DNA of 64,000 nucleotides, from contig CBFFSA010000005.1 of assembly GCA_965644495.1 (NCBI GenBank), positions 496,001 to 560,000 on the forward strand. The letters are read 5' to 3'. A program made the position numbers and the translations under genes. Of the stretch, positions 1 to 64,000 are shown in pieces. The DNA comes from Perkinsela sp. CCAP 1560/9. Its lineage: Eukaryota; Protista; Euglenozoa: Kinetoplastea. Numbering within the stretch: position 1 is the stretch's first letter; every line of letters begins with the position of its first letter. The notes under the pieces are model-generated. The model was not told the DNA's origin, did no database searches, and saw nothing but the letters and a program-made list of their open reading frames with translations.

Positions 1-166
1 AACTTGAATTTTGATGTTTTATATGCATTCAAACACATTGTATTCAAACTCATTTTATGTTGTGTGTCTACATGCAAATAACGTATTGCTTTGGTACATG
101 TGATATATATCCTACTACTACAAAACACTTTATAGCTTCCTCTTCTTTCTCACCAACTTCTCTCCT

Positions 167-1993
167 ATGGGCTCACGAGAAAAAAATGGTCCACGTAAGG
201 TGGACTCGAAGTTATCAACTACGGATTTCAAGCTAGTTTCGGCGTTGCTCTTTCTATCCCCCGAACCTTCCACTAGCACCTCGAACATGGTAAACTCTTG
301 TGATGAATTTTCGTCTCAGACTGTGGAGCTATCATGTTTTATGAAGAGCTCATTGCGCTACAGCTTGCAATTTTTACTCTTCAATGGCGTTCAAAAGATT
401 TTAATATTTTGTGCAAATCCAAGTCACGCCGATGGAACTGAAAGTTATTTGGATGTTCTAAAAAATTTGCGAGACCTTCCAAGAATGGTTTCTGTCAGAG
501 TAGTGTGTGCATCAAAACCTAGATGCTCATCTCTTGGTGACTCCTTGAGAGAGCTTCATTTAACCTCCTCACTTCACACCTTTCTTGGAGAGAAAGATTT
601 CTTAATTCTTCGAAGTGATATAGTTCGCAACTACACAGAACTTTCCAGTGCGTATATTCGACATCGAACTCGTAGGTCGAAAGACCCAAAAGTCTTGATG
701 ACCATATTCATGTACGAGCAAATCTCGGCCTTCTCAAATGGTCGAAAAAACGTTAATGAAAGCGAAATGAATGAGCATCGTAGGCATAGATCATCCTGCT
801 CCTGCACTTTAGAGAAAATAGCAACCCTTTGTGATGAAGATTCAAGGCTACACGCAATAATTTCTATGCAGGAAAATTCTCATTCTGAATTGGTTCTTCA
901 TAATAACGTTCTGGCTTCTCATATTTCGGTAAGGCTTCGCAGTGATCTTGGGGATTCAGGAATGGCATTCTGTAGTGCAGAAGTCATACAGGTATTCAAA
1001 GAGAATTTTGATCTAGAAACTTTGTTGGACTTCTCAGAAACCACCTTAGCCGATGACCTTCTCGGAAATAAAGTAGCTTTGGAGATTATTTCTAGCAAAT
1101 TCCTTCTCAAACGATTATCGAGCTGCGCGCTTCAATGTATTAAAACCAATTGGGGAAATCCCTTAGAATATGATGCATCATTGGAAGGAAATATCAGTGT
1201 TCAAGGAGTTTACCAACGGCCTGAAGACACCACAATCGAATCATCCACTTCCCCTAGTATGGATACCGGCTCTCGATCTGTACGAGAATCGACCTATACT
1301 TCACCTTTACCTTCGGATATTTCAAGTTTTGGGCCACTATCTCAGCAGTTTATATCTGTTTGTAAAAAGGAATCCAATTCTGTTCAAAACTTTTCGTGTT
1401 CTCATGCAACCAGTAGTACGAAATGTGCACAAAAGGATAGTGTGAAATGCAAAGACAGTAAGGAAATGTTCCAATTGGAAATCACCGACACTATTTGCTG
1501 TGCTTTGGAGAGTGATCACGATCTTCGAGATGTATCAACAGGACTCAGTCAACTTCGTTTTTGCTACAATAAATCGCCAGAGGACGTGGGTGTTGCTTTA
1601 TTAGTATCACTGTTGCAATATTCTATTCAACATGTGGAAACGAAACACGCAATATCTTCAGAGGACTTCTCACAGGATCACTCAAAAGCAGCACAGAAAT
1701 GTTTTAAAAAATGTTGTATAACTTTCCAAGGTATTCTGCTGGAAGATCGCTTTGGGGGCAGAGAGGATGCAGCTGGAGTAGATAAATTAAGAGGTTTTTT
1801 AGAATGCATAAATCTTCATTCGTCTCTGTGGTCACGTCTGGGGCACTTCTTGCGTATTCTCTACGAATGCGATATTGTACTCTCGGAGGCGTTTACTACA
1901 TTCAGCAACTCGAAAAATTCATCTCGGTCCATAGTGGAGTTGTTAAAATATGCAGAGAGTTTTTTTAGTGTTCTAAGAGAGCTAGACGATTGA
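167..1993 (+). CDS. Translation initiation factor eIF2B epsilon subunit-like (divergent)
   Basis: N-terminal NTP-transferase-like motifs (SLGDSLREL, DFLILRSDIV..HRTRR, LRSDLGDSGMAFCSAEVIQVFKENFD). C-terminal W2/HEAT-like region (FQLEITDTI..LSQLRFCYN..LRILYECDIV). Confidence 0.75.
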   Translation: MGSREKNGPRKVDSKLSTTDFKLVSALLFLSPEPSTSTSNMVNSCDEFSSQTVELSCFMKSSLRYSLQFLLFNGVQKILIFCANPSHADGTESYLDVLKNLRDLPRMVSVRVVCASKPRCSSLGDSLRELHLTSSLHTFLGEKDFLILRSDIVRNYTELSSAYIRHRTRRSKDPKVLMTIFMYEQISAFSNGRKNVNESEMNEHRRHRSSCSCTLEKIATLCDEDSRLHAIISMQENSHSELVLHNNVLASHISVRLRSDLGDSGMAFCSAEVIQVFKENFDLETLLDFSETTLADDLLGNKVALEIISSKFLLKRLSSCALQCIKTNWGNPLEYDASLEGNISVQGVYQRPEDTTIESSTSPSMDTGSRSVRESTYTSPLPSDISSFGPLSQQFISVCKKESNSVQNFSCSHATSSTKCAQKDSVKCKDSKEMFQLEITDTICCALESDHDLRDVSTGLSQLRFCYNKSPEDVGVALLVSLLQYSIQHVETKHAISSEDFSQDHSKAAQKCFKKCCITFQGILLEDRFGGREDAAGVDKLRGFLECINLHSSLWSRLGHFLRILYECDIVLSEAFTTFSNSKNSSRSIVELLKYAESFFSVLRELDD

Positions 1994-2305
1994 TTTATCA
2001 TAATCTAACTATCGTGTGATATCATATTTGGTTATTTAGGTCGAGGAACAGTTCCGCGTGATCCGCTTTTGAACCTCATCTCATCTCTAATTCTCTATTT
2101 TTATAGTCCACTTCATTGCATCTCTTTTTATCTCTTTGTGTCATACATGGCTCAATAGCAATACAGGAACGAATGGTTGACATGTTGCTTTTTCATACAC
2201 TCCTTTTAAGCTGCATACTAGAAGCAACTTTTTTGGAACCAATCTTCAAATAACTTTTTCTTATAATTCAGTTTAGTCGGTTGCTTTCTTTCCCTTTTAT
2301 CTAGG

Positions 2306-5305
2306 ATGACCCAAGGACTCCAGGAGGCTTCATCCAATGTTGTTTCTTTGCGCTCACAATACGCAGTCACTGATGAGCCAATTTTTCGTCCTCTTCTGAC
2401 ATCAGGAAACATCCACTGGATACCCAATCGGAATTACTTTCTTACTTCATGCGGCGAAAACGTTTGTCTTGTCGACGCTGATCGAGGAAGAATACTGTCA
2501 TCAGCCAACTGTAAAACTGCGATTCGGTTATCTTCCCAGGATAAGTTGTTACCTATGCCGGTATCACAAACAACGTTTGAAGATCAAGAGGACTTCATTG
2601 TGGCTATGGCAGCATCTAGTGTTCCTCAGTCTAATAGCACAACCATGGAGAACGTCTCACTTGATACATCAAACAATCGCATTATTCTCGCTACTACTGA
2701 CAATGACATGATGCTTCTTTCCGTGAATGAAGTTGAGCTTCGTTTTTATTTGCATCGCAAGTGGTCCATTGGACGCCGCTCAACATCAATTAGCGCAGTA
2801 GAATTTTCACCAGACGTTTACAGTGTAGTCAGTTTATGCGCAGACGGGAGTGCACAGATATGGAAATTAAATGATTTTCAAAACCATGTTTATCTGCGAC
2901 CTCAAGAGTCTGGACGACTGATTCAGTGCTTATTTCTTAGTTTTCAAACAACAGACAAGCGTGTAGAGAGCACATCAGCGAAAAAGAAGCCCCGGATAAA
3001 GAGAGATTCAGAGAATAATTCTTCTTTGGAAGTTTCCTCAAAGTCTAACAGTGATTGGGTAATCTTGGGGAACGAATTGGGAAAAATCTTTGTCTGGGAT
3101 TTAGGTCAACTTCAATGTAAACAAGTGATCTCAGAAAGCAGGCATGCGATTTTGAGCATCTTATACATGAAGTCCAGAAAATGCTTCCTTGTCGGAAGCC
3201 GAGATCGGTTGATTCTCTGCTTTAAGTGGAATGATGAAGCTCAAGAGTTTATTCTTTCGGCGAAACTAGCATTAAAGGACAATGTTCAGTCCATGTCTCT
3301 CTACTGTATTCCTTCAAGATCCACTGTTTCACAGCTGCATCTTGCAATCGGTTCTGAGGAAGGTCATATTTCAATATACAGTCTTGAGAAATGGTTACAA
3401 GGACGCTGTAATCCGAAGTACAAAGGCTGTTCAGCAGAGATTGTGATCAAGAAGAAGAGCGATGAGCTTTTCGGCGAAAGTTTTCCCTTTCTGTCTCCTA
3501 ACACAAGAATGAAAACTCTGGCATTTGTTTCGGCAAGTAGTAAAGTATTAATTTTGGACGCCGTAAGTGGTGAAATAAAAAGTAATATTTTAGGACAATG
3601 CAATTCCGTACTCGACATGTGTCTATTGCCTCGAAATATTACATGTGACCAAGGAGTTGGGGACGAATCTGAAGAATATCCTGTCGCCCGCGAAAAGCCT
3701 TCGAACCCTGGTATCATTTTTTTGGGGGATACGACAAGCGCATATTTTATGGACAATGGTGGTTCACACCGTTTTACTTCTCTTGCAGGTCACACCGATA
3801 TCGTCCTTTGCGTAGCTTCACATCAGCACCTAGGATATATTGCTACAGGATCAAAGGATTACACTATCAAAATATGGAAACAAAAGCTGCGTTTCGAATC
3901 ATTAACAACAGTATTAACGGCATCTACAGAGAACTGTGATTTCGTTTGTGTTGCAGAATGCGTTGGAAACAACGCTGCAATCACGGGGCTGTGTTTCGCG
4001 CAAAACGAAAAGTCATCAGTTGTTGCTTTAGCCTCGATAAGTTCCGATAACTCTTTAAAAGTATGGTTACTAACTTCTTTAACGAAGGCATTAAAAAAAC
4101 GAAATATGGAAACAGATAGCCCGCTTATTAAGTTCACAGCTTCTTCTGATCACACCATTGCCGATATCCACAGTGGCTCAAAACTTTCTGAGAATCTCTC
4201 TTCCAGTTCAGTTTATTGCATCGATTTCTCACCACAAAACGATAAAATAGTCACCGGAGGGCGAGACAAGAAACTGCGCATTTGGAATTGGGCAGCAGGC
4301 ACAGGATTACATCCTCAAGGAGAGCTTCAGGGACATAAAAAAGCTATACACTCCGTCCAATTCAGTCCTAGTAACCGGCACATGATTGCCTCCGCATCCT
4401 CAGACGGTACTATTAAACTATGGAACATATCGAACGGCTGCTGCAGCGTAACGCTACAAGGCCACACCGCCGCCGTACGTCGAATGTGTTTCCTAAATCA
4501 TGGGCTTCAAATTTGCAGCGTCGATGAGGAGGGCGTATGTAAAGTATGGAGTTTACAAACGTACGCTTCCGTTCACACGTTTGATACAGAACTCGGAAAA
4601 CCCGCCACTTTAGCGGCAGATCGAGACGGAGAGGCTCTCTATATTGGCGCGGAATGTTCGTTTTTGCGGAAATGGATTGATGTCACGGAACAGGTGAAGA
4701 AAGAGACCATTGTCTCTCGAAGGATGCGCGTTGAGGAAAAACAGAATCTGGACAATTGCATTTCTCATGGAAAATATGTGGAATGTTTTCGACTAGCGTT
4801 GAAGTTGAAACACCCACGCACTCTTTATCGAGTTGTTACTCTAATCGCATTTCCCGCACGCGTCTCGGAAGACAATAAGACACGTCACGAGTCCAAAGCT
4901 GTGAGTTCTGCAAAACCTTACACCTGTATTTCACCTGAAATTTTGGATGCTGTCAGAGACTTGGATAAAGATAATTTGCGACAGCTTTTGTTTTTTTGTC
5001 GAGATTGGCTCTTGGTTAATAAGCGATCAGCCGTCGGTCATCTTTGCTTGCACGCGGTTTTAATAACGCATACAAAGGAGAGGTTGGTTAGCGTTTCGTG
5101 GCACAAAAATGATTCGGATTCTTCCAATTCTTCTTCCAATAATCTGATAGATGCGTTGTTGGCCTACAGCAGAAAGTATAACGCCAGATATGCAGCGTCG
5201 TTGGAAGATCTATACTTTCTGAATCTTCTCAATAATTCTACTCATCCAGGGCAGACACTGGCTCAGCTTTTACCAAACACGTGGAAGGGAGACATTAATT
5301 CTTAG
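2306..5305 (+). CDS. UTP13: U3 snoRNA-associated WD40 protein UTP13/TBL3
   Basis: Multiple WD40 repeats (LAGHTDIV..ATGSKDYTIKIW, LQGHKKAI..SASSDGTIKLW) and a Utp13 C-terminal-like segment (ALKLKHPRTL, LLFFCRDW..GHLCLHAVL). A pyrimidine tract and AG lie just before the ATG. Confidence 0.85.
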   Translation: MTQGLQEASSNVVSLRSQYAVTDEPIFRPLLTSGNIHWIPNRNYFLTSCGENVCLVDADRGRILSSANCKTAIRLSSQDKLLPMPVSQTTFEDQEDFIVAMAASSVPQSNSTTMENVSLDTSNNRIILATTDNDMMLLSVNEVELRFYLHRKWSIGRRSTSISAVEFSPDVYSVVSLCADGSAQIWKLNDFQNHVYLRPQESGRLIQCLFLSFQTTDKRVESTSAKKKPRIKRDSENNSSLEVSSKSNSDWVILGNELGKIFVWDLGQLQCKQVISESRHAILSILYMKSRKCFLVGSRDRLILCFKWNDEAQEFILSAKLALKDNVQSMSLYCIPSRSTVSQLHLAIGSEEGHISIYSLEKWLQGRCNPKYKGCSAEIVIKKKSDELFGESFPFLSPNTRMKTLAFVSASSKVLILDAVSGEIKSNILGQCNSVLDMCLLPRNITCDQGVGDESEEYPVAREKPSNPGIIFLGDTTSAYFMDNGGSHRFTSLAGHTDIVLCVASHQHLGYIATGSKDYTIKIWKQKLRFESLTTVLTASTENCDFVCVAECVGNNAAITGLCFAQNEKSSVVALASISSDNSLKVWLLTSLTKALKKRNMETDSPLIKFTASSDHTIADIHSGSKLSENLSSSSVYCIDFSPQNDKIVTGGRDKKLRIWNWAAGTGLHPQGELQGHKKAIHSVQFSPSNRHMIASASSDGTIKLWNISNGCCSVTLQGHTAAVRRMCFLNHGLQICSVDEEGVCKVWSLQTYASVHTFDTELGKPATLAADRDGEALYIGAECSFLRKWIDVTEQVKKETIVSRRMRVEEKQNLDNCISHGKYVECFRLALKLKHPRTLYRVVTLIAFPARVSEDNKTRHESKAVSSAKPYTCISPEILDAVRDLDKDNLRQLLFFCRDWLLVNKRSAVGHLCLHAVLITHTKERLVSVSWHKNDSDSSNSSSNNLIDALLAYSRKYNARYAASLEDLYFLNLLNNSTHPGQTLAQLLPNTWKGDINS

Positions 5306-5361
5306 TTATTCCAAGACATTTGTTTCAAATAATTTTTTTGTGCTATCTTTACTTACACATA

Positions 5362-7525
5362 CAGGGGGGTCACCAATTTCCGGGGGGGTCTAAAATTTGT
5401 GTCGTGTGAGCTTTTGACCTAATTCCTTCGCCATTCAACAGATCTCGAAATTCTAAGCTGTTTTGCGCTATAAAACGTCTCATAAAAAACCAAATGACTA
5501 TATGAGAAATTTTTAAGGAAAAAGTAGGGTCAAAATTCTGCAAATTATTCGAAATAAAGTTTACTACGAAAATTCATTTTCTTTTCTAGGCTCTTCGTTA
5601 AACGCGGTGGTTGTTTTCAACTTAGAAGTCACTCATGCTGCGCGCTTCGCGTTGAAAACTACCGCCGCGTTTAACGAAGAGCCTAAAAAAGAAAATTTAG
5701 CCTGGAAAACAGAAAGATTATAGCCAAAAATAGCCGAATTTCGGGTAAAAATGGGGTGATTTTCGCGTATTTTTGCTGTCAGAGCACTAAATCCGACATT
5801 TGCGCATGGGAAATCACTCGTAGGCATGAATGAAAGCCTACCTAACGTATTGGGTATAGAATGCGACTCCAACCATACCATTCTTTCGACGCAAAAATGC
5901 CCCTTTAGGTCCGAAAAATACTTTTTCACCTTTTTTAGTCAAAAATGGGTCATTTTGAGGGGCGCACCACGGTTCGAAGAAGGGATACCTTGCGAAAACA
6001 ACTGCGGAGAAGGCTAGTGTAGGTCCCAAACTATCAAAATACAATAGGGGAAACGATTTTGGAAAAATATTTTTTTTGCCATTTTTTTCGCCAAGTTGAA
6101 AGTTTTTTCAAATTTTTTTTTCCGAAAAAATCCGAACTTGGCGGACCCGTCCTGCGGATACGCGGGGGGGTCACCCCCGGGTAGGGGGGTGGAAAATGCT
6201 CGCCAAGACCCCGGCTACCCTTTCTGCGGTTTTTTTTCGAAAACTAATTTTTTCGAAAAAATTTGCTCGACCATGCTCGACTCATTTGCTTGACCCCCCC
6301 CTGGACCCCCCCCTGGACCCCCCCCTGGACCCCCCCCCTGGACCCCCCCCTGGACCTCCCCCCTGGACCCCCCCATGGACTCCCCCCATGGACCCCCCAT
6401 TTTTTTCAATTTTTTTTCTCAGTTTTGGACCACCGGAGCCCCCTTTTATATTTTTTTCTTCTATTATATTACTGTGTTCCCCTTTATATTTTCACTGTTT
6501 TTGTTCACTTTTATTTTCAATAATCGAGTGCAGAGCGGTAGTTTTACAACCACCGCAATAATAGTAATTAATGGAATGCTTTTTTTGGGCAGAAATTATT
6601 CCGTTAATTATTATTCCAATGATTTTTACTAAATTTCTACAAAACTTTAAGCGTCAAGGGAAAAGTTCTGCTGATACGTCTTAATCGATTCATCTTTTCG
6701 CGGTAACGTCGCTTTTTTTTGAATTGATGCTACGTTAATTAAAAAAACGTACATTTTAATTACGTTAAGAAGTGCGTCACCGGTATAATCCACTCGTATT
6801 TGAATACTTCACTGTATATTACTGTGTTCCCCTTTATATTTTCACTGTTTTTGTTCACTTTTTTTTCAATAATCGAGTGTAGAGTGGTAGTTTTACAATC
6901 ACATCGGCATTGTTGCAGTCCTCGTGGACAGCTTAAAGTCACCCACCGCATATTTTTGGTAAAGAATTATGAAGAAACAGGGTCCTTTGCTGCCGTTATG
7001 CCCCACAAGCTCAGTATGCCACACAAGCTCAGTATGCCCCACAAATCGGTCAGAATTGCGACCGGCGATCGCATCTGGGATTGAATTGTTCAAAGGAGAA
7101 CAGAGCAAAATATTTTTAAACACTTTGAAGACTCTTCGAACGAAGACTCGTATTAAGATTACATTACAAAACAATGGAGGTGATTGTGGATAGTAAATGA
7201 CATATTTTTCAAAATTTCAAACTTTGCTATTTTCAGCCCCTTCGGCATAGGGACCTACCCCCCTGGATACGGGAAACGTAATATCAGGTGAGACGTATCT
7301 CTGCGAAAGCTCTCGAATGCGGTGCTACTTTCCAAAATTGGACAAGTTATAAAAATTTTGACCCCCCCATATTTTCGTGCCACCCCCTGTATATAATTTT
7401 TAAAATGGGTTTTTATACCGCAAAACAGCTTAGAATTTCGAGATCTGTTGAATGCCGAAGGAATTAGGTCAAAAGCTCACACGACATAAATTTTAGACCC
7501 CCCCAGAAATTGGTGACCCCCCCTG
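5362..7525. mobile_element. Non-autonomous Tc1/mariner-type TIR element containing nested insertions
   Basis: ~105-bp imperfect terminal inverted repeats (cagggggg tcaccaatttc... / ...gaaattggtgacccccctg), flanked by TA on both sides. Confidence 0.8.
5588..6559 (+). repeat. Dispersed ~1 kb repeat family A, copy 1
   Basis: Starts with the ~100-bp palindrome ggctcttcgttaaacgcgg...ccgcgtttaacgaagagcc, has an internal (cccccctgga)n tract and ends in gagcggtagttttacaaccaccgcaat. Near-identical copies occur elsewhere in the window. Confidence 0.9.
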
Positions 7526-7563
7526 TATGTGGTAAGGTGCTGTATGTATACAACTTGTATGTA

Positions 7564-7887
7564 CTCCCCCTCTCATTAATAATTATAAACCTCCAAAACT
7601 CATTAAAGGGTACGTTTATAGAAGTTTAATGAGATTATAACTCTGAGTCTCATTTCTATAATTATAAACCTCAAATACTTCATTTTTTATCTGGAAAGAC
7701 ACCTCTACTACATACTTTGCACTAAAACTTGTTTCCAAGTTGAACGAAGTGTCTCGAAAATCAAGAATTTGAAGTCCATAATAAGAAAAAATCACTTATC
7801 GAATCTCATTAATAATATAAACTATAATTATAATTATAACTAAAAAGGTTTATAGATCATATTTTTAATTATTAATGAGAGGGGGAG
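7564..7887. mobile_element. AT-rich MITE (ctcccc-type TIR)
   Basis: TIRs ctccccctctcattaataatt / aattattaatgagagggggag. Related TIRs at 23747-24416 and 60019-61958. Confidence 0.7.
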
Positions 7888-8032
7888 TGTACATAACACC
7901 TCTTTTACAAGAGGTACAATATTCTTATGCCTTTTCAAAGTAGCTATTGTCTAGGTCACCACATAACTTACTTTCCTGTATGATGTACACATGATTTTTT
8001 CTATTTATACCTTTTCGTAATGGATATGCCTA

Positions 8033-9340
8033 ATGAGTACGTTCGGGCATTATTTTCGCGTTACAACATTCGGTGAAAGTCATGGTGCAGCTGTAGGATG
8101 CATACTGGACGGAGTTCCTTCTAAAATTTTATTATCCGTTGCGGATGACATCCAACCTTTTGTAGATCGGCGGCGCACAGGTCACAGCCAATACACATCA
8201 CCTCGAAAAGAAAAGGATCACGTCCAGATACTGAGCGGTATTGACACGGAAAACAATCTCACGCTGGGTACCCCTTTATCTTTTCTTGTTTATAACCAAG
8301 ATGCTCGTCCGGAGGACTATCATTTTTCTGATGAAGTGGCGAAATCGCTACAGCAAAGCAATAAGAAAGAGGTCGAGAGCTTTCCAACCGATTTTATTCC
8401 TCGTCCATCGCATGCAGATTATTCTTATCTCTGCAAATATGGCATACACGCACGCAGCGGCGGTGGTCGAAGCAGCGCAAGAGAAACGCTGTCTCGAGTC
8501 ATTGCAGGGGCTGTGGCAAAGAAAATATTACGAGATTGGTACCCCGAACTCAAGGTAGTCGCCTTCGTGTCCTCTATAGGGAATATTTCCATACCCGATG
8601 CACTGGTTCTCCCGATCTTTCACTCGTCATCTATTTTCGAGACAACACAAACGGACCATGCCTCCCAGCACAGTGTTCCATGGACATCCGAATGGGTTGA
8701 CTCCTTCGGGCCACTGCGCTGCCCTGATGTGAAGACCACTGTTAACATGAAAATCGTTCTGGAAGATGTGATGGCGCACGCAGATTCTATCGGTGGAGTG
8801 GTGACTTGTGTGGTACACAATGTCCCTTCTGGGTGGGGCGAGCCTTGTTTCGACAAACTCGAGGCAATTCTTGCCCATGCCATGATGTCACTTCCTGCAT
8901 CGAAAGGCTTTGACGTGGGTTCAGGTTTCAGCGCCTCTATCATGCGTGGAAGTGAACACAATGACCCCTTTGTGTGCAAAATGTCGAGCCACTTGGTTTC
9001 GAACGGAACAGTTGCTGAAGACCAAAGACACCATAAAAAAACATGTCCGTCTTCTCCTCCTCCTACCACCCACGTTCCACTTACTACCACGAAGAACGAC
9101 AGTGGGGGGATTCAGGGAGGCATTAGCAATGGCCAGCCTATTTACTTTCGTGTCGCTTTTAAACCTCCCGCCACAATATCTCAAGCCCAGAGCACTTATG
9201 ATCTAAGCGGTCAAGCAACAACCTTGCGTGCCACAGGACGCCATGATCCATGTGTCGTACCTCGAGCGGTGCCAATCGTGGAAGCGATGACTTACTGTGC
9301 TTTACTGGATAGTGCCTTAGCTCAGCGTACCCGAACGTAA
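8033..9340 (+). CDS. aroC: Chorismate synthase
   Basis: Signature motifs MSTFG..FRVTTFGESHG, PRPSHAD, GGGRSSARET, GGIQGGISNG, GRHDPCVVPRAVPIVEAM. Confidence 0.97.
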   Translation: MSTFGHYFRVTTFGESHGAAVGCILDGVPSKILLSVADDIQPFVDRRRTGHSQYTSPRKEKDHVQILSGIDTENNLTLGTPLSFLVYNQDARPEDYHFSDEVAKSLQQSNKKEVESFPTDFIPRPSHADYSYLCKYGIHARSGGGRSSARETLSRVIAGAVAKKILRDWYPELKVVAFVSSIGNISIPDALVLPIFHSSSIFETTQTDHASQHSVPWTSEWVDSFGPLRCPDVKTTVNMKIVLEDVMAHADSIGGVVTCVVHNVPSGWGEPCFDKLEAILAHAMMSLPASKGFDVGSGFSASIMRGSEHNDPFVCKMSSHLVSNGTVAEDQRHHKKTCPSSPPPTTHVPLTTTKNDSGGIQGGISNGQPIYFRVAFKPPATISQAQSTYDLSGQATTLRATGRHDPCVVPRAVPIVEAMTYCALLDSALAQRTRT

Positions 9341-9416
9341 TCATCAATCTTTTCATAATGTATATCTTTTGTTGACATCACACACGTTAATTGGACAACG
9401 GTTATTCTATTAATGA

Positions 9417-11126
<1,710 letters not shown>

Positions 11127-11505
11127 TATTATAGATTCTGATTCTCAGTGATATCGCTATGATAATAAATACAGATTTGTATTTCTGCGAAAATGTAGTA
11201 GAAAAATTAATGCGCCTTTCTCAGACCTTTACCTGTCAAATTCTTATGTGGATGAATAAGAAATGAATATTTGGCATGAGTATCACTAATTTGTTGAAAT
11301 ATTGAAGTTGATCTAAAGGGATTTAAAAGATTTATGAAATTGTTCTTAAAGGCACATAGTTCTGATCCGTGATTCTTTTTTCTAATCCTCCAGTCCATGT
11401 TTCGGCAGTTCATGCCAACGAAATAGATAATTCTTCTCTCTTCCCGTCATACTGCTTCATGCTTTTAAAGTATATTTCATAAGGAGAATATAAGACAATA
11501 CTTAC

Positions 11506-12726
11506 ATGTTTGACAACGATTTCTTTGATAGTCTCAACGAAGACGTACGTAAAGTTTTGCCCTTCAATTACAATTTTGAAGTTTCCAAAACTGTGCGCAG
11601 AATACGACAAGTTGGCGCAAAGCGCATAGCTCTGCAGTTTCCAGAGGGTCTTCTTGCATATTCTATTCCCCTGAGTGACATCATCTCCCGTTATGGAGGG
11701 TGTGAGACTGCAATACTTAGTGATGTTACCTACGGGGCCTGCTGCGTTGAAGATTTAACCGCTCGAGCTATGGAATGCGATTTCCTTGTTCATTATGGTC
11801 ACAGTTGCTTGATAAGTATCAAGGATTGCGTTTTACCTACCATGATGTACGTTTTTGTCGACATCGGCATAGATGTGACTCATTTCGTTGAAACGATTTT
11901 GTCGCTGGTACCTCCCAAGGTTGGCACGGGCATTGCTCTTTTTTCTACAATACAATTTGTGGTGTCTTTGCGAGCTGCCGCAAAGTCACTAAAACTGAAA
12001 GGTTACACCAACCTTTTCGTTCCTCAAGTAAAGCCCCTTTCCTGTGGAGAGGTGCTTGGTTGTACGTCGCCTCGGTTATCTCCTGAAATCCATACCGTGA
12101 TATTTCTTGGGGATGGCAGGTTTCATCTTGAAAGCATGATGATTGCTAATGAGACAGCACCCACGCGACATGCTGGTGAGGGAAATGCGACGCATACTCC
12201 TGTTCTTCGTCAGTTTTACCAATACAATCCTTATACAAAACTCCTTACTACAGAGAGTTATGACCATGGGGCCATGAAAGCTCTTCGAAAACAGTCCATT
12301 GATACTGCACGCGGTGCGGAACATTTCGCAATTATTTTAGGCACATTAGGGAGACAAGGAAACCCGTATATTTTGAAGCGACTTCAGGATCTACTGAAGA
12401 AACATCAACGTTCGTTTTCCGTTATTCTTATGTGTGAGCTTTCCCCCGCGAAGGTTGCATCATTAGTTCCATCTTTTGATGCTGCAATTCAAATTGCATG
12501 TCCTCGACTGAGCGTCGACTGGGGTGCGCAATATCCAATTCCCCTTCTCACCCCTTATGAGGCGGAAGTAATGCTGGGGGAAGCCTTGTGGGTTGGAGAT
12601 ACCGGAACATCATATCCGATGGATCACTACGCTCTGGAAGGGGGTTCATGGGCTGTGTACACCACCAAACCTTCAATACCTTCTCTAAGCTCAGGAGAAG
12701 ATAGTACGGGTGGTTCTAAAGTTTAA
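11506..12726 (+). CDS. DPH1: Diphthamide biosynthesis protein DPH1
   Basis: LPFNYNFEVSKT, ALQFPEGL, DVTYGACC, VHYGHSCL, GEVLGCT, IACPRLSVDWG. Confidence 0.95.
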   Translation: MFDNDFFDSLNEDVRKVLPFNYNFEVSKTVRRIRQVGAKRIALQFPEGLLAYSIPLSDIISRYGGCETAILSDVTYGACCVEDLTARAMECDFLVHYGHSCLISIKDCVLPTMMYVFVDIGIDVTHFVETILSLVPPKVGTGIALFSTIQFVVSLRAAAKSLKLKGYTNLFVPQVKPLSCGEVLGCTSPRLSPEIHTVIFLGDGRFHLESMMIANETAPTRHAGEGNATHTPVLRQFYQYNPYTKLLTTESYDHGAMKALRKQSIDTARGAEHFAIILGTLGRQGNPYILKRLQDLLKKHQRSFSVILMCELSPAKVASLVPSFDAAIQIACPRLSVDWGAQYPIPLLTPYEAEVMLGEALWVGDTGTSYPMDHYALEGGSWAVYTTKPSIPSLSSGEDSTGGSKV

Positions 12727-12904
12727 TCAAATTTTACGGTCTACTCAATGCGAATGCACTACTCTGTTGAAAAATTCAAGCCGAAAAAGGGTCAGCCGAA
12801 AAAGGGTCAAATCCTTGTTACTGGGGGGGTTCTATTACTGGGGGGATCTACGGTAGCTAATTTTACTATAAAAGAGTTTCCGCGAAGCCTGCTTATTTAA
12901 TTCA

Positions 12905-14008
12905 GAGGGTTGAAACCTGTTAGGTTTTGCCGGGTTTTGCCAAGTTTTCCCTGTTTTTGCCAGGACACCTAAATTTTGGGGCGTCGTTTTGGGAGACGTG
13001 CCACGGCTTCAGGAAGGGGTATCTTGTAAAAACAACGGCGTAGAAAGCTAGCATAGGTCCCAAACTCTCAAACTACTATAGGTGAAACGATTTTGAAAAA
13101 CTATTTTTTAAGCCTTGTTTTTCGCTAAGTTGACTTTTTTTTAGTTTACTTTTCGGAAAAAACTGAACTTGGCGGCCCCTCCCTGTTTATACCAGGGGGA
13201 ATCGTCCCCGAGTACGGGGGTGGAAAATATGTGCCAAGACCTTGGCTACCCTTTCTGGGGGTTTATTTCGAAAAATATTCTTTTCAAAATCTTCATTTTT
13301 TGTGGCGCAAAAAATGTTTTGCAGCGCACGATGGAGACCAAGTATGTTCTTCACTCATAGCTGCAGGATTATTAATAATTCAGTTCGGTAACAATAATTA
13401 TTATAAATAGATTATTAATAAATTATTATTGGGCTTTTACACTCAGATTTCTCGCCCTTAATTTTGTATCAAACAATATTTTCATGCCGAAAAGGAGCAT
13501 TGATGGGGATCTCCTTATGGAGTCGATGCTAATGCTTCGAGCATCATTATATGCACCTCAACCTACGCGGGAAGTAGGAGCCTACGCCTGACGCAGGTGA
13601 ATGTGCTGTACCAACAACAACTCCTTGTGGAGTGCTGATATCGAGGGCCGGGAAATGCCAAACTCTGTATTTGTATGATGTGTCGCAACGAAAATGAGCT
13701 TTCTGGATCTCGCGGTCTTCTCTGGTGCTGCCACCATACTGCTGCAAATGACGCCGACCATACATGTATGTCTACATGCGAGGGGCTCCTCATGTGTCAC
13801 TCGCAGCCCCTCGTGTAGATGCATATTGAATTATTAATAATATTAATAATTTGATTTTTTGAATAATAATAATTATTAATAATTATTATTACAAAAATTA
13901 TTATTGTAGCTATGTCTTCACTATTTTTTACAAAGTATTTTTCTTCGCTACGTCAATGAGGAATATGCGGGTTTTGCCAGGTTTTTCCTTTCATAGGTTT
14001 CAACCCTC
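12905..14008. mobile_element. PIF/Harbinger (Tourist-like) non-autonomous element
   Basis: TIRs gagggttgaaacct / aggtttcaaccctc with a 3-bp TSD (tca) on both sides. Confidence 0.75.
13356..13914. mobile_element. hAT-type non-autonomous element nested in the Harbinger element
   Basis: TIRs catagct.. / ..agctatg, exact 8-bp TSD tcttcact (13348-13355 and 13915-13922), AT-rich subterminal repeats. Confidence 0.8.
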
Positions 14009-14397
14009 TCACTTTTCTTGCCAATTTTTCTTTTTTTGGCCGCTTCGTTAAACGCGGAGGCAGTTTTTAACGCGAAGTGCGTAGCAGGATGTTCTCCGTT
14101 GAACCATCGCGTTTAACGAAGCTATTAAAAAGGAAATTCGTTAACATTGAATAGCTGAGCAGTGATTTTTAACATTTTAGCGAAGACAATCCGTGAAATC
14201 GTACCAGGCCGTGGGTATGCTAAACCGGACCCCCGTTTTTTTAAGCACTTCCGTATCTGCGAGTATTATCATACCAAAGTATGCTAAATTGGGCACTATT
14301 ATTAGCACTTGTAAATTACAGTAATTTGATGAGTTCACATTTATTTTTCTATGTACATTTTTTTACATTTTCCATTTTCTATCTATCTTTTTGTGCA

Positions 14398-15183
14398 ATG
14401 AATAGAAGAGTGATGGGGGATGAAATATTGTACGATTCGACTTCTACACTTCCAGAAATAGACGACCACCCAACTGAAGTTAAACAACTACTTCAACTAG
14501 CCTGTTGCTATGTGCGTAAGATTGAAAATTTGGAAGAACAGCTCGAAAAAACGAGGCAAGCGCAGAGAGCGAGGGAGCACCACTACGTGACGCAAATCGA
14601 AAATGTGAAACAAAACTACACTAAAAAAATAAGGAATGTATTGGCATGTCATAATTATCCGATCCCGGAAGGAACTGCTTCTGGTTTAAGTGGCACCGAG
14701 CATCCATTCCCCGACTCATTATTGGAAGAGGCAAGAAAAATAGAGGTACCTGCATTCGATCCTCAGTCAGGCGTAAGAAAACGGCTTCGTCGTCTCGAAC
14801 AACAGGAATTAAAGGAAAATGAAATTCTTAATGCTCATAACGATCAGTTAAACGTAAAGAAACGTCTACTAGAGCAAATTTCGTGTTCAAATACTATGAG
14901 CGAATGGTTGCCGCACATGTCATTATCATCAACGGACCCTGATAGACCCATTGGTGACGTAAATCCGGTAAATGGTGCTCTGAGAGTGCATCAAGAAACA
15001 AAAAAGAATAGTAAAATTCGACTCGATGGGTTACTTGGCACAACCGTCCAAAGCGAAAACAATAGCGTTGCATCCCACCATACGATCTCATTGGATAAGG
15101 TCTCAACTGATACCGGTATTGGATACTCGAATCTTCAGAAAGTGCTTCAAGAAAATGCTAATTCTACGACAATCATGCATTAG
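14398..15183 (+). CDS. Hypothetical coiled-coil protein (paralog of 18287..19093)
   Basis: ORF open from 14281. The likely start is ATG 14398, since the upstream part is T-rich and looks like a polypyrimidine tract. Shares an N-terminal helical block with 18287..19093. Confidence 0.7.
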   Translation: MNRRVMGDEILYDSTSTLPEIDDHPTEVKQLLQLACCYVRKIENLEEQLEKTRQAQRAREHHYVTQIENVKQNYTKKIRNVLACHNYPIPEGTASGLSGTEHPFPDSLLEEARKIEVPAFDPQSGVRKRLRRLEQQELKENEILNAHNDQLNVKKRLLEQISCSNTMSEWLPHMSLSSTDPDRPIGDVNPVNGALRVHQETKKNSKIRLDGLLGTTVQSENNSVASHHTISLDKVSTDTGIGYSNLQKVLQENANSTTIMH

Positions 15184-15682
15184 CCAGCCATGCATTAGCC
15201 AACAATTTTATTTCCACTTTCCCTTTGATAAAACTACATACAGGGGTGGGCACGAAAATGTGGGGGGTCAAAATTCGTTTGACTTGGCCATCATTGGAGA
15301 GCTCTCGCAGAGTGACGTGTCATATGATAATTTGTCAATTTTTGAATTTCTCATGGGGTCTGGTGTTGGCAACCACCTTTTAGAGAAGAGTGCCATAGAT
15401 TTCGCACAACACCTCGAATTTCATCAAAGGATTCGACGGAGCGGGAGCGAGAGTGGCTTTTTTTCAACACCCGGTCGTGAGATCATGCGAGATTACGCGA
15501 GATCACACCCATTGGTGAAAAGCTACTTTCTTCCCCGTAAAAAATCTTGAATCTTTTTGGGAGAAAAAGTCTTAATTTTGGGGTTTTTCCGCCCTTCTAC
15601 TAAGAACTTCTCTTTGTCGATATGTACGCATTTTTTAAATGCATAAAAATTATTGGCACAAAAATTATTGTTTTTTTAATTA

Positions 15683-16032
15683 CAGTGCGTGGTGTTATTA
15701 CGGGACGGGTTAATTACGGGACGGCTTAATTACGGGACGGGTATTTAAGGGACAATATGGGGGTGGGGTCATATATTTGGAATGGGACAAAAGAACTACA
15801 AGTGTAGCGCCCAAATCACAGAGCGCGCAAGTTATCAGGCACACATAAAAATGTTTTGGTAAGATAAGGGAACGAAAAAGGAGACAAGTAAAGGAAGATA
15901 ATGGAAAGAAAAAGGTATAGTAGAGCCTTAGAAAACAAAACGGAGAATTAAGGGACGGTTAATTACGGGACACTTTGGCCTTGATGGGGGGTGTCCCTTA
16001 ATTAACCCGTCCCGTAATAAAGCCCCGCACTG
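15683..16032. mobile_element. MITE, cagtgc-TIR family (other copies 43434-43766 and ~59466-59778)
   Basis: TA-cagtgcg...attacgggacgg / ccgtcccgtaat...cgcactg-TA. Three copies in the window. Confidence 0.8.
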
Positions 16033-16134
16033 TAAAAGTTGCATAGTTTCGCCAATAATTAAAAACTCAATAATATTAGTCGGCAGTGTAATTATATTGA
16101 GGCCGCCGAAATCACTTTTTATATTTTCTTTTTT

Positions 16135-18153
16135 AGGCTCTTCGTTAAACGCGGTGGTTGTTTTCAACTTAGAAGTCACTCATGCTGCGCGCTTCGCGTT
16201 GAAAACTACCGCCGCGTTTAAAGAAGAGCCTAAAAAAGAAAATTTGGCCTGGAAAACGGAAAGATTATAGCCAAAAATAGACGAATTTCGGGTAAAAATG
16301 GGGTGATTTTCGCTTATTTTTGCTGTCAGAGCACTAAATCCGACATTTGCGCGTGGGAAATCACTCGTAGGCATGAATGGAAGCCTACCAAACGTATTGG
16401 GTAGAGAATGCGACTCCAACCATACCATTCTTTCGACACTAAAATGCCCCTTTAGGTCCGAAAAATACTTTTTCACCTTTTTTAGTCAAAAATGGGTCAT
16501 TTTGAGGGGCGCACCACGGTTCGAAGAAGGGATACCTTGCGAAAACAACTGCGGAGAAGGCTAGTGTAGGTCCCAAACTATCAAAATACAATAGGGGAAA
16601 CGATTTTGGAAAAATATTTTTTTTGCCATTTTTTTCGCCAAGTTGAAATTTTTTTCAAATTTTTTTTTCCGAAAAAATCCGAACTTGGCGGACCCGTCCT
16701 GCGGATACGCGGGGGGGTCACCCCCGGGTAGGGGGGTGGAAAATGCTCGCCAAGACCCCGGCTACCCTTTCTGCGGTTTTTTTTCGAAAACTAATTTTTT
16801 CGAAAAAATTTGCTCGACCATGCTCGACTCATTTGCTTGACCCCCCCCTGGACCCCCCCCATGGCAACAGCACGTTGGTGCCGCCTCGGACAAGCGGAAA
16901 CTGGTAGAGGACGTCGGCCTCGGAACTTCCAAATCTGTCTGTGAAGGGTCTGGCTTGCCAGTGACCATCCGGAGCAATCGGGAATGATTTGGATATTTTT
17001 TTTCTTTCGACACAAAAATGCCCCTCGAGGTGCGAAAAATACTTTTTCACCTTTTTTAGTCAAAAATGGGTTATCAAGTCGCCAAGTTGAATTTTTTTTC
17101 AAAACTTTTTTTCCGAAAAAATCCGAACTTGGCGGACCCGTCCTGCGGATACGCGGGGGGGTCACCCCCGGGGTAGGGGGGTGGAAAATGCGCCAAGACC
17201 CCGGCTACCCTTTCTGCGGTGTTTTTTCGAAAACTAATTTTTTCGAAAAAACTTGCTCGACCATGACCCCCCTGGACCCCCCCCCCGGACCCCCCCCCTG
17301 GACCCCCCCCCTGGACCCCCCCCCTGGACCCCCCCCATGGATCCCCCATTTTTTTCAAATTTTTTTTTCAGTTTTGGACCACCGGAGCCCCCTTTTATAT
17401 TTTTTTCTTCTATTATATTACTGTGTTCCTCTTTATATTTTCACTGTTTTTGTTCACTTTTTTTTCAATAATCGAGTGCAGAGCGGTAGTTTTACAACCA
17501 CCGCAATAATAGTAATTAACGGAATGCTTTTTTTGGGCAGAAATTATTCCGTTAATTATTATTCCAATGATTTTTACTAAATTTCTACAAAACTTTAAGC
17601 GTCAAGGGAAAAGTTCTGCTGATACGTCTTAATCGATTCATCTTTTCGCGGTAACGTCGCTTTTTTTCTTCAGAAGAGAAATACTTCGAATTTTGTTGAT
17701 GAACAGACCGCCCACTGACTAAAATGTTTGGGAAGATTTTGGTGAAAATCTTAAAGAAAATAATTATTCCGTTAATAATTATTCCGTTAATTTTTATTCC
17801 AATGATTTTTATTCTGTTAATTATTTAAAAGTACTTTGACGGTATTTTGATCTTTATTTAACAAATAGATATTTAATAAATGGATAAATCTCTATTTAAT
17901 AAAAAAAATTTAATCTAAAATTTTTTCGAAAAAATTTGCTCGACCATGACCCCGCCCCCTGGACCCCCCCCCTGGACCCCCCCCTGGACCCCCCCATTTT
18001 TTTCAAATTTTTTTTTCAGTTTTGGACCACCGGAGCCCCCTTTTATATTTTTTTCTTCTATTATATTACTGTGTTCCTCTTTATATTTTCACTGTTTTTG
18101 TTCACCTTTTTTTAATAATCGAGTGTAGAGCGGTAGTTTTACAACCACCGCAA
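16135..18153 (+). repeat. Cluster of three partial family-A copies plus AT-rich segment B
   Basis: 16135-16862, ~17005-17507 and ~17921-18153 match 5588-6559. 17508-17915 matches 6560-6720 and, inverted, 27330-27714. Confidence 0.85.
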
Positions 18154-18286
18154 CTTTTATCCTTAATAACCGTTTCGCCGGTACATGTACATGTATGTTT
18201 CTCGATATGTGAATCTTTTTTCCTATTCAACAGCATGCGATTATGGAAACTATGACTTACGGAAAAGTAAGTATTAGTCCCGGCAT

Positions 18287-19093
18287 ATGAAACAACACAC
18301 TTCTTCGGCGCGCGCAACTCACGAACGAGAGCAGATGCGTCTTTTATGTACTTCCTACTCACGAAAACTGGATAATTTGAACGACGAAATCGAAAAAACA
18401 CGTAGTGCTCAGCTTAAGCGTGAAGCGTACCTTCTTAATCAAGTTGAACAACTCAAATTGGGCTATAGGAAAAAAATTGACAATATTTTAGGTATCTCTG
18501 AAACTCGTTCTGTTCAATCATTTCCTTCCACTAAAGTTGCGGGACATGACACGCTATGCACCTCAGACCTGCAAGCGTCGTACGAGGCACTGGGAGTGCC
18601 ACTCGAACTCCGAACTATACACTCCTCCCTTTCTGAAGATTGTAAAGGTCAAGATGATAAAGAGTCGACCAGCGATACCCAGTATGGCAACACCTCGGAA
18701 CGAGCGAATGTTTCAGAGAGTCATTCGAAAAAGAAAATATCTAGTCTCACTCAAGTATCGTCTCCAATCGAGGAATTACTAAAATGGTGTCCCCTGATGG
18801 ATGCTAGTTCGTCACATGTGAGCAAACTGGGCCATGGGGACTTGCATTCAGATCGTAAAACAGATCAAGAAACTGCGACAGCAATATCGCGAGAAACATT
18901 ACTGGATAGATGGTTCGAAGAAGTAAACGATTCTTCCTCACACTTTCATGATATAATTTCGGAATTTTCTGCTCCCAACAATTCTGGAACTCCGACGTTT
19001 AAAAAGGAGTTTAAAAATATTTCTAGCTGCTGTGGCATACCTGACAGTTCGAAATCGAATGACGAAAACTCGGATACAAAAAGTAAACACTGA
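18287..19093 (+). CDS. Hypothetical coiled-coil protein (paralog of 14398..15183)
   Basis: YSRKLDNLNDEIEKTRSAQLKRE..KKIDNIL aligns with YVRKIENLEEQLEKTRQAQRARE..KKIRNVL. Confidence 0.7.
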   Translation: MKQHTSSARATHEREQMRLLCTSYSRKLDNLNDEIEKTRSAQLKREAYLLNQVEQLKLGYRKKIDNILGISETRSVQSFPSTKVAGHDTLCTSDLQASYEALGVPLELRTIHSSLSEDCKGQDDKESTSDTQYGNTSERANVSESHSKKKISSLTQVSSPIEELLKWCPLMDASSSHVSKLGHGDLHSDRKTDQETATAISRETLLDRWFEEVNDSSSHFHDIISEFSAPNNSGTPTFKKEFKNISSCCGIPDSSKSNDENSDTKSKH

Positions 19094-19442
19094 AGAGCCA
19101 ATTGTTACATCACTTCTTTGCATTTTTAGGTTTCGATATATTTTTTAGCGAAAATCACTGAGGTAGGAATCTGATTCCCTTTCGGACGACTTGAGCATCA
19201 CGAACAATTGTTTTTTTCTTCTTTTTAACTCATTTCTTGCATAAAATTTTTCTTGCATTTTACATGTTTGCTGTTTGACGAATGAAGAGAGGCAATCAAG
19301 AGCGCAAAAAAAAAGAGGTAAATCTATGTTTTATTCAGATACTGTTGATTACTCTTTGTGTTACAACTTCTTTTCGTAAAAACTTGTTATCTGTGTAACT
19401 TGAACATTTTAAAAAACAAATCACGCGGTCTTACTATTGCGA

Positions 19443-20279
19443 ATGATCGATCTTGCAATCTTAGATGATGTCTTCATTTCGCAACGTGGACCACAAAAGG
19501 TTCGTGGATCTCAACTTCCTCCAGAGTACCAGTTGCAGCGTATAATACAAGATGTATCCAACCCTCATCCCACGTGGTCAAGCTCAAATAGTGCATGCAC
19601 ATGGTATGGAGTAATATGCGACGTGAAGGGGCAAGTTTCTAAAATTATTTGGAACGCTCAGAACCTTGAGGGAACAATTAATTTGCGCTTTGACAGCCCC
19701 TCACTGGAGTCGTTTAATGTACGAGGAAATTATCTTGAAGGGCAAATTGAATGGGTTGACCTGCCTACAGGTTTGCGAAATCTTGAATTACAACGAAATC
19801 GATTTGTAGGGGAAGTAGATTGGAGTTCATTACCAGCCGAATTGAATACTTTGTTTATTTTAACGAACTTTTTTCATGGAACGGTCAACTTGTGTCAGTT
19901 ACCTGTGGCCTTGACTAAACTCTTCATCGATGTGAACCGCTTTGAGGGTTCTATTTCCCTGCTTCAACTTCCTTCGTCTCTTGAAATCCTAAGCGCTTCT
20001 GAAAATAGTTTTTCATGTTCTGTCTCTTTGGCCCACTTGCCCCCCACTCTCGAAGTACTAAGTTTAAACGGTAACAAGCTATCCGGTCCGCTTTGTTTTG
20101 AAGCATTACCTCATTCTCTGGAGACATTAAATCTTCATGAAAATCAATTCAGTGGCTATGTAGATTTACGAAACCTTCCAGCGAATTTGTCTTATGTTAA
20201 TCTTTCAGGTAACCCTATTACTGGTTTTATTGATGACATTTGTCCTTCATTCGTGGAAGTAGGCTATTGGATTTCGTAA
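19443..20279 (+). CDS. Leucine-rich repeat protein (LPxxL-type family)
   Basis: ~24-aa repeats LPxxLxxLxLxxNxFxGxVxL after a CTWYGVIC N-cap. Confidence 0.9.
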   Translation: MIDLAILDDVFISQRGPQKVRGSQLPPEYQLQRIIQDVSNPHPTWSSSNSACTWYGVICDVKGQVSKIIWNAQNLEGTINLRFDSPSLESFNVRGNYLEGQIEWVDLPTGLRNLELQRNRFVGEVDWSSLPAELNTLFILTNFFHGTVNLCQLPVALTKLFIDVNRFEGSISLLQLPSSLEILSASENSFSCSVSLAHLPPTLEVLSLNGNKLSGPLCFEALPHSLETLNLHENQFSGYVDLRNLPANLSYVNLSGNPITGFIDDICPSFVEVGYWIS

Positions 20280-20504
20280 ATGTTTACTCTTTTAATAATA
20301 CTAAAAATCTTTTTGCCTCTACAATATCAATCTTTCTTTGTTTCAATCGATAAAACAGTACCTTACGATGTGTACTTTTTTATAATATGCAATGTACCAT
20401 TATATTATAGTACATGTATGGTATTGTACATTGTACGTTAAACAAAAAGAATTTTATGGATCACTAGTACTCTAGTGTTGCTCTCCGTTGTCCTGAACCA
20501 TGTA

Positions 20505-21410
20505 ATGCTGAGCCGCATCTCGGAAGATACAACCAGTGATTCATCTTATCATCTTTCAACGGACTCGGATTTCAGCGATGAATCTTCCCATAGTATTAGC
20601 AGTGGGGGTAGCTCTCCAGCTTCTTCCATTTATTCCTTACCTGTGATGAGTTCTATTGACAAAGCGCAAACTACAGACTACAATGCATTATCCAAAGCCA
20701 TTGAACAGTATTCATCGTTGTTAAATGACGGATTGCGTTCCTTTTCCGACTGGAAAACCCTTCAAAAGGTCCATCACCCCTGTCTGCAAAGAGATGCAAA
20801 TAAATGGACACGGTGGAGCAATCCCTTACGTCGATACATTCTTCGTCCTGTTACTGGTTCTGAAGTACATGAAACAGAGCGCAAATTATGTAAGCAGTTC
20901 GAAACTGATAATGTCACTCTTGTTCGTGGGACAACAGCGCATAAAAGCACAAGCCCGTCGTGCACAAGCCCGTCTCTTCAGTGCTCCGCACTAATGACGA
21001 TCAGCGGTGTTCCACCAAATATAGGTCAGTCAAATCAAATAGAGGTAAAGCAACAAATTACTGATCACGAAACAGCACGCAACGAAGATAGTGGTTCTAT
21101 GCTTTTCTACATCACACCTGCACGTACGACGTACCTTCGTCGTTGGTCAGACAAAAAGAGACAAGAAACACATAGTCAGAATACGCTAACACACCTAACA
21201 GAAGAAACCAAAGATAATAATGGTATATCTTTAACAGTGGTAGATGAATCGCAAGCTGCCTGGAAGTTTTATAAAAGCACTACCTCTGAAAAAATACGTC
21301 GCGAATTAGATGCGCGTCGTAAGGAGGATACCCATGTCGATACAGAAAACTTTTTAACTAGAGCACGTGATCGCACTGAGATTTACAGCGAGAACTTGAA
21401 GAGAAAATGA
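20505..21410 (+). CDS. BCNT/CFDP1 (SWC5)-like protein
   Basis: Ser/acidic N-terminus. The C-terminus LTVVDESQAAWKFYK..IRRELDARRKEDTHVDTENFLTRA resembles the BCNT-C domain. Confidence 0.6.
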   Translation: MLSRISEDTTSDSSYHLSTDSDFSDESSHSISSGGSSPASSIYSLPVMSSIDKAQTTDYNALSKAIEQYSSLLNDGLRSFSDWKTLQKVHHPCLQRDANKWTRWSNPLRRYILRPVTGSEVHETERKLCKQFETDNVTLVRGTTAHKSTSPSCTSPSLQCSALMTISGVPPNIGQSNQIEVKQQITDHETARNEDSGSMLFYITPARTTYLRRWSDKKRQETHSQNTLTHLTEETKDNNGISLTVVDESQAAWKFYKSTTSEKIRRELDARRKEDTHVDTENFLTRARDRTEIYSENLKRK

Positions 21411-21599
21411 AAGTTCTGTAATTTGCAAAAGGCTGAAAATTAGCACGTGAGTAATTAGAAGAATTTAAGTAGAAAGAAGGAGGTCTCTCTAAGTAAGTAG
21501 TAGTAACAAGCCAAAAATATACGTTGAAACTGAACCAAACTCCGCACTTTTGCTCATTTCTTCAAAAATATTTTTTCTAGTTACCGATCTCCATGCGCA

Positions 21600-22510
21600 G
21601 CGAACTTCTGTTGAGCTCCCATTGAGTAGAACCTAAGCAACCGTACCATGTTGGATGACTATAAAGGAATGCGAACATAAAAGAATATAACTTTCAATTT
21701 AATAAATTTTATTACATAACCATGTTGGAGTAATCTGTAAGGAAATTATTTCTTCGTTGTTGTAGACAAATATTTGCTAATGAATCTAGGCCAAGCTTGT
21801 CGCCTTTCTTCCGATGCGCGACGGTCAACCTGCTATATTACGTTTGGATTCAATTCATACAACCTGATTTAATAAGCCGTTCCCATGAAATCGTTTCAAT
21901 TTGCCAGTACATGATGAATGGAGGCCCGGCTTTCCAATGCGTAAGCCAGGATACCACGCTCTGGCTGTTAGAAACCAAAAGTGCTTTTCTTTGGTGTTGT
22001 TCGCAGGAAAAGGACTCGAGATATAAGATCTCGAGTCCTTTTCCTTTGTTCGGAGGGCATTGAACAGTTATGGGTTAGTTAAGTGTTTAAAGAGAATTGC
22101 TGCCTCGTCCATACCGCTCTCTTCTGCTATTTTGATGAGTATTCCTGTATCCATTTTTGCAGATGTTACTGGGTCCGTAGGCCAGTCTTTAAAAGACTCA
22201 AATTTTCGCTCCCTGAGAGTTCGAATTTGTACTCTTGAGTACGTATACTCTTGAGTACTCTTGAGTGCGTATGTTATAAAATCATACAGTACTCTTCAAG
22301 GGGAGGTGTCGGCACCGACTGGTGTGGCAGCGAAGCTCGCCCGCGGTGTTAAGTTCTGGGATCTTTTTACCCTTTTATTGTGCTGGGGGGGTTCCGTTCC
22401 TCCCATGTTAGTTGTTCTAAAATTTCTGCTGCCTGGGCTTTGTCCCATGCATACTGGATTTTCTCCTTGTCGAATTGGTCCGCAACGGAGGCGAAAGCCC
22501 GTGGTTTAGA
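21600..22510 (-). pseudogene. Degenerate DIRS/TATE/VIPER-like retroelement fragment (RNase H-like region)
   Basis: The minus strand gives LLVSNSQSVVSWL and, after a frameshift, VV*IESKRNIAG*PSR, resembling the DIRS RNase H motifs (DNxxVV; W-I-x-S-x-x-N-x-AD-x-x-SR). Many stops. Confidence 0.45.
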
Positions 22511-22525
22511 GGGTTGTTTAGATAC

Positions 22526-24440
22526 TACCGTCACCCCCCCCCCTCACTTGTCCTCCTAGGTGACATATCCTCTTTTTACAATCGATGAGAGGATATGTCA
22601 CCTAGTACCAAGATACGAAAGCGGGGACAAGTCAGGGGCAATGACGATACAATGATCATTATTATTTAAGATTCATTATTTACATTCATTTCATTACTCA
22701 AATATAGTTAAACGGGGGTCCCGTTTCGCATACCTGTGACCTCGTACCATACCGAGGGGGGTATGCTATCGACCCCGAGTCACGATACCATACCCCCCTC
22801 GGTATGGTGCGAGGTCACAGGTATGCGAAACTGAACCCCCGTTTTTCAGATAGAGAAGGTGTGATGTCCCACGTAGGTCATACTATCCCCCCCTATTTAA
22901 TAGGGCTACGTGCGACCCCCTCTTTAATAGGGCCATTCGGTCAGGAAGGCCCAAAAAGGTTTCAGGGAAAGTGCCAAAAAATTGTCGAATGCGCCGCGAA
23001 GCGGTGGATTTTTTTTTTGTATCTACCGCAACAACCCAAAGTGTATCAAAAGGGAGTTGCATGTTTCACAACGATAAAAAAGGCGCCGCGAAGCCTGTGC
23101 CGATTTTTTTCTTTCACGTTACCGTAGACCCCCCCCGAGTAATAGAATCGATTTTGGGTCAAAATGGCCAAATCCTTGTTACTGGGGGGGGGTATGCTTT
23201 TTGGGTGAGAAAGGACCTTTTTTGTTCATGAGTGCGTTGATTTTCAGCCTATCCAACCCCGCAACCACGCCATTCGCTCCCTCGCAACCGCCCTCACCCC
23301 GCCCAGCCACCCCCTCCCGCCTAAACACCCCCTCCCCCCTCCAACGACCCTCCCGAGTCAAATCCTTGTTACTGGGGGTCAGCCGAAAAAGGGTCAAATC
23401 CTTGTTACTGGGGGGGTCTATTACTGGGGGGGGGGGTCTACGGTATATTCCATGTCCCCCCCTTTATTAGGGCCTTTTGCCCAAAATCGGAGTCCTATTA
23501 AATAGGGGGGGGATAGTAACTCTATGGAACATTATTTGTTTGTTTTCTCCCCGTCTAACTCATTCTACCCCGTTTAACTCATTCTACCCCGTTTAACTCA
23601 TTCTTTAGTATAGCAGGCCGAGAGTAACTAATAGAAAAAATAAGCACACTCGAAGTCGGTACTAGGTGACTCGTCCTCCTAGGTGACATATCCGCTTTTG
23701 GCTGTTTTTTCCACTTTTGCGAGGATACATGTTTTGCGAGGATGTACTCCCCTTTTAATTAATTTTTATAAATGGGTCATTTAGGGGCATTTATAAAAAT
23801 ATATTATTTATACAAAAATATATTTTTTATGAATTATAAATCAAAAATCGATAAAGTATTTCCCGAAAACACCTCTCCAGCTGATTGAATTTGAAAGAGT
23901 AAAGTAAATGTTTTGTTTGAAGTTTTTGAGTAATTTTGTGCTTACCCATACAGTAATTGTAAACGATATAAGCTCATACCGTATATACCCCCCGTAATAG
24001 ATCCCCCAAGAACAGAGACTTGGCCCTTTTTGGGCTGAACCTCAGTAACAAGAATTTTTCTTAACAAGGTCTTTTCTCGCCCAAAAAGCATACCCCCGAG
24101 TAACAAGGATTTGGCCACTTTGGTCCAAAATTGATTCTATTACTGGGGCATGGATTCTATTTCCTTAATACATATATTTTAAAAAGTTTATCAATAGTGA
24201 CACACGTAATCCGGTCCCTTACGGCCTTCACCCCTGCTTTAATCCACCCATGCACCTTTTCACCGGTACCTGCGATCCAATCTATCCTTGACCTTTTCAC
24301 CAATTTTAGTTTTTACCCAACGTACCCTCTTCTAATAAATTTTTATAAAGTATAATTATAAATATAAATGCAAATGTTTTATATTTTATATTTATAAAAA
24401 TTTATTAGAAGAGGAGTATGTGAGGCGGGGTGACGGTAGA
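22526..24440. mobile_element. Nest of TA-flanked MITEs
   Basis: ctatccccc-TIR element 22883-23516 containing a ccgta-TIR element 23122-23443; ctcccc-TIR element 23747-24416 inserted in a ccgtcacccc-TIR element; ~135-bp palindrome 22710-22844. Confidence 0.75.
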
Positions 24441-24965
24441 TAGTAGTTTCTGCGAACCCCCAAAAAAATCAAAAAAAGGGGTGTCCCTAGGGGGGGGCAT
24501 ACGCCAGGAAATAAAAAATTGTTTTCGTAAAAAACGCAGAAGAAAGAAAAAAAGAAAAACGTTGGGTAGCCGGGGGATTGGCACGCATTTTACACCCTCA
24601 TACCCGGGGGTGCCCCCCTCGTATGCGCAGGACGGGTCCGCCAATTTCGGACTTTTCACGCAAAAAAATTTAAAAAAATGGTAAAAAGGGGTATTTTTTT
24701 AAAAACGTTTCCCCTATTGTGTTTCGAGAGTTTGAGACCTCTACTCGCCTTTTACGACGTTTTTTCGTAAGACACCCTTTATTGTAGCTGCGACAGGGCT
24801 AACAAAATGAGCTTTCCTTGGCTTAAATCCTTCCGTTTCCTTCAGCTTTCCAGGCCAAATTTTCTTTTTTAGACTCTTCGTTAAACGCTGTGGTAGTTTT
24901 CAACGCGAAGCGCGCAGCATGAGTGACTTCTAAGTTGAAAACAACCACTGCGTTTAACGAAGATA
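24440..24965 (-). repeat. Diverged family-A copy
   Basis: Contains cgcaggacgggtccgccaa and the terminal ~100-bp palindrome. Confidence 0.7.
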
Positions 24966-25224
24966 CTAAATTTACTACATTGTAATGTGTTCCTCTCTAT
25001 TATTCACTCTCTTTGTTCACTACTTTTCAATAACCGAAGGTAGAGCGGTATAGTTGCGGTTACAGTTATACAACTACCGCGACAGCTTTAAACCAAAGTT
25101 TGCTTTTTGGAAATCGAAAAGTGCTAACCAAGGACACCTGGTCTCGGTTTTATACCCGTGTCCTAGCATCCTATATCCTCTATTACTTTCTGTGGAATTT
25201 CCTTACAATTCTGGTTATTTTTCT

Positions 25225-25695
25225 ATGATCTCCTGCAGTGATTGTGGACAACAAAGTCGTTCCTCAAAGGTCAAAGGAACACAACTTCCTCAGGAATTTC
25301 ACCTTATGAAACTCATAGCTAATATGTCGAACTTACATTCCACTTGGAAGCCAGATGTTCCTTTGGCCGAGTGGGAAGGTATCACACTTGATGCGAAAGG
25401 AAATGTAATACAAATTATTTGGAGGAGTATGGGGCTTGGTGGTACTCTTAATTGGTCACATATTCCTCATACTGTGCGTGAAATTAAAATTGGTGGCAAT
25501 AAATTGGAAGGTCGACTCGATTTAACATGTCTACCTTCCTGTCTGCAGCGCTTGGACGTTGATGGGAATCGCTTCTTGGGGCCAACTGATTTCAGCATGT
25601 TGCCAGAGAGTCTTATGTTTCTACATATTGATGCTGAATTATCTTCCCTCGATGGATCAGTTCCACATTGTGTCACATATTGCTTTGGCAATTAG
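25225..25695 (+). CDS. Short leucine-rich repeat protein (same family)
   Basis: KVKGTQLPQEFHL N-terminal motif, WEGI cap and 3-4 LRRs. Probable start is ATG 25225. Confidence 0.75.
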   Translation: MISCSDCGQQSRSSKVKGTQLPQEFHLMKLIANMSNLHSTWKPDVPLAEWEGITLDAKGNVIQIIWRSMGLGGTLNWSHIPHTVREIKIGGNKLEGRLDLTCLPSCLQRLDVDGNRFLGPTDFSMLPESLMFLHIDAELSSLDGSVPHCVTYCFGN

Positions 25696-25901
25696 TCAAG
25701 ATGGACTAGTATAAATTGTCTAGTTTAAATTATTCTGCATTCTTTGCCATGTAAAAAAACATAGATTATAGAGTAATATGCATTACCTTTTTATAGAGTA
25801 ATATGCATTAGCGCAATTAATTGACAGATTTTTTGGTCAGAAATACACTGTAAGTTATTCTACTGATGCCGCTAATTTGGTTTATTGCGGTGGTTGTATA
25901 A

Positions 25902-26614
25902 GAGGGCTGAAACCACCTGGGTTTGCCTGGGTTTGCTCATTTTCAATATTGTACAGTGCTTTCAAGATATCTTCCCCCTTGCGGAAATTTGTTTTTTTTG
26001 TCTGTTTTTTTCTCATTTTTGCAGCATTGAATAGATCTCGTTCCCCTGGTGAATAGCTTTGCCGCCTTGTTTATGTAGGGCCCCCCTGGTTCCCCCTGGG
26101 TCCAAAATACTTGGTTTCCGGGGGTCATATTTCTGAAACACATCATTTCTTCTCGCTTTTTTTGTCGATTTATGCTTTGTCAAAATATTTTATCTCGCAT
26201 TTTAGCTTGTTTTCATTGTGTTTGATAGATCTCGTTCCTAGCAAATGCCTTTGTTCCTTTTTTTTATTTGATGGAGAAATTTTGCCACCACCCGGTGTCC
26301 AACCGGAAGGCTTTTCTTGATCGAGTGAGCCGGCCACCTTCCAGTGGCAAGATGAATGAGTGTTTCCATTCACGCACTCAGGGGAGACACCCCATTACAG
26401 GGTACTCGCTCCCTACACGCTCCCTGCACCCCCAACCTGGACCCGGCTTCGCCTCCCCTATAGCTTCCATATATCCCCCTGGAACCCCCTAGACCCCCCA
26501 CCCGGATTCTCCAGCGAACTCCATAGCCGAAAAAACGCCAAGTACCTTTGCCATCGGTTTTTTTGGGACCTGACTGGGTTTGCCTGGGTTTGCATTTTAC
26601 TGGTTTCAGCCCTC
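25902..26614. mobile_element. PIF/Harbinger-type MITE inserted into the end of a family-A copy
   Basis: TIRs gagggctgaaacca / tggtttcagccctc with TSD taa. It splits gcggtggttgta-taa-ctaccgctc. Confidence 0.8.
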
Positions 26615-28609
26615 TAACTACCGCTCTACCCTTTCTTATTGCAAAAAAAGTGAACAAAAACAGTGAAAATATAAAGAGGAACACAGTAATAAAGAAGAAT
26701 TTATAATAGAAGAAAAAAATACTAAAGGGGGTCCCAGTGGTCCAAAACTGAAAAACAAAATTGAAAAAAATGGGAGGTCCAGGGGGGAGGGGCACACGTC
26801 GTTTTTTGAAATGTTCAAAATCTTGATTTTCGAAATCAAGCCCTGGAAAGTGGTAGAGTATGCCGCGGCGATAATTTTCCACCCCCCCACCTGGGGGTGA
26901 CCCCTCCTGGTATGCGCAGGAGGGGTCCGACAAGTTCGAAAATTCCGAAATTTTATGACCCAAAAAAAAGTGAAAACAAGGTTTTTCCAAAATCGATTCC
27001 TAAGTCGCATTTTGAGAGTTTCGGATCTCAGCTAGGTGCACTGCCTACCCCTACTGGTAATGCATCAAACACGGCCCTAATTTGGGGTAAAATTTCGCAT
27101 TTTTCGCCCAAAAATCGGGCTTTTTTACCCAAAAGGTAGATTGATGAAAAAATAGATTATTCATTAGCTTTTAGCAATTTTTCTTTTTTAGGCTTCGTTA
27201 AACGCTGTGGTAGTTTTCAACGCAAAGCGCCCAGCAGTGATGCCTTCTAAGTTGAAAACAACCACCGCGTTTAACGAAGCGACTAAAAAAGAAAAATTAT
27301 TTCTTAATAAATCTTATTTATCTATTTATTAAATAGAGATTTATCCATTTATTAAATATCTATTTGTTAAATAAAGATCAAAATACCGTCAAAGTACTTA
27401 TTAACAGAATAAAAATCATTGGAATAAAAATTAACGGAATAATTATTAACGGAATAATTATTTTCTTTAAGATTTTCACCAAAATCTTCCCAAACATTTT
27501 AGTCAGTGGGCGGTCTGTTCATCAACAAAATTCGAAGTATTTCTCTTCTGAAGAAAAAAAGCGACGTTACCGCGAAAAGATGAATCGATTAAGACGTATC
27601 AGCAGAACTTTTCCCTTGACGCTTAAAGTTTTGTAGAAATTTAGTAAAAATCATTGGAATAATAATTAACGGAATAATTTCTGCCCAAAAAAAGCATTCC
27701 GTTAATTACTATTATTGGGGTGGGTGTAAAACTACCGCTTTGCACTCGATTATTGAAAAAAAAGTGAACAAAAACAGTGAAAATATAAAGAGGAACACAG
27801 TAATATAATAGAAGAAAAAAATATAAAAGGGGGCTCCGGTGGTCCAAAACTGAAAAAAAAATTTGAAAAAAATGGGGGGTCCATGGGGGGGGTCCAGGGG
27901 GGGGGGTCCGGGGGGGGGGTCCAGGGGGGTCATGGTCGAGCAAGTTTTTTCGAAAAAATTAGTTTTCGAAAAAACACCGCAGAAAGGGTAGCCGGGGTCT
28001 TGGCGCGCATTTTCCACCCCCCTACCCCGGGGTGATCCCCCCGCGTATCCGCAGGACGGGTCCGCCAAGTTCGGATTTTTTCGGAAAAAAAAATTTGAAA
28101 AAAATTTCAACTTGGCGAAAAAAATGGCAAAAAAAATATTTTTCCAAAATCGTTTCCCCTATTGTATTTTGATAGTTTGGGACCTACACTAGCCTTCTCC
28201 GCAGTTGTTTTCGCAAGGTATCCCTTCTTCGAACCGTGGTGCGCCCCTCAAAATGACCCATTTTTGACTAAAAAAGGTGAAAAAGTATTTTTCGGACCTA
28301 AAGGGGCATTTTAGTGTCGAAAGAATGGTATGGTTGGAGTCGCATTCTCTACCCAATACGTTTGGTAGGCTTCCATTCATGCCTACGAGTGATTTCCCAC
28401 GCGCAAATGTCGGATTTAGTGCTCTGACAGCAAAAATACGCGAAAATCACCCCGAAATTCGGCTATTTTTGGCTATAATCTTTCCGTTTTCCAGGCTAAA
28501 TTTTCTTTTTTAGGCTCTTCTTTAAACGCGGCGGTAGTTTTCAACGCGAAGCGCGCAGCATGAGTGACTTCTAAGTTGAAAACAACCACCGCGTTTAACG
28601 AAGAGCCTA
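26615..28609 (-). repeat. Family-A copies (diverged 26615-27285; conserved 27714-28609) and segment B
   Basis: Reverse-complement match to 5588-6559 and 17100-17900. Confidence 0.85.
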
Positions 28610-28779
28610 AAAAAGAATTGCGGTCAATGTGCAGTAAATATTGTTAATAAGTACTTTGACGGTAGATATTAAATTTTAATATCTATTTGATCTTTATTTG
28701 TTTATTTTATCTATTTAATCTTAATAAACTTTTTCTTAATAAATGTTAGTTCGTCAACGGTATTTTATGTACTTGTAAA

Positions 28780-31188
28780 ATGGTGCAGATCGATGCAGGC
28801 GATCTGGGTGAGGAAAAAGAAATCATGCATTCATCTTGCAAGCTTACAACAGAAAGCTCATGTCTAAATGAATCACTTTTAGACTCGGAAGATGATTTCG
28901 TACTAAAAGAATGCGACAATGCTCTAAGTGATGTTCAACCAGATAATCCTGTTCTTGTGTCTGAGGCACCAACACTAGCTAAGGAGACGTATGCAGAATT
29001 GCAAGATTTGCTTCATAAGACAAGTTTATTTTCAGATTTTGTATCTTCGCAAACGGGACGGTGGCGAGAAACCTTGCTATCCCGAGATAACAGGGTTGGA
29101 AGAGGTGAACATTTTGGTGATGGTAAAATAGATCAACTCGATAATGTGCAACAACCGCGTCTTTTGAGTGGAGGAAAAATACATGCATACCAATTGTATG
29201 CTGTACAGTGGCTAATGTCGCTTTATCTTAATGGAATGAATGGAATTCTTGCGGATGAAATGGGTTTGGGCAAAACCATTACACTCATTGCATATCTTTC
29301 AGAATTATGGGATCATGGAATTCACGGTCCTCATCTCATCGTTGTTCCCAAGACTACGCTTACGAACTGGGTAAACGAGTTTGAAAAATGGGCTCCGTCT
29401 CTCCGCGTTGTGTGCTACACTGGTCATAAGGAGCCACGGAGACGCATCCGGAAATATCTTCGCTCAAAGACCACAAAATTTTCTAATGAAATTTCTCGTG
29501 GATTTATTCTTTTGACAAGCTACTCATTGATCCTACATGACAAAAGTTTCTTTCAGCGATATCAATGGTCCGTGCTTAGCGTCGACGAAGCTCACCGATT
29601 AAAGCGTTTTGATTGTTTGCTTATTCGAGAATTACGAGACTTGAAAACTGAAAATCGTGTCCTTCTAACGGGAACGCCGTTGCAAAACAAGCTATCTGAG
29701 CTTTGGTCCATTCTTAATTTCGTAATGCCCGAAGTTTTTCCGACTCTTCAGAAGTTTGGTGAATGGTTTATGGTGGACAATTTAGAAGATTATTCAGAGG
29801 ACAAGGTATATGCAACAGTTTTACATAGTACACAACAGCGCGAGGCAATGACACGCATGCATCATATACTAAAACCCTTCGTGCTGAGGCGTTTGAAGTC
29901 TCAGCTAGGTATTTCGTTACCTCCTAAGACAGAGTTAGTTTTGAGGTGTCCCTTCACCACATTTCAAGAAGCATGTTACCGCGCAGTGGCCAGGAGAGGT
30001 GATTCTTTACGTGGGAAAGCAGGTAAACTCGGTTCCATGCCATCTCCGAAAGGTGGCAATTTGAGTAGCATGTCGAAAATTCGGTCATGTTCTCTGGAAT
30101 CTCTCAACAATACACTTGTTCATTTGCGAAAGGTATGCGCTCACCCTTTTCTTTTTCCTTCTTTTGTTCAAGAGGCCAATAAGATGCAGATTGGTGGGAT
30201 GATAGTGGAACATTTTAACCCAAGGAGGAGTACGATGAATAACCTCAAGAAAATGTGGACATTAGACTCCATGTTTCAGACCTGTGGAAAACTTCAAGTG
30301 TTTCACGAAATAGTATGCCACTTACGCAAGGAAAATCACAAAGTAGTAGTTTTTTCGCAACTTACTAGCGTACTCGACGTTCTCTGTAAGTACTATGAGC
30401 TGACACAAAGCCTTTCATCTGTTTTACGCCTAGATGGCAGAACGAGTTTGGAGCAACGTTCTCTAGCAATATCCAAATTCCAGACGGATGCTTGCTTTTC
30501 AACCATATTGATTAGTACTCGCGCAGGAGGTGTTGGAATTAATTTACAAGCAGCAGATACAGTAATACTATATGACAGTGACTTCAATCCGCAGAACGAT
30601 ATGCAGGCGATCGACCGCTGCCACCGCATCGGACAAAAAAATCACGTTGTGGTATATCGTCTTATCATGGAAGATAGCGTAGAAGAGTACATTATCGCTC
30701 GTGGGGAGCAAAAGTTGCGTCGAAATGGTTTAATCCTAGACGCGGGAAGACTGCAACCAAATTTGAGCAAGACACGGAAGACTTCATCATCTGAAGAAAA
30801 CGTTGGTGAGGTAGATGCCAACGATATAACTCTATCGTTGGGAGCCCGCGCTTCACAAATAGTAAGTCGCAGCGAGAGTCAAACAATTGATCAGACTTTC
30901 CCAACGAAGTCGTCTTCATTTGAGGATTCTAGAACAGTTACTGATCCGCATTACTCTCGAGATGAACTCCAGGACATTCTACATCGTCGAATTGGTGATC
31001 ACATTGCTCATCTAGGTGCGGAAGATTTCTTGGAAGATTCGTCTCCTGTTCAAAAACCTTTGAAGTCTAGTCAGCTTGGAAATAATGTTCCGCCTTCGAA
31101 AAATGCGAATATACAAAGTAGTGTAGCAACACCAAAATGGAAATCAGCTTTGCATAATATTCTGAATGAAAGTAGAAAGGCTGGCTAG
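28780..31188 (+). CDS. SNF2-family chromatin remodeller, HELLS/LSH/DDM1-like
   Basis: NGILADEMGLGKT, DEAH, LLTGTPLQN, STRAGGVGINL, QAIDRCHRIGQ. The N-terminal LQDLLHKTSLFSDFV helix and QQPRLLSGG resemble LSH/DDM1. Confidence 0.8.
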   Translation: MVQIDAGDLGEEKEIMHSSCKLTTESSCLNESLLDSEDDFVLKECDNALSDVQPDNPVLVSEAPTLAKETYAELQDLLHKTSLFSDFVSSQTGRWRETLLSRDNRVGRGEHFGDGKIDQLDNVQQPRLLSGGKIHAYQLYAVQWLMSLYLNGMNGILADEMGLGKTITLIAYLSELWDHGIHGPHLIVVPKTTLTNWVNEFEKWAPSLRVVCYTGHKEPRRRIRKYLRSKTTKFSNEISRGFILLTSYSLILHDKSFFQRYQWSVLSVDEAHRLKRFDCLLIRELRDLKTENRVLLTGTPLQNKLSELWSILNFVMPEVFPTLQKFGEWFMVDNLEDYSEDKVYATVLHSTQQREAMTRMHHILKPFVLRRLKSQLGISLPPKTELVLRCPFTTFQEACYRAVARRGDSLRGKAGKLGSMPSPKGGNLSSMSKIRSCSLESLNNTLVHLRKVCAHPFLFPSFVQEANKMQIGGMIVEHFNPRRSTMNNLKKMWTLDSMFQTCGKLQVFHEIVCHLRKENHKVVVFSQLTSVLDVLCKYYELTQSLSSVLRLDGRTSLEQRSLAISKFQTDACFSTILISTRAGGVGINLQAADTVILYDSDFNPQNDMQAIDRCHRIGQKNHVVVYRLIMEDSVEEYIIARGEQKLRRNGLILDAGRLQPNLSKTRKTSSSEENVGEVDANDITLSLGARASQIVSRSESQTIDQTFPTKSSSFEDSRTVTDPHYSRDELQDILHRRIGDHIAHLGAEDFLEDSSPVQKPLKSSQLGNNVPPSKNANIQSSVATPKWKSALHNILNESRKAG

Positions 31189-31240
31189 TATCCCTTCTTA
31201 CATCTACAAGTGTATCTCTTTGCTCTGCTATTGTCAAGTA

Positions 31241-31540
31241 CCGTATACCCCCCCCCAGTAAGAGAGATTTGGCCCTTTTGGGGCTGACCCCCAGTAAGAG
31301 AGATTTTTCTCGGGAGCCCCACAGGGGGCGTATAGGGGGTAGGGGGTGGGTGTCTGCATGTTGGGGGCCTCGGGGGTAACCCGAAAAAGCGTTTTAACAC
31401 GTTTTCAGAAGAAAAAATATAAAAAATAGTCAAAAAAGTTGGGAGAAAAGAGTAAACTGGCCAAAAAAGCATACCCCCCCAGTAAGAGAGATTTGGCCAT
31501 TTCGACCCAAAACCCATTCTCTTACTGGGGGGGTATACGG
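31241..31540. mobile_element. MITE, ccgta-TIR family
   Basis: TA-ccgtatacccccccagtaaga / tcttactgggggggtatacgg-TA. Related to 23122-23443 and to fragments at 12780-12855 and 23977-24150. Confidence 0.8.
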
Positions 31541-31574
31541 TAGTGACAATCTATTTTATAATAGCGAAATATTT

Positions 31575-32041
31575 TGAGCACAAAGAGTAGAACCTATTTA
31601 GAACATACCCAGAGGATCATGCAGATCCTCCCCTAGAAATGTTGGAACTTTGGGAACGCGCCCAAAAAGCGTGGCAGACCTTCCTCCGAGTGCATGTCTT
31701 CCTCTTGTCCGCAACATGCCCCGTCGTTTAAGGGCAGTAATTAGGGCGAAGGGGGGACTTACGAAGTATTAAGTTTTGGTCATTTTGGTTTGGTAAGGGT
31801 GAAGTAAGACAAAGTTTTGGTCAAAAAAAATAATCTCAAAAAAGTGTTCAAGTGTTGGGCTCGCATTATATCTTTCATAGTTTTTTATAGTAATATCGTT
31901 GATGAAGTCTACGTGGGAATGTAAGCACTACTCCAGCCTACACTACTGTAATATACTACTGCATTATCCTCTGCATCTCTTTTGTAAAATATTAAAACAT
32001 TAAAATTTGTGAAAACTTTTGAACACTTTCGTTAGTTACTG
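31575..32041 (+). pseudogene. Tc1-like transposase 3' remnant with right TIR
   Basis: LELWERAQKAW / frameshift / LVRNMPRRLRAVIRAKGGLTKY* (stop 31770-31772) is the typical Tc1 C-terminus. The element ends ...ttagttactg-TA. Confidence 0.85.
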
Positions 32042-32161
32042 TAAGCATAGAAGAACGCAAACTACTTTTAAACATGCAACTTGTATATTTTAAAGTCAAA
32101 ATGCATAATTTTTTCTAAGCACACGTATTTTAAAGCGTGATGTCGTAATGTATTTATCGAG

Positions 32162-32506
32162 ATGCGAGAGAACACCTCTTGGGAACTTTTTTGGAATGTT
32201 TGGGCGAGTGTAACAGGTTACAGCGTTGCTATTTGCTCAATAATTTATCTTGTGTTTGGGATCTTATCTACGCGCCAGAGGATTCCAGAAGACGCGAGAT
32301 GGGCTTCATTACCGTTGCTATATGCTGCGTGGGGAGCAATCTTTTCTTTCCTTGGTGTGAGCGTTATTGCTGCCGCCATTGGCACAGCCTACGTTGCACT
32401 CCACGAAACTATGACTATCATAGAGCTCTCCGTATACGTGAGTAGCTTTGTTATTACATTTCTCTATTTTGGTTCAGGCGATATTCCTGTGTTATACGCT
32501 ATGTAG
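32162..32506 (+). CDS. Small membrane protein, TMEM170-like
   Basis: 114 aa with three hydrophobic segments. The WELFWNVW..AAAIGTAY..MTIIE pattern resembles TMEM170. Confidence 0.6.
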   Translation: MRENTSWELFWNVWASVTGYSVAICSIIYLVFGILSTRQRIPEDARWASLPLLYAAWGAIFSFLGVSVIAAAIGTAYVALHETMTIIELSVYVSSFVITFLYFGSGDIPVLYAM

Positions 32507-32876
32507 AACGATCTTCTGTGGCAGATCGATTGCATAAAATTGAATCGCACATCCCGGCTTCTCAACATTTCCTACTGCGTAGTAGACTCAAGCGTTTTCC
32601 TTCCTCCATATCGATAGTAAAACTATTGTTGAGATGAATCAAGTATTGTCAACCCTTTTAAGTGGCGCTGAGCTAATTATAATATTATTCATACTTTTTT
32701 CACATCATATTCATTCTTTAGCTATAAACTTGATCATTCTTTTACAGTGTAAAACAATCTTAATCATTGGTTACAGTTAAAAATAGAATCATTTGAATAA
32801 TGAATTTGTATTCTCTAAAAGAGTTTTTATCTAAGTTTCCCTAAAAGAAATTATTTTATCTAAGTGGTCGTCTTTA

Positions 32877-35726
32877 ATGGTCCTTTCTGAATATTCTTTG
32901 AGGAGTGTTTGTGGCACTGTCTACTCTAAGGGAAATATATTATTTAATCAGCTGGGGACTTCACTTTTTACAGCTGCGGGCAACCGTATTGTACGTCACA
33001 ACCTCGCCTCTGAAGAATGTCTTACATACTCTTGGTCAACGTATCACGATATTCAATGCTTCGATATTTCGTCGGACCAAATTCTTCTATTTTGTGTCGA
33101 CGAAAAAGGTATAGGAATGTTTGCCAATCTTTTCGCCGATGTTGCTTTAGAGACTATCATGCTTCCACGAGAGACCACTTGTGTAAAATTTTCTCATGGG
33201 ACGGTTGAGACATATATTTCCAGTAATCAGACTAATCAAAGTGATAGCTCAAGGAGTCTTCAAGAAGACCTTCTTGTTGTGGTAGCCTCTCCGAATGAGA
33301 TACAAATTCTTAGCACCCCACAAGGAGGAATACTACATTACAAATCCATCAAGATTCTCACCCGATATCGCAATGTCATCAGTGGGGAGATCAATGCTCT
33401 ACGATGGGCGCAGGATAACTCTCACGTACTCTGTGCCGGCGCTGACAGCACAGTGCGTCTGCTTCCAACATTAAAAGTGTGGAATACTCAAACACATCGA
33501 ACCGTTGCGACGACGCTCGCTGGACCTCGCGCAGGTGTTGTCGGGGCCTTTTTTACTACCACAGACTCAACACAAATACTAGCTATCAGTCGTGAGCGTC
33601 AAATTACAATGTGGCGGTTGAATGAGGAAATTTCTGCCAACGAGAAGCTACACTGGCATCACGGCGCTCAGTTAGAAATTGAAGCACGCACAAAGGCTGT
33701 TTTTGAAACAGAAGAACGTATGGATAACGATAAGGAAATTGTTGACCACGAGAGCAAAAATAAGGATGAAGACGTGGCCGAGGAGATATTGGATAGTCAG
33801 TTTTATAAACAAGATACTGATTTGCGTGACCGTATGCTTTTTCTGTCTTCTCATACCTGGGACGAAGAGAAGCGTGAGCAACTTGCAGGTTCCGGCAAGG
33901 TTGGGTGTGCTGATTTTAATATAAGTCAAGGTATTCTTGTTTGTGGTTTTACGGAAGGAACCTTTGCGGTATGTGTCACAAAGCCTGAATTTGCTATACT
34001 ACACACTCTTTCCGCAACTGCACAACAAATCACCGGGATAATATTAAGCCCTTCGGGAAACTGGATTGCTCTTGCCAGCTCGCGTCTTCACCAGCTTCTG
34101 GTATGGGAGTGGAAAACAGAGACTCATATTTGGCGTCATCAATCTCACTACAGTGACATTGATTGTGTATGCTACAACAGTGATGGCACTTTGCTAGTGA
34201 CCGGTGGGGAAGACGGGAAGATCAAGGTATGGCGCTCCGACTCAGGTCAATGCGTGGGAACGTTTCCTGCACACCATGGGGCGGTGCTTGGGCTTGTCGC
34301 GAACACGGCCAACGCGGTGTACAGTGCTTCCCGAGACGGTACGTTACGTGGATTTGATCTTCACCGACTGAAGGAGTTCCGAACGTTGACACCCCCACGT
34401 CGTTCTCAACTTTCTTGCCTCGCGCTCGATCCCAGTGGGGAGCTCTTGGCGGCCGGCACAATGGATACGGGGCATATCTACCTCTGGGCTACTCAGACGG
34501 GTCGTTTTCTGGATGAGTTTACTGGACATACGGCATACTGCGCCCACATAGCCTTTCACCCGAAAGGGACGTTCATGGCATCCGTAAGTTGGGACAAAAG
34601 CGTGCGGATGTACGACCTTTTTGGCGTCGATGAGAGCTCGGGAGAACGCATACGAGGGAGTGTAGAAAGTCTGACATTAAGCAGTGAGGGTATGTGTGTG
34701 CAATACAGTCCTGATGGAAATTACCTTGTAACATTGGACTACGACAGTAATATGGTTACGTACGATTTAAAGGAGGAGCTTGCTGTAGTGCATTCATGGA
34801 ATGTCCGGTTGGACACTCAAGGAGGGTACGTAAGCACGACCCCGAATCCAAAGTCGACAAACAGCAAGAGGCCATTTACAACTTTCCAATACAGTCCTCG
34901 GGGCGACACGCTTCTTGTTGCTGGGGAATGTAAGTGGGTTTGTCTATACTCTTCCCATGGTGGTTATCTTTTACGCAAGTGGTCTGTGTCCGATAATCGC
35001 TCTTTGGAAGGTCACTTTGAGACTTACGACTGGAGGAAGAACCTTCCCGGGGTATCTGTAAATGAACTGGACGACGAAGACAGCGACGCGGAGGATAGAT
35101 ACCGGAAACTACTAAAACTTCCCGGAGTCAAGAAAGGGACAGTACACAGCGTGGGGAAGCGTTCTACGCAGCGTGTTGCTAGAACTACCGCTTTGGCCTT
35201 TGCTCCGAACGGGAGGGAATGGGTTGCGTCCACCACAGCGGGGGTGCTTGTCTATGCTCTTCCTAAATTTGTAGCACCTCGTTTTCTGCCTCACCACCTG
35301 CGAAGGCATATTACTCCTAAGGATATTACAGAGCTATTAAGAAACGAGCCAAACTACGGCAACGCGCTTCTTCTTGCGTTGCAATTAGGGGAAGGAAATA
35401 TCATACGTAAAGTGCTTTTACTAGTGCCATGCAGCGTTATCGAGATAATTGTCCCCACAATTCCTCAATCCTTGCTATGTGTTCTTCTGCAGCATGTGGC
35501 GGAATTATTGGAAAGTGATTCTAACTACGAACATAATCTAACATGGTGCATGAATATTCTTTATTATCACGGTTCTACTTTTTTGGAACGTTCTAACAGA
35601 GAAACACAGCCTCATATTTCGCACATTTTTAAAGCACTCCGTCAAAAGAGTGACATATTTCGTATTTCTGAAGAAAATAAGAACACGCTTCAATACTTGG
35701 TGTTAGCAGCGTCCATGGAATCGTAA
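32877..35726 (+). CDS. PWP2: Periodic tryptophan protein 2 (UTP1)
   Basis: GTVYSKGNI, QLLVWEWKTE, TGGEDGKIKVW, DGTLRGFDL, AFAPNGREWVASTTAGVLVY. Confidence 0.93.
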   Translation: MVLSEYSLRSVCGTVYSKGNILFNQLGTSLFTAAGNRIVRHNLASEECLTYSWSTYHDIQCFDISSDQILLFCVDEKGIGMFANLFADVALETIMLPRETTCVKFSHGTVETYISSNQTNQSDSSRSLQEDLLVVVASPNEIQILSTPQGGILHYKSIKILTRYRNVISGEINALRWAQDNSHVLCAGADSTVRLLPTLKVWNTQTHRTVATTLAGPRAGVVGAFFTTTDSTQILAISRERQITMWRLNEEISANEKLHWHHGAQLEIEARTKAVFETEERMDNDKEIVDHESKNKDEDVAEEILDSQFYKQDTDLRDRMLFLSSHTWDEEKREQLAGSGKVGCADFNISQGILVCGFTEGTFAVCVTKPEFAILHTLSATAQQITGIILSPSGNWIALASSRLHQLLVWEWKTETHIWRHQSHYSDIDCVCYNSDGTLLVTGGEDGKIKVWRSDSGQCVGTFPAHHGAVLGLVANTANAVYSASRDGTLRGFDLHRLKEFRTLTPPRRSQLSCLALDPSGELLAAGTMDTGHIYLWATQTGRFLDEFTGHTAYCAHIAFHPKGTFMASVSWDKSVRMYDLFGVDESSGERIRGSVESLTLSSEGMCVQYSPDGNYLVTLDYDSNMVTYDLKEELAVVHSWNVRLDTQGGYVSTTPNPKSTNSKRPFTTFQYSPRGDTLLVAGECKWVCLYSSHGGYLLRKWSVSDNRSLEGHFETYDWRKNLPGVSVNELDDEDSDAEDRYRKLLKLPGVKKGTVHSVGKRSTQRVARTTALAFAPNGREWVASTTAGVLVYALPKFVAPRFLPHHLRRHITPKDITELLRNEPNYGNALLLALQLGEGNIIRKVLLLVPCSVIEIIVPTIPQSLLCVLLQHVAELLESDSNYEHNLTWCMNILYYHGSTFLERSNRETQPHISHIFKALRQKSDIFRISEENKNTLQYLVLAASMES

Positions 35727-36204
35727 TCAAAATATACAAACATAATTTTACAAACATAAGAAATAATTTTTCATCAAGGCTTAGAAGAGAGCGTACATTG
35801 TTCACAAGTGAGGGAATATTCCTTTCGATGATGCAACCTTGTTATTTCTTGACGAGATTTTTTTGGCTTAATCATGCTTGCGTAGTACAGTGATTTAGGG
35901 GAATATTGGCATGCTCGGCTTTGGGGTTCCTTGAATTATGAATAAATATTAATCCTTTGTTCTATTATCACAGGGACGATGCTACTTTTGTAAGTTTTTA
36001 CAAAGTTTTAAATCCCCATCAAATAACTCCTGTTTCTTACCAAACTAGCTATCACGGATACAACGTACAAGCATTAAATGAATGCAAACCACGTACTGAT
36101 TTTTTCGTCAACCTTCATATCTCACCATCGCTGCCCCTTGGCACCTGTATCACAACTCATTTTCATGATTCGTAATTTTATGCCCTTGAGGACCACTTTT
36201 GAGC

Positions 36205-38919
36205 ATGGAAGCATCTGAAAATTCAACACCACTTCCTAGCGTCGCACGTCTTGGCTCCTACATCCTGGACAATACTGTGGGCAGGGGTAGCTTCGGCAAG
36301 GTAAAGCTAGCTACTCATCTTCCTAGTGGTGAACAAGTCGCTATTAAAGTGATCAATAACGCAAAATTTACGAATCACAAATCAATCCGTAAAATCAAGC
36401 GAGAGATAAAGATCCTTAAACTGTTCCAGCACCCTCACATTGTTCGGTTATACGAAGTGGTACCGACTCAGAGCGATATCTTTCTTGTTCAGGAGTACGC
36501 CTCTGGTGGGGAACTTTATGATCATATTGTGAGTCACGGGAAATTCTCTGAGGCACAAGCACGCTACTACTTTCAACAGCTCATAAGTGGGGTGGAATAT
36601 TGCCATCATTTTCGCGTGGTTCACCGCGATTTAAAGCCTGAAAACTTACTCTTGGATGCTGCTGGTGATCTCAAACTTATAGACTTTGGGCTCTCTAATC
36701 TTATGCGGGATGGAGATTTTCTAGCCACGTCATGTGGTTCTCCGAACTACGCTGCTCCAGAAGTCATCAGTGGAAAACTTTATGCAGGGCCCGAAGTGGA
36801 CGTCTGGAGTTGTGGGATAATCCTTTTTGCTCTTCTGTGCGGCCACTTGCCCTTTGACGAGGAATCGATCCCAGCCCTCTTCAACAAGATAAAGAAAGGA
36901 ATCTTCACTGTACCAGGCTACGTTTCTCCAGCGGCCCACGACTTGCTTCTCTCAATGTTGCAAGTTGATCCTTTGAAACGATTAACAACTGTTCAGATTC
37001 GACAACACGCATGGTTCATCAAGAGTCTTCCCACATACCTCAATTGGGCTCCTCGACAGTGGGAACGTCTCTACGAAGAGCTTGATATGACACTTGTACA
37101 ACGCGTCGCAGAGGTGTTACGCATCTCCGTTGAACACGTAACCTACTGTCTCACAGATCGCATCGATGGAGAAGTCTCCGTAACCTACTGCATCCTACGT
37201 GACCGACAACAGCAACAGAAACTCGCTACCTCACGTTCCCCACGTGAGTTTCCGACAATTAGCGCCACGGCCCGTGTCGAGCTTCGGGACACCGTCTCGG
37301 ATCCCATTGCAATGAAACCTCCGATACGTACCGTCCCCCGTTCCTCCTCTCTTGCCTCTCTCGGGGGCGTAATCTCTCCTAAGGGAAAGGGAAAGACCTC
37401 CCCCTCCCCTGGACCCTCCAGCCTCTATCCCAGCACGTCCCCCGTGATGCACGCACTCTTAGGAAACGCAAGCATGAAGAATCTCTACAACAACGCGCTT
37501 CCGGAAGCCATGGACAGTGTACCCCCGACACCCTCCAAAAGCAACCCCTCCACCGAGACCACAGCCTCACAGAGACCTCTCCAACCCGTCCAAGGGACAA
37601 AAGGTAAATCCGCCAACCCTCCCTCTCTCCACCTCGATGACACTCCCCCCATCCCTATCCCCCAACACACTACCCTCCCCCACGACGCCGTAACCGAAAC
37701 CTCCTCCACTCTCCCCATTACTACCCCTTTACCCTCCCCGTACTCCGCCACTACCACAACAACAACAGCAACACCAACAACTACCCCTTCTCCTCAACCC
37801 CCAAGTGATTCTCCTTCTTCTTCTTCTTCTTCCCCCTCCTGCTCCCCTTCTCGTCTCCCTACCGCACAACCCCCCGAGGGCACCAACACCCTCCCGGTCC
37901 CGCAGCCCCACCGGATTGGACGCGACCCCAACAACAGCAGCCACAACAACGACAACAGCAGCCACAACAGCAGCAGCAGCAGCAGCAGCACACGACTCGC
38001 ACCCCAACCCCCACCCCCCCGTACCCTCCCCCGTATGACCTTCTCGGTACAAGACGTGAAGAAGGCCTCCACGCTGTCCGCATCGTCGTCTTCCGCTCAA
38101 CAACAACACAGTAGTAGTAGTGGCAGCAGTAGCAGCAGCCGTGCCCCTGTCACGCACGCCGCGGGGTCTACTCCCCCTTCTCAAGGCGTCGGCTACCCCC
38201 GTAGCGGCTCCTCCTCCTCCGGGAGTAGCTCCTCGTTCCACGTGGAAGGGGTCTTCCCCCCGGGGTCCGGGTTTGTCCACAGCTACCGTTGCGGGACCAT
38301 CATGGGGGAGAGCGCCCAGCGCAGCGTGAGTGTGTCCGGGAGTGTGGCCCCGCTGGAGTCCCATTTCAGCCCCCAGGAGGTGTCGTTCCTGACCAAGTAC
38401 CCGGTGGGGTGGCGACTGGGGTGTATGACGGACCTCGGTGCCGGGCAGGTGATGGGGGAGATCTATGGCGTGCTGCGGGACCTGTCGATGGAGTGGCTGG
38501 TGAGGGGGAGTTTCTCGTTGCTGTGTCGCCCGTTGAGGGGGGAGGGGGAGGAGCAGGAGAGGTGGGGGGAGGAAGAGGGGGGGGAAACCGGGGAGGAGGG
38601 GATGGTGGCGACAGAGGGGAAATTTGCGGAGATGCGGGTGGGGAGTCGTGGGAATGGTTCCGAGGAGAACGTTGCGAAGACGCAGCGCTCCTCGAGTGAC
38701 TCCATGGCTCACCTCTCGAGTCCGTTACTGGGCGAGGAGCACCCGACGAATGCGCAGATACCGCGGTTGGCGATCAAGATCACGCTGTACCGCTTACAGG
38801 ATCGCCATGATTTGGGATACCTCATTGATCTGGCGTTGGTACCCAGTCAGGGCTCGGCGCTGGCAGCGATGAGACTGGCGACACAGATTTTATCATTGCT
38901 CGCTACACGGGTTGGATGA
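36205..38919 (+). CDS. SNF1: SNF1/AMPK catalytic alpha subunit
   Basis: HRDLKPEN, DFGLSNLMRDGDFLATSCGSPNYAAPEVISGKLYAGPEVD, long low-complexity linker, KA1-like C-terminus (WRLG..W..LYR..YLID). Confidence 0.95.
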   Translation: MEASENSTPLPSVARLGSYILDNTVGRGSFGKVKLATHLPSGEQVAIKVINNAKFTNHKSIRKIKREIKILKLFQHPHIVRLYEVVPTQSDIFLVQEYASGGELYDHIVSHGKFSEAQARYYFQQLISGVEYCHHFRVVHRDLKPENLLLDAAGDLKLIDFGLSNLMRDGDFLATSCGSPNYAAPEVISGKLYAGPEVDVWSCGIILFALLCGHLPFDEESIPALFNKIKKGIFTVPGYVSPAAHDLLLSMLQVDPLKRLTTVQIRQHAWFIKSLPTYLNWAPRQWERLYEELDMTLVQRVAEVLRISVEHVTYCLTDRIDGEVSVTYCILRDRQQQQKLATSRSPREFPTISATARVELRDTVSDPIAMKPPIRTVPRSSSLASLGGVISPKGKGKTSPSPGPSSLYPSTSPVMHALLGNASMKNLYNNALPEAMDSVPPTPSKSNPSTETTASQRPLQPVQGTKGKSANPPSLHLDDTPPIPIPQHTTLPHDAVTETSSTLPITTPLPSPYSATTTTTTATPTTTPSPQPPSDSPSSSSSSPSCSPSRLPTAQPPEGTNTLPVPQPHRIGRDPNNSSHNNDNSSHNSSSSSSSTRLAPQPPPPRTLPRMTFSVQDVKKASTLSASSSSAQQQHSSSSGSSSSSRAPVTHAAGSTPPSQGVGYPRSGSSSSGSSSSFHVEGVFPPGSGFVHSYRCGTIMGESAQRSVSVSGSVAPLESHFSPQEVSFLTKYPVGWRLGCMTDLGAGQVMGEIYGVLRDLSMEWLVRGSFSLLCRPLRGEGEEQERWGEEEGGETGEEGMVATEGKFAEMRVGSRGNGSEENVAKTQRSSSDSMAHLSSPLLGEEHPTNAQIPRLAIKITLYRLQDRHDLGYLIDLALVPSQGSALAAMRLATQILSLLATRVG

Positions 38920-39335
38920 CTGAGTTATTGAATAAGCATAGGCATGGCGTGCGGTGTCTTTTCTTTTGCTACAACTCTACTGTTTATAGTCATCAGGTTT
39001 TTGCACAGTTCCCTCATCGCGTGTTCTTTTTATAATTCAGTGGATTTATATAAGCCCTTGTGGGGAACTGGGGGATTCCTTTTTGTAAACGAGCTCATGA
39101 GTTTTCGATTACTACCGTTGCAACATGTTGTTTGCTCTATACTCCCGTAAAAAGTGTGTCATTGTAATACTTTCACAGCGCGCACTATACCATGTCACAT
39201 TGATAAAGATAGTACATACATAAAAGCAATGTGAAATGGATTCTACCTACTTTACATACATACTTTTCTCATGATTTTTTAAACTGTAACTTATTACTCA
39301 TAAAATCCTTAGTAATCCCCACACACCCACATTCC

Positions 39336-40082
39336 ATGTTCGCCTTCTCCAAACTCCATACCGCGCCTCCACCCCCTCGTTTGCTTCCCATTCTTCAATA
39401 CCCCACACGTGCTCTCCTGGGCACCCCCTCGAGCTTGCCCCAGGACGGGATTTACGCCTGCGGCGGCATCGGGTTCCAACAAAAGCTCCAGTCCCTGCTC
39501 CACACCCGTGCGCACTACGCCTACCCCTCCCTATCCGCTCCTCAAGTCGGGTGGGATGCCAAACTGTTTGTTGGATTCGACGCTACTCATTCCCTGCGAG
39601 CATTCATTCACCCCCGTGTGGTACACACCAGCCAGGAGACCTGCTGGACATGGGAGCCCTGTGCCTCCTGTGGGTTTCTGCTTCACTACATTGAACGACC
39701 CGCGGAGGTTAAACTGGAGGCAAGCAATGAGGTAGGGGTCAGGGAAGCCGTAACACTCAAGGGTATGGCCGCACGTATGGCACTGCATGAAATGGATCAC
39801 TTGGAGGGACGGTGTTACTACCAAAGGGTGCGGGATACACGTCATGCGGTGCCGTTTAGTGGATTTACGATCATGGAGCAGTGGCCTGTGGATTTTCCTT
39901 CCATCGAGGCCCGGAGTACCCAACTGTACTCGCTCTATCGTCCTCCCTATACGATACAGATGGATTCACTTCCCGAGAGTAATTTTTTGTACCGCACTTT
40001 TGGGCAAGAGATTTATCCTGGAAAAGATGAAGACGAGCTCATGGCACAATACATGGCATTAGGCTCCGCGAAAGCTACATGA
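39336..40082 (+). CDS. Peptide deformylase (mitochondrial, divergent)
   Basis: SLSAPQVG, EPCAS, LHEMDHLEG (variants of PDF motifs 1-3). Likely start is ATG 39336. Confidence 0.88.
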   Translation: MFAFSKLHTAPPPPRLLPILQYPTRALLGTPSSLPQDGIYACGGIGFQQKLQSLLHTRAHYAYPSLSAPQVGWDAKLFVGFDATHSLRAFIHPRVVHTSQETCWTWEPCASCGFLLHYIERPAEVKLEASNEVGVREAVTLKGMAARMALHEMDHLEGRCYYQRVRDTRHAVPFSGFTIMEQWPVDFPSIEARSTQLYSLYRPPYTIQMDSLPESNFLYRTFGQEIYPGKDEDELMAQYMALGSAKAT

Positions 40083-40205
40083 CATGAACGAAAAACTTTT
40101 TATGAACTTGTGCATGTTATTTTTCTAGAATCGCGCAACCTAGTACACGTATGGTCAAAAAATGTTCTTTGTTTCGTAAAATACATACATACGTGTACAG
40201 ATATA

Positions 40206-41181
40206 CTGTGACCCCCCTTACTTCGCCTCCCCCCTTACTTCACCACATTTAGTCACTGGACGTGTGGTGAAGTAAGGGGGGTGTCAGATTTTTCCCCAGG
40301 CAACTTGCCACCTCTTTACACAGCCGGAGGGGTGCACTTCAACCGACCGTTACATCGGGGTAAGGCGAGGCAGAGCCACGCCCAGTGGTCTTCAAGGGGG
40401 CGACACTGATGGCGCACAAAGATCGATGCACAAAGGTTCTTGGTGCAACTTTCTTAATGAAGAAGACGCTGTCATACCGGAATTTTAAACCACAGTCCGT
40501 TTTAACGTTCCGGGGGGGAATGTTCACTGCTACAGGAATGTTACGTAGCTGCAGGAATGATAACTTTTGAAGACTGTCTTGGGTTCGTCGACGCAACGGG
40601 CTGGTAGCAGCACGTTGTTGCCGCCTTGTACTAACGAAAACAGTTAGAGTACTTCGGCCTCGAAACTTTCAAATCTATCTGTGAAGGGTCTGGCTTGCCA
40701 GTGACCGATCGGAGCAATACGGAATGATTTAGATTCATTGAACTATTTCTAATTCAGAACCGTTTTTTTCCATCTCAGTTTCATTATCGCTTTGATCATA
40801 AAGTTGCGCCACAGCGTCTTGTAGTTCTAAAATTCAAATTGGTGTTCAATAAGTTATATTCTGCGACATCATTTAAATTTTACGATGTAAGAAATTTTCA
40901 TGGGTCGAAAGTTAAAAACGCATCGGACATCGTGGACAAGCTAGAAGAAACATAAAATATAGAATGTGCAACACGAGGCATTACAACACTCAAGAAAAAG
41001 AAATTATGCTCAATGTCGATAGCATAGTGTACTTCAATAATTTGAGGATTTCCGAGAGAACTATAAATTGATCGAACTTTGAATCGCTTATTCACCTCCC
41101 TTACTTCACCACTCCCCTTACTTCACCACAAAGTACGGGTTTTGGACCAAAAAGTGGGGGCTAAGTAAGGGGGGATAACGG
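40206..41181. mobile_element. TA-flanked TIR element with degenerate internal cargo
   Basis: Ends ctgtgacccccttactt / aagtaaggggggataacgg, repeated ccttacttcacca subterminal motifs. 40600-40730 is similar to 16862-16990. Confidence 0.65.
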
Positions 41182-41767
41182 TATGCACAAGTTTTTGGGG
41201 TTTGTGCATGTTAAGGGGGGGCGTAAGAGGGGGAGAACCAGCCCCCCCCCAAAAAAAAATGAATTGCGCCGCTTCGCGGCGCTTTTAGTTTCTGTGCGTT
41301 TTTCGAACGTACGTGGAGGTGAGACGTACACTGTTTTAGGAGGGGCAGTTTGATCACGAAAGCGATATCTGGCCAAAATTTTACATCGCAGTAACCACAT
41401 GGCCCTTGAAGCAGACAAATTGGTGGCTGACAGCAAACACGGTAAAATTTTTCTAAACCACATACCCGTTTAACATACCTATACCTTGGATAACATACCG
41501 GGGGGTATGTTATTTTGGCCCGCGACACTTAACATACCCCCCCTCATCCCACGGCTTTTTTTGTGCAACGGTTTTTTGTACTGTTGCACAAAAAATCCAA
41601 CCGTAAGATCACGTACCTTTTTAAACAAAATATTTCTTTTATGCATTTTTCGATGTATTTTGATACGTTCTAGCATTTGGTACTACGTGCGGTACATCTT
41701 TAGATACAGGTTCTAACAGTGAAAGTGTTTTTCTTCTCTTTTATATTTCATTACCAGTCTACTTAAC

Positions 41768-42010
41768 ATGCCTATAAGTATGGAAAGCCATACTTGTGCC
41801 CTGATTGTTCACAATCTCCAAGTTTTTCATCGTCACGGCTGGAAAGGAAAATATCCTTCAATAACTCCCGACAAAAAAGAAGAACTTGAAAAAGAGATCA
41901 AGGACCACCCCGCTCAGTCATCTCGATATCTAAACCCTTTCGAACCCAATAAAAAGCGGCTCCGACGCGAAAATCCAAGAAGTGGATTGACCCAAACCTA
42001 CACTGATATA
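41768..42010 (+). pseudogene. Possible Tc1/mariner transposase N-terminal (HTH) fragment
   Basis: KGKYPSITPDKKEELEKEIKDHPAQSSRYL resembles the GRPR-linker/HTH region. Truncated. Confidence 0.35.
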
Positions 42011-42055
42011 CTATACAGGGGCGAACAGAAATATTGCCCCCCGGCGGAAATTTGA

Positions 42056-42526
42056 TTTTTTTATCCGTTTTTGCTCATCTTTGCAGCATTGGAGAGATCT
42101 CGCTTTCCTAGCGAAGGGCTTTGCCACCTTTTTTTCATAGGGACCCTCTGGGAACCCCTAGGGCCCAAAAACATGATTTTTAGCAAATTTTTATCCCCCA
42201 CGTACATTTTTCCCTTTTGTGAAACTATGAAAACAAGACCTACAAACCCTAAACCCAAACTCCGAATAGTATTAGAAAATGACGGCGGACATTCTGGGTA
42301 CTAATCTACAAAGTTTAAATCACGTACTAGTTCTTACTGATGGGCATTTTCTGCATTTTCCCATGTAACTTTCAAAATCTGAGTTTGCTAAAATCTTGTT
42401 TTTGGTCGATTTTCGGGTCGCCGTATGAACCCCAGGGGGTCCCTATGAAAAAAAGGCGGCAAAGCCCTTCGCTAGGAAAACGGGATCTCTCCAATGCTGC
42501 AAGGATGAACAAAAACGGATAAAAAA
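42056..42526. repeat. Long inverted repeat (~95-bp arms), probably TIRs of a caggggc-type element
   Basis: ttatccgtttttgctcatctttgcagcattggagagat..ttttttcatagggacc versus its reverse complement at 42437-42526. Confidence 0.75.
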
Positions 42527-43950
42527 TATATAGTGCTAGTTCAATGGGAGAATTCGAAGACATTACCTTCAGCCAGATTGTAGTACAGGACGAATCTGAG
42601 TGACAACCCCTCTTCATCAGGTTTCGCAAACGTGAAAGATCGCGCCGCGAAGCAGCGCGAAAAATAATTTGGTCCTTTTCAGCTAATTTTTTAATATTCC
42701 TATACCTCGTTATTCCTATACCCTCTTAATATTCCTACCAGGAATATTAACCCGGACAGTGGTTTAACTCGGTCTACTTTACCTACATGCAATTATCCTA
42801 GCGGCCGAGCCATTGAACCTTCTCAAAAAATGTCACAAAAACCTACACGAGCCTACACGAATCTACACGGATTACCACGAACCTACACGTACCTACAAGC
42901 TCGTCACGCACCAATACGAACTTACACAGACCTACTGCATACTCTCCATTATTATTACGATTATTATTACGATTTTTCTCGAGAGATCGTAACAATAAAC
43001 TGCTTTCACATTATTATCACCACTTAAGACAAAAAAATCCCTTCTTTTATTTTATCACCCCATGCTGAGACAGAAGGCCGCAAAAAACACACGTTCCCCC
43101 AGTCAACCACTTCCGGTCCCCTAGAATAATGGCCGTTGTGGCTTGCACTGGCTGGCACAGGTTGACACTGGCTGGCACAAGTTGGCACTGGCTTGCAGTG
43201 GCGGTATGCATGGGGTCCTATACGGTCTTTCGTATCACAAACTTCCAGTTGTAAAAAGCATATGAGGCAAATTCGGGTGTTTTTGGATCCGAAGAAGGGG
43301 GTCTCGGGTCGTCCAACAGGTACGTTTCTCTTTCTTAAAACTATCAGTTTATGGTGTTGCCTTTTATTCTTTGCGAAACAAAGTTTTTCCAGAAAGTTTT
43401 TTGTCGGGCCAAATATTGGGCGAAATTCTATTACAGTGCAGGGCTTTATTACGGGACGGGTTAATTAAGGGACACCCCCCATCATGTCCAAAGTGTCCCG
43501 TAATTAACCGTCCCTTAATTCTCCATTTTGTTTTCTAAGGATTTCCTATACCTTTTTCTTTCAATTACGTTCCTTTATTTAGCTTCTTTTCGTTCAGTTA
43601 TCTTACAAATACACTTTTATGTGTGCCTAATAACTTGCGCGCTCTGTTGCTTGGACGCTACATTCGTAGTTCTTTTGTCCCATTCCAAAGGTATGACCCC
43701 ACCCCCATATTGTCCCTTAAATACCCGTCCCGTAATTAAGCCGTCCCGTAATAACACCACGCACTGTAATATAGAGTAGCGAAGGAGTAGTATCTCCCTC
43801 AATTAATGTTATTGTTATAACTTATAAGTGTGTCACCGGTATCTCCACATATTTAGACGCAAATCAGAGATTTAAAAGCACAGAGCCTTTTCAAGAAATT
43901 GGGTAAAAATAACCAAAACATCTCTATAACATCTCTATAATCATCATTGT

Positions 43951-45225
43951 ATGTACTTCGCTCTTAGCGAGGATTTTAGTCCGGATCACAAGCGGAGGCG
44001 GAGCGCTAAGGTTCGTGGTGCCCTATTTTCCCAAGAAATTGAGCTGCAACAATTCGTACGCTCATTGGAGCGCCCTCCTCCTTGGAATGCCACAAAAGAT
44101 GTTTGCTCTTGGTCGGGGGTGCATTGTAATAGTAGTCATATAGTCACCTCAATAAAGCTTCAGAGTTTGACCTTAACGGGAAACCTTACGTGGGGTTTCT
44201 TGCCTCGTTCCTTGAATGAGCTTGACGTCTCCATGAACCGTATCATGGGTCCTATAGAGACGGAGCTTCTTCCTCGAAATCTTCGAATCTTTAAAGTCTT
44301 TCTCAATCTTTTCGAGGGCACTTTTGATTTTTCTGCTTTAGGGAATGAATTGCTTGCTATCGATATTTCTAGCAATCAACTACAAGGTGCGTTTTCCTTT
44401 AGCGATCTTCCACGTGAATTGGAGCTCCTAAAACTTTCGCATAATCAATTTTCGGGATCTTTTGAAGACTGGGATTCGTTGCCACCGAAAATGGAATGGC
44501 TCGATCTTCGAACAAATAGTTTTTTTGGAAATGTGTGCCTCGATAATTTATCTTCTGTTGTACCTCAGTTACTTTATCTCAACCTAGAAAACAATGGTTT
44601 TTATGGGTCTCTTGATTTGAGTAAGCTTCCCAAAGGCCTTCGAGAACTGTATCTAGGTATTAACCAGTTCAGCTCTCAGCTCTCGCTTGACACTCTACCC
44701 TCAACTCTTACTTGTCTACAATTGCAGAAGAATCACTTTGTTGGTCCGCTGAATCTATCATCTCTCCCACAGGACTTGGTCACACTTTCCGCAGAGTGCA
44801 ACCGTTTCAGTGGTCCTTTGGAACTATGCAACTTGCCTCCTACTCTTGGCGCTCTTGACGTGAGCAAAAATACGTTTTCCGGGCCCCTTGACGTTACTCA
44901 TCTTCCCGGAACTCTACAAGATGCGTATTTTCAACAAAATTGTTTCTCTGGTGATATTGACATTTCGTCACTCTCGGAGTCACTAGAAGTTCTTTCTGTA
45001 GCGGAAAACCGTTTGACAGGCCAGATAGACATGAATCATCTTCCGGCCTCACTACAAGTTCTTGATCTTAGCTACAATTGCTTCAATGGGGAAATTCGTC
45101 TTGAAGTTCCGCCCACTCTGGAAACATTATGGCTCGCTGGTAACTACTTTACAGGGGAAATTAAAGCATCCTATTTAGAAGGCGTGGACATAAATTACGA
45201 AGAGACTTTCTTAAAAATAGTTTGA
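43951..45225 (+). CDS. Leucine-rich repeat protein (same family)
   Basis: KVRGALFSQEIEL motif, CSWSGVHC cap and about 14 LRRs. Confidence 0.92.
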   Translation: MYFALSEDFSPDHKRRRSAKVRGALFSQEIELQQFVRSLERPPPWNATKDVCSWSGVHCNSSHIVTSIKLQSLTLTGNLTWGFLPRSLNELDVSMNRIMGPIETELLPRNLRIFKVFLNLFEGTFDFSALGNELLAIDISSNQLQGAFSFSDLPRELELLKLSHNQFSGSFEDWDSLPPKMEWLDLRTNSFFGNVCLDNLSSVVPQLLYLNLENNGFYGSLDLSKLPKGLRELYLGINQFSSQLSLDTLPSTLTCLQLQKNHFVGPLNLSSLPQDLVTLSAECNRFSGPLELCNLPPTLGALDVSKNTFSGPLDVTHLPGTLQDAYFQQNCFSGDIDISSLSESLEVLSVAENRLTGQIDMNHLPASLQVLDLSYNCFNGEIRLEVPPTLETLWLAGNYFTGEIKASYLEGVDINYEETFLKIV

Positions 45226-45610
45226 AATGGGACCTACTATACGGTACTGTAGTGCGACTCCCCCACGTAGAAAGAAGAATTAGAGCCACGGGGCAACCCC
45301 CCAGAGATACGTAAACCGGGGTAACATGATACCATACCGGGGGGTATGTTATCGTGAACAGGGGTGGATAACATACCCCCCCCTCTGGATTTTGGAGTTT
45401 GGGGGTCAATTTTTCTTAATTGAGACTTTTTTACATGTGTAGTACTGATCATTTTTTTTTGTTTTCTTATCAACATGAGCATTCAAGTACAGAGTTGCAC
45501 AAACGTTAACATACCTGTAACACGATAACATACCGGGGGGGTATGTTATCCTGTAACACCGTTTAGTGTTGATTTTTTTCACACGATGCGATGTATATAA
45601 TGTACTATAA

Positions 45611-46485
45611 CTTCGTTAAACGCGGTGGTTGCTTTCAACTTAGAAGTCACTCATGCTGCGCGCTTCGCGTTGAAAACTACCGCCGCGTTTAACGAAGAGC
45701 CTAAAAAAGAAAATTTAGCCTGGAAAACGGAAAGATTATAGCCAAAAATAGCCGAATTTCGGGTACGAATGGGGTCATTTTCGCATATTTTTGCTCTCAG
45801 AGCACTAAATCCGACATTTGCGCGTGGGAAATCACTCGCAGGCATGAATGAAAGCCTACCGAACGCATTGGGTAGAGAATGCGACTCCAACCATACCATT
45901 CTTTCGACACAAAAATGCCCCTTTAGGTCCGAAAAATACTTTTTCACCTTTTTTAGTCAAAAATGGGTCATTTTGGGGGGCGCACCACAGTTCGAAGGAG
46001 TGATACCTTGCGAAAACAACTGCGTAGAAAGCTAGTGTAGGTCCCAAACTATCAAAATACAATAGGGGAAACGATTTTGGAAAAATATTTTTTTTGTCAT
46101 TTTTTTCGCCAAGTTGAAATTTTTTTCAAAAAAAATTTTCCGAAAAAATCCGAACTTGGCGGACCCGTCCTGCGGATACGCGGGGGGGTCACCCCCGGGT
46201 AGGGGGGTGGAAAATGCGCGCCAAGACCCTGGCCACCCTTTCTGCGGTTTTTTTTCGAAAACTAATTTTTTCGAAAAAATTTGCTCGACCATGCCCCCCC
46301 CCCCTGGACCCCCCCCCTGGACCCCCCATTTTTTTCAAAAACATTTTTCAGTTTTGGACCACCGGAGCCCCCTTTTATATTTTTTTCTTCTATTATATTA
46401 CTGTGTTCCTCTTTATATTTTCACTGTTTTTGTTCACTTTTTTTCAATAATCGAGTGTAGAGCGGTAGTTTTACAACCACCGCAA
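45611..46485 (+). repeat. Family-A copy flanked by a direct repeat
   Basis: Matches 5588-6559; tgtactataa lies immediately on both sides. Confidence 0.85.
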
Positions 46486-46823
46486 TGTACTATAATACTA
46501 TAATGTACTCCTTTGAACTCATGGAATTGCACACAGCTTTTTGCGTTTTAAGGCTCACTATTCTGGGAATGGTCAGACGTGCAACTTTAATAATAAAAAA
46601 ATTTAGTGGGTAAAAATCACCCACTATTGGCAATTTTTTTTGCCAATAGGGGGTATGCCCCCCCTTTTTTCTGTGTGCACATTGCACTTTATACACAAGC
46701 CGTTATGTTACTGACAATCCACCATCTTTAAAATTCGGAAGCACCACTGCAGAATGAACAACAAATCCATTTATTTGCCTTGGTAGCTCGATTTCAGATT
46801 TTAAGAATGTTATTATAATCCTT

Positions 46824-47327
46824 ATGTTCGGATCATCTTGTCCATGTCGAAATTTTTTTCCGCTCGGGCGCAAGTCAGGCCCTTTAAACGCTTCTGACTA
46901 CCTCCCTCCTCCGAGCTTTAGCCACAAACTATGGGACTTGGTACGCCCTAACAAATCAGTTTCTCGCCGTGATCTATTACAAGAGTGCGAGCATTGTCGT
47001 TACATTTGGTCTCACGACCGTCTATTAAACTGGTGCCCTATGCACCCGTGGCACACAAAAGCCGAAAGGTGGTATCGACCGGATTGGATCATGCATATTC
47101 GCAATCCGAAGCACAGCTTCAAGCAACTTCGAACTAATGTTCATCCGCGCACTGGAGCTTGGATTAGCGATGAAGCTAGTCGCTCCAAGCACAATGAGCC
47201 ACGCACGGTCGGAATTAGTTCTCGTGCCATGCATGTCTTAAAAGATAGAGCAAAACTAGCAGTTAACATATCGGGTCTTAGTGGATACCGTCGGCTTTGG
47301 AAAGTCAAGTTTCCTTGGCCAAGTTAA
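46824..47327 (+). CDS. Mitochondrial ribosomal protein bL36m-like (extended)
   Basis: Basic protein. CEHC-x12-CPMHPWH matches the bL36 CCCH zinc ribbon, with N- and C-terminal extensions. Confidence 0.6.
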   Translation: MFGSSCPCRNFFPLGRKSGPLNASDYLPPPSFSHKLWDLVRPNKSVSRRDLLQECEHCRYIWSHDRLLNWCPMHPWHTKAERWYRPDWIMHIRNPKHSFKQLRTNVHPRTGAWISDEASRSKHNEPRTVGISSRAMHVLKDRAKLAVNISGLSGYRRLWKVKFPWPS

Positions 47328-47743
47328 TTCATTCTACCCATAGTTAATTCTGTTGATGGTCCTAAATGTGTGTTTTGTAAGCGAAATAGAGACAAATGGC
47401 CTGTTTATTCATGAACCCGATTTAAAATTGGGTTTCAAAGTCGGGAAACCATTTCCAAAAATAACTTTTGGATGCTGTCAGTTAATTTTTTTGAGGCTTT
47501 TCATTACACCTGGCAAATTATACCTTGATATGGTCGGTAGACCAGGTGGTAGCTGTAATGTAAAGCACGAAGCGTGAAAGTGTTCACTATTAAAAGGGTT
47601 AAGGGCCAACAGTGGCCCTTAACGAAACCGCTGAAACATACAGTAGTGTAGTAGTGCAATTATGAAGATTTGGTGATTTTAGTATAAACGTTATTTAATG
47701 CATATCCCTAACAAACTTCTTTTATCGAAATCAAAAATACGAT

Positions 47744-48628
47744 ATGTCTTCAAAGTATACTGATGTACGAGCCGTTGTACTGACTCCATGCTTTGGCGGG
47801 AGCCCAATAAGTGGTGCTCTTCAAAAACTCGGATTTTCTCCTTACACTTTTACGCATTCGATTACCGGTAAAAACGCTTTGTTTCATCCCAGGCAAGTGA
47901 TGAAGGCTTTTCGGAGGCAGCCCAGAGGTACTGTAGATTTAGCAACTCTGTTAAACGGGTACGACAGTGTTGCGGGTCTCCCAGGTAGTGCCCTTTGGCC
48001 TCAGCTTACTGCTCGATTTCCAAAGGCAAAATTTATACTAGAAAAATATAAGCCAACAGAAGATGAAAAGGCGGCACTGTGTCGAGCGATGAAGGCCACC
48101 AGTCGTGCAGGAATTTTTTCTTCCCACGCAAGCCAACTGAACGACTATTTAACAGTACTTGCTCATGAGCAAGAAGAGCTATTGAAAAACCCCGATAATT
48201 TTATCGGAAGTTTGCAATCATTCATTCCTAAAGAGAGACTTTTGATAATAGAACACATCAATAACGAGGGAGAGGATACGAGCACACTAGTACGGTCGAA
48301 AGTCTTCAAGGAGCATGCTAGCCTACGAAATTATCAAAAAAATGCAGAGCAATGGCATAAACTATGTTCTGCCCTAAATGTGTCTTGCTCACACATTCCA
48401 TCTCTAAATTCCACGGAGATAACGCTTTTCGACACGCTTTCCCGGCGAATGAATCGGTATTTATGCAAAACACTTGCTCTCAATTTTACTCTTACATGCA
48501 TCCTTTTATCATGCTTGTATGAGACATACAGGGACGCTTGGACAGATCGCACAGACTCAGCAATGTCGGTAGCACCTGATCAGTATACATGTAGGCCGGT
48601 AGACAATGAAATTAGTACGCATGATTAA
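47744..48628 (+). CDS. Sulfotransferase-like (P-loop) domain protein with a C-terminal hydrophobic segment
   Basis: ALQKLGFSPY and LLNGYDSVAGLPGSALWPQLTARFPKAKFIL, then W..LC..L, resemble the Sulfotransfer_4-type family. Confidence 0.6.
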   Translation: MSSKYTDVRAVVLTPCFGGSPISGALQKLGFSPYTFTHSITGKNALFHPRQVMKAFRRQPRGTVDLATLLNGYDSVAGLPGSALWPQLTARFPKAKFILEKYKPTEDEKAALCRAMKATSRAGIFSSHASQLNDYLTVLAHEQEELLKNPDNFIGSLQSFIPKERLLIIEHINNEGEDTSTLVRSKVFKEHASLRNYQKNAEQWHKLCSALNVSCSHIPSLNSTEITLFDTLSRRMNRYLCKTLALNFTLTCILLSCLYETYRDAWTDRTDSAMSVAPDQYTCRPVDNEISTHD

Positions 48629-49117
48629 AATGACAATGAAATTAGTATGCATGATTAAACTATATTTTAATTTTACCTTTATTTCCATACATGCACTATA
48701 AACGTGTATGAACATTTGTGTACGACATGTATAACAATTTAAATGTTCTTAAAAAACATTTATTTAATTAATTTAATTATTTAACATAACAAATAAACAT
48801 CACACGTCTTGCGCGACCCCCGCTAAATAGGGGGGGAAGGTGGTAGTTGTGTGGTATGGAGGCCTCTCGCAACTCCGGGGCCTCACCGGGAACAAAGGTG
48901 AAATTATTAGCCGGACAGGTAAACAAGGTCTTGGCTTTATTACGGGTTGGGTATGGTGGAATTGTTGGGCTTCGCAAATGGGTAAACAAGATCTAGGTTC
49001 ATTGGCCCGGCCGGCCCCTCCGTGCGTTCGGCCTCTCATATTCCCCAAAACAACTACCACCTTCCCCCCATTTATCTGGAGTCGCTCGCGCGACCCCCGC
49101 TAAATAGGGGGGGAAAA

Positions 49118-50110
49118 GCCCCCTTTTATATTTTTTTCTTCTATTATATTACTGTGTTCCCCTTTATATTTTCACCGTTTTTGTTCACTGTTTTTTCAAT
49201 AATCGAGGGTAGAGCGGTAGTTTTACAACCACCGCAATTTAGGCTCTTCGTTAAACGCGGTGGTTGTTTTCAACTTAGAAGTCACTCATGCTGCGTGCTT
49301 CGCGTTGAACACTACCGCCGCGTTTAACAAAGAGCCTAAAAAAGAAAATTTAGCCTGGAAAACGGAAGGATTATAGCCAAAAATAGCCGAATTTCGGGTA
49401 AAAATGGGGTGATTTTCGCGTATTTTTGCTGTCAGAGCACTAAATCCGACATTTGCGCGTGGGAAATCACTCGTAGGCATGAATGAAAGCCTACCGAACG
49501 TATTGAGTAGAGAATGCGACTCCAACCATACCATTCTTTCGACACAGAAATGCCCCTTTAGGTCCGAAAAATACTTTTTCGCCCTTTTTAGTCAAAAATG
49601 GGTCATTTTGAGGGGCGCACCACGGTTCGAAGAAGTGATACCTTGCGAAAACAACTGCGGAGAAAGCTAGTGTAGGTCCCAAACTATCAAAATACAATGG
49701 GGGAAACGATTTTGGAAAAATATTTTTTTTGTCATTTTTTTCGCCAAGTTGAAATTTTTTTCAAAAAAAAATTTCCGAAAAAATCCGAACTTGGCGGACC
49801 CGTCCTGCGGATACGCGGGGGGGTCACCCCCGGGTAGGGGGGTGGAAAATGCGCGCCAAGACCCCGGCCACCCTTTCTGCGGTTTTTTTTCGAAAACTAA
49901 TTTTTTCGAAAAAATTTGCTCGACCATGACCCCCCCCACCTGGACCCCCAATTTTTTTCAAATTTTTTTTTCAGTTTTGGTCCACCGGAGCCCCCTTTTA
50001 TATTTTTTTCTTCTATTATATTACTGTGTTCCTCTTTATATTTTCACTGTTTTTGTTCACTTTTTTTTCAATAATCGAGGGTAGAGCGGAAGTTTTACAA
50101 CCACCGCAAT
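49118..50110 (+). repeat. Family-A 3' fragment followed head-to-tail by a full copy
   Basis: 49118-49238 is the family-A 3' end; 49240-50110 is a full copy. Confidence 0.85.
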
Positions 50111-50936
50111 AAGTGTCCCTAGGTATAATAACTTTGCTTTGCAAAAAGGTTAAAAAAAAATTCGCGCCGCTTCGCGGGAAGGGATTCTCTGAATCCCCTA
50201 AGCCTAAATTAACACTCTATTATTTAAATTAACACTATACAAAAAAAATTTGAATGTATTTAAATGACATTATATTATTTAAATGGCAAAATTGAGCTCG
50301 TTTTCCCACTATATCAGGCCTAATTGTTGAGAAATTCCTTTGGAAATACCTAGAATTCTTTGTTAATAGCTAGAATTGTAGGCTAAAATCATTTTTTACA
50401 GCTTTTTAAGTGCTCTATACCAACTTAGAAGCCCCTTAAACTACCGTACGTACTTCTTAAGACGACATTTTTACATGCGTTTTTCCCCTATTTAAATATT
50501 ATAGCGCTGACGCTATATTATTTAAATAGAAACTTTAACACTATATTATTTAAATAACACTATATTATTTAAATAGCGATTTTACTACACTGTATAGTTC
50601 TTTCTACATTCTACATACATCGTATATCAACATTAAGCAGAACAAGTTAAGATAATGCCCCGATAGTTTCCAACACCCATAGCATTTCTCTCCTCTGCAA
50701 ATAACAAACCGTTATTCATACGGTCTGTTTTACGGAGCAACGAACCTCTCAAAACAACAGAGCACTTTTGTCCTTCCTCCTCAGACCTCTCCAAACCACC
50801 AAAAAAGAACGTTGCCATTCACACGAAACGGAACATCGGAGCACTCGCGATATGTAAATATGGAGCATCACAAAGCACCACTTTATAGCCATCAACTCCT
50901 GCAAATCTATTCACATACCTAGATCGTCACAACTCA

Positions 50937-53160
50937 GATCCAATGCAAGTACCGACTGTCATCAACATGATGCCAGTTACTCTCAGACGTCATGCCGTCT
51001 CCGTATGCTGAATGCGGAATAAACGGATGAGTCTCCCGTGCCACGCAACGTGGTGCATGTTCTCGCAACTACGCGAGGTCGTCAGTCCCGGGTAATAGGG
51101 TGGGTGGATCCAATGCAAGTACCGACTGTCATCAACACAATGCCAGTTACTCTCAGACGTCATGCCGTCTCCGTATGCCGAATGCGGAATAAACGGATGA
51201 GTCTCCCGTGCCACGCAACGTGGTGCATGTTCTCGCAACTACGCGAGGTCGTCAGTCCCGGGTAATAGGGTGGGTGGATCCAATGCAAGTACCGACTGTC
51301 ATCAACACGATGCCAGTTACTCTCAGACGTCATGCCGTCTCCGTATGCCGAATGCGGAATAAACGGATGAGTCTCCCGTGCCACGCAACGTGGTGCATGC
51401 TCTCGCAACTACGCGAGGTCGTCAGTCCCGGGTAATAGGGTGGGTGGACCCAATGCAAGTACCGACTGTCATCAACACAATGCCAGTTACTCTCAGACGT
51501 CATGCCGTCTCCGTATGCTGAATGCGGAATAAACGGATGAGTCTCCCGTGCCACGCAACGTGGTGCATGTTCTCGCAACTACGCGAGGTCGTCAGTCCCG
51601 GGTAATAGGGTGGGTGGATCCAATGCAAGTACCGACTGTCATCAACACAATGCCAGTTACTCTCAGACGTCATGCCGTCTCCGTATGCCGAATGCGGAAT
51701 AAACGGATGAGTCTCCCGTGCCACGCAACGTGGTGCATGTTCTCGCAACTACGCGAGGTCGTCAGTCCCGGGTAATAGGGTGGGTGGATCCAATGCAAGT
51801 ACCGACTGTCATCAACACGATGCCAGTTACTCTCAGACGTCATGCCGTCTCCGTATGCCGAATGCGGAATAAACGGATGAGTCTCCCGTGCCACGCAACG
51901 TGGTGCATGCTCTCGCAACTACGCGAGGTCGTCAGTCCCGGGTAATAGGGTGGGTGGATCCAATGCAAGTACCGACTGTCATCAACACAATGCCAGTTAC
52001 TCTCAGACGTCATGCCGTCTCCGTATGCCGAATGCGGAATAAACGGATGAGTCTCCCGTGCCACGCAACGTGGTGCATGCTCTCGCAACTACGCGAGGTC
52101 GTCAGTCCCGGGTAATAGGGTGGGTGGATCCAATGCAAGTACCGACTGTCATCAACACGATGCCAGTTACTCTCAGGCGTCATGCCGTCTCCGTATGCCG
52201 AATGCGGAATAAACGGATGAGTCTCCCGTGCCACGCAACGTGGTGCATGCTCTCGCAACTACGCGAGGTCGTCAGTCCCGGGTAATAGGGTGGGTGGATC
52301 CAATGCAAGTACCGACTGTCATCAACACGATGCCAGTTACTCTCAGACGTCATGCCGTCTCCGTATGCTGAATGCGGAATAAACGGATGAGTCTCCCGTG
52401 CCACGCAACGTGGTGCATGTTCTCGCAACTACGCGAGGTCGTCAGTCCCGGGTAATAGGGTGGGTGGATCCAATGCAAGTACCGACTGTCATCAACACAA
52501 TGCCAGTTACTCTCAGACGTCATGCCGTCTCCGTATGCCGAATGCGGAATAAACGGATGAGTCTCCCGTGCCACGCAACGTGGTGCATGCTCTCGCAACC
52601 ACGCGAGGTCGTCAGTCCCGGATAATAGGGTGGGTGGATCCAATGCAAGTACCGACTGTCATCAACACAATGCCAGTTACTCTCAGACGTCATGCCGTCT
52701 CCGTATGCCGAATGCGGAATAAACGGATGAGTCTCCCGTGCCACGCAACGTGGTGCATGCTCTCGCAACCACGCGAGGTCGTCAGTCCCGGATAATAGGG
52801 TGGGTGGATCCAATGCAAGTACCGACTGTCATCAACACGATGCCAGTTACTCTCAGACGTCATGCCGTCTCCGTATGCCGAATGCGGAATAAACGGATGA
52901 GTCTCCCGTGCCACGCAACGTGGTGCATGCTCTCGCAACTACGCGAGGTCGTCAGTCCCGGGTAATAGGGTGGGTGGATCCAATGCAAGTACCGACTGTC
53001 ATCAACACGATGCCAGTTACTCTCAGGCGTCATGCCGTCTCCGTATGCCGAATGCGGAATAAACGGATGAGTCTCCCGTGCCACGCAACGTGGTGCATGC
53101 TCTCGCAACTACGCGAGGTCGTCAGTCCCGGGTAATAGGGTGGGTGGATCCAGTGCAAAT
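50937..53160. repeat. Tandem array, 13 x 170 bp, GC-rich, with extensive hairpin potential
   Basis: The unit start gatccaatgcaagt recurs every 170 bp from 50937 to 53147, with few substitutions and no indels. Confidence 0.98.
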
Positions 53161-53510
53161 AATAATTCAAAAGTGCAATGCGTTGAGTTAACATTCTGTT
53201 TGTTATATTTCGATTCATGTTTTTGTTCAAGAATACGTAGTGAAACGGTACCCACGGGCGGGCGAAATCGAATGCCGCATGTTTGAATTTATTACGTAGA
53301 CAGAATTCATTAGGTAGACATTACATAAATAGGAATAGACAGGAACGGAAAATCGATCTTGGGAATTAAAATTTACGCAGTTTTTTCCCGAGGGGTATTG
53401 TATTTTTTGTTTTCTTGTAGTTTTTTTAACTAATTTATGGCGATTTATCGGTTTTATTATTGTTTTGATTTACTGTTTACGGATTAAAAAGAACGTGTGT
53501 TGAATCCGTC

Positions 53511-53813
53511 ATGTCCGTGGATGATTTTTCTCTTAGTGAAAGTTATCCGTATTTAACTCGTTTTGAAAGGGCGCGAATCATTGCGGAACGAGCGGAGGAA
53601 CTATCACGTGGGGCTCCACCAAAAGCTTCTTGTATTTTACCAGAGGATGATGCTACACGAATAGCGATGCGCGAACTTTTGGAGAAATCATTACCTTTGC
53701 GCGTGCGCAGGAATCTTCCAGATGGTTCTCACCAGGACTGTGATTTGCGGGCTTTGGATGTTGATCCTGACAATTATATCACTGCGTTTCTTTTTGATGA
53801 AGGTTCCATCTAA
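53511..53813 (+). CDS. RPB6: RNA polymerase subunit RPB6 (short form)
   Basis: PYLTRFERARII..RA..LS.GAP..IAMREL....LPL.VRR.LPDGS. Confidence 0.9.
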   Translation: MSVDDFSLSESYPYLTRFERARIIAERAEELSRGAPPKASCILPEDDATRIAMRELLEKSLPLRVRRNLPDGSHQDCDLRALDVDPDNYITAFLFDEGSI

Positions 53814-54258
53814 CTATACGTTGACCAGCTATTAAAGTCTTTTTATTGACAATCTAAAGTTTATTAGAACTATAGACCGTGCTTTTGGTAATGGTTTTGA
53901 AAGGTCTGTGTGACTGGGGGAATACTTTTTTGGTGGGCAATGACCTGTTATCTTCATGAGTGTGTTGATTTTCTGCCTATCCAACCCCTCAGCTAAGTCA
54001 TCCTCGTCCGTATTCCAATTTGTTAAACGCGGAGGTAGTTTTCAACGCGAAGCGCGCAGCAGTGGTGCCTTCTAAGTTGAAAACACCCACCACGTTTAAC
54101 GAAGCGACTAAAAAATTTAAATTCCGACTCGAATCATACACCTTTACCGGGGTTACTTTAACTTTAAAATATTGTGACAATAATGGGGTCCAGTATTCTT
54201 AATTTTAAGTTTCTAGTATACCTTAGCATGAAACGATAGGTTTCTCATTTTCTTGATC

Positions 54259-56697
54259 ATGCTTTGGCGGGTTATGCGAAATAAATGCTCCGACGTCCGC
54301 TCCGGTGGTTTGCTGTTGGATTTTCTGTTTAGGCACAGTTCGACATGTGCTGCGGAAGGATGTGTCCCTACACTACATGCGATGATCATGATGTTTCGGC
54401 AAGGATCGTACCCTAATGACACAGATCGACAGGAAATTAGATCGCAATGGAAGCTAGTTTCGAATTGTTTGTCTAGTGTGCCCACTTCAACCTTGATCTC
54501 TGCAATTTCATTATTTTCAGAAAACGATCTCATACCTAATCAATCTGAAGCGTGTAGAGAGATTAGTTCAGTTCTCTTAACAAGAGCACGTGGTGACAAG
54601 ACGCATTTGCATCCGAAACAAGCTACAAAACTACTTATTATCGACGCAGCGGCACGAAAATACAATTCCCGAACATTGGATCACAAATCAAGGTGCGATT
54701 TATTAGATAATAATTTGCGTGAGCATTGTCGGCGCATAGTAAAGCCTTCTGGCTTCGGAGGCTTGACATGTCTTAATGATTCTTCCGTGTCGATACCTCC
54801 AACGACAGATAATGCGGATGAAAAATCCGACTATTCCGGCAACATCGAAGTCAATGCTCCTTCAGCGTTTAGTGAACAAAGATTCAATAAGGATCCTCGA
54901 GACGTTCTCCAGTTTATAAACAACGTTATCGACCGTATTACAGGATGTCGCTACAAAGATTCGGTTACAACATGGAAGCCTGTCAAGCAGCTCATAGATT
55001 ATGTGTACTTTATAACGGTTAGTAAACGATTTTTGCAGGACGTTGCCAACACCTCAGTATGGGAAGCCTATCATTGTGCACGGAGTCGAGCCTTACAGAA
55101 GGTTCTTATTCCGTTTTTCACAAAAGAATCTGACCGTGTTGGGATTGAAGATTTTCCATATTCTAGGCTATTCACAATATTTCTTCAGGATTTGAGTGGG
55201 GAGAAGTTAAGTGGGGAGAATTTCAATAGTGGTTCAGAGTCTTGTAAAAACGGTTCCTTGCATGTTGTCCGTGTACTTCTAAAAGATTTGCACCAGCAAC
55301 TGACGAAACCTTTTGACAAATATCAAGGAGGAGAACTTCTGAGAATACTTGAAGAGGTATGGAACGTCTTGAACAACTTGTCTTTACGATATCCCCGACA
55401 CGCAACTAATTTGTTACTTTGCGCCTTAAAGTGCATCTCATCACAAAGAAATTGTCTAACTCATCAAATCATTTCAACTACTTTTCTTTCCGAATTTTGT
55501 ACGTCTTGCGAAGCTTTTCCTTCGCAAGAAGTTTTGGAAGCCGTGCACGTTGTTTTTCAGGTCCCAAGTGTATTATACATGCTAGAGAACTCTGCTCCAG
55601 CCGACTTAGCAGTTCGCTTGGCTCAGCTATGTGCCGTTCATCACTGCCGTGGAGGCCCTGTTGTACAGGCTTTGCTCCATCGCTATAACAAAGACGGTTC
55701 TACTTGGGTTCTTCGAGCCAGATGTATTGTTCTACGCGCCTTATGGCATTGCATCTCAAAGGAATCGGTACACAAGATGTGCACCACGCTAGTTGATGAC
55801 CTCTTAGAATCCCGAACCGGCATAAAAACATTATTTCTTGCAGATGCTGCTCATGTGGGTCATTTCTTGGTCACGTGCGCAGAAAATCACCCAAGGCATG
55901 AAGCCGTTTGGAGTGCCTGGTTATCCTTTGTGTTAAACGAAAAAAATCTCGCAAATTCCCAAACTTTCTCTTCTCTTTCCTTCTTGCTTGAGGTTGTTTC
56001 TCTATCGTCGGCCTCGTGCATTGTGAACATGGAGATTCACAAGCTTAATCCACTTTTTCTTGCATGTCTCAACCTTCTAAGAATTTTTGTCTCGGAAGAA
56101 AATTGTTACCTACTTTGGGGCAAGGGTCTCGATAAGCCACAAGTGCCATTTGTGAAGCTTAAAGCACTTATCCGTTGCATTTTTTACACAGTAAACCTTA
56201 GAACCGTACAAACAAGCGCACAGTATGATACACGAACAGAAAAGGGTTCCAAAGATCCTCATTGGGTGTACCTTATTGACACCTTGCGCTGCGCTATTCA
56301 ACGTTCTTTACGTCACCAACTTACTATTGCTGGAAAAAAATTACCAGAGCCTATGCCACAGGCTGTTGAAATCTGTAAAGCGTTCGACAGTATACAAAAG
56401 AAGACAGTGCCCTCTAGGGAGGACTGCGTTCGTTTGTTCAGCACATACGCTTCTCTACTTACTGGTCCGTACGGACAACAGTGGCGGCCTAGCTTTGCTC
56501 GAGAGGAAAACTTGGTCATAAGATATTCCTTAGAAACTTTACAAAAGGAACATCTGAGCAGTTTGCAAAGGAGTTCAATACAACGCCATCGCGTGTTTCT
56601 GTACTTACAGAGGTTGGGACCACATTGGGCACCTGAACTCTACGAAGCATTGCAAAGTGCAAATCAAAAATACGAAATCAAAAGTGCAAATCGGTAG
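54259..56697 (+). CDS. Hypothetical protein (~810 aa)
   Basis: Long uninterrupted ORF on the coding strand, Leu/Cys-rich and helical in character; no motif recognised. Confidence 0.7.
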   Translation: MLWRVMRNKCSDVRSGGLLLDFLFRHSSTCAAEGCVPTLHAMIMMFRQGSYPNDTDRQEIRSQWKLVSNCLSSVPTSTLISAISLFSENDLIPNQSEACREISSVLLTRARGDKTHLHPKQATKLLIIDAAARKYNSRTLDHKSRCDLLDNNLREHCRRIVKPSGFGGLTCLNDSSVSIPPTTDNADEKSDYSGNIEVNAPSAFSEQRFNKDPRDVLQFINNVIDRITGCRYKDSVTTWKPVKQLIDYVYFITVSKRFLQDVANTSVWEAYHCARSRALQKVLIPFFTKESDRVGIEDFPYSRLFTIFLQDLSGEKLSGENFNSGSESCKNGSLHVVRVLLKDLHQQLTKPFDKYQGGELLRILEEVWNVLNNLSLRYPRHATNLLLCALKCISSQRNCLTHQIISTTFLSEFCTSCEAFPSQEVLEAVHVVFQVPSVLYMLENSAPADLAVRLAQLCAVHHCRGGPVVQALLHRYNKDGSTWVLRARCIVLRALWHCISKESVHKMCTTLVDDLLESRTGIKTLFLADAAHVGHFLVTCAENHPRHEAVWSAWLSFVLNEKNLANSQTFSSLSFLLEVVSLSSASCIVNMEIHKLNPLFLACLNLLRIFVSEENCYLLWGKGLDKPQVPFVKLKALIRCIFYTVNLRTVQTSAQYDTRTEKGSKDPHWVYLIDTLRCAIQRSLRHQLTIAGKKLPEPMPQAVEICKAFDSIQKKTVPSREDCVRLFSTYASLLTGPYGQQWRPSFAREENLVIRYSLETLQKEHLSSLQRSSIQRHRVFLYLQRLGPHWAPELYEALQSANQKYEIKSANR

Positions 56698-57214
56698 TTT
56701 CTCCTATGGGCTGTTACAATGCCTCTTAAGCACTTCGTTGAGCTAGGCTTGTCTGGAGTGTTTGGTATCCCCCCTGACAGTTATTTGTCCGTTTCTTTTT
56801 CATTTTGTTCTAGCATACGATATATTTCGTCCCCATAGCACGGAACTTCGCCGACAGTTTTTATAGAGATTCTCGTGAATTGGCCGGGTACAAAAAATAT
56901 GATTTTTTACCCTTTTTTTAGAACGATGTGAAGCTAAATAGGAAGAAAATACATTTTTCAAAGTTTAACAAAGTACATTTTCTGGGAGCAACTCTTGGCC
57001 AAGACTGCACAACGATTAAAAAACTTGTGAACAATTAAAAGCATTTTTCTACCCTTCTCTAAAAACGCATATCCTTCGTAATATATGACATGTCGGAAAG
57101 TGAACGTGCGTCTCAAGCGACAGGCCATTGTCTTACACATCTCTTTATGTCCATCCAGCAAACACTGACATACTTACTGTCAAGATAAAAGATAGAACAG
57201 TGTGTTCTTTCTTC

Positions 57215-58264
57215 ATGCAATCTCTTAAACATTTGGATATTTTTGCAAAATACGATGTGCGATTCGAGACTGAAGCCAGAGAACGCTCTTCCGCAGGTGG
57301 AATATTTTCTGTAGCGAGCTTTTTATGGGTATTCTACTTGTGTTTTACGGAAATCAAACACTATAGGGAAACTGTAACCAGTCAAAGTTTCGATGTACAC
57401 TCTAGCTTGCGAAACATGGATGATATTCCTCTTTTTCTTAACGTAACTGTGCTAGAAATTGGATGCGATAACTTATCCGTGGAACTTGTTGATTTTTCTG
57501 GATCTCCTGCATCTCCAATCAAGAGTCGTAAATATACATGTAGCCAGGGACAAAGTACAGATGATTCTTTTTTGGGTTGCAGAATAGAGGCAAATTTTCA
57601 TGTTCCACCACTTCCTGGTCACATCAGAATTTCGCATCATCACGTAACATCCTCGAGTTATTCTGTGGATCCGAGTATTGAACCAATTCAAGAAGCCAAT
57701 TCTGTGATTAACACTTCACATGTCATTCATGAGCTACGATTTGGCGAACCATATCCAGGACAGAGGTATCCGTTGCTGGAGCATTACGTATTACACACTG
57801 AGGAAAAAGCACTGCCGCAGGAACCGAATTTAGAAAATTCTTTTTTGTTCAATCCTTTTCTAGCAGCATTGGGTATTGGAAGATTTTTTCGCGCTCCTCC
57901 GTTGCCGGCGCATTCCACTGGTCGACATCAATACTGGATCAAAGTGGTTCCCACGGTTTACTCTTACGTAAATTCCACGCAACTACGTGCATATCAGTAC
58001 AGTGTCACACATCACTATGAAATTCTTAACGCGGGGGCAAGTATGGATTCTAAGCTTCCAGGCATACATTTTTTGTATGAGCCCAGCGCAGTGACTGTGC
58101 GTTATCAAGAGGAGTACCCACATAGATCTTTCCTACATTTATGGATGCAAATGTTGTCGATATTAGGAGGGGTTCTTATTATGGCAAGAATGGTCGACGC
58201 TGTGTGGTTTTCCTGGGCTACCCAACGCAGCCTTCATCGTAAGAATCATACTCCAATAAATTAA
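57215..58264 (+). CDS. ER-Golgi intermediate compartment protein (Erv41/Erv46/ERGIC family)
   Basis: LKHLDIFAK..GGIFS, NTSHVIHELRFG, YWIKVVPTVY, QYSVT, PGIHFLYEPS, ILGGV. Likely start is ATG 57215. Confidence 0.9.
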   Translation: MQSLKHLDIFAKYDVRFETEARERSSAGGIFSVASFLWVFYLCFTEIKHYRETVTSQSFDVHSSLRNMDDIPLFLNVTVLEIGCDNLSVELVDFSGSPASPIKSRKYTCSQGQSTDDSFLGCRIEANFHVPPLPGHIRISHHHVTSSSYSVDPSIEPIQEANSVINTSHVIHELRFGEPYPGQRYPLLEHYVLHTEEKALPQEPNLENSFLFNPFLAALGIGRFFRAPPLPAHSTGRHQYWIKVVPTVYSYVNSTQLRAYQYSVTHHYEILNAGASMDSKLPGIHFLYEPSAVTVRYQEEYPHRSFLHLWMQMLSILGGVLIMARMVDAVWFSWATQRSLHRKNHTPIN

Positions 58265-58593
58265 ATTACAAGCGTTCTACAAAAGAAATATCAACTGTAC
58301 TCTACGGCAGAAGATGCAATAATGTTCAATTCGAATGTAGTAATTTATTACACCAATTACTCATGTAGTGAATTACTACAAATTATATCCTACGCAATTT
58401 AAATATGTTCCAGGATAGTATACCCATGACCACTTATCACACGCTGGAGTAAGTGACTTGTAAGTTACAATTGTAGGTTACAATTGTAAGTTACAACTTG
58501 CAACCAAAAAGAGTACCGATTTTTTTTTTCAAATAATACATGTATGTAGTAGGTATCCTGTTATATACATAGTCATTGTATGCTATAAGTCTT

Positions 58594-59460
58594 ATTGCGG
58601 TGGTTGTATAACTACCGCTCTACACTCGATTATTGAAAAAAAAAGTGAACAAAAACAGTGAAAATATAAAGAGGAACACAGTAATATAATAGAAGAAAAA
58701 AATAAAAGGGGGCCCCGGTGGTCCAAAATTGAAAAAATGGGGGGTCATGGTCGAGCAATTATTTTTGAAAAAATTAGTTTTCGAAAAAATACCGCAGAAG
58801 GGGTAGCCGGGGTCTTGGCGCGCATTTTCCACCCACTTACCCGGGGGTGACCCCCCCTCATATGCGCAGGACGGGTCCGCCAAGTTCGGATTTTTTCGGA
58901 AAAAAATTTTGAAAAACATTTCAACTTAGCGTAAAAAATGGTAAAAAAAATATTTTTCCAAAATTGTTTCCCCTGTTGTATTTTGAGAGCTTGGGACCTA
59001 CAGCCTGTATATTACCTGTATATTAGCTTTCTACGCCGTTGTTTTCACCAGACATCCGTTCTTCCAGCCGTGGTACGCCCCGCAAAATGATTCATTTTTG
59101 ACTAAAAAAGGTGAAAAAGTAATTTTCGGACCCCAAGGGGCCTTTTTGTGTCGAAAGAATGGTGTGGTTGGAGTCGTATTCTCTACCCAATACGTTCGGT
59201 AGGCTTTCATTCATGCCTATGAGCGACTTCCCACGCGCAAATGTCGGATTTAGTGCTCTGAGAGCAAAAACATCTAATAATGACCCCATTTTTACCCGAA
59301 AATCGGATATTTCTGGCCGCAATCTTTCCGTTTTCTTCAGCTTTCCGGGTCAAATTTTCTTTTTTAGGCTCTTCGTTAAACGCAGTGGTAGTTTTCAACG
59401 CGAAGCGCGCAGCATGAGTGACTTCGAAGTTGAAACCACCGCGTTTAACGAAGAGCCTAA
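58594..59460 (-). repeat. Family-A copy
   Basis: Reverse complement of family A, moderately diverged. Confidence 0.85.
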
Positions 59461-59784
59461 AAGAGTAGTGCGGGGCTTTATTGCGGGACGGGTTAATTAA
59501 GGGACACCCCCCATCAAGGCCAAAGTTTCCATTAATTCTCCAATTTTTTCCAAGGCTCTAGTATACCTTTTTCTTTCAATTATCTTCTCATATTTATCTC
59601 ATTTTCTTTCACTTATCGTACAAGTACATTTTTATGTGTGCCTGATAACTTGCGCGCTCTGTGACTTGGGCGCTTCACTTGTAGTTCTTTTGACCCATTC
59701 CAAAGGTATGACCCCACCCCCATATTGTCTCTTAAATACCCGTCCCGTAATTAAACCGTCCCGTACACCACGCATTGTAGTTTA

Positions 59785-61989
59785 CCTAGTAGGCATACTA
59801 AACTTTATGTGTCCCAAGGCCACTTATACCTACCCCCCGTCTACACAACAGAAGCGGGAGGCGTACCATTTTCAGAAGACATCGCAACTTTTTCTAGCAA
59901 GAACATACAAAGAAACCTTAATAGAAGGCCAAGGTATCACTTTTAACAAATATAGAGAAGGAACGCTCCGAAGCGCCGCGAAACTATTTTTTGCTTTTTA
60001 GACTAAATTTAGTATAGTACCCCCCCTCTAATAACTAATTGTAAATTACCCTGTTCTCAAGATTTATAAAGAATTAAGATTTATAAAGATTAAGGATGCG
60101 AGCGGGGTTTCATGGTGGTGCTTTAGGCCACCGGAAGTTCTGTCATCAGAAACTGGCTGGTCCAAAGACCAAGTTCATACATGGTTAATAAGAGGGGGTA
60201 TTGAGAGCAACCCCGGCCCACGGGCAGTGTGGTGTTTCCGGTCAACTAAAAACGTCATCATCAACTCTGGTTGGTCCAAAGCGCAAGTACGCACCCAGCT
60301 GATCCAAGGCTGCATTGAAAGCAACCCCGGACCGGGAAAGAAGAGGGGCCGTCCCCCCGGAAGAAAGTTCACACCTTCAGGTTCGTTGGATCTCGGGTCA
60401 CTTCAGATCCAAGCAGACTCGACGATAGAGGAAAACCCAGGCCCGGAGCGCACACGCGGCCGGCCCAAGGAAAGCAAAACAAGAGTTAAAGATGTGTTGA
60501 ATCTGGAAGAAATTCACCCTGGAAGCCCTTGCATATCTGGGGCCTCAGAAGCAGTCCCACGTGGGACCATACTGGAGAAGATGGCTGGAGGAATATTCGA
60601 AGATTGTTCAACCAAAGAGGTTCAATCGGGATCGCATATCTCACAGAAACTGTGTAATACGACAAATCTTCCGCCTCGTCAACTCCACGAAATACAAAGC
60701 CTGCGGGAAACATACACAAAACTGATTACGCGACCTAGTCTGCGTAAATTATATCACCTGCAATTACCGTGCTGGAAGGAATTATGCGGTGGAATATGCA
60801 GAGACTTTGAAATACAACACACAGACACAAAAGCAAAGATGTCGTGGAACCTATTATGCGCAGTGAAGCAGTTCTTATTCCTGCCCGAAAGTCAACTGAC
60901 TCATCGACAACTGGCGTATGAACTACGAAAGCGGATGGCCGAGCAAGAACCAAAATTTACCCCTTCGCTTGCAACCAAAAGTGTGGCAAAATTTAATCCG
61001 GTAGGGTGAGCAGAGGCACTGCTTAAACTTGATGCGATCGGGAAAGCGGCAAAAGCGCTAGAGGCGAAGGAACGACAACCACTATCTACTGAAGAGATCG
61101 CTAAGGCCATAGATCGACTTCACCCAAAGGCCTTTCGGGGTTATAAACATTTGCCGGCAAAATCTATGGACATCGAAAAGCAAACCTTAACTGACAGGGC
61201 TAGAAAGCTCGCCAAAGGATCCGCGCCGGGCCCATCAGGCTGGACACGCGAACTTCTTATACCGCTCCTAGAGGACCAGGATATCGTGGCCTGCGTTACT
61301 TGGATAGCTACAGCAGTGCTGCGAAACTCCCGAGACGCTCAGCTAAGGGACGTCTTAACCAGCTCCACTCTGATCTTGCTGCGCAAGGAGGGCCCTTCCG
61401 TAGAAGGATCCCCAGCCTGCCGACCTATAGCACTGGGGGAAATCTTTCTTAAATTGGCTAGCCAAGTCTCCATGGACAGGGTAGCAGAAGCAACGGGCAG
61501 ACTTTTCCAAGATACACAATTTGGTGTTGGAACAAGAAACGGAGGACCTAAAATAATATTAAGGGCAAGAAACGCGTTTCGTCAAGGCTTAAAAGCTGAG
61601 GTATTAGGGTGTATGGAAAGACGACGTTCTGCCTTGACAAGATATGAAGAGTCGAAGTCAGCAGTGCGTAAAGAAACCAGCGAACTACATGACGTCCATT
61701 CACTTCAGTTGATGGACAAGAGAACGCGCAATTGGACAGAGGCGCGTAGGAATCGGGGTGAGTACTTCATGCGCGACGCAGAATGGCAAACAGCCATTCT
61801 TTTTCCATGTTTTTTTTTCTTTCATATTGTTTTCCATGTCCCCCCCCTTTATTAGGGCCTTTTGCCCAAAATCGGAGTCCTATTAAATAGGGGGGGATAG
61901 TAAATATAAATCCAAAAAAATTATAATCTATATTTATAATTAGTTATTAGAGGGGGGGTATATCGTACCCATTTAGTATGCCTACTAGG
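59785..61989. mobile_element. Outer TIR element containing an inner TIR element (60019-61958)
   Basis: Perfect 18-bp IR cctagtaggcatactaaa / tttagtatgcctactagg; inner IR ccccccctctaataactaatt / aattagttattagaggggggg. Confidence 0.75.
60035..61800 (+). pseudogene. CRE/SLACS-like non-LTR retrotransposon relic with N-terminal tandem 2A-like motifs and AT-hooks
   Basis: One reading frame with a single TGA (61007-61009). AIGKAAKAL..RLHP, GSAPGPSGWTRELL, RPIALGEIFLKL and QFGVG are RT N-terminal motifs; the catalytic core appears deleted. Confidence 0.85.
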
Positions 61990-62114
61990 AATACCATCCT
62001 GGAACATGGTTTAGATAAATTCATAATTATTTGCACAACTTATGTACAACTTATGTAGGTCTTCTTTTTGTCTAGACGCCAATACCACCTTATATCTCTT
62101 ATCCTCATCCATAC

Positions 62115-63443
62115 ATGACTTGTCTCGACGCGTGCAAAGTACTCCTCCCAGAAGCCTTTCCTGAAACCTCAGACCCTATCAAAAACGTCCCCGATGACCC
62201 TCTTCACATTTCGGTCCATCATCTACGCAACAGCATCCAAATTCGTGAAAACTACCTCCGTAGCCAAACCCATAAAACCCCACCTCCCCCCCTCAACCCC
62301 TCCACTCCCCCCACACCACAGCCCCCCCATCCACCCCACACCCCCCTCCCCCCCTCCACCGCTCTCACCCCCTCATCCCATCCCCCCATCCTCCCCATCC
62401 ACCCTCTCGCCCTACGCTCCCGTCACACACGCTCCCCCTCCCCCTCCCCCCCTCCCCGCTGGTCCCTTCGCCGTGTCCTTGCCGCCCACGACGCCTCCGT
62501 GCACGCCCTCACCGTGGACCCCAGCAACACCCTCTTCTTCAGCGCCTCCGCGGACGGCACCGTGAGGGCCTGGGACCTCGCGACCTGCGCGCTCCGGGTC
62601 ACGCTCACGGGCCACCGTGCCGGGGTGCGCGCGTTGGCCTGCAGCGGGTCCCACCCCTACGTGTACAGCGCGGGGGAGGACCGCAGGGTGCGGTGCTGGG
62701 ACCTGGACCACGGGAACGTGGTGGTGCGTCAGCTGGTGGGGAGCCTCGGGGGGGTGTACGCTGTGGGGGAACACCCGGGGGTCGCGGGGGTGGTGGTGAG
62801 TGGGGGGGGTGATGGGGCGGTGCGGGTGTGGGATCTACGCACCTCGAGAGGGGTGTTTACGATGGTGGGGCACTGCGGGGCGGTGAGTGCGGTGGGGTGT
62901 GGGCGGGCGGAGCCGCAGGTGGTGTCGTGTGGGGGGGCGGATGGGACGGTGAGGTTGTGGGATTTGGCCGCGGGGAGGTGTAGGGAGACGTTGACGAGGC
63001 ATAGGAAAGGGGTGAGGTGTGGGGTGATTCACCCGGTGGAGTATGGAATGGTGAGTTGTAGTTCGGATTCGGTGAGGAAGTGGGCGTTTCCGAAGGGGGA
63101 GGCGGTGCAGAAGCATGATCCGCAGTTCCCGCGGGAGGAGGGGACGGGGGAGGGTTCCGGCTTGCGTGGGTCTGCACCGGACTTGATTCATGGTTGTGCG
63201 GTGAACCCTCAGGGTAACATTTTAGTAACGTGTCGTGGTTCCGGTGAGCTATGTTTTCATGACTGGAGCACGCTGCAAGTTTTTCAGCGTTCCATGGAGA
63301 AATCTTATTCTTTGCGTGAGAAATCGGAAGTGCCGTCGAGTGGTCCCAGCATACGTAGTTGCTCGTTTGATTTTAGTGGTTCACGATTATTGACCGCCCT
63401 AGAGGACAAAACGATTCATTGTTGGCAAGAGGTTACCGAATAA
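62115..63443 (+). CDS. PRP46: Spliceosomal WD40 protein PLRG1/PRP46
   Basis: PPRWSLRRVLAAH, VDPSN..F.SASAD, LRVTLTGH, HPYVYSAGEDRRVRCWDL, EPQVVS, VRLWDLAAGR..TLTRHRKGVR, FDFSGSRLLT. Confidence 0.93.
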   Translation: MTCLDACKVLLPEAFPETSDPIKNVPDDPLHISVHHLRNSIQIRENYLRSQTHKTPPPPLNPSTPPTPQPPHPPHTPLPPSTALTPSSHPPILPIHPLALRSRHTRSPSPSPPPRWSLRRVLAAHDASVHALTVDPSNTLFFSASADGTVRAWDLATCALRVTLTGHRAGVRALACSGSHPYVYSAGEDRRVRCWDLDHGNVVVRQLVGSLGGVYAVGEHPGVAGVVVSGGGDGAVRVWDLRTSRGVFTMVGHCGAVSAVGCGRAEPQVVSCGGADGTVRLWDLAAGRCRETLTRHRKGVRCGVIHPVEYGMVSCSSDSVRKWAFPKGEAVQKHDPQFPREEGTGEGSGLRGSAPDLIHGCAVNPQGNILVTCRGSGELCFHDWSTLQVFQRSMEKSYSLREKSEVPSSGPSIRSCSFDFSGSRLLTALEDKTIHCWQEVTE

Positions 63444-64000
63444 ATCGAGCTTGAATATACAGCTGGGGAAAGATGCAGGCTGGGGAAAGATGTACATACT
63501 GTGCTTTCATGAACACCCTTCGCTTTCCATTGGTACAGGATGCATGTACGGAATTACGTATCCTTTCTGCCTTGTAGTGGTGCAGTTGATTTTTTACTGC
63601 TACTTTTTTATCGCTCCTCTTCTGCGAAATATTGCACTACGCAAATGAACATTGCGCAAGATTTTGACATTTGCGCATGATTTTGAAGAATTTTCTACCT
63701 CACGTCTACTAGCCTCCGGTTGGTGGTGCGAAAATAAAAGTTTTACCTTGTCTTGAAGATACAGAAGTATCTCGCAGATACAGTATTAGGTATTCATGAA
63801 CAGGTACTGCGCATACAGCTGTATGGCCATCTCCCGGGTCAGAGTCCACATGTTTTAGGCTGCGGTGTACAGGAGGTACCGAGACGGCATCAGGTGGGAA
63901 GCCCGCACTTACAATATGTATAAAGTTGATATTCGTGTTGCATGCATTTCTAGCGCAGATTTAAGCTACACGTCCCTTTTTCATTTTGCATTGATTTATC

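Follow-up and report, generated by a model that had tools for sequence, protein, structure and literature searches.

The 2A-like units of an RLE-type non-LTR retrotransposon family in Perkinsela sp. CCAP 1560/9 probably separate a front protein from an RT-RLE protein, both encoded in a single ORF of ~1,560 codons. One copy of this element, broken and bearing three tandem units, lies in the window (the whole 64-kb stretch of DNA that was analyzed, whose coordinates are used throughout). All features of the copy itself are on the plus strand.

In the translation of the window, the frame that carries the motifs opens at 60035, and the start of the listed ORF is a GTG at 60227. Translation from 60035 exactly reproduces the three in-frame 2A-like motifs described in the first-pass annotation, with GIESNPGP ending at 60220, CIESNPGP at 60334, and TIEENPGP at 60445, at spacings of 38 and 37 codons. 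Unit 1 (60116 to 60220) comprises 35 aa from WCF to NPGP and fits the family logo given below; position 12, the residue that opens its core (60197 to 60220), is G. Unit 2 (60221 to 60334; 38 aa) is the counterpart of the unit that sister subfamilies have in one copy; position 12 of its core (60311 to 60334) is C. Unit 3 (60335 to 60445; 37 aa) has T at position 12 of its core (60422 to 60445), and its upstream context departs from the logo, lacking the GW...LxRG of the family. In the sister copy L007, a logo-like unit stands where the window has unit 3, and L005 has V at position 12. AT-hook-like RGRP cores lie 3′ of motifs 2 and 3, in two basic stretches directly after unit 2 (60335 to 60367) and directly after unit 3 (60446 to 60469). 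Against the Pfam AT_hook model these stretches reach 10.7 bits (E=0.55), with a cut-off of 17.4 bits, and an AT-hook-like stretch after the 2A is kept in L006, L011, P0004, and P0068.

Units 1 and 2 form a diverged direct repeat, as proposed earlier, with 72% nucleotide identity between 60153-60219 and 60267-60333; in the IESNPGP core common to both, the differences fall at synonymous positions only. The window contains no further NPGP tetrapeptide in any of its six frames. Among 200 windows simulated with a Markov-1 model, NPGP occurred at a mean of 1.1 per window, and [IV]ExNPGP occurred in none of the 200. On this sequence evidence, the three motifs are likely to be genuine 2A/StopGo-like units, at which skipping itself is predicted.

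The window copy and its intact relatives

A six-frame search of the 21-Mb genome (110 contigs) with the window ORF piece returned 89 matches, including two near-identical copies on contigs C1 and C4. The retrotransposon fragment of the window (60087 to 61797) aligns with these two copies by blastn at 98.3 to 99.5% identity over 60087/60089-61585 and 61591-61797, the two blocks to which its homology is limited, and it represents the third copy of a triple-unit subfamily beside C1 and C4. C4 has a single frame of 1,563 codons, interrupted by two TGA codons and local frameshifts, in which the order is front module, three 2A units with two basic stretches, RVT_1, and a C-terminal domain. Its front module shows a weak C2H2 match and CxxC pairs near its beginning, and ~535 codons lie ahead of the first 2A motif. 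In nine or more further loci, distant matches to this module stand immediately 5′ of the 2A, and by this placement the front module is evidently a part of the element. Across the family, elements bear one, two, or three 2A units.

These copies change the reading of the 5′ end. The first-pass annotation placed the motifs at the start of the ORF and let skipping define the N terminus of the RT in the place of a start codon. It is true that the window has no in-frame ATG ahead of the motifs (those at 60096 and 60112 lie in different frames), and the cause is the 5′ truncation of this copy at 60087: because the front module precedes the 2A in other copies, the 2As are internal and the missing ATG is a truncation artifact. 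A substitute for a start codon is not needed, as C4 has an ATG with a spliced-leader relic upstream. In intact elements, the N terminus of the RT protein would still be set by skipping. The motifs themselves are kept in these copies, with the same three units at the same place in C1 and C4. This also disposes of the idea that the NPGP region is a foreign sequence fused to the RT by rearrangement, the arrangement being native in C1 and C4 on other contigs.

Relative to C4, the window copy lacks ~1.6 kb at its 5′ end, ~836 bp encoding the RT catalytic core, and the 3′ part beyond the post-RT linker, including the CCHC/RLE region. An in-frame stop codon (61007 to 61009) stands where C4 has Arg, and other copies have C at 61007. 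The N-terminal part of the RT (61010 to 61585), with its APGPSGWT and RPIA-GE motifs, stops at the deletion junction 61585/61591, and the post-RT linker segment (61591 to 61797) ends the copy short of both the CCHC knuckle and the RLE domain. The claim that the frame continues into RT motifs thus stands for the N-terminal motifs and falls for the RT core. The Pfam RVT_1 domain is detected only in undeleted relatives and gives no score on the window's own pieces because these ~836 bp of the core are deleted.

The broken structure of the window copy is real and no assembly error, since contigs of other copies from public sequencing runs diverge from it exactly at its break points, 60087, 61585, 61591, and 61797, and one run contig (59900 to 60116) spans the 5′ junction with zero differences. 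The window sequence is contained in four runs, all of DNA type and from one study, and the element is absent from the one possible RNA run checked; expression evidence for the family comes from relatives in other species only. The fragment is enclosed by two nested TIR-like inverted-repeat pairs, the inner with 29-nt arms at 60018 to 60046 and 61932 to 61960 (97% complementary; no strand assigned) and the outer pairing 59780-59802 with 61972-61994. A WD40 protein is encoded in the neighborhood of the fragment, and an Rfam scan of the 64-kb window at gathering thresholds returned nothing. Judged from its sequence, the window copy is a fossil that is non-functional and cannot be expressed, and as a dead fragment it lends this particular window little biological weight.

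The 5′ ends of the elements carry traces of the spliced leader (SL). The search pattern for the SL 3′ half serves as a lead only; a kinetoplastid-type SL 3′ half followed by GTA was found 135 times in the genome versus 0 in the control, and the exon part was found 454 times, which leaves roughly 300 copies without the intron. Neither the window nor any of the 42 fetched loci contains the SL 22-mer together with its intron start, and SL-like sequences occur only as intron-less relics at the element 5′ ends, some of them located by an ungapped scan. Such a relic lies 34 nt upstream of the first ATG in the C4 copy, upstream of the 2A-bearing frame in L039, and ~420 nt upstream of the annotated start in P0004. 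In L032 it directly follows the poly(A) of a preceding element, and in L036 and L038 it follows A runs. Some junctions of this kind, between poly(A) and an SL relic, may point to insertion directed at the SL. In the simplest reading, the template for retrotransposition would be a normal trans-spliced mRNA whose translation starts at the first AUG.

Element class and relatives

The assignment to the RLE-type (R2-like) non-LTR retrotransposons is supported because the C-terminal domain has an R2-like fold and an invariant CCHC/RH/D/D/K set, and because an APE domain is lacking (no Exo_endo_phos match among the full-length relatives in Pfam). The earlier preference for an RLE type over an APE type is borne out by the same fold and the same lack. 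RVT_1 is recognized in full-length relatives at E=1e-16 to 6e-20 (Pfam), and a sequence search of the PDB places R2 proteins best (5e-11 versus 3e-6 for LINE-1 ORF2p). In an alignment of 14 sequences of the C-terminal domain, the residues C, C, H, C, RH, D, and D are invariant and K is nearly so. The AlphaFold model of this domain has a mean pLDDT of 86, and R2 proteins take all of the first seven places among its fold matches in the PDB, ahead of PD-(D/E)xK nucleases. The CCHC and endonuclease regions are seen in the ~98%-identical C4 copy and were lost from the window copy by truncation.

The more specific label of the CRE/SLACS clade is unsupported. The copies examined do not lie in spliced-leader RNA genes in the manner of CRE, none of the 67 homologues carries the name CRE, SLACS, or CZAR, and the ESM Atlas look-alikes of the RT-RLE part belong to generic RVT_1 clusters only, with no clade signal.

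Among the named homologues, the nearest are transcripts from two free-living prokinetoplastids, Apiculatamorpha spiralis (PhF-6) and Papus ankaliazontas. The order of front module, 2A, and RT is found in the A. spiralis transcript P0003 and the P. ankaliazontas transcripts P0088 and P0090, and also in P0004 and P0095. A profile search of 1.84 billion representatives with the junction region returned only 36 proteins, which comprise fragments of this family, sequences from the two prokinetoplastid transcriptomes, and a tail of matches to the 2A part only. More distant RLE-type relatives have no NPGP.

Conservation of the 2A unit and its viral counterpart

The ExNPGP DNA pattern occurs 60 times in the 21-Mb genome versus 3 times for a reversed control, and most of the 60 sites coincide with matches to this element. 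The locus census covered 42 loci. The family logo reads W[CS][FY]xPxExLxxx[ST]GW[ST]xxxVxxxLxRG[GC][IV]ExNPGP. Its invariant part is ExNPGP, including the final Pro, and many members have RGC for the upstream RGG; at position 12, G, C, T, and V occur, and D never does. The tract of 25 to 30 aa upstream of the core is strongly conserved in the family, and unit 3 of the window lacks it. All synonymous codons of E, N, P, G, and P of the core are used across the loci. Between subfamilies, the unit together with the hook gives dN of 0.12 to 0.20, dS of >1.5, and dN/dS of 0.08 to 0.13, the last range being that of window unit 2 compared with L006, L011, and L012. These values indicate that the 2A unit is under strong purifying selection across subfamilies, with synonymous sites saturated, and the selection on the peptide suggested in the first-pass annotation is thereby supported at a dN/dS of ~0.1.

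The residue at position 12 had been raised as a caveat, as D is replaced by G, C, or T in the window. From ~10,000 viral sequences, Li et al. (2026) derived a wider core, (D/G/C/N)(V/I)ExNPGP, and they reported roughly ≥90% activity for the sampled C, T, N, and V variants of position 12 (PMC12846837). Units 1 and 2 fit this published core, and unit 3 has the rare T variant, published as active. The caveat is largely removed by these data, as G, C, and the rare T and V are all published active variants (PMC12846837). In the same work, the upstream hexapeptide is essential, and the viral examples fall into four main groups (PMC12846837). The hexapeptide of the present family, xLxRG plus G or C, lies outside the four main assayed viral groups, and activity cannot be assumed because the upstream hexapeptide is essential and the xLxRG type differs.

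The closest 2A unit outside retroelements is found in a noda-like RNA virus polyprotein, P0093. This RdRP polyprotein is encoded on a 6.2-kb contig (L043) that also encodes a noda-like capsid, and it carries a degenerate unit followed by a 2A unit, in tandem. Its unit is identical to window unit 1 at 22 of 35 positions (63%; pairwise E=1e-7) and to the L033 unit at 22 of 32 (69%; pairwise E=2e-8). The match between the viral and retroelement units may reflect shared origin or strong convergence. A further scenario, which we regard as speculative and doubtful, is that the unit (...SSETG[W/H]S...LxRGG[VI]ExNPGP) was exchanged between a noda-like virus and the RLE-type elements of early-branching kinetoplastids and grafted behind the ubiquitin-like module, with two to three copies acting as a graded translational valve. 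If this were true, a single ORF would give much front protein and little RT-RLE, an independent arrival at the division of labor between ORF1 and ORF2. The likeness to a viral 2A bears on the long-standing question of the origin of retrotransposon 2As.

Proposed mechanism, alternatives, and known systems

An AlphaFold model of 296 residues around the junction is confident over ~140 residues (pLDDT 85 to 94), which form two beta-grasp domains, matched best in the PDB by ubiquitin, linear di-ubiquitin, ISG15, and SUMO. The confident fold stops at the WCF strand, and the next 25 residues, up to RGG-IESNPGP, are modeled as a low-confidence helix; confidence is low over the 2A tail. The duplicated unit of 37 to 38 aa corresponds to one strand plus the whole 2A tail. 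Its length is about what the exit tunnel holds, and each copy thus comes with an upstream context of its own.

In the mechanism that we propose, a trans-spliced mRNA of an intact element would carry the single ORF of ~1,560 codons, which encodes in order a zinc ribbon or C2H2 finger, two ubiquitin-like domains, one to three 2A units, an AT-hook-like stretch, the RT, and the CCHC plus endonuclease. At ...[GCT]IExNPG, the conserved tail in the exit tunnel would block the bond to the next Pro, the front protein would be released, and translation would resume from that Pro. A single ORF would thereby yield an "ORF1-like" protein and an RT-RLE protein, the latter beginning with Pro and then a stretch of AT-hook-like character for putative DNA binding or nuclear targeting, to which 60446 to 60469 of the window corresponds. 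Serial units would offer a second and a third chance of separation, would release two peptides of ~38 aa, and would probably shift the output away from RT-RLE in favor of the front protein.

Other explanations of the same architecture were weighed against this mechanism. The ubiquitin-like fold raises the prospect that a protease of the deubiquitinase type cuts after the GG behind the ubiquitin-like domain and that the NPGP is incidental. The two beta-grasp domains ahead of the 2A, with their best PDB matches to ubiquitin, di-ubiquitin, ISG15, and SUMO, would suit such a cut, as would the LIRGG of unit 1 and a USP-like Cys/His-box domain, judged by eye from sequence, in P0103, a sister element without NPGP. 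However, a GG-specific hydrolase should refuse the RGC found in many subfamilies, the confident fold ends ~25 residues ahead of the RGG, the part of the unit that never varies is ExNPGP with its final Pro, and the RNA-virus polyprotein has the 2A unit without ubiquitin-like domains. We consider proteolysis quite improbable, and the RGG as a conserved processing site was rejected on the occurrence of RGC in many members.

It is unlikely, though less so, that the motif has been conserved as a structural linker, targeting signal, or pause site with little or no skipping in the host. Some retrotransposon 2A-like sequences tested elsewhere proved weak or inactive, and according to a 2026 preprint, the main effect of many eukaryotic 2A-like peptides is a lower protein abundance. 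Conservation here is nevertheless strongest on precisely the StopGo-defining residues E, N, P, G, and P, the residues at position 12 are all within the published active set, and a near-identical unit occurs in a viral polyprotein. The possibility that the three motifs arose by chance, or were joined to the RT as an artifact of assembly or rearrangement, is negligible. The window copy is indeed rearranged and bounded by inverted repeats, but its sequence is reproduced by contigs from independent runs, and a chance or artifactual origin is refuted by the C1 and C4 copies and by the simulations. Separation of the front protein from the RT-RLE by the 2A units remains the preferred reading.

As a natural test of whether a 2A can make "ORF1-like" and "ORF2-like" proteins from a single ORF, the family offers a series of variants that differ in the residue at position 12 (G, C, T, or V) and in the number of units (one, two, or three), and its xLxRG upstream context would be useful for mapping the tolerance of the exit tunnel in kinetoplastid ribosomes. 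Its catalytic half resembles R2 (8gh6, 8ibw, 9dou, and 9nl3): a CCHC knuckle and a PD-(D/E)xK-like endonuclease come after the RT, and R2 proteins rank first in the PDB by both sequence and fold. It differs from R2 in that the copies lie outside the rDNA and have a spliced-leader relic as their 5′ end. In the literature examined, we found no report of a 2A in an RLE-type element, R2 among them, and none of a ubiquitin-like module fused to one. With CRE1, CRE2, SLACS, and CZAR the family shares kinetoplastid hosts, the RLE type, a single ORF, and zinc-finger-like motifs, whereas elements of the CRE clade have a fixed site in the spliced-leader RNA genes and the copies examined here lie elsewhere. 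A 2025 survey of the trypanosomatid mobilome describes CRE elements and does not mention 2A-like sequences. The front module is like ISG15 and linear di-ubiquitin in placing two beta-grasp domains in tandem, directly ahead of the 2A; it is unlike them in an identity of only 9 to 14%, in an RGG that stands beyond the end of the confident fold, and in the RGC of many members.

Viral StopGo sequences (PMC12846837; bioRxiv 10.64898/2026.09.24.754024) have the same (G/C)(V/I)ExNPGP core with rare T or V, and viral tandem 2A modules likewise place tandem units upstream of one protein. The carrier here is instead a cellular retrotransposon, and xLxRG stands outside the four main viral groups tested. 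Recent screens report many retroelement-associated 2A-like peptides, and one of them notes class A peptides in Perkinsela with the context unstated.

Among retrotransposons, the 2A is established in L1Tc, ingi, CR1, L2, Rex1, and Crack and has been tied to APE-type elements (PMC3708506). The closest of these systems are L1Tc and ingi (Heras 2006; Odon 2013, PMC3708506), which also have kinetoplastid hosts and an ExNPGP inside a single long non-LTR ORF, upstream of the enzymatic domains, and for which the same proposed role, a separate front product, is discussed by Odon et al. (PMC3708506). Such elements encode an APE, have the canonical D at position 12 (DIEQNPGP), and as a rule hold a single 2A close to the N terminus, whereas the family described here has an RLE, fills position 12 with G, C, T, or V, bears one to three tandem units, and places its 2A ~535 codons into the ORF, behind a zinc finger and a tandem ubiquitin-like module. 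An RLE-type family with one to three 2As between a front module and the RT-RLE thus extends the 2A to an older class of elements.

Immediate surroundings of the fragment

The retrotransposon fragment is enclosed in the window by two nested inverted-repeat pairs bearing C7/G7 runs, one at 59780-59802 and 61972-61994 and the other at 60018-60046 and 61932-61960. The near-identical copy on contig C1 carries a comparable C7...G6 palindrome at its 5′ break, and these inverted repeats and this palindrome may represent MITE-like elements linked to the truncations. About 320 bp 3′ of the fragment starts an intact WD40 gene (window 62115-63443, plus strand), judged PRL1/PLRG1-like from its repeats, whose protein has a proline-rich, low-complexity N terminus of ∼110 residues.

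Family members and spliced-leader relics in the Perkinsela genome

At locus L038 (contig C9, 160526-182513), a truncated family member forms a tandem array of at least 5 copies with a period of 5,438 bp, each copy encoding an intact 2A, GVEQNPGP, alongside a second unit that has decayed to GLEWNRGP. The L032 subfamily is represented by a 1465-aa ORF (L032:2934-7328, plus strand), in which residues ∼130 to 560, between the 2A and the reverse transcriptase (RT), comprise ∼8 tandem repeats of a Pro/Ser/Gly-rich unit of ∼50 aa.

The spliced-leader (SL) exon occurs ∼454 times genome-wide, and the intron start is present in only ∼135 of these; therefore, ∼300 are intron-less relics. Many of the relics sit immediately after A runs, and relics were also found at the head of retroelement copies. 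Among the fetched loci, they occur at L032:7380-7407, L036:8668-8695, L038:845-872, L039:6629-6656 (minus strand), and, twice, L044 (5551-5578 and 1575-1602), while the C4 copy carries one ∼34 nt 5′ of its first ATG. This distribution resembles that of retroposed trans-spliced mRNAs, which are known in dinoflagellates. A subset of poly(A)|CGATAAAG junctions hints at element insertion at approximately nucleotide 10 of an SL relic.

A sister element and a virus-like contig

The ENA homologues P0103 and P0113 represent a sister RLE element (RT identity, 40%), and NPGP is absent from their front region. Inspection by eye of this region picked out a candidate MLLE/PABC-like stretch and candidate USP-type Cys and His boxes. 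This retrotransposon may have its own deubiquitinase-like domain at the place occupied in the window family by ubiquitin-like domains and 2A.

L043, a 6164-nt RNA-virus-like contig (Logan SRR18186940), encodes an RdRP polyprotein, and the ORF that comes after it matches Peptidase_A21 (noda-type capsid) weakly. The polyprotein bears tandem 2A units that are closely similar to those of the retroelement.
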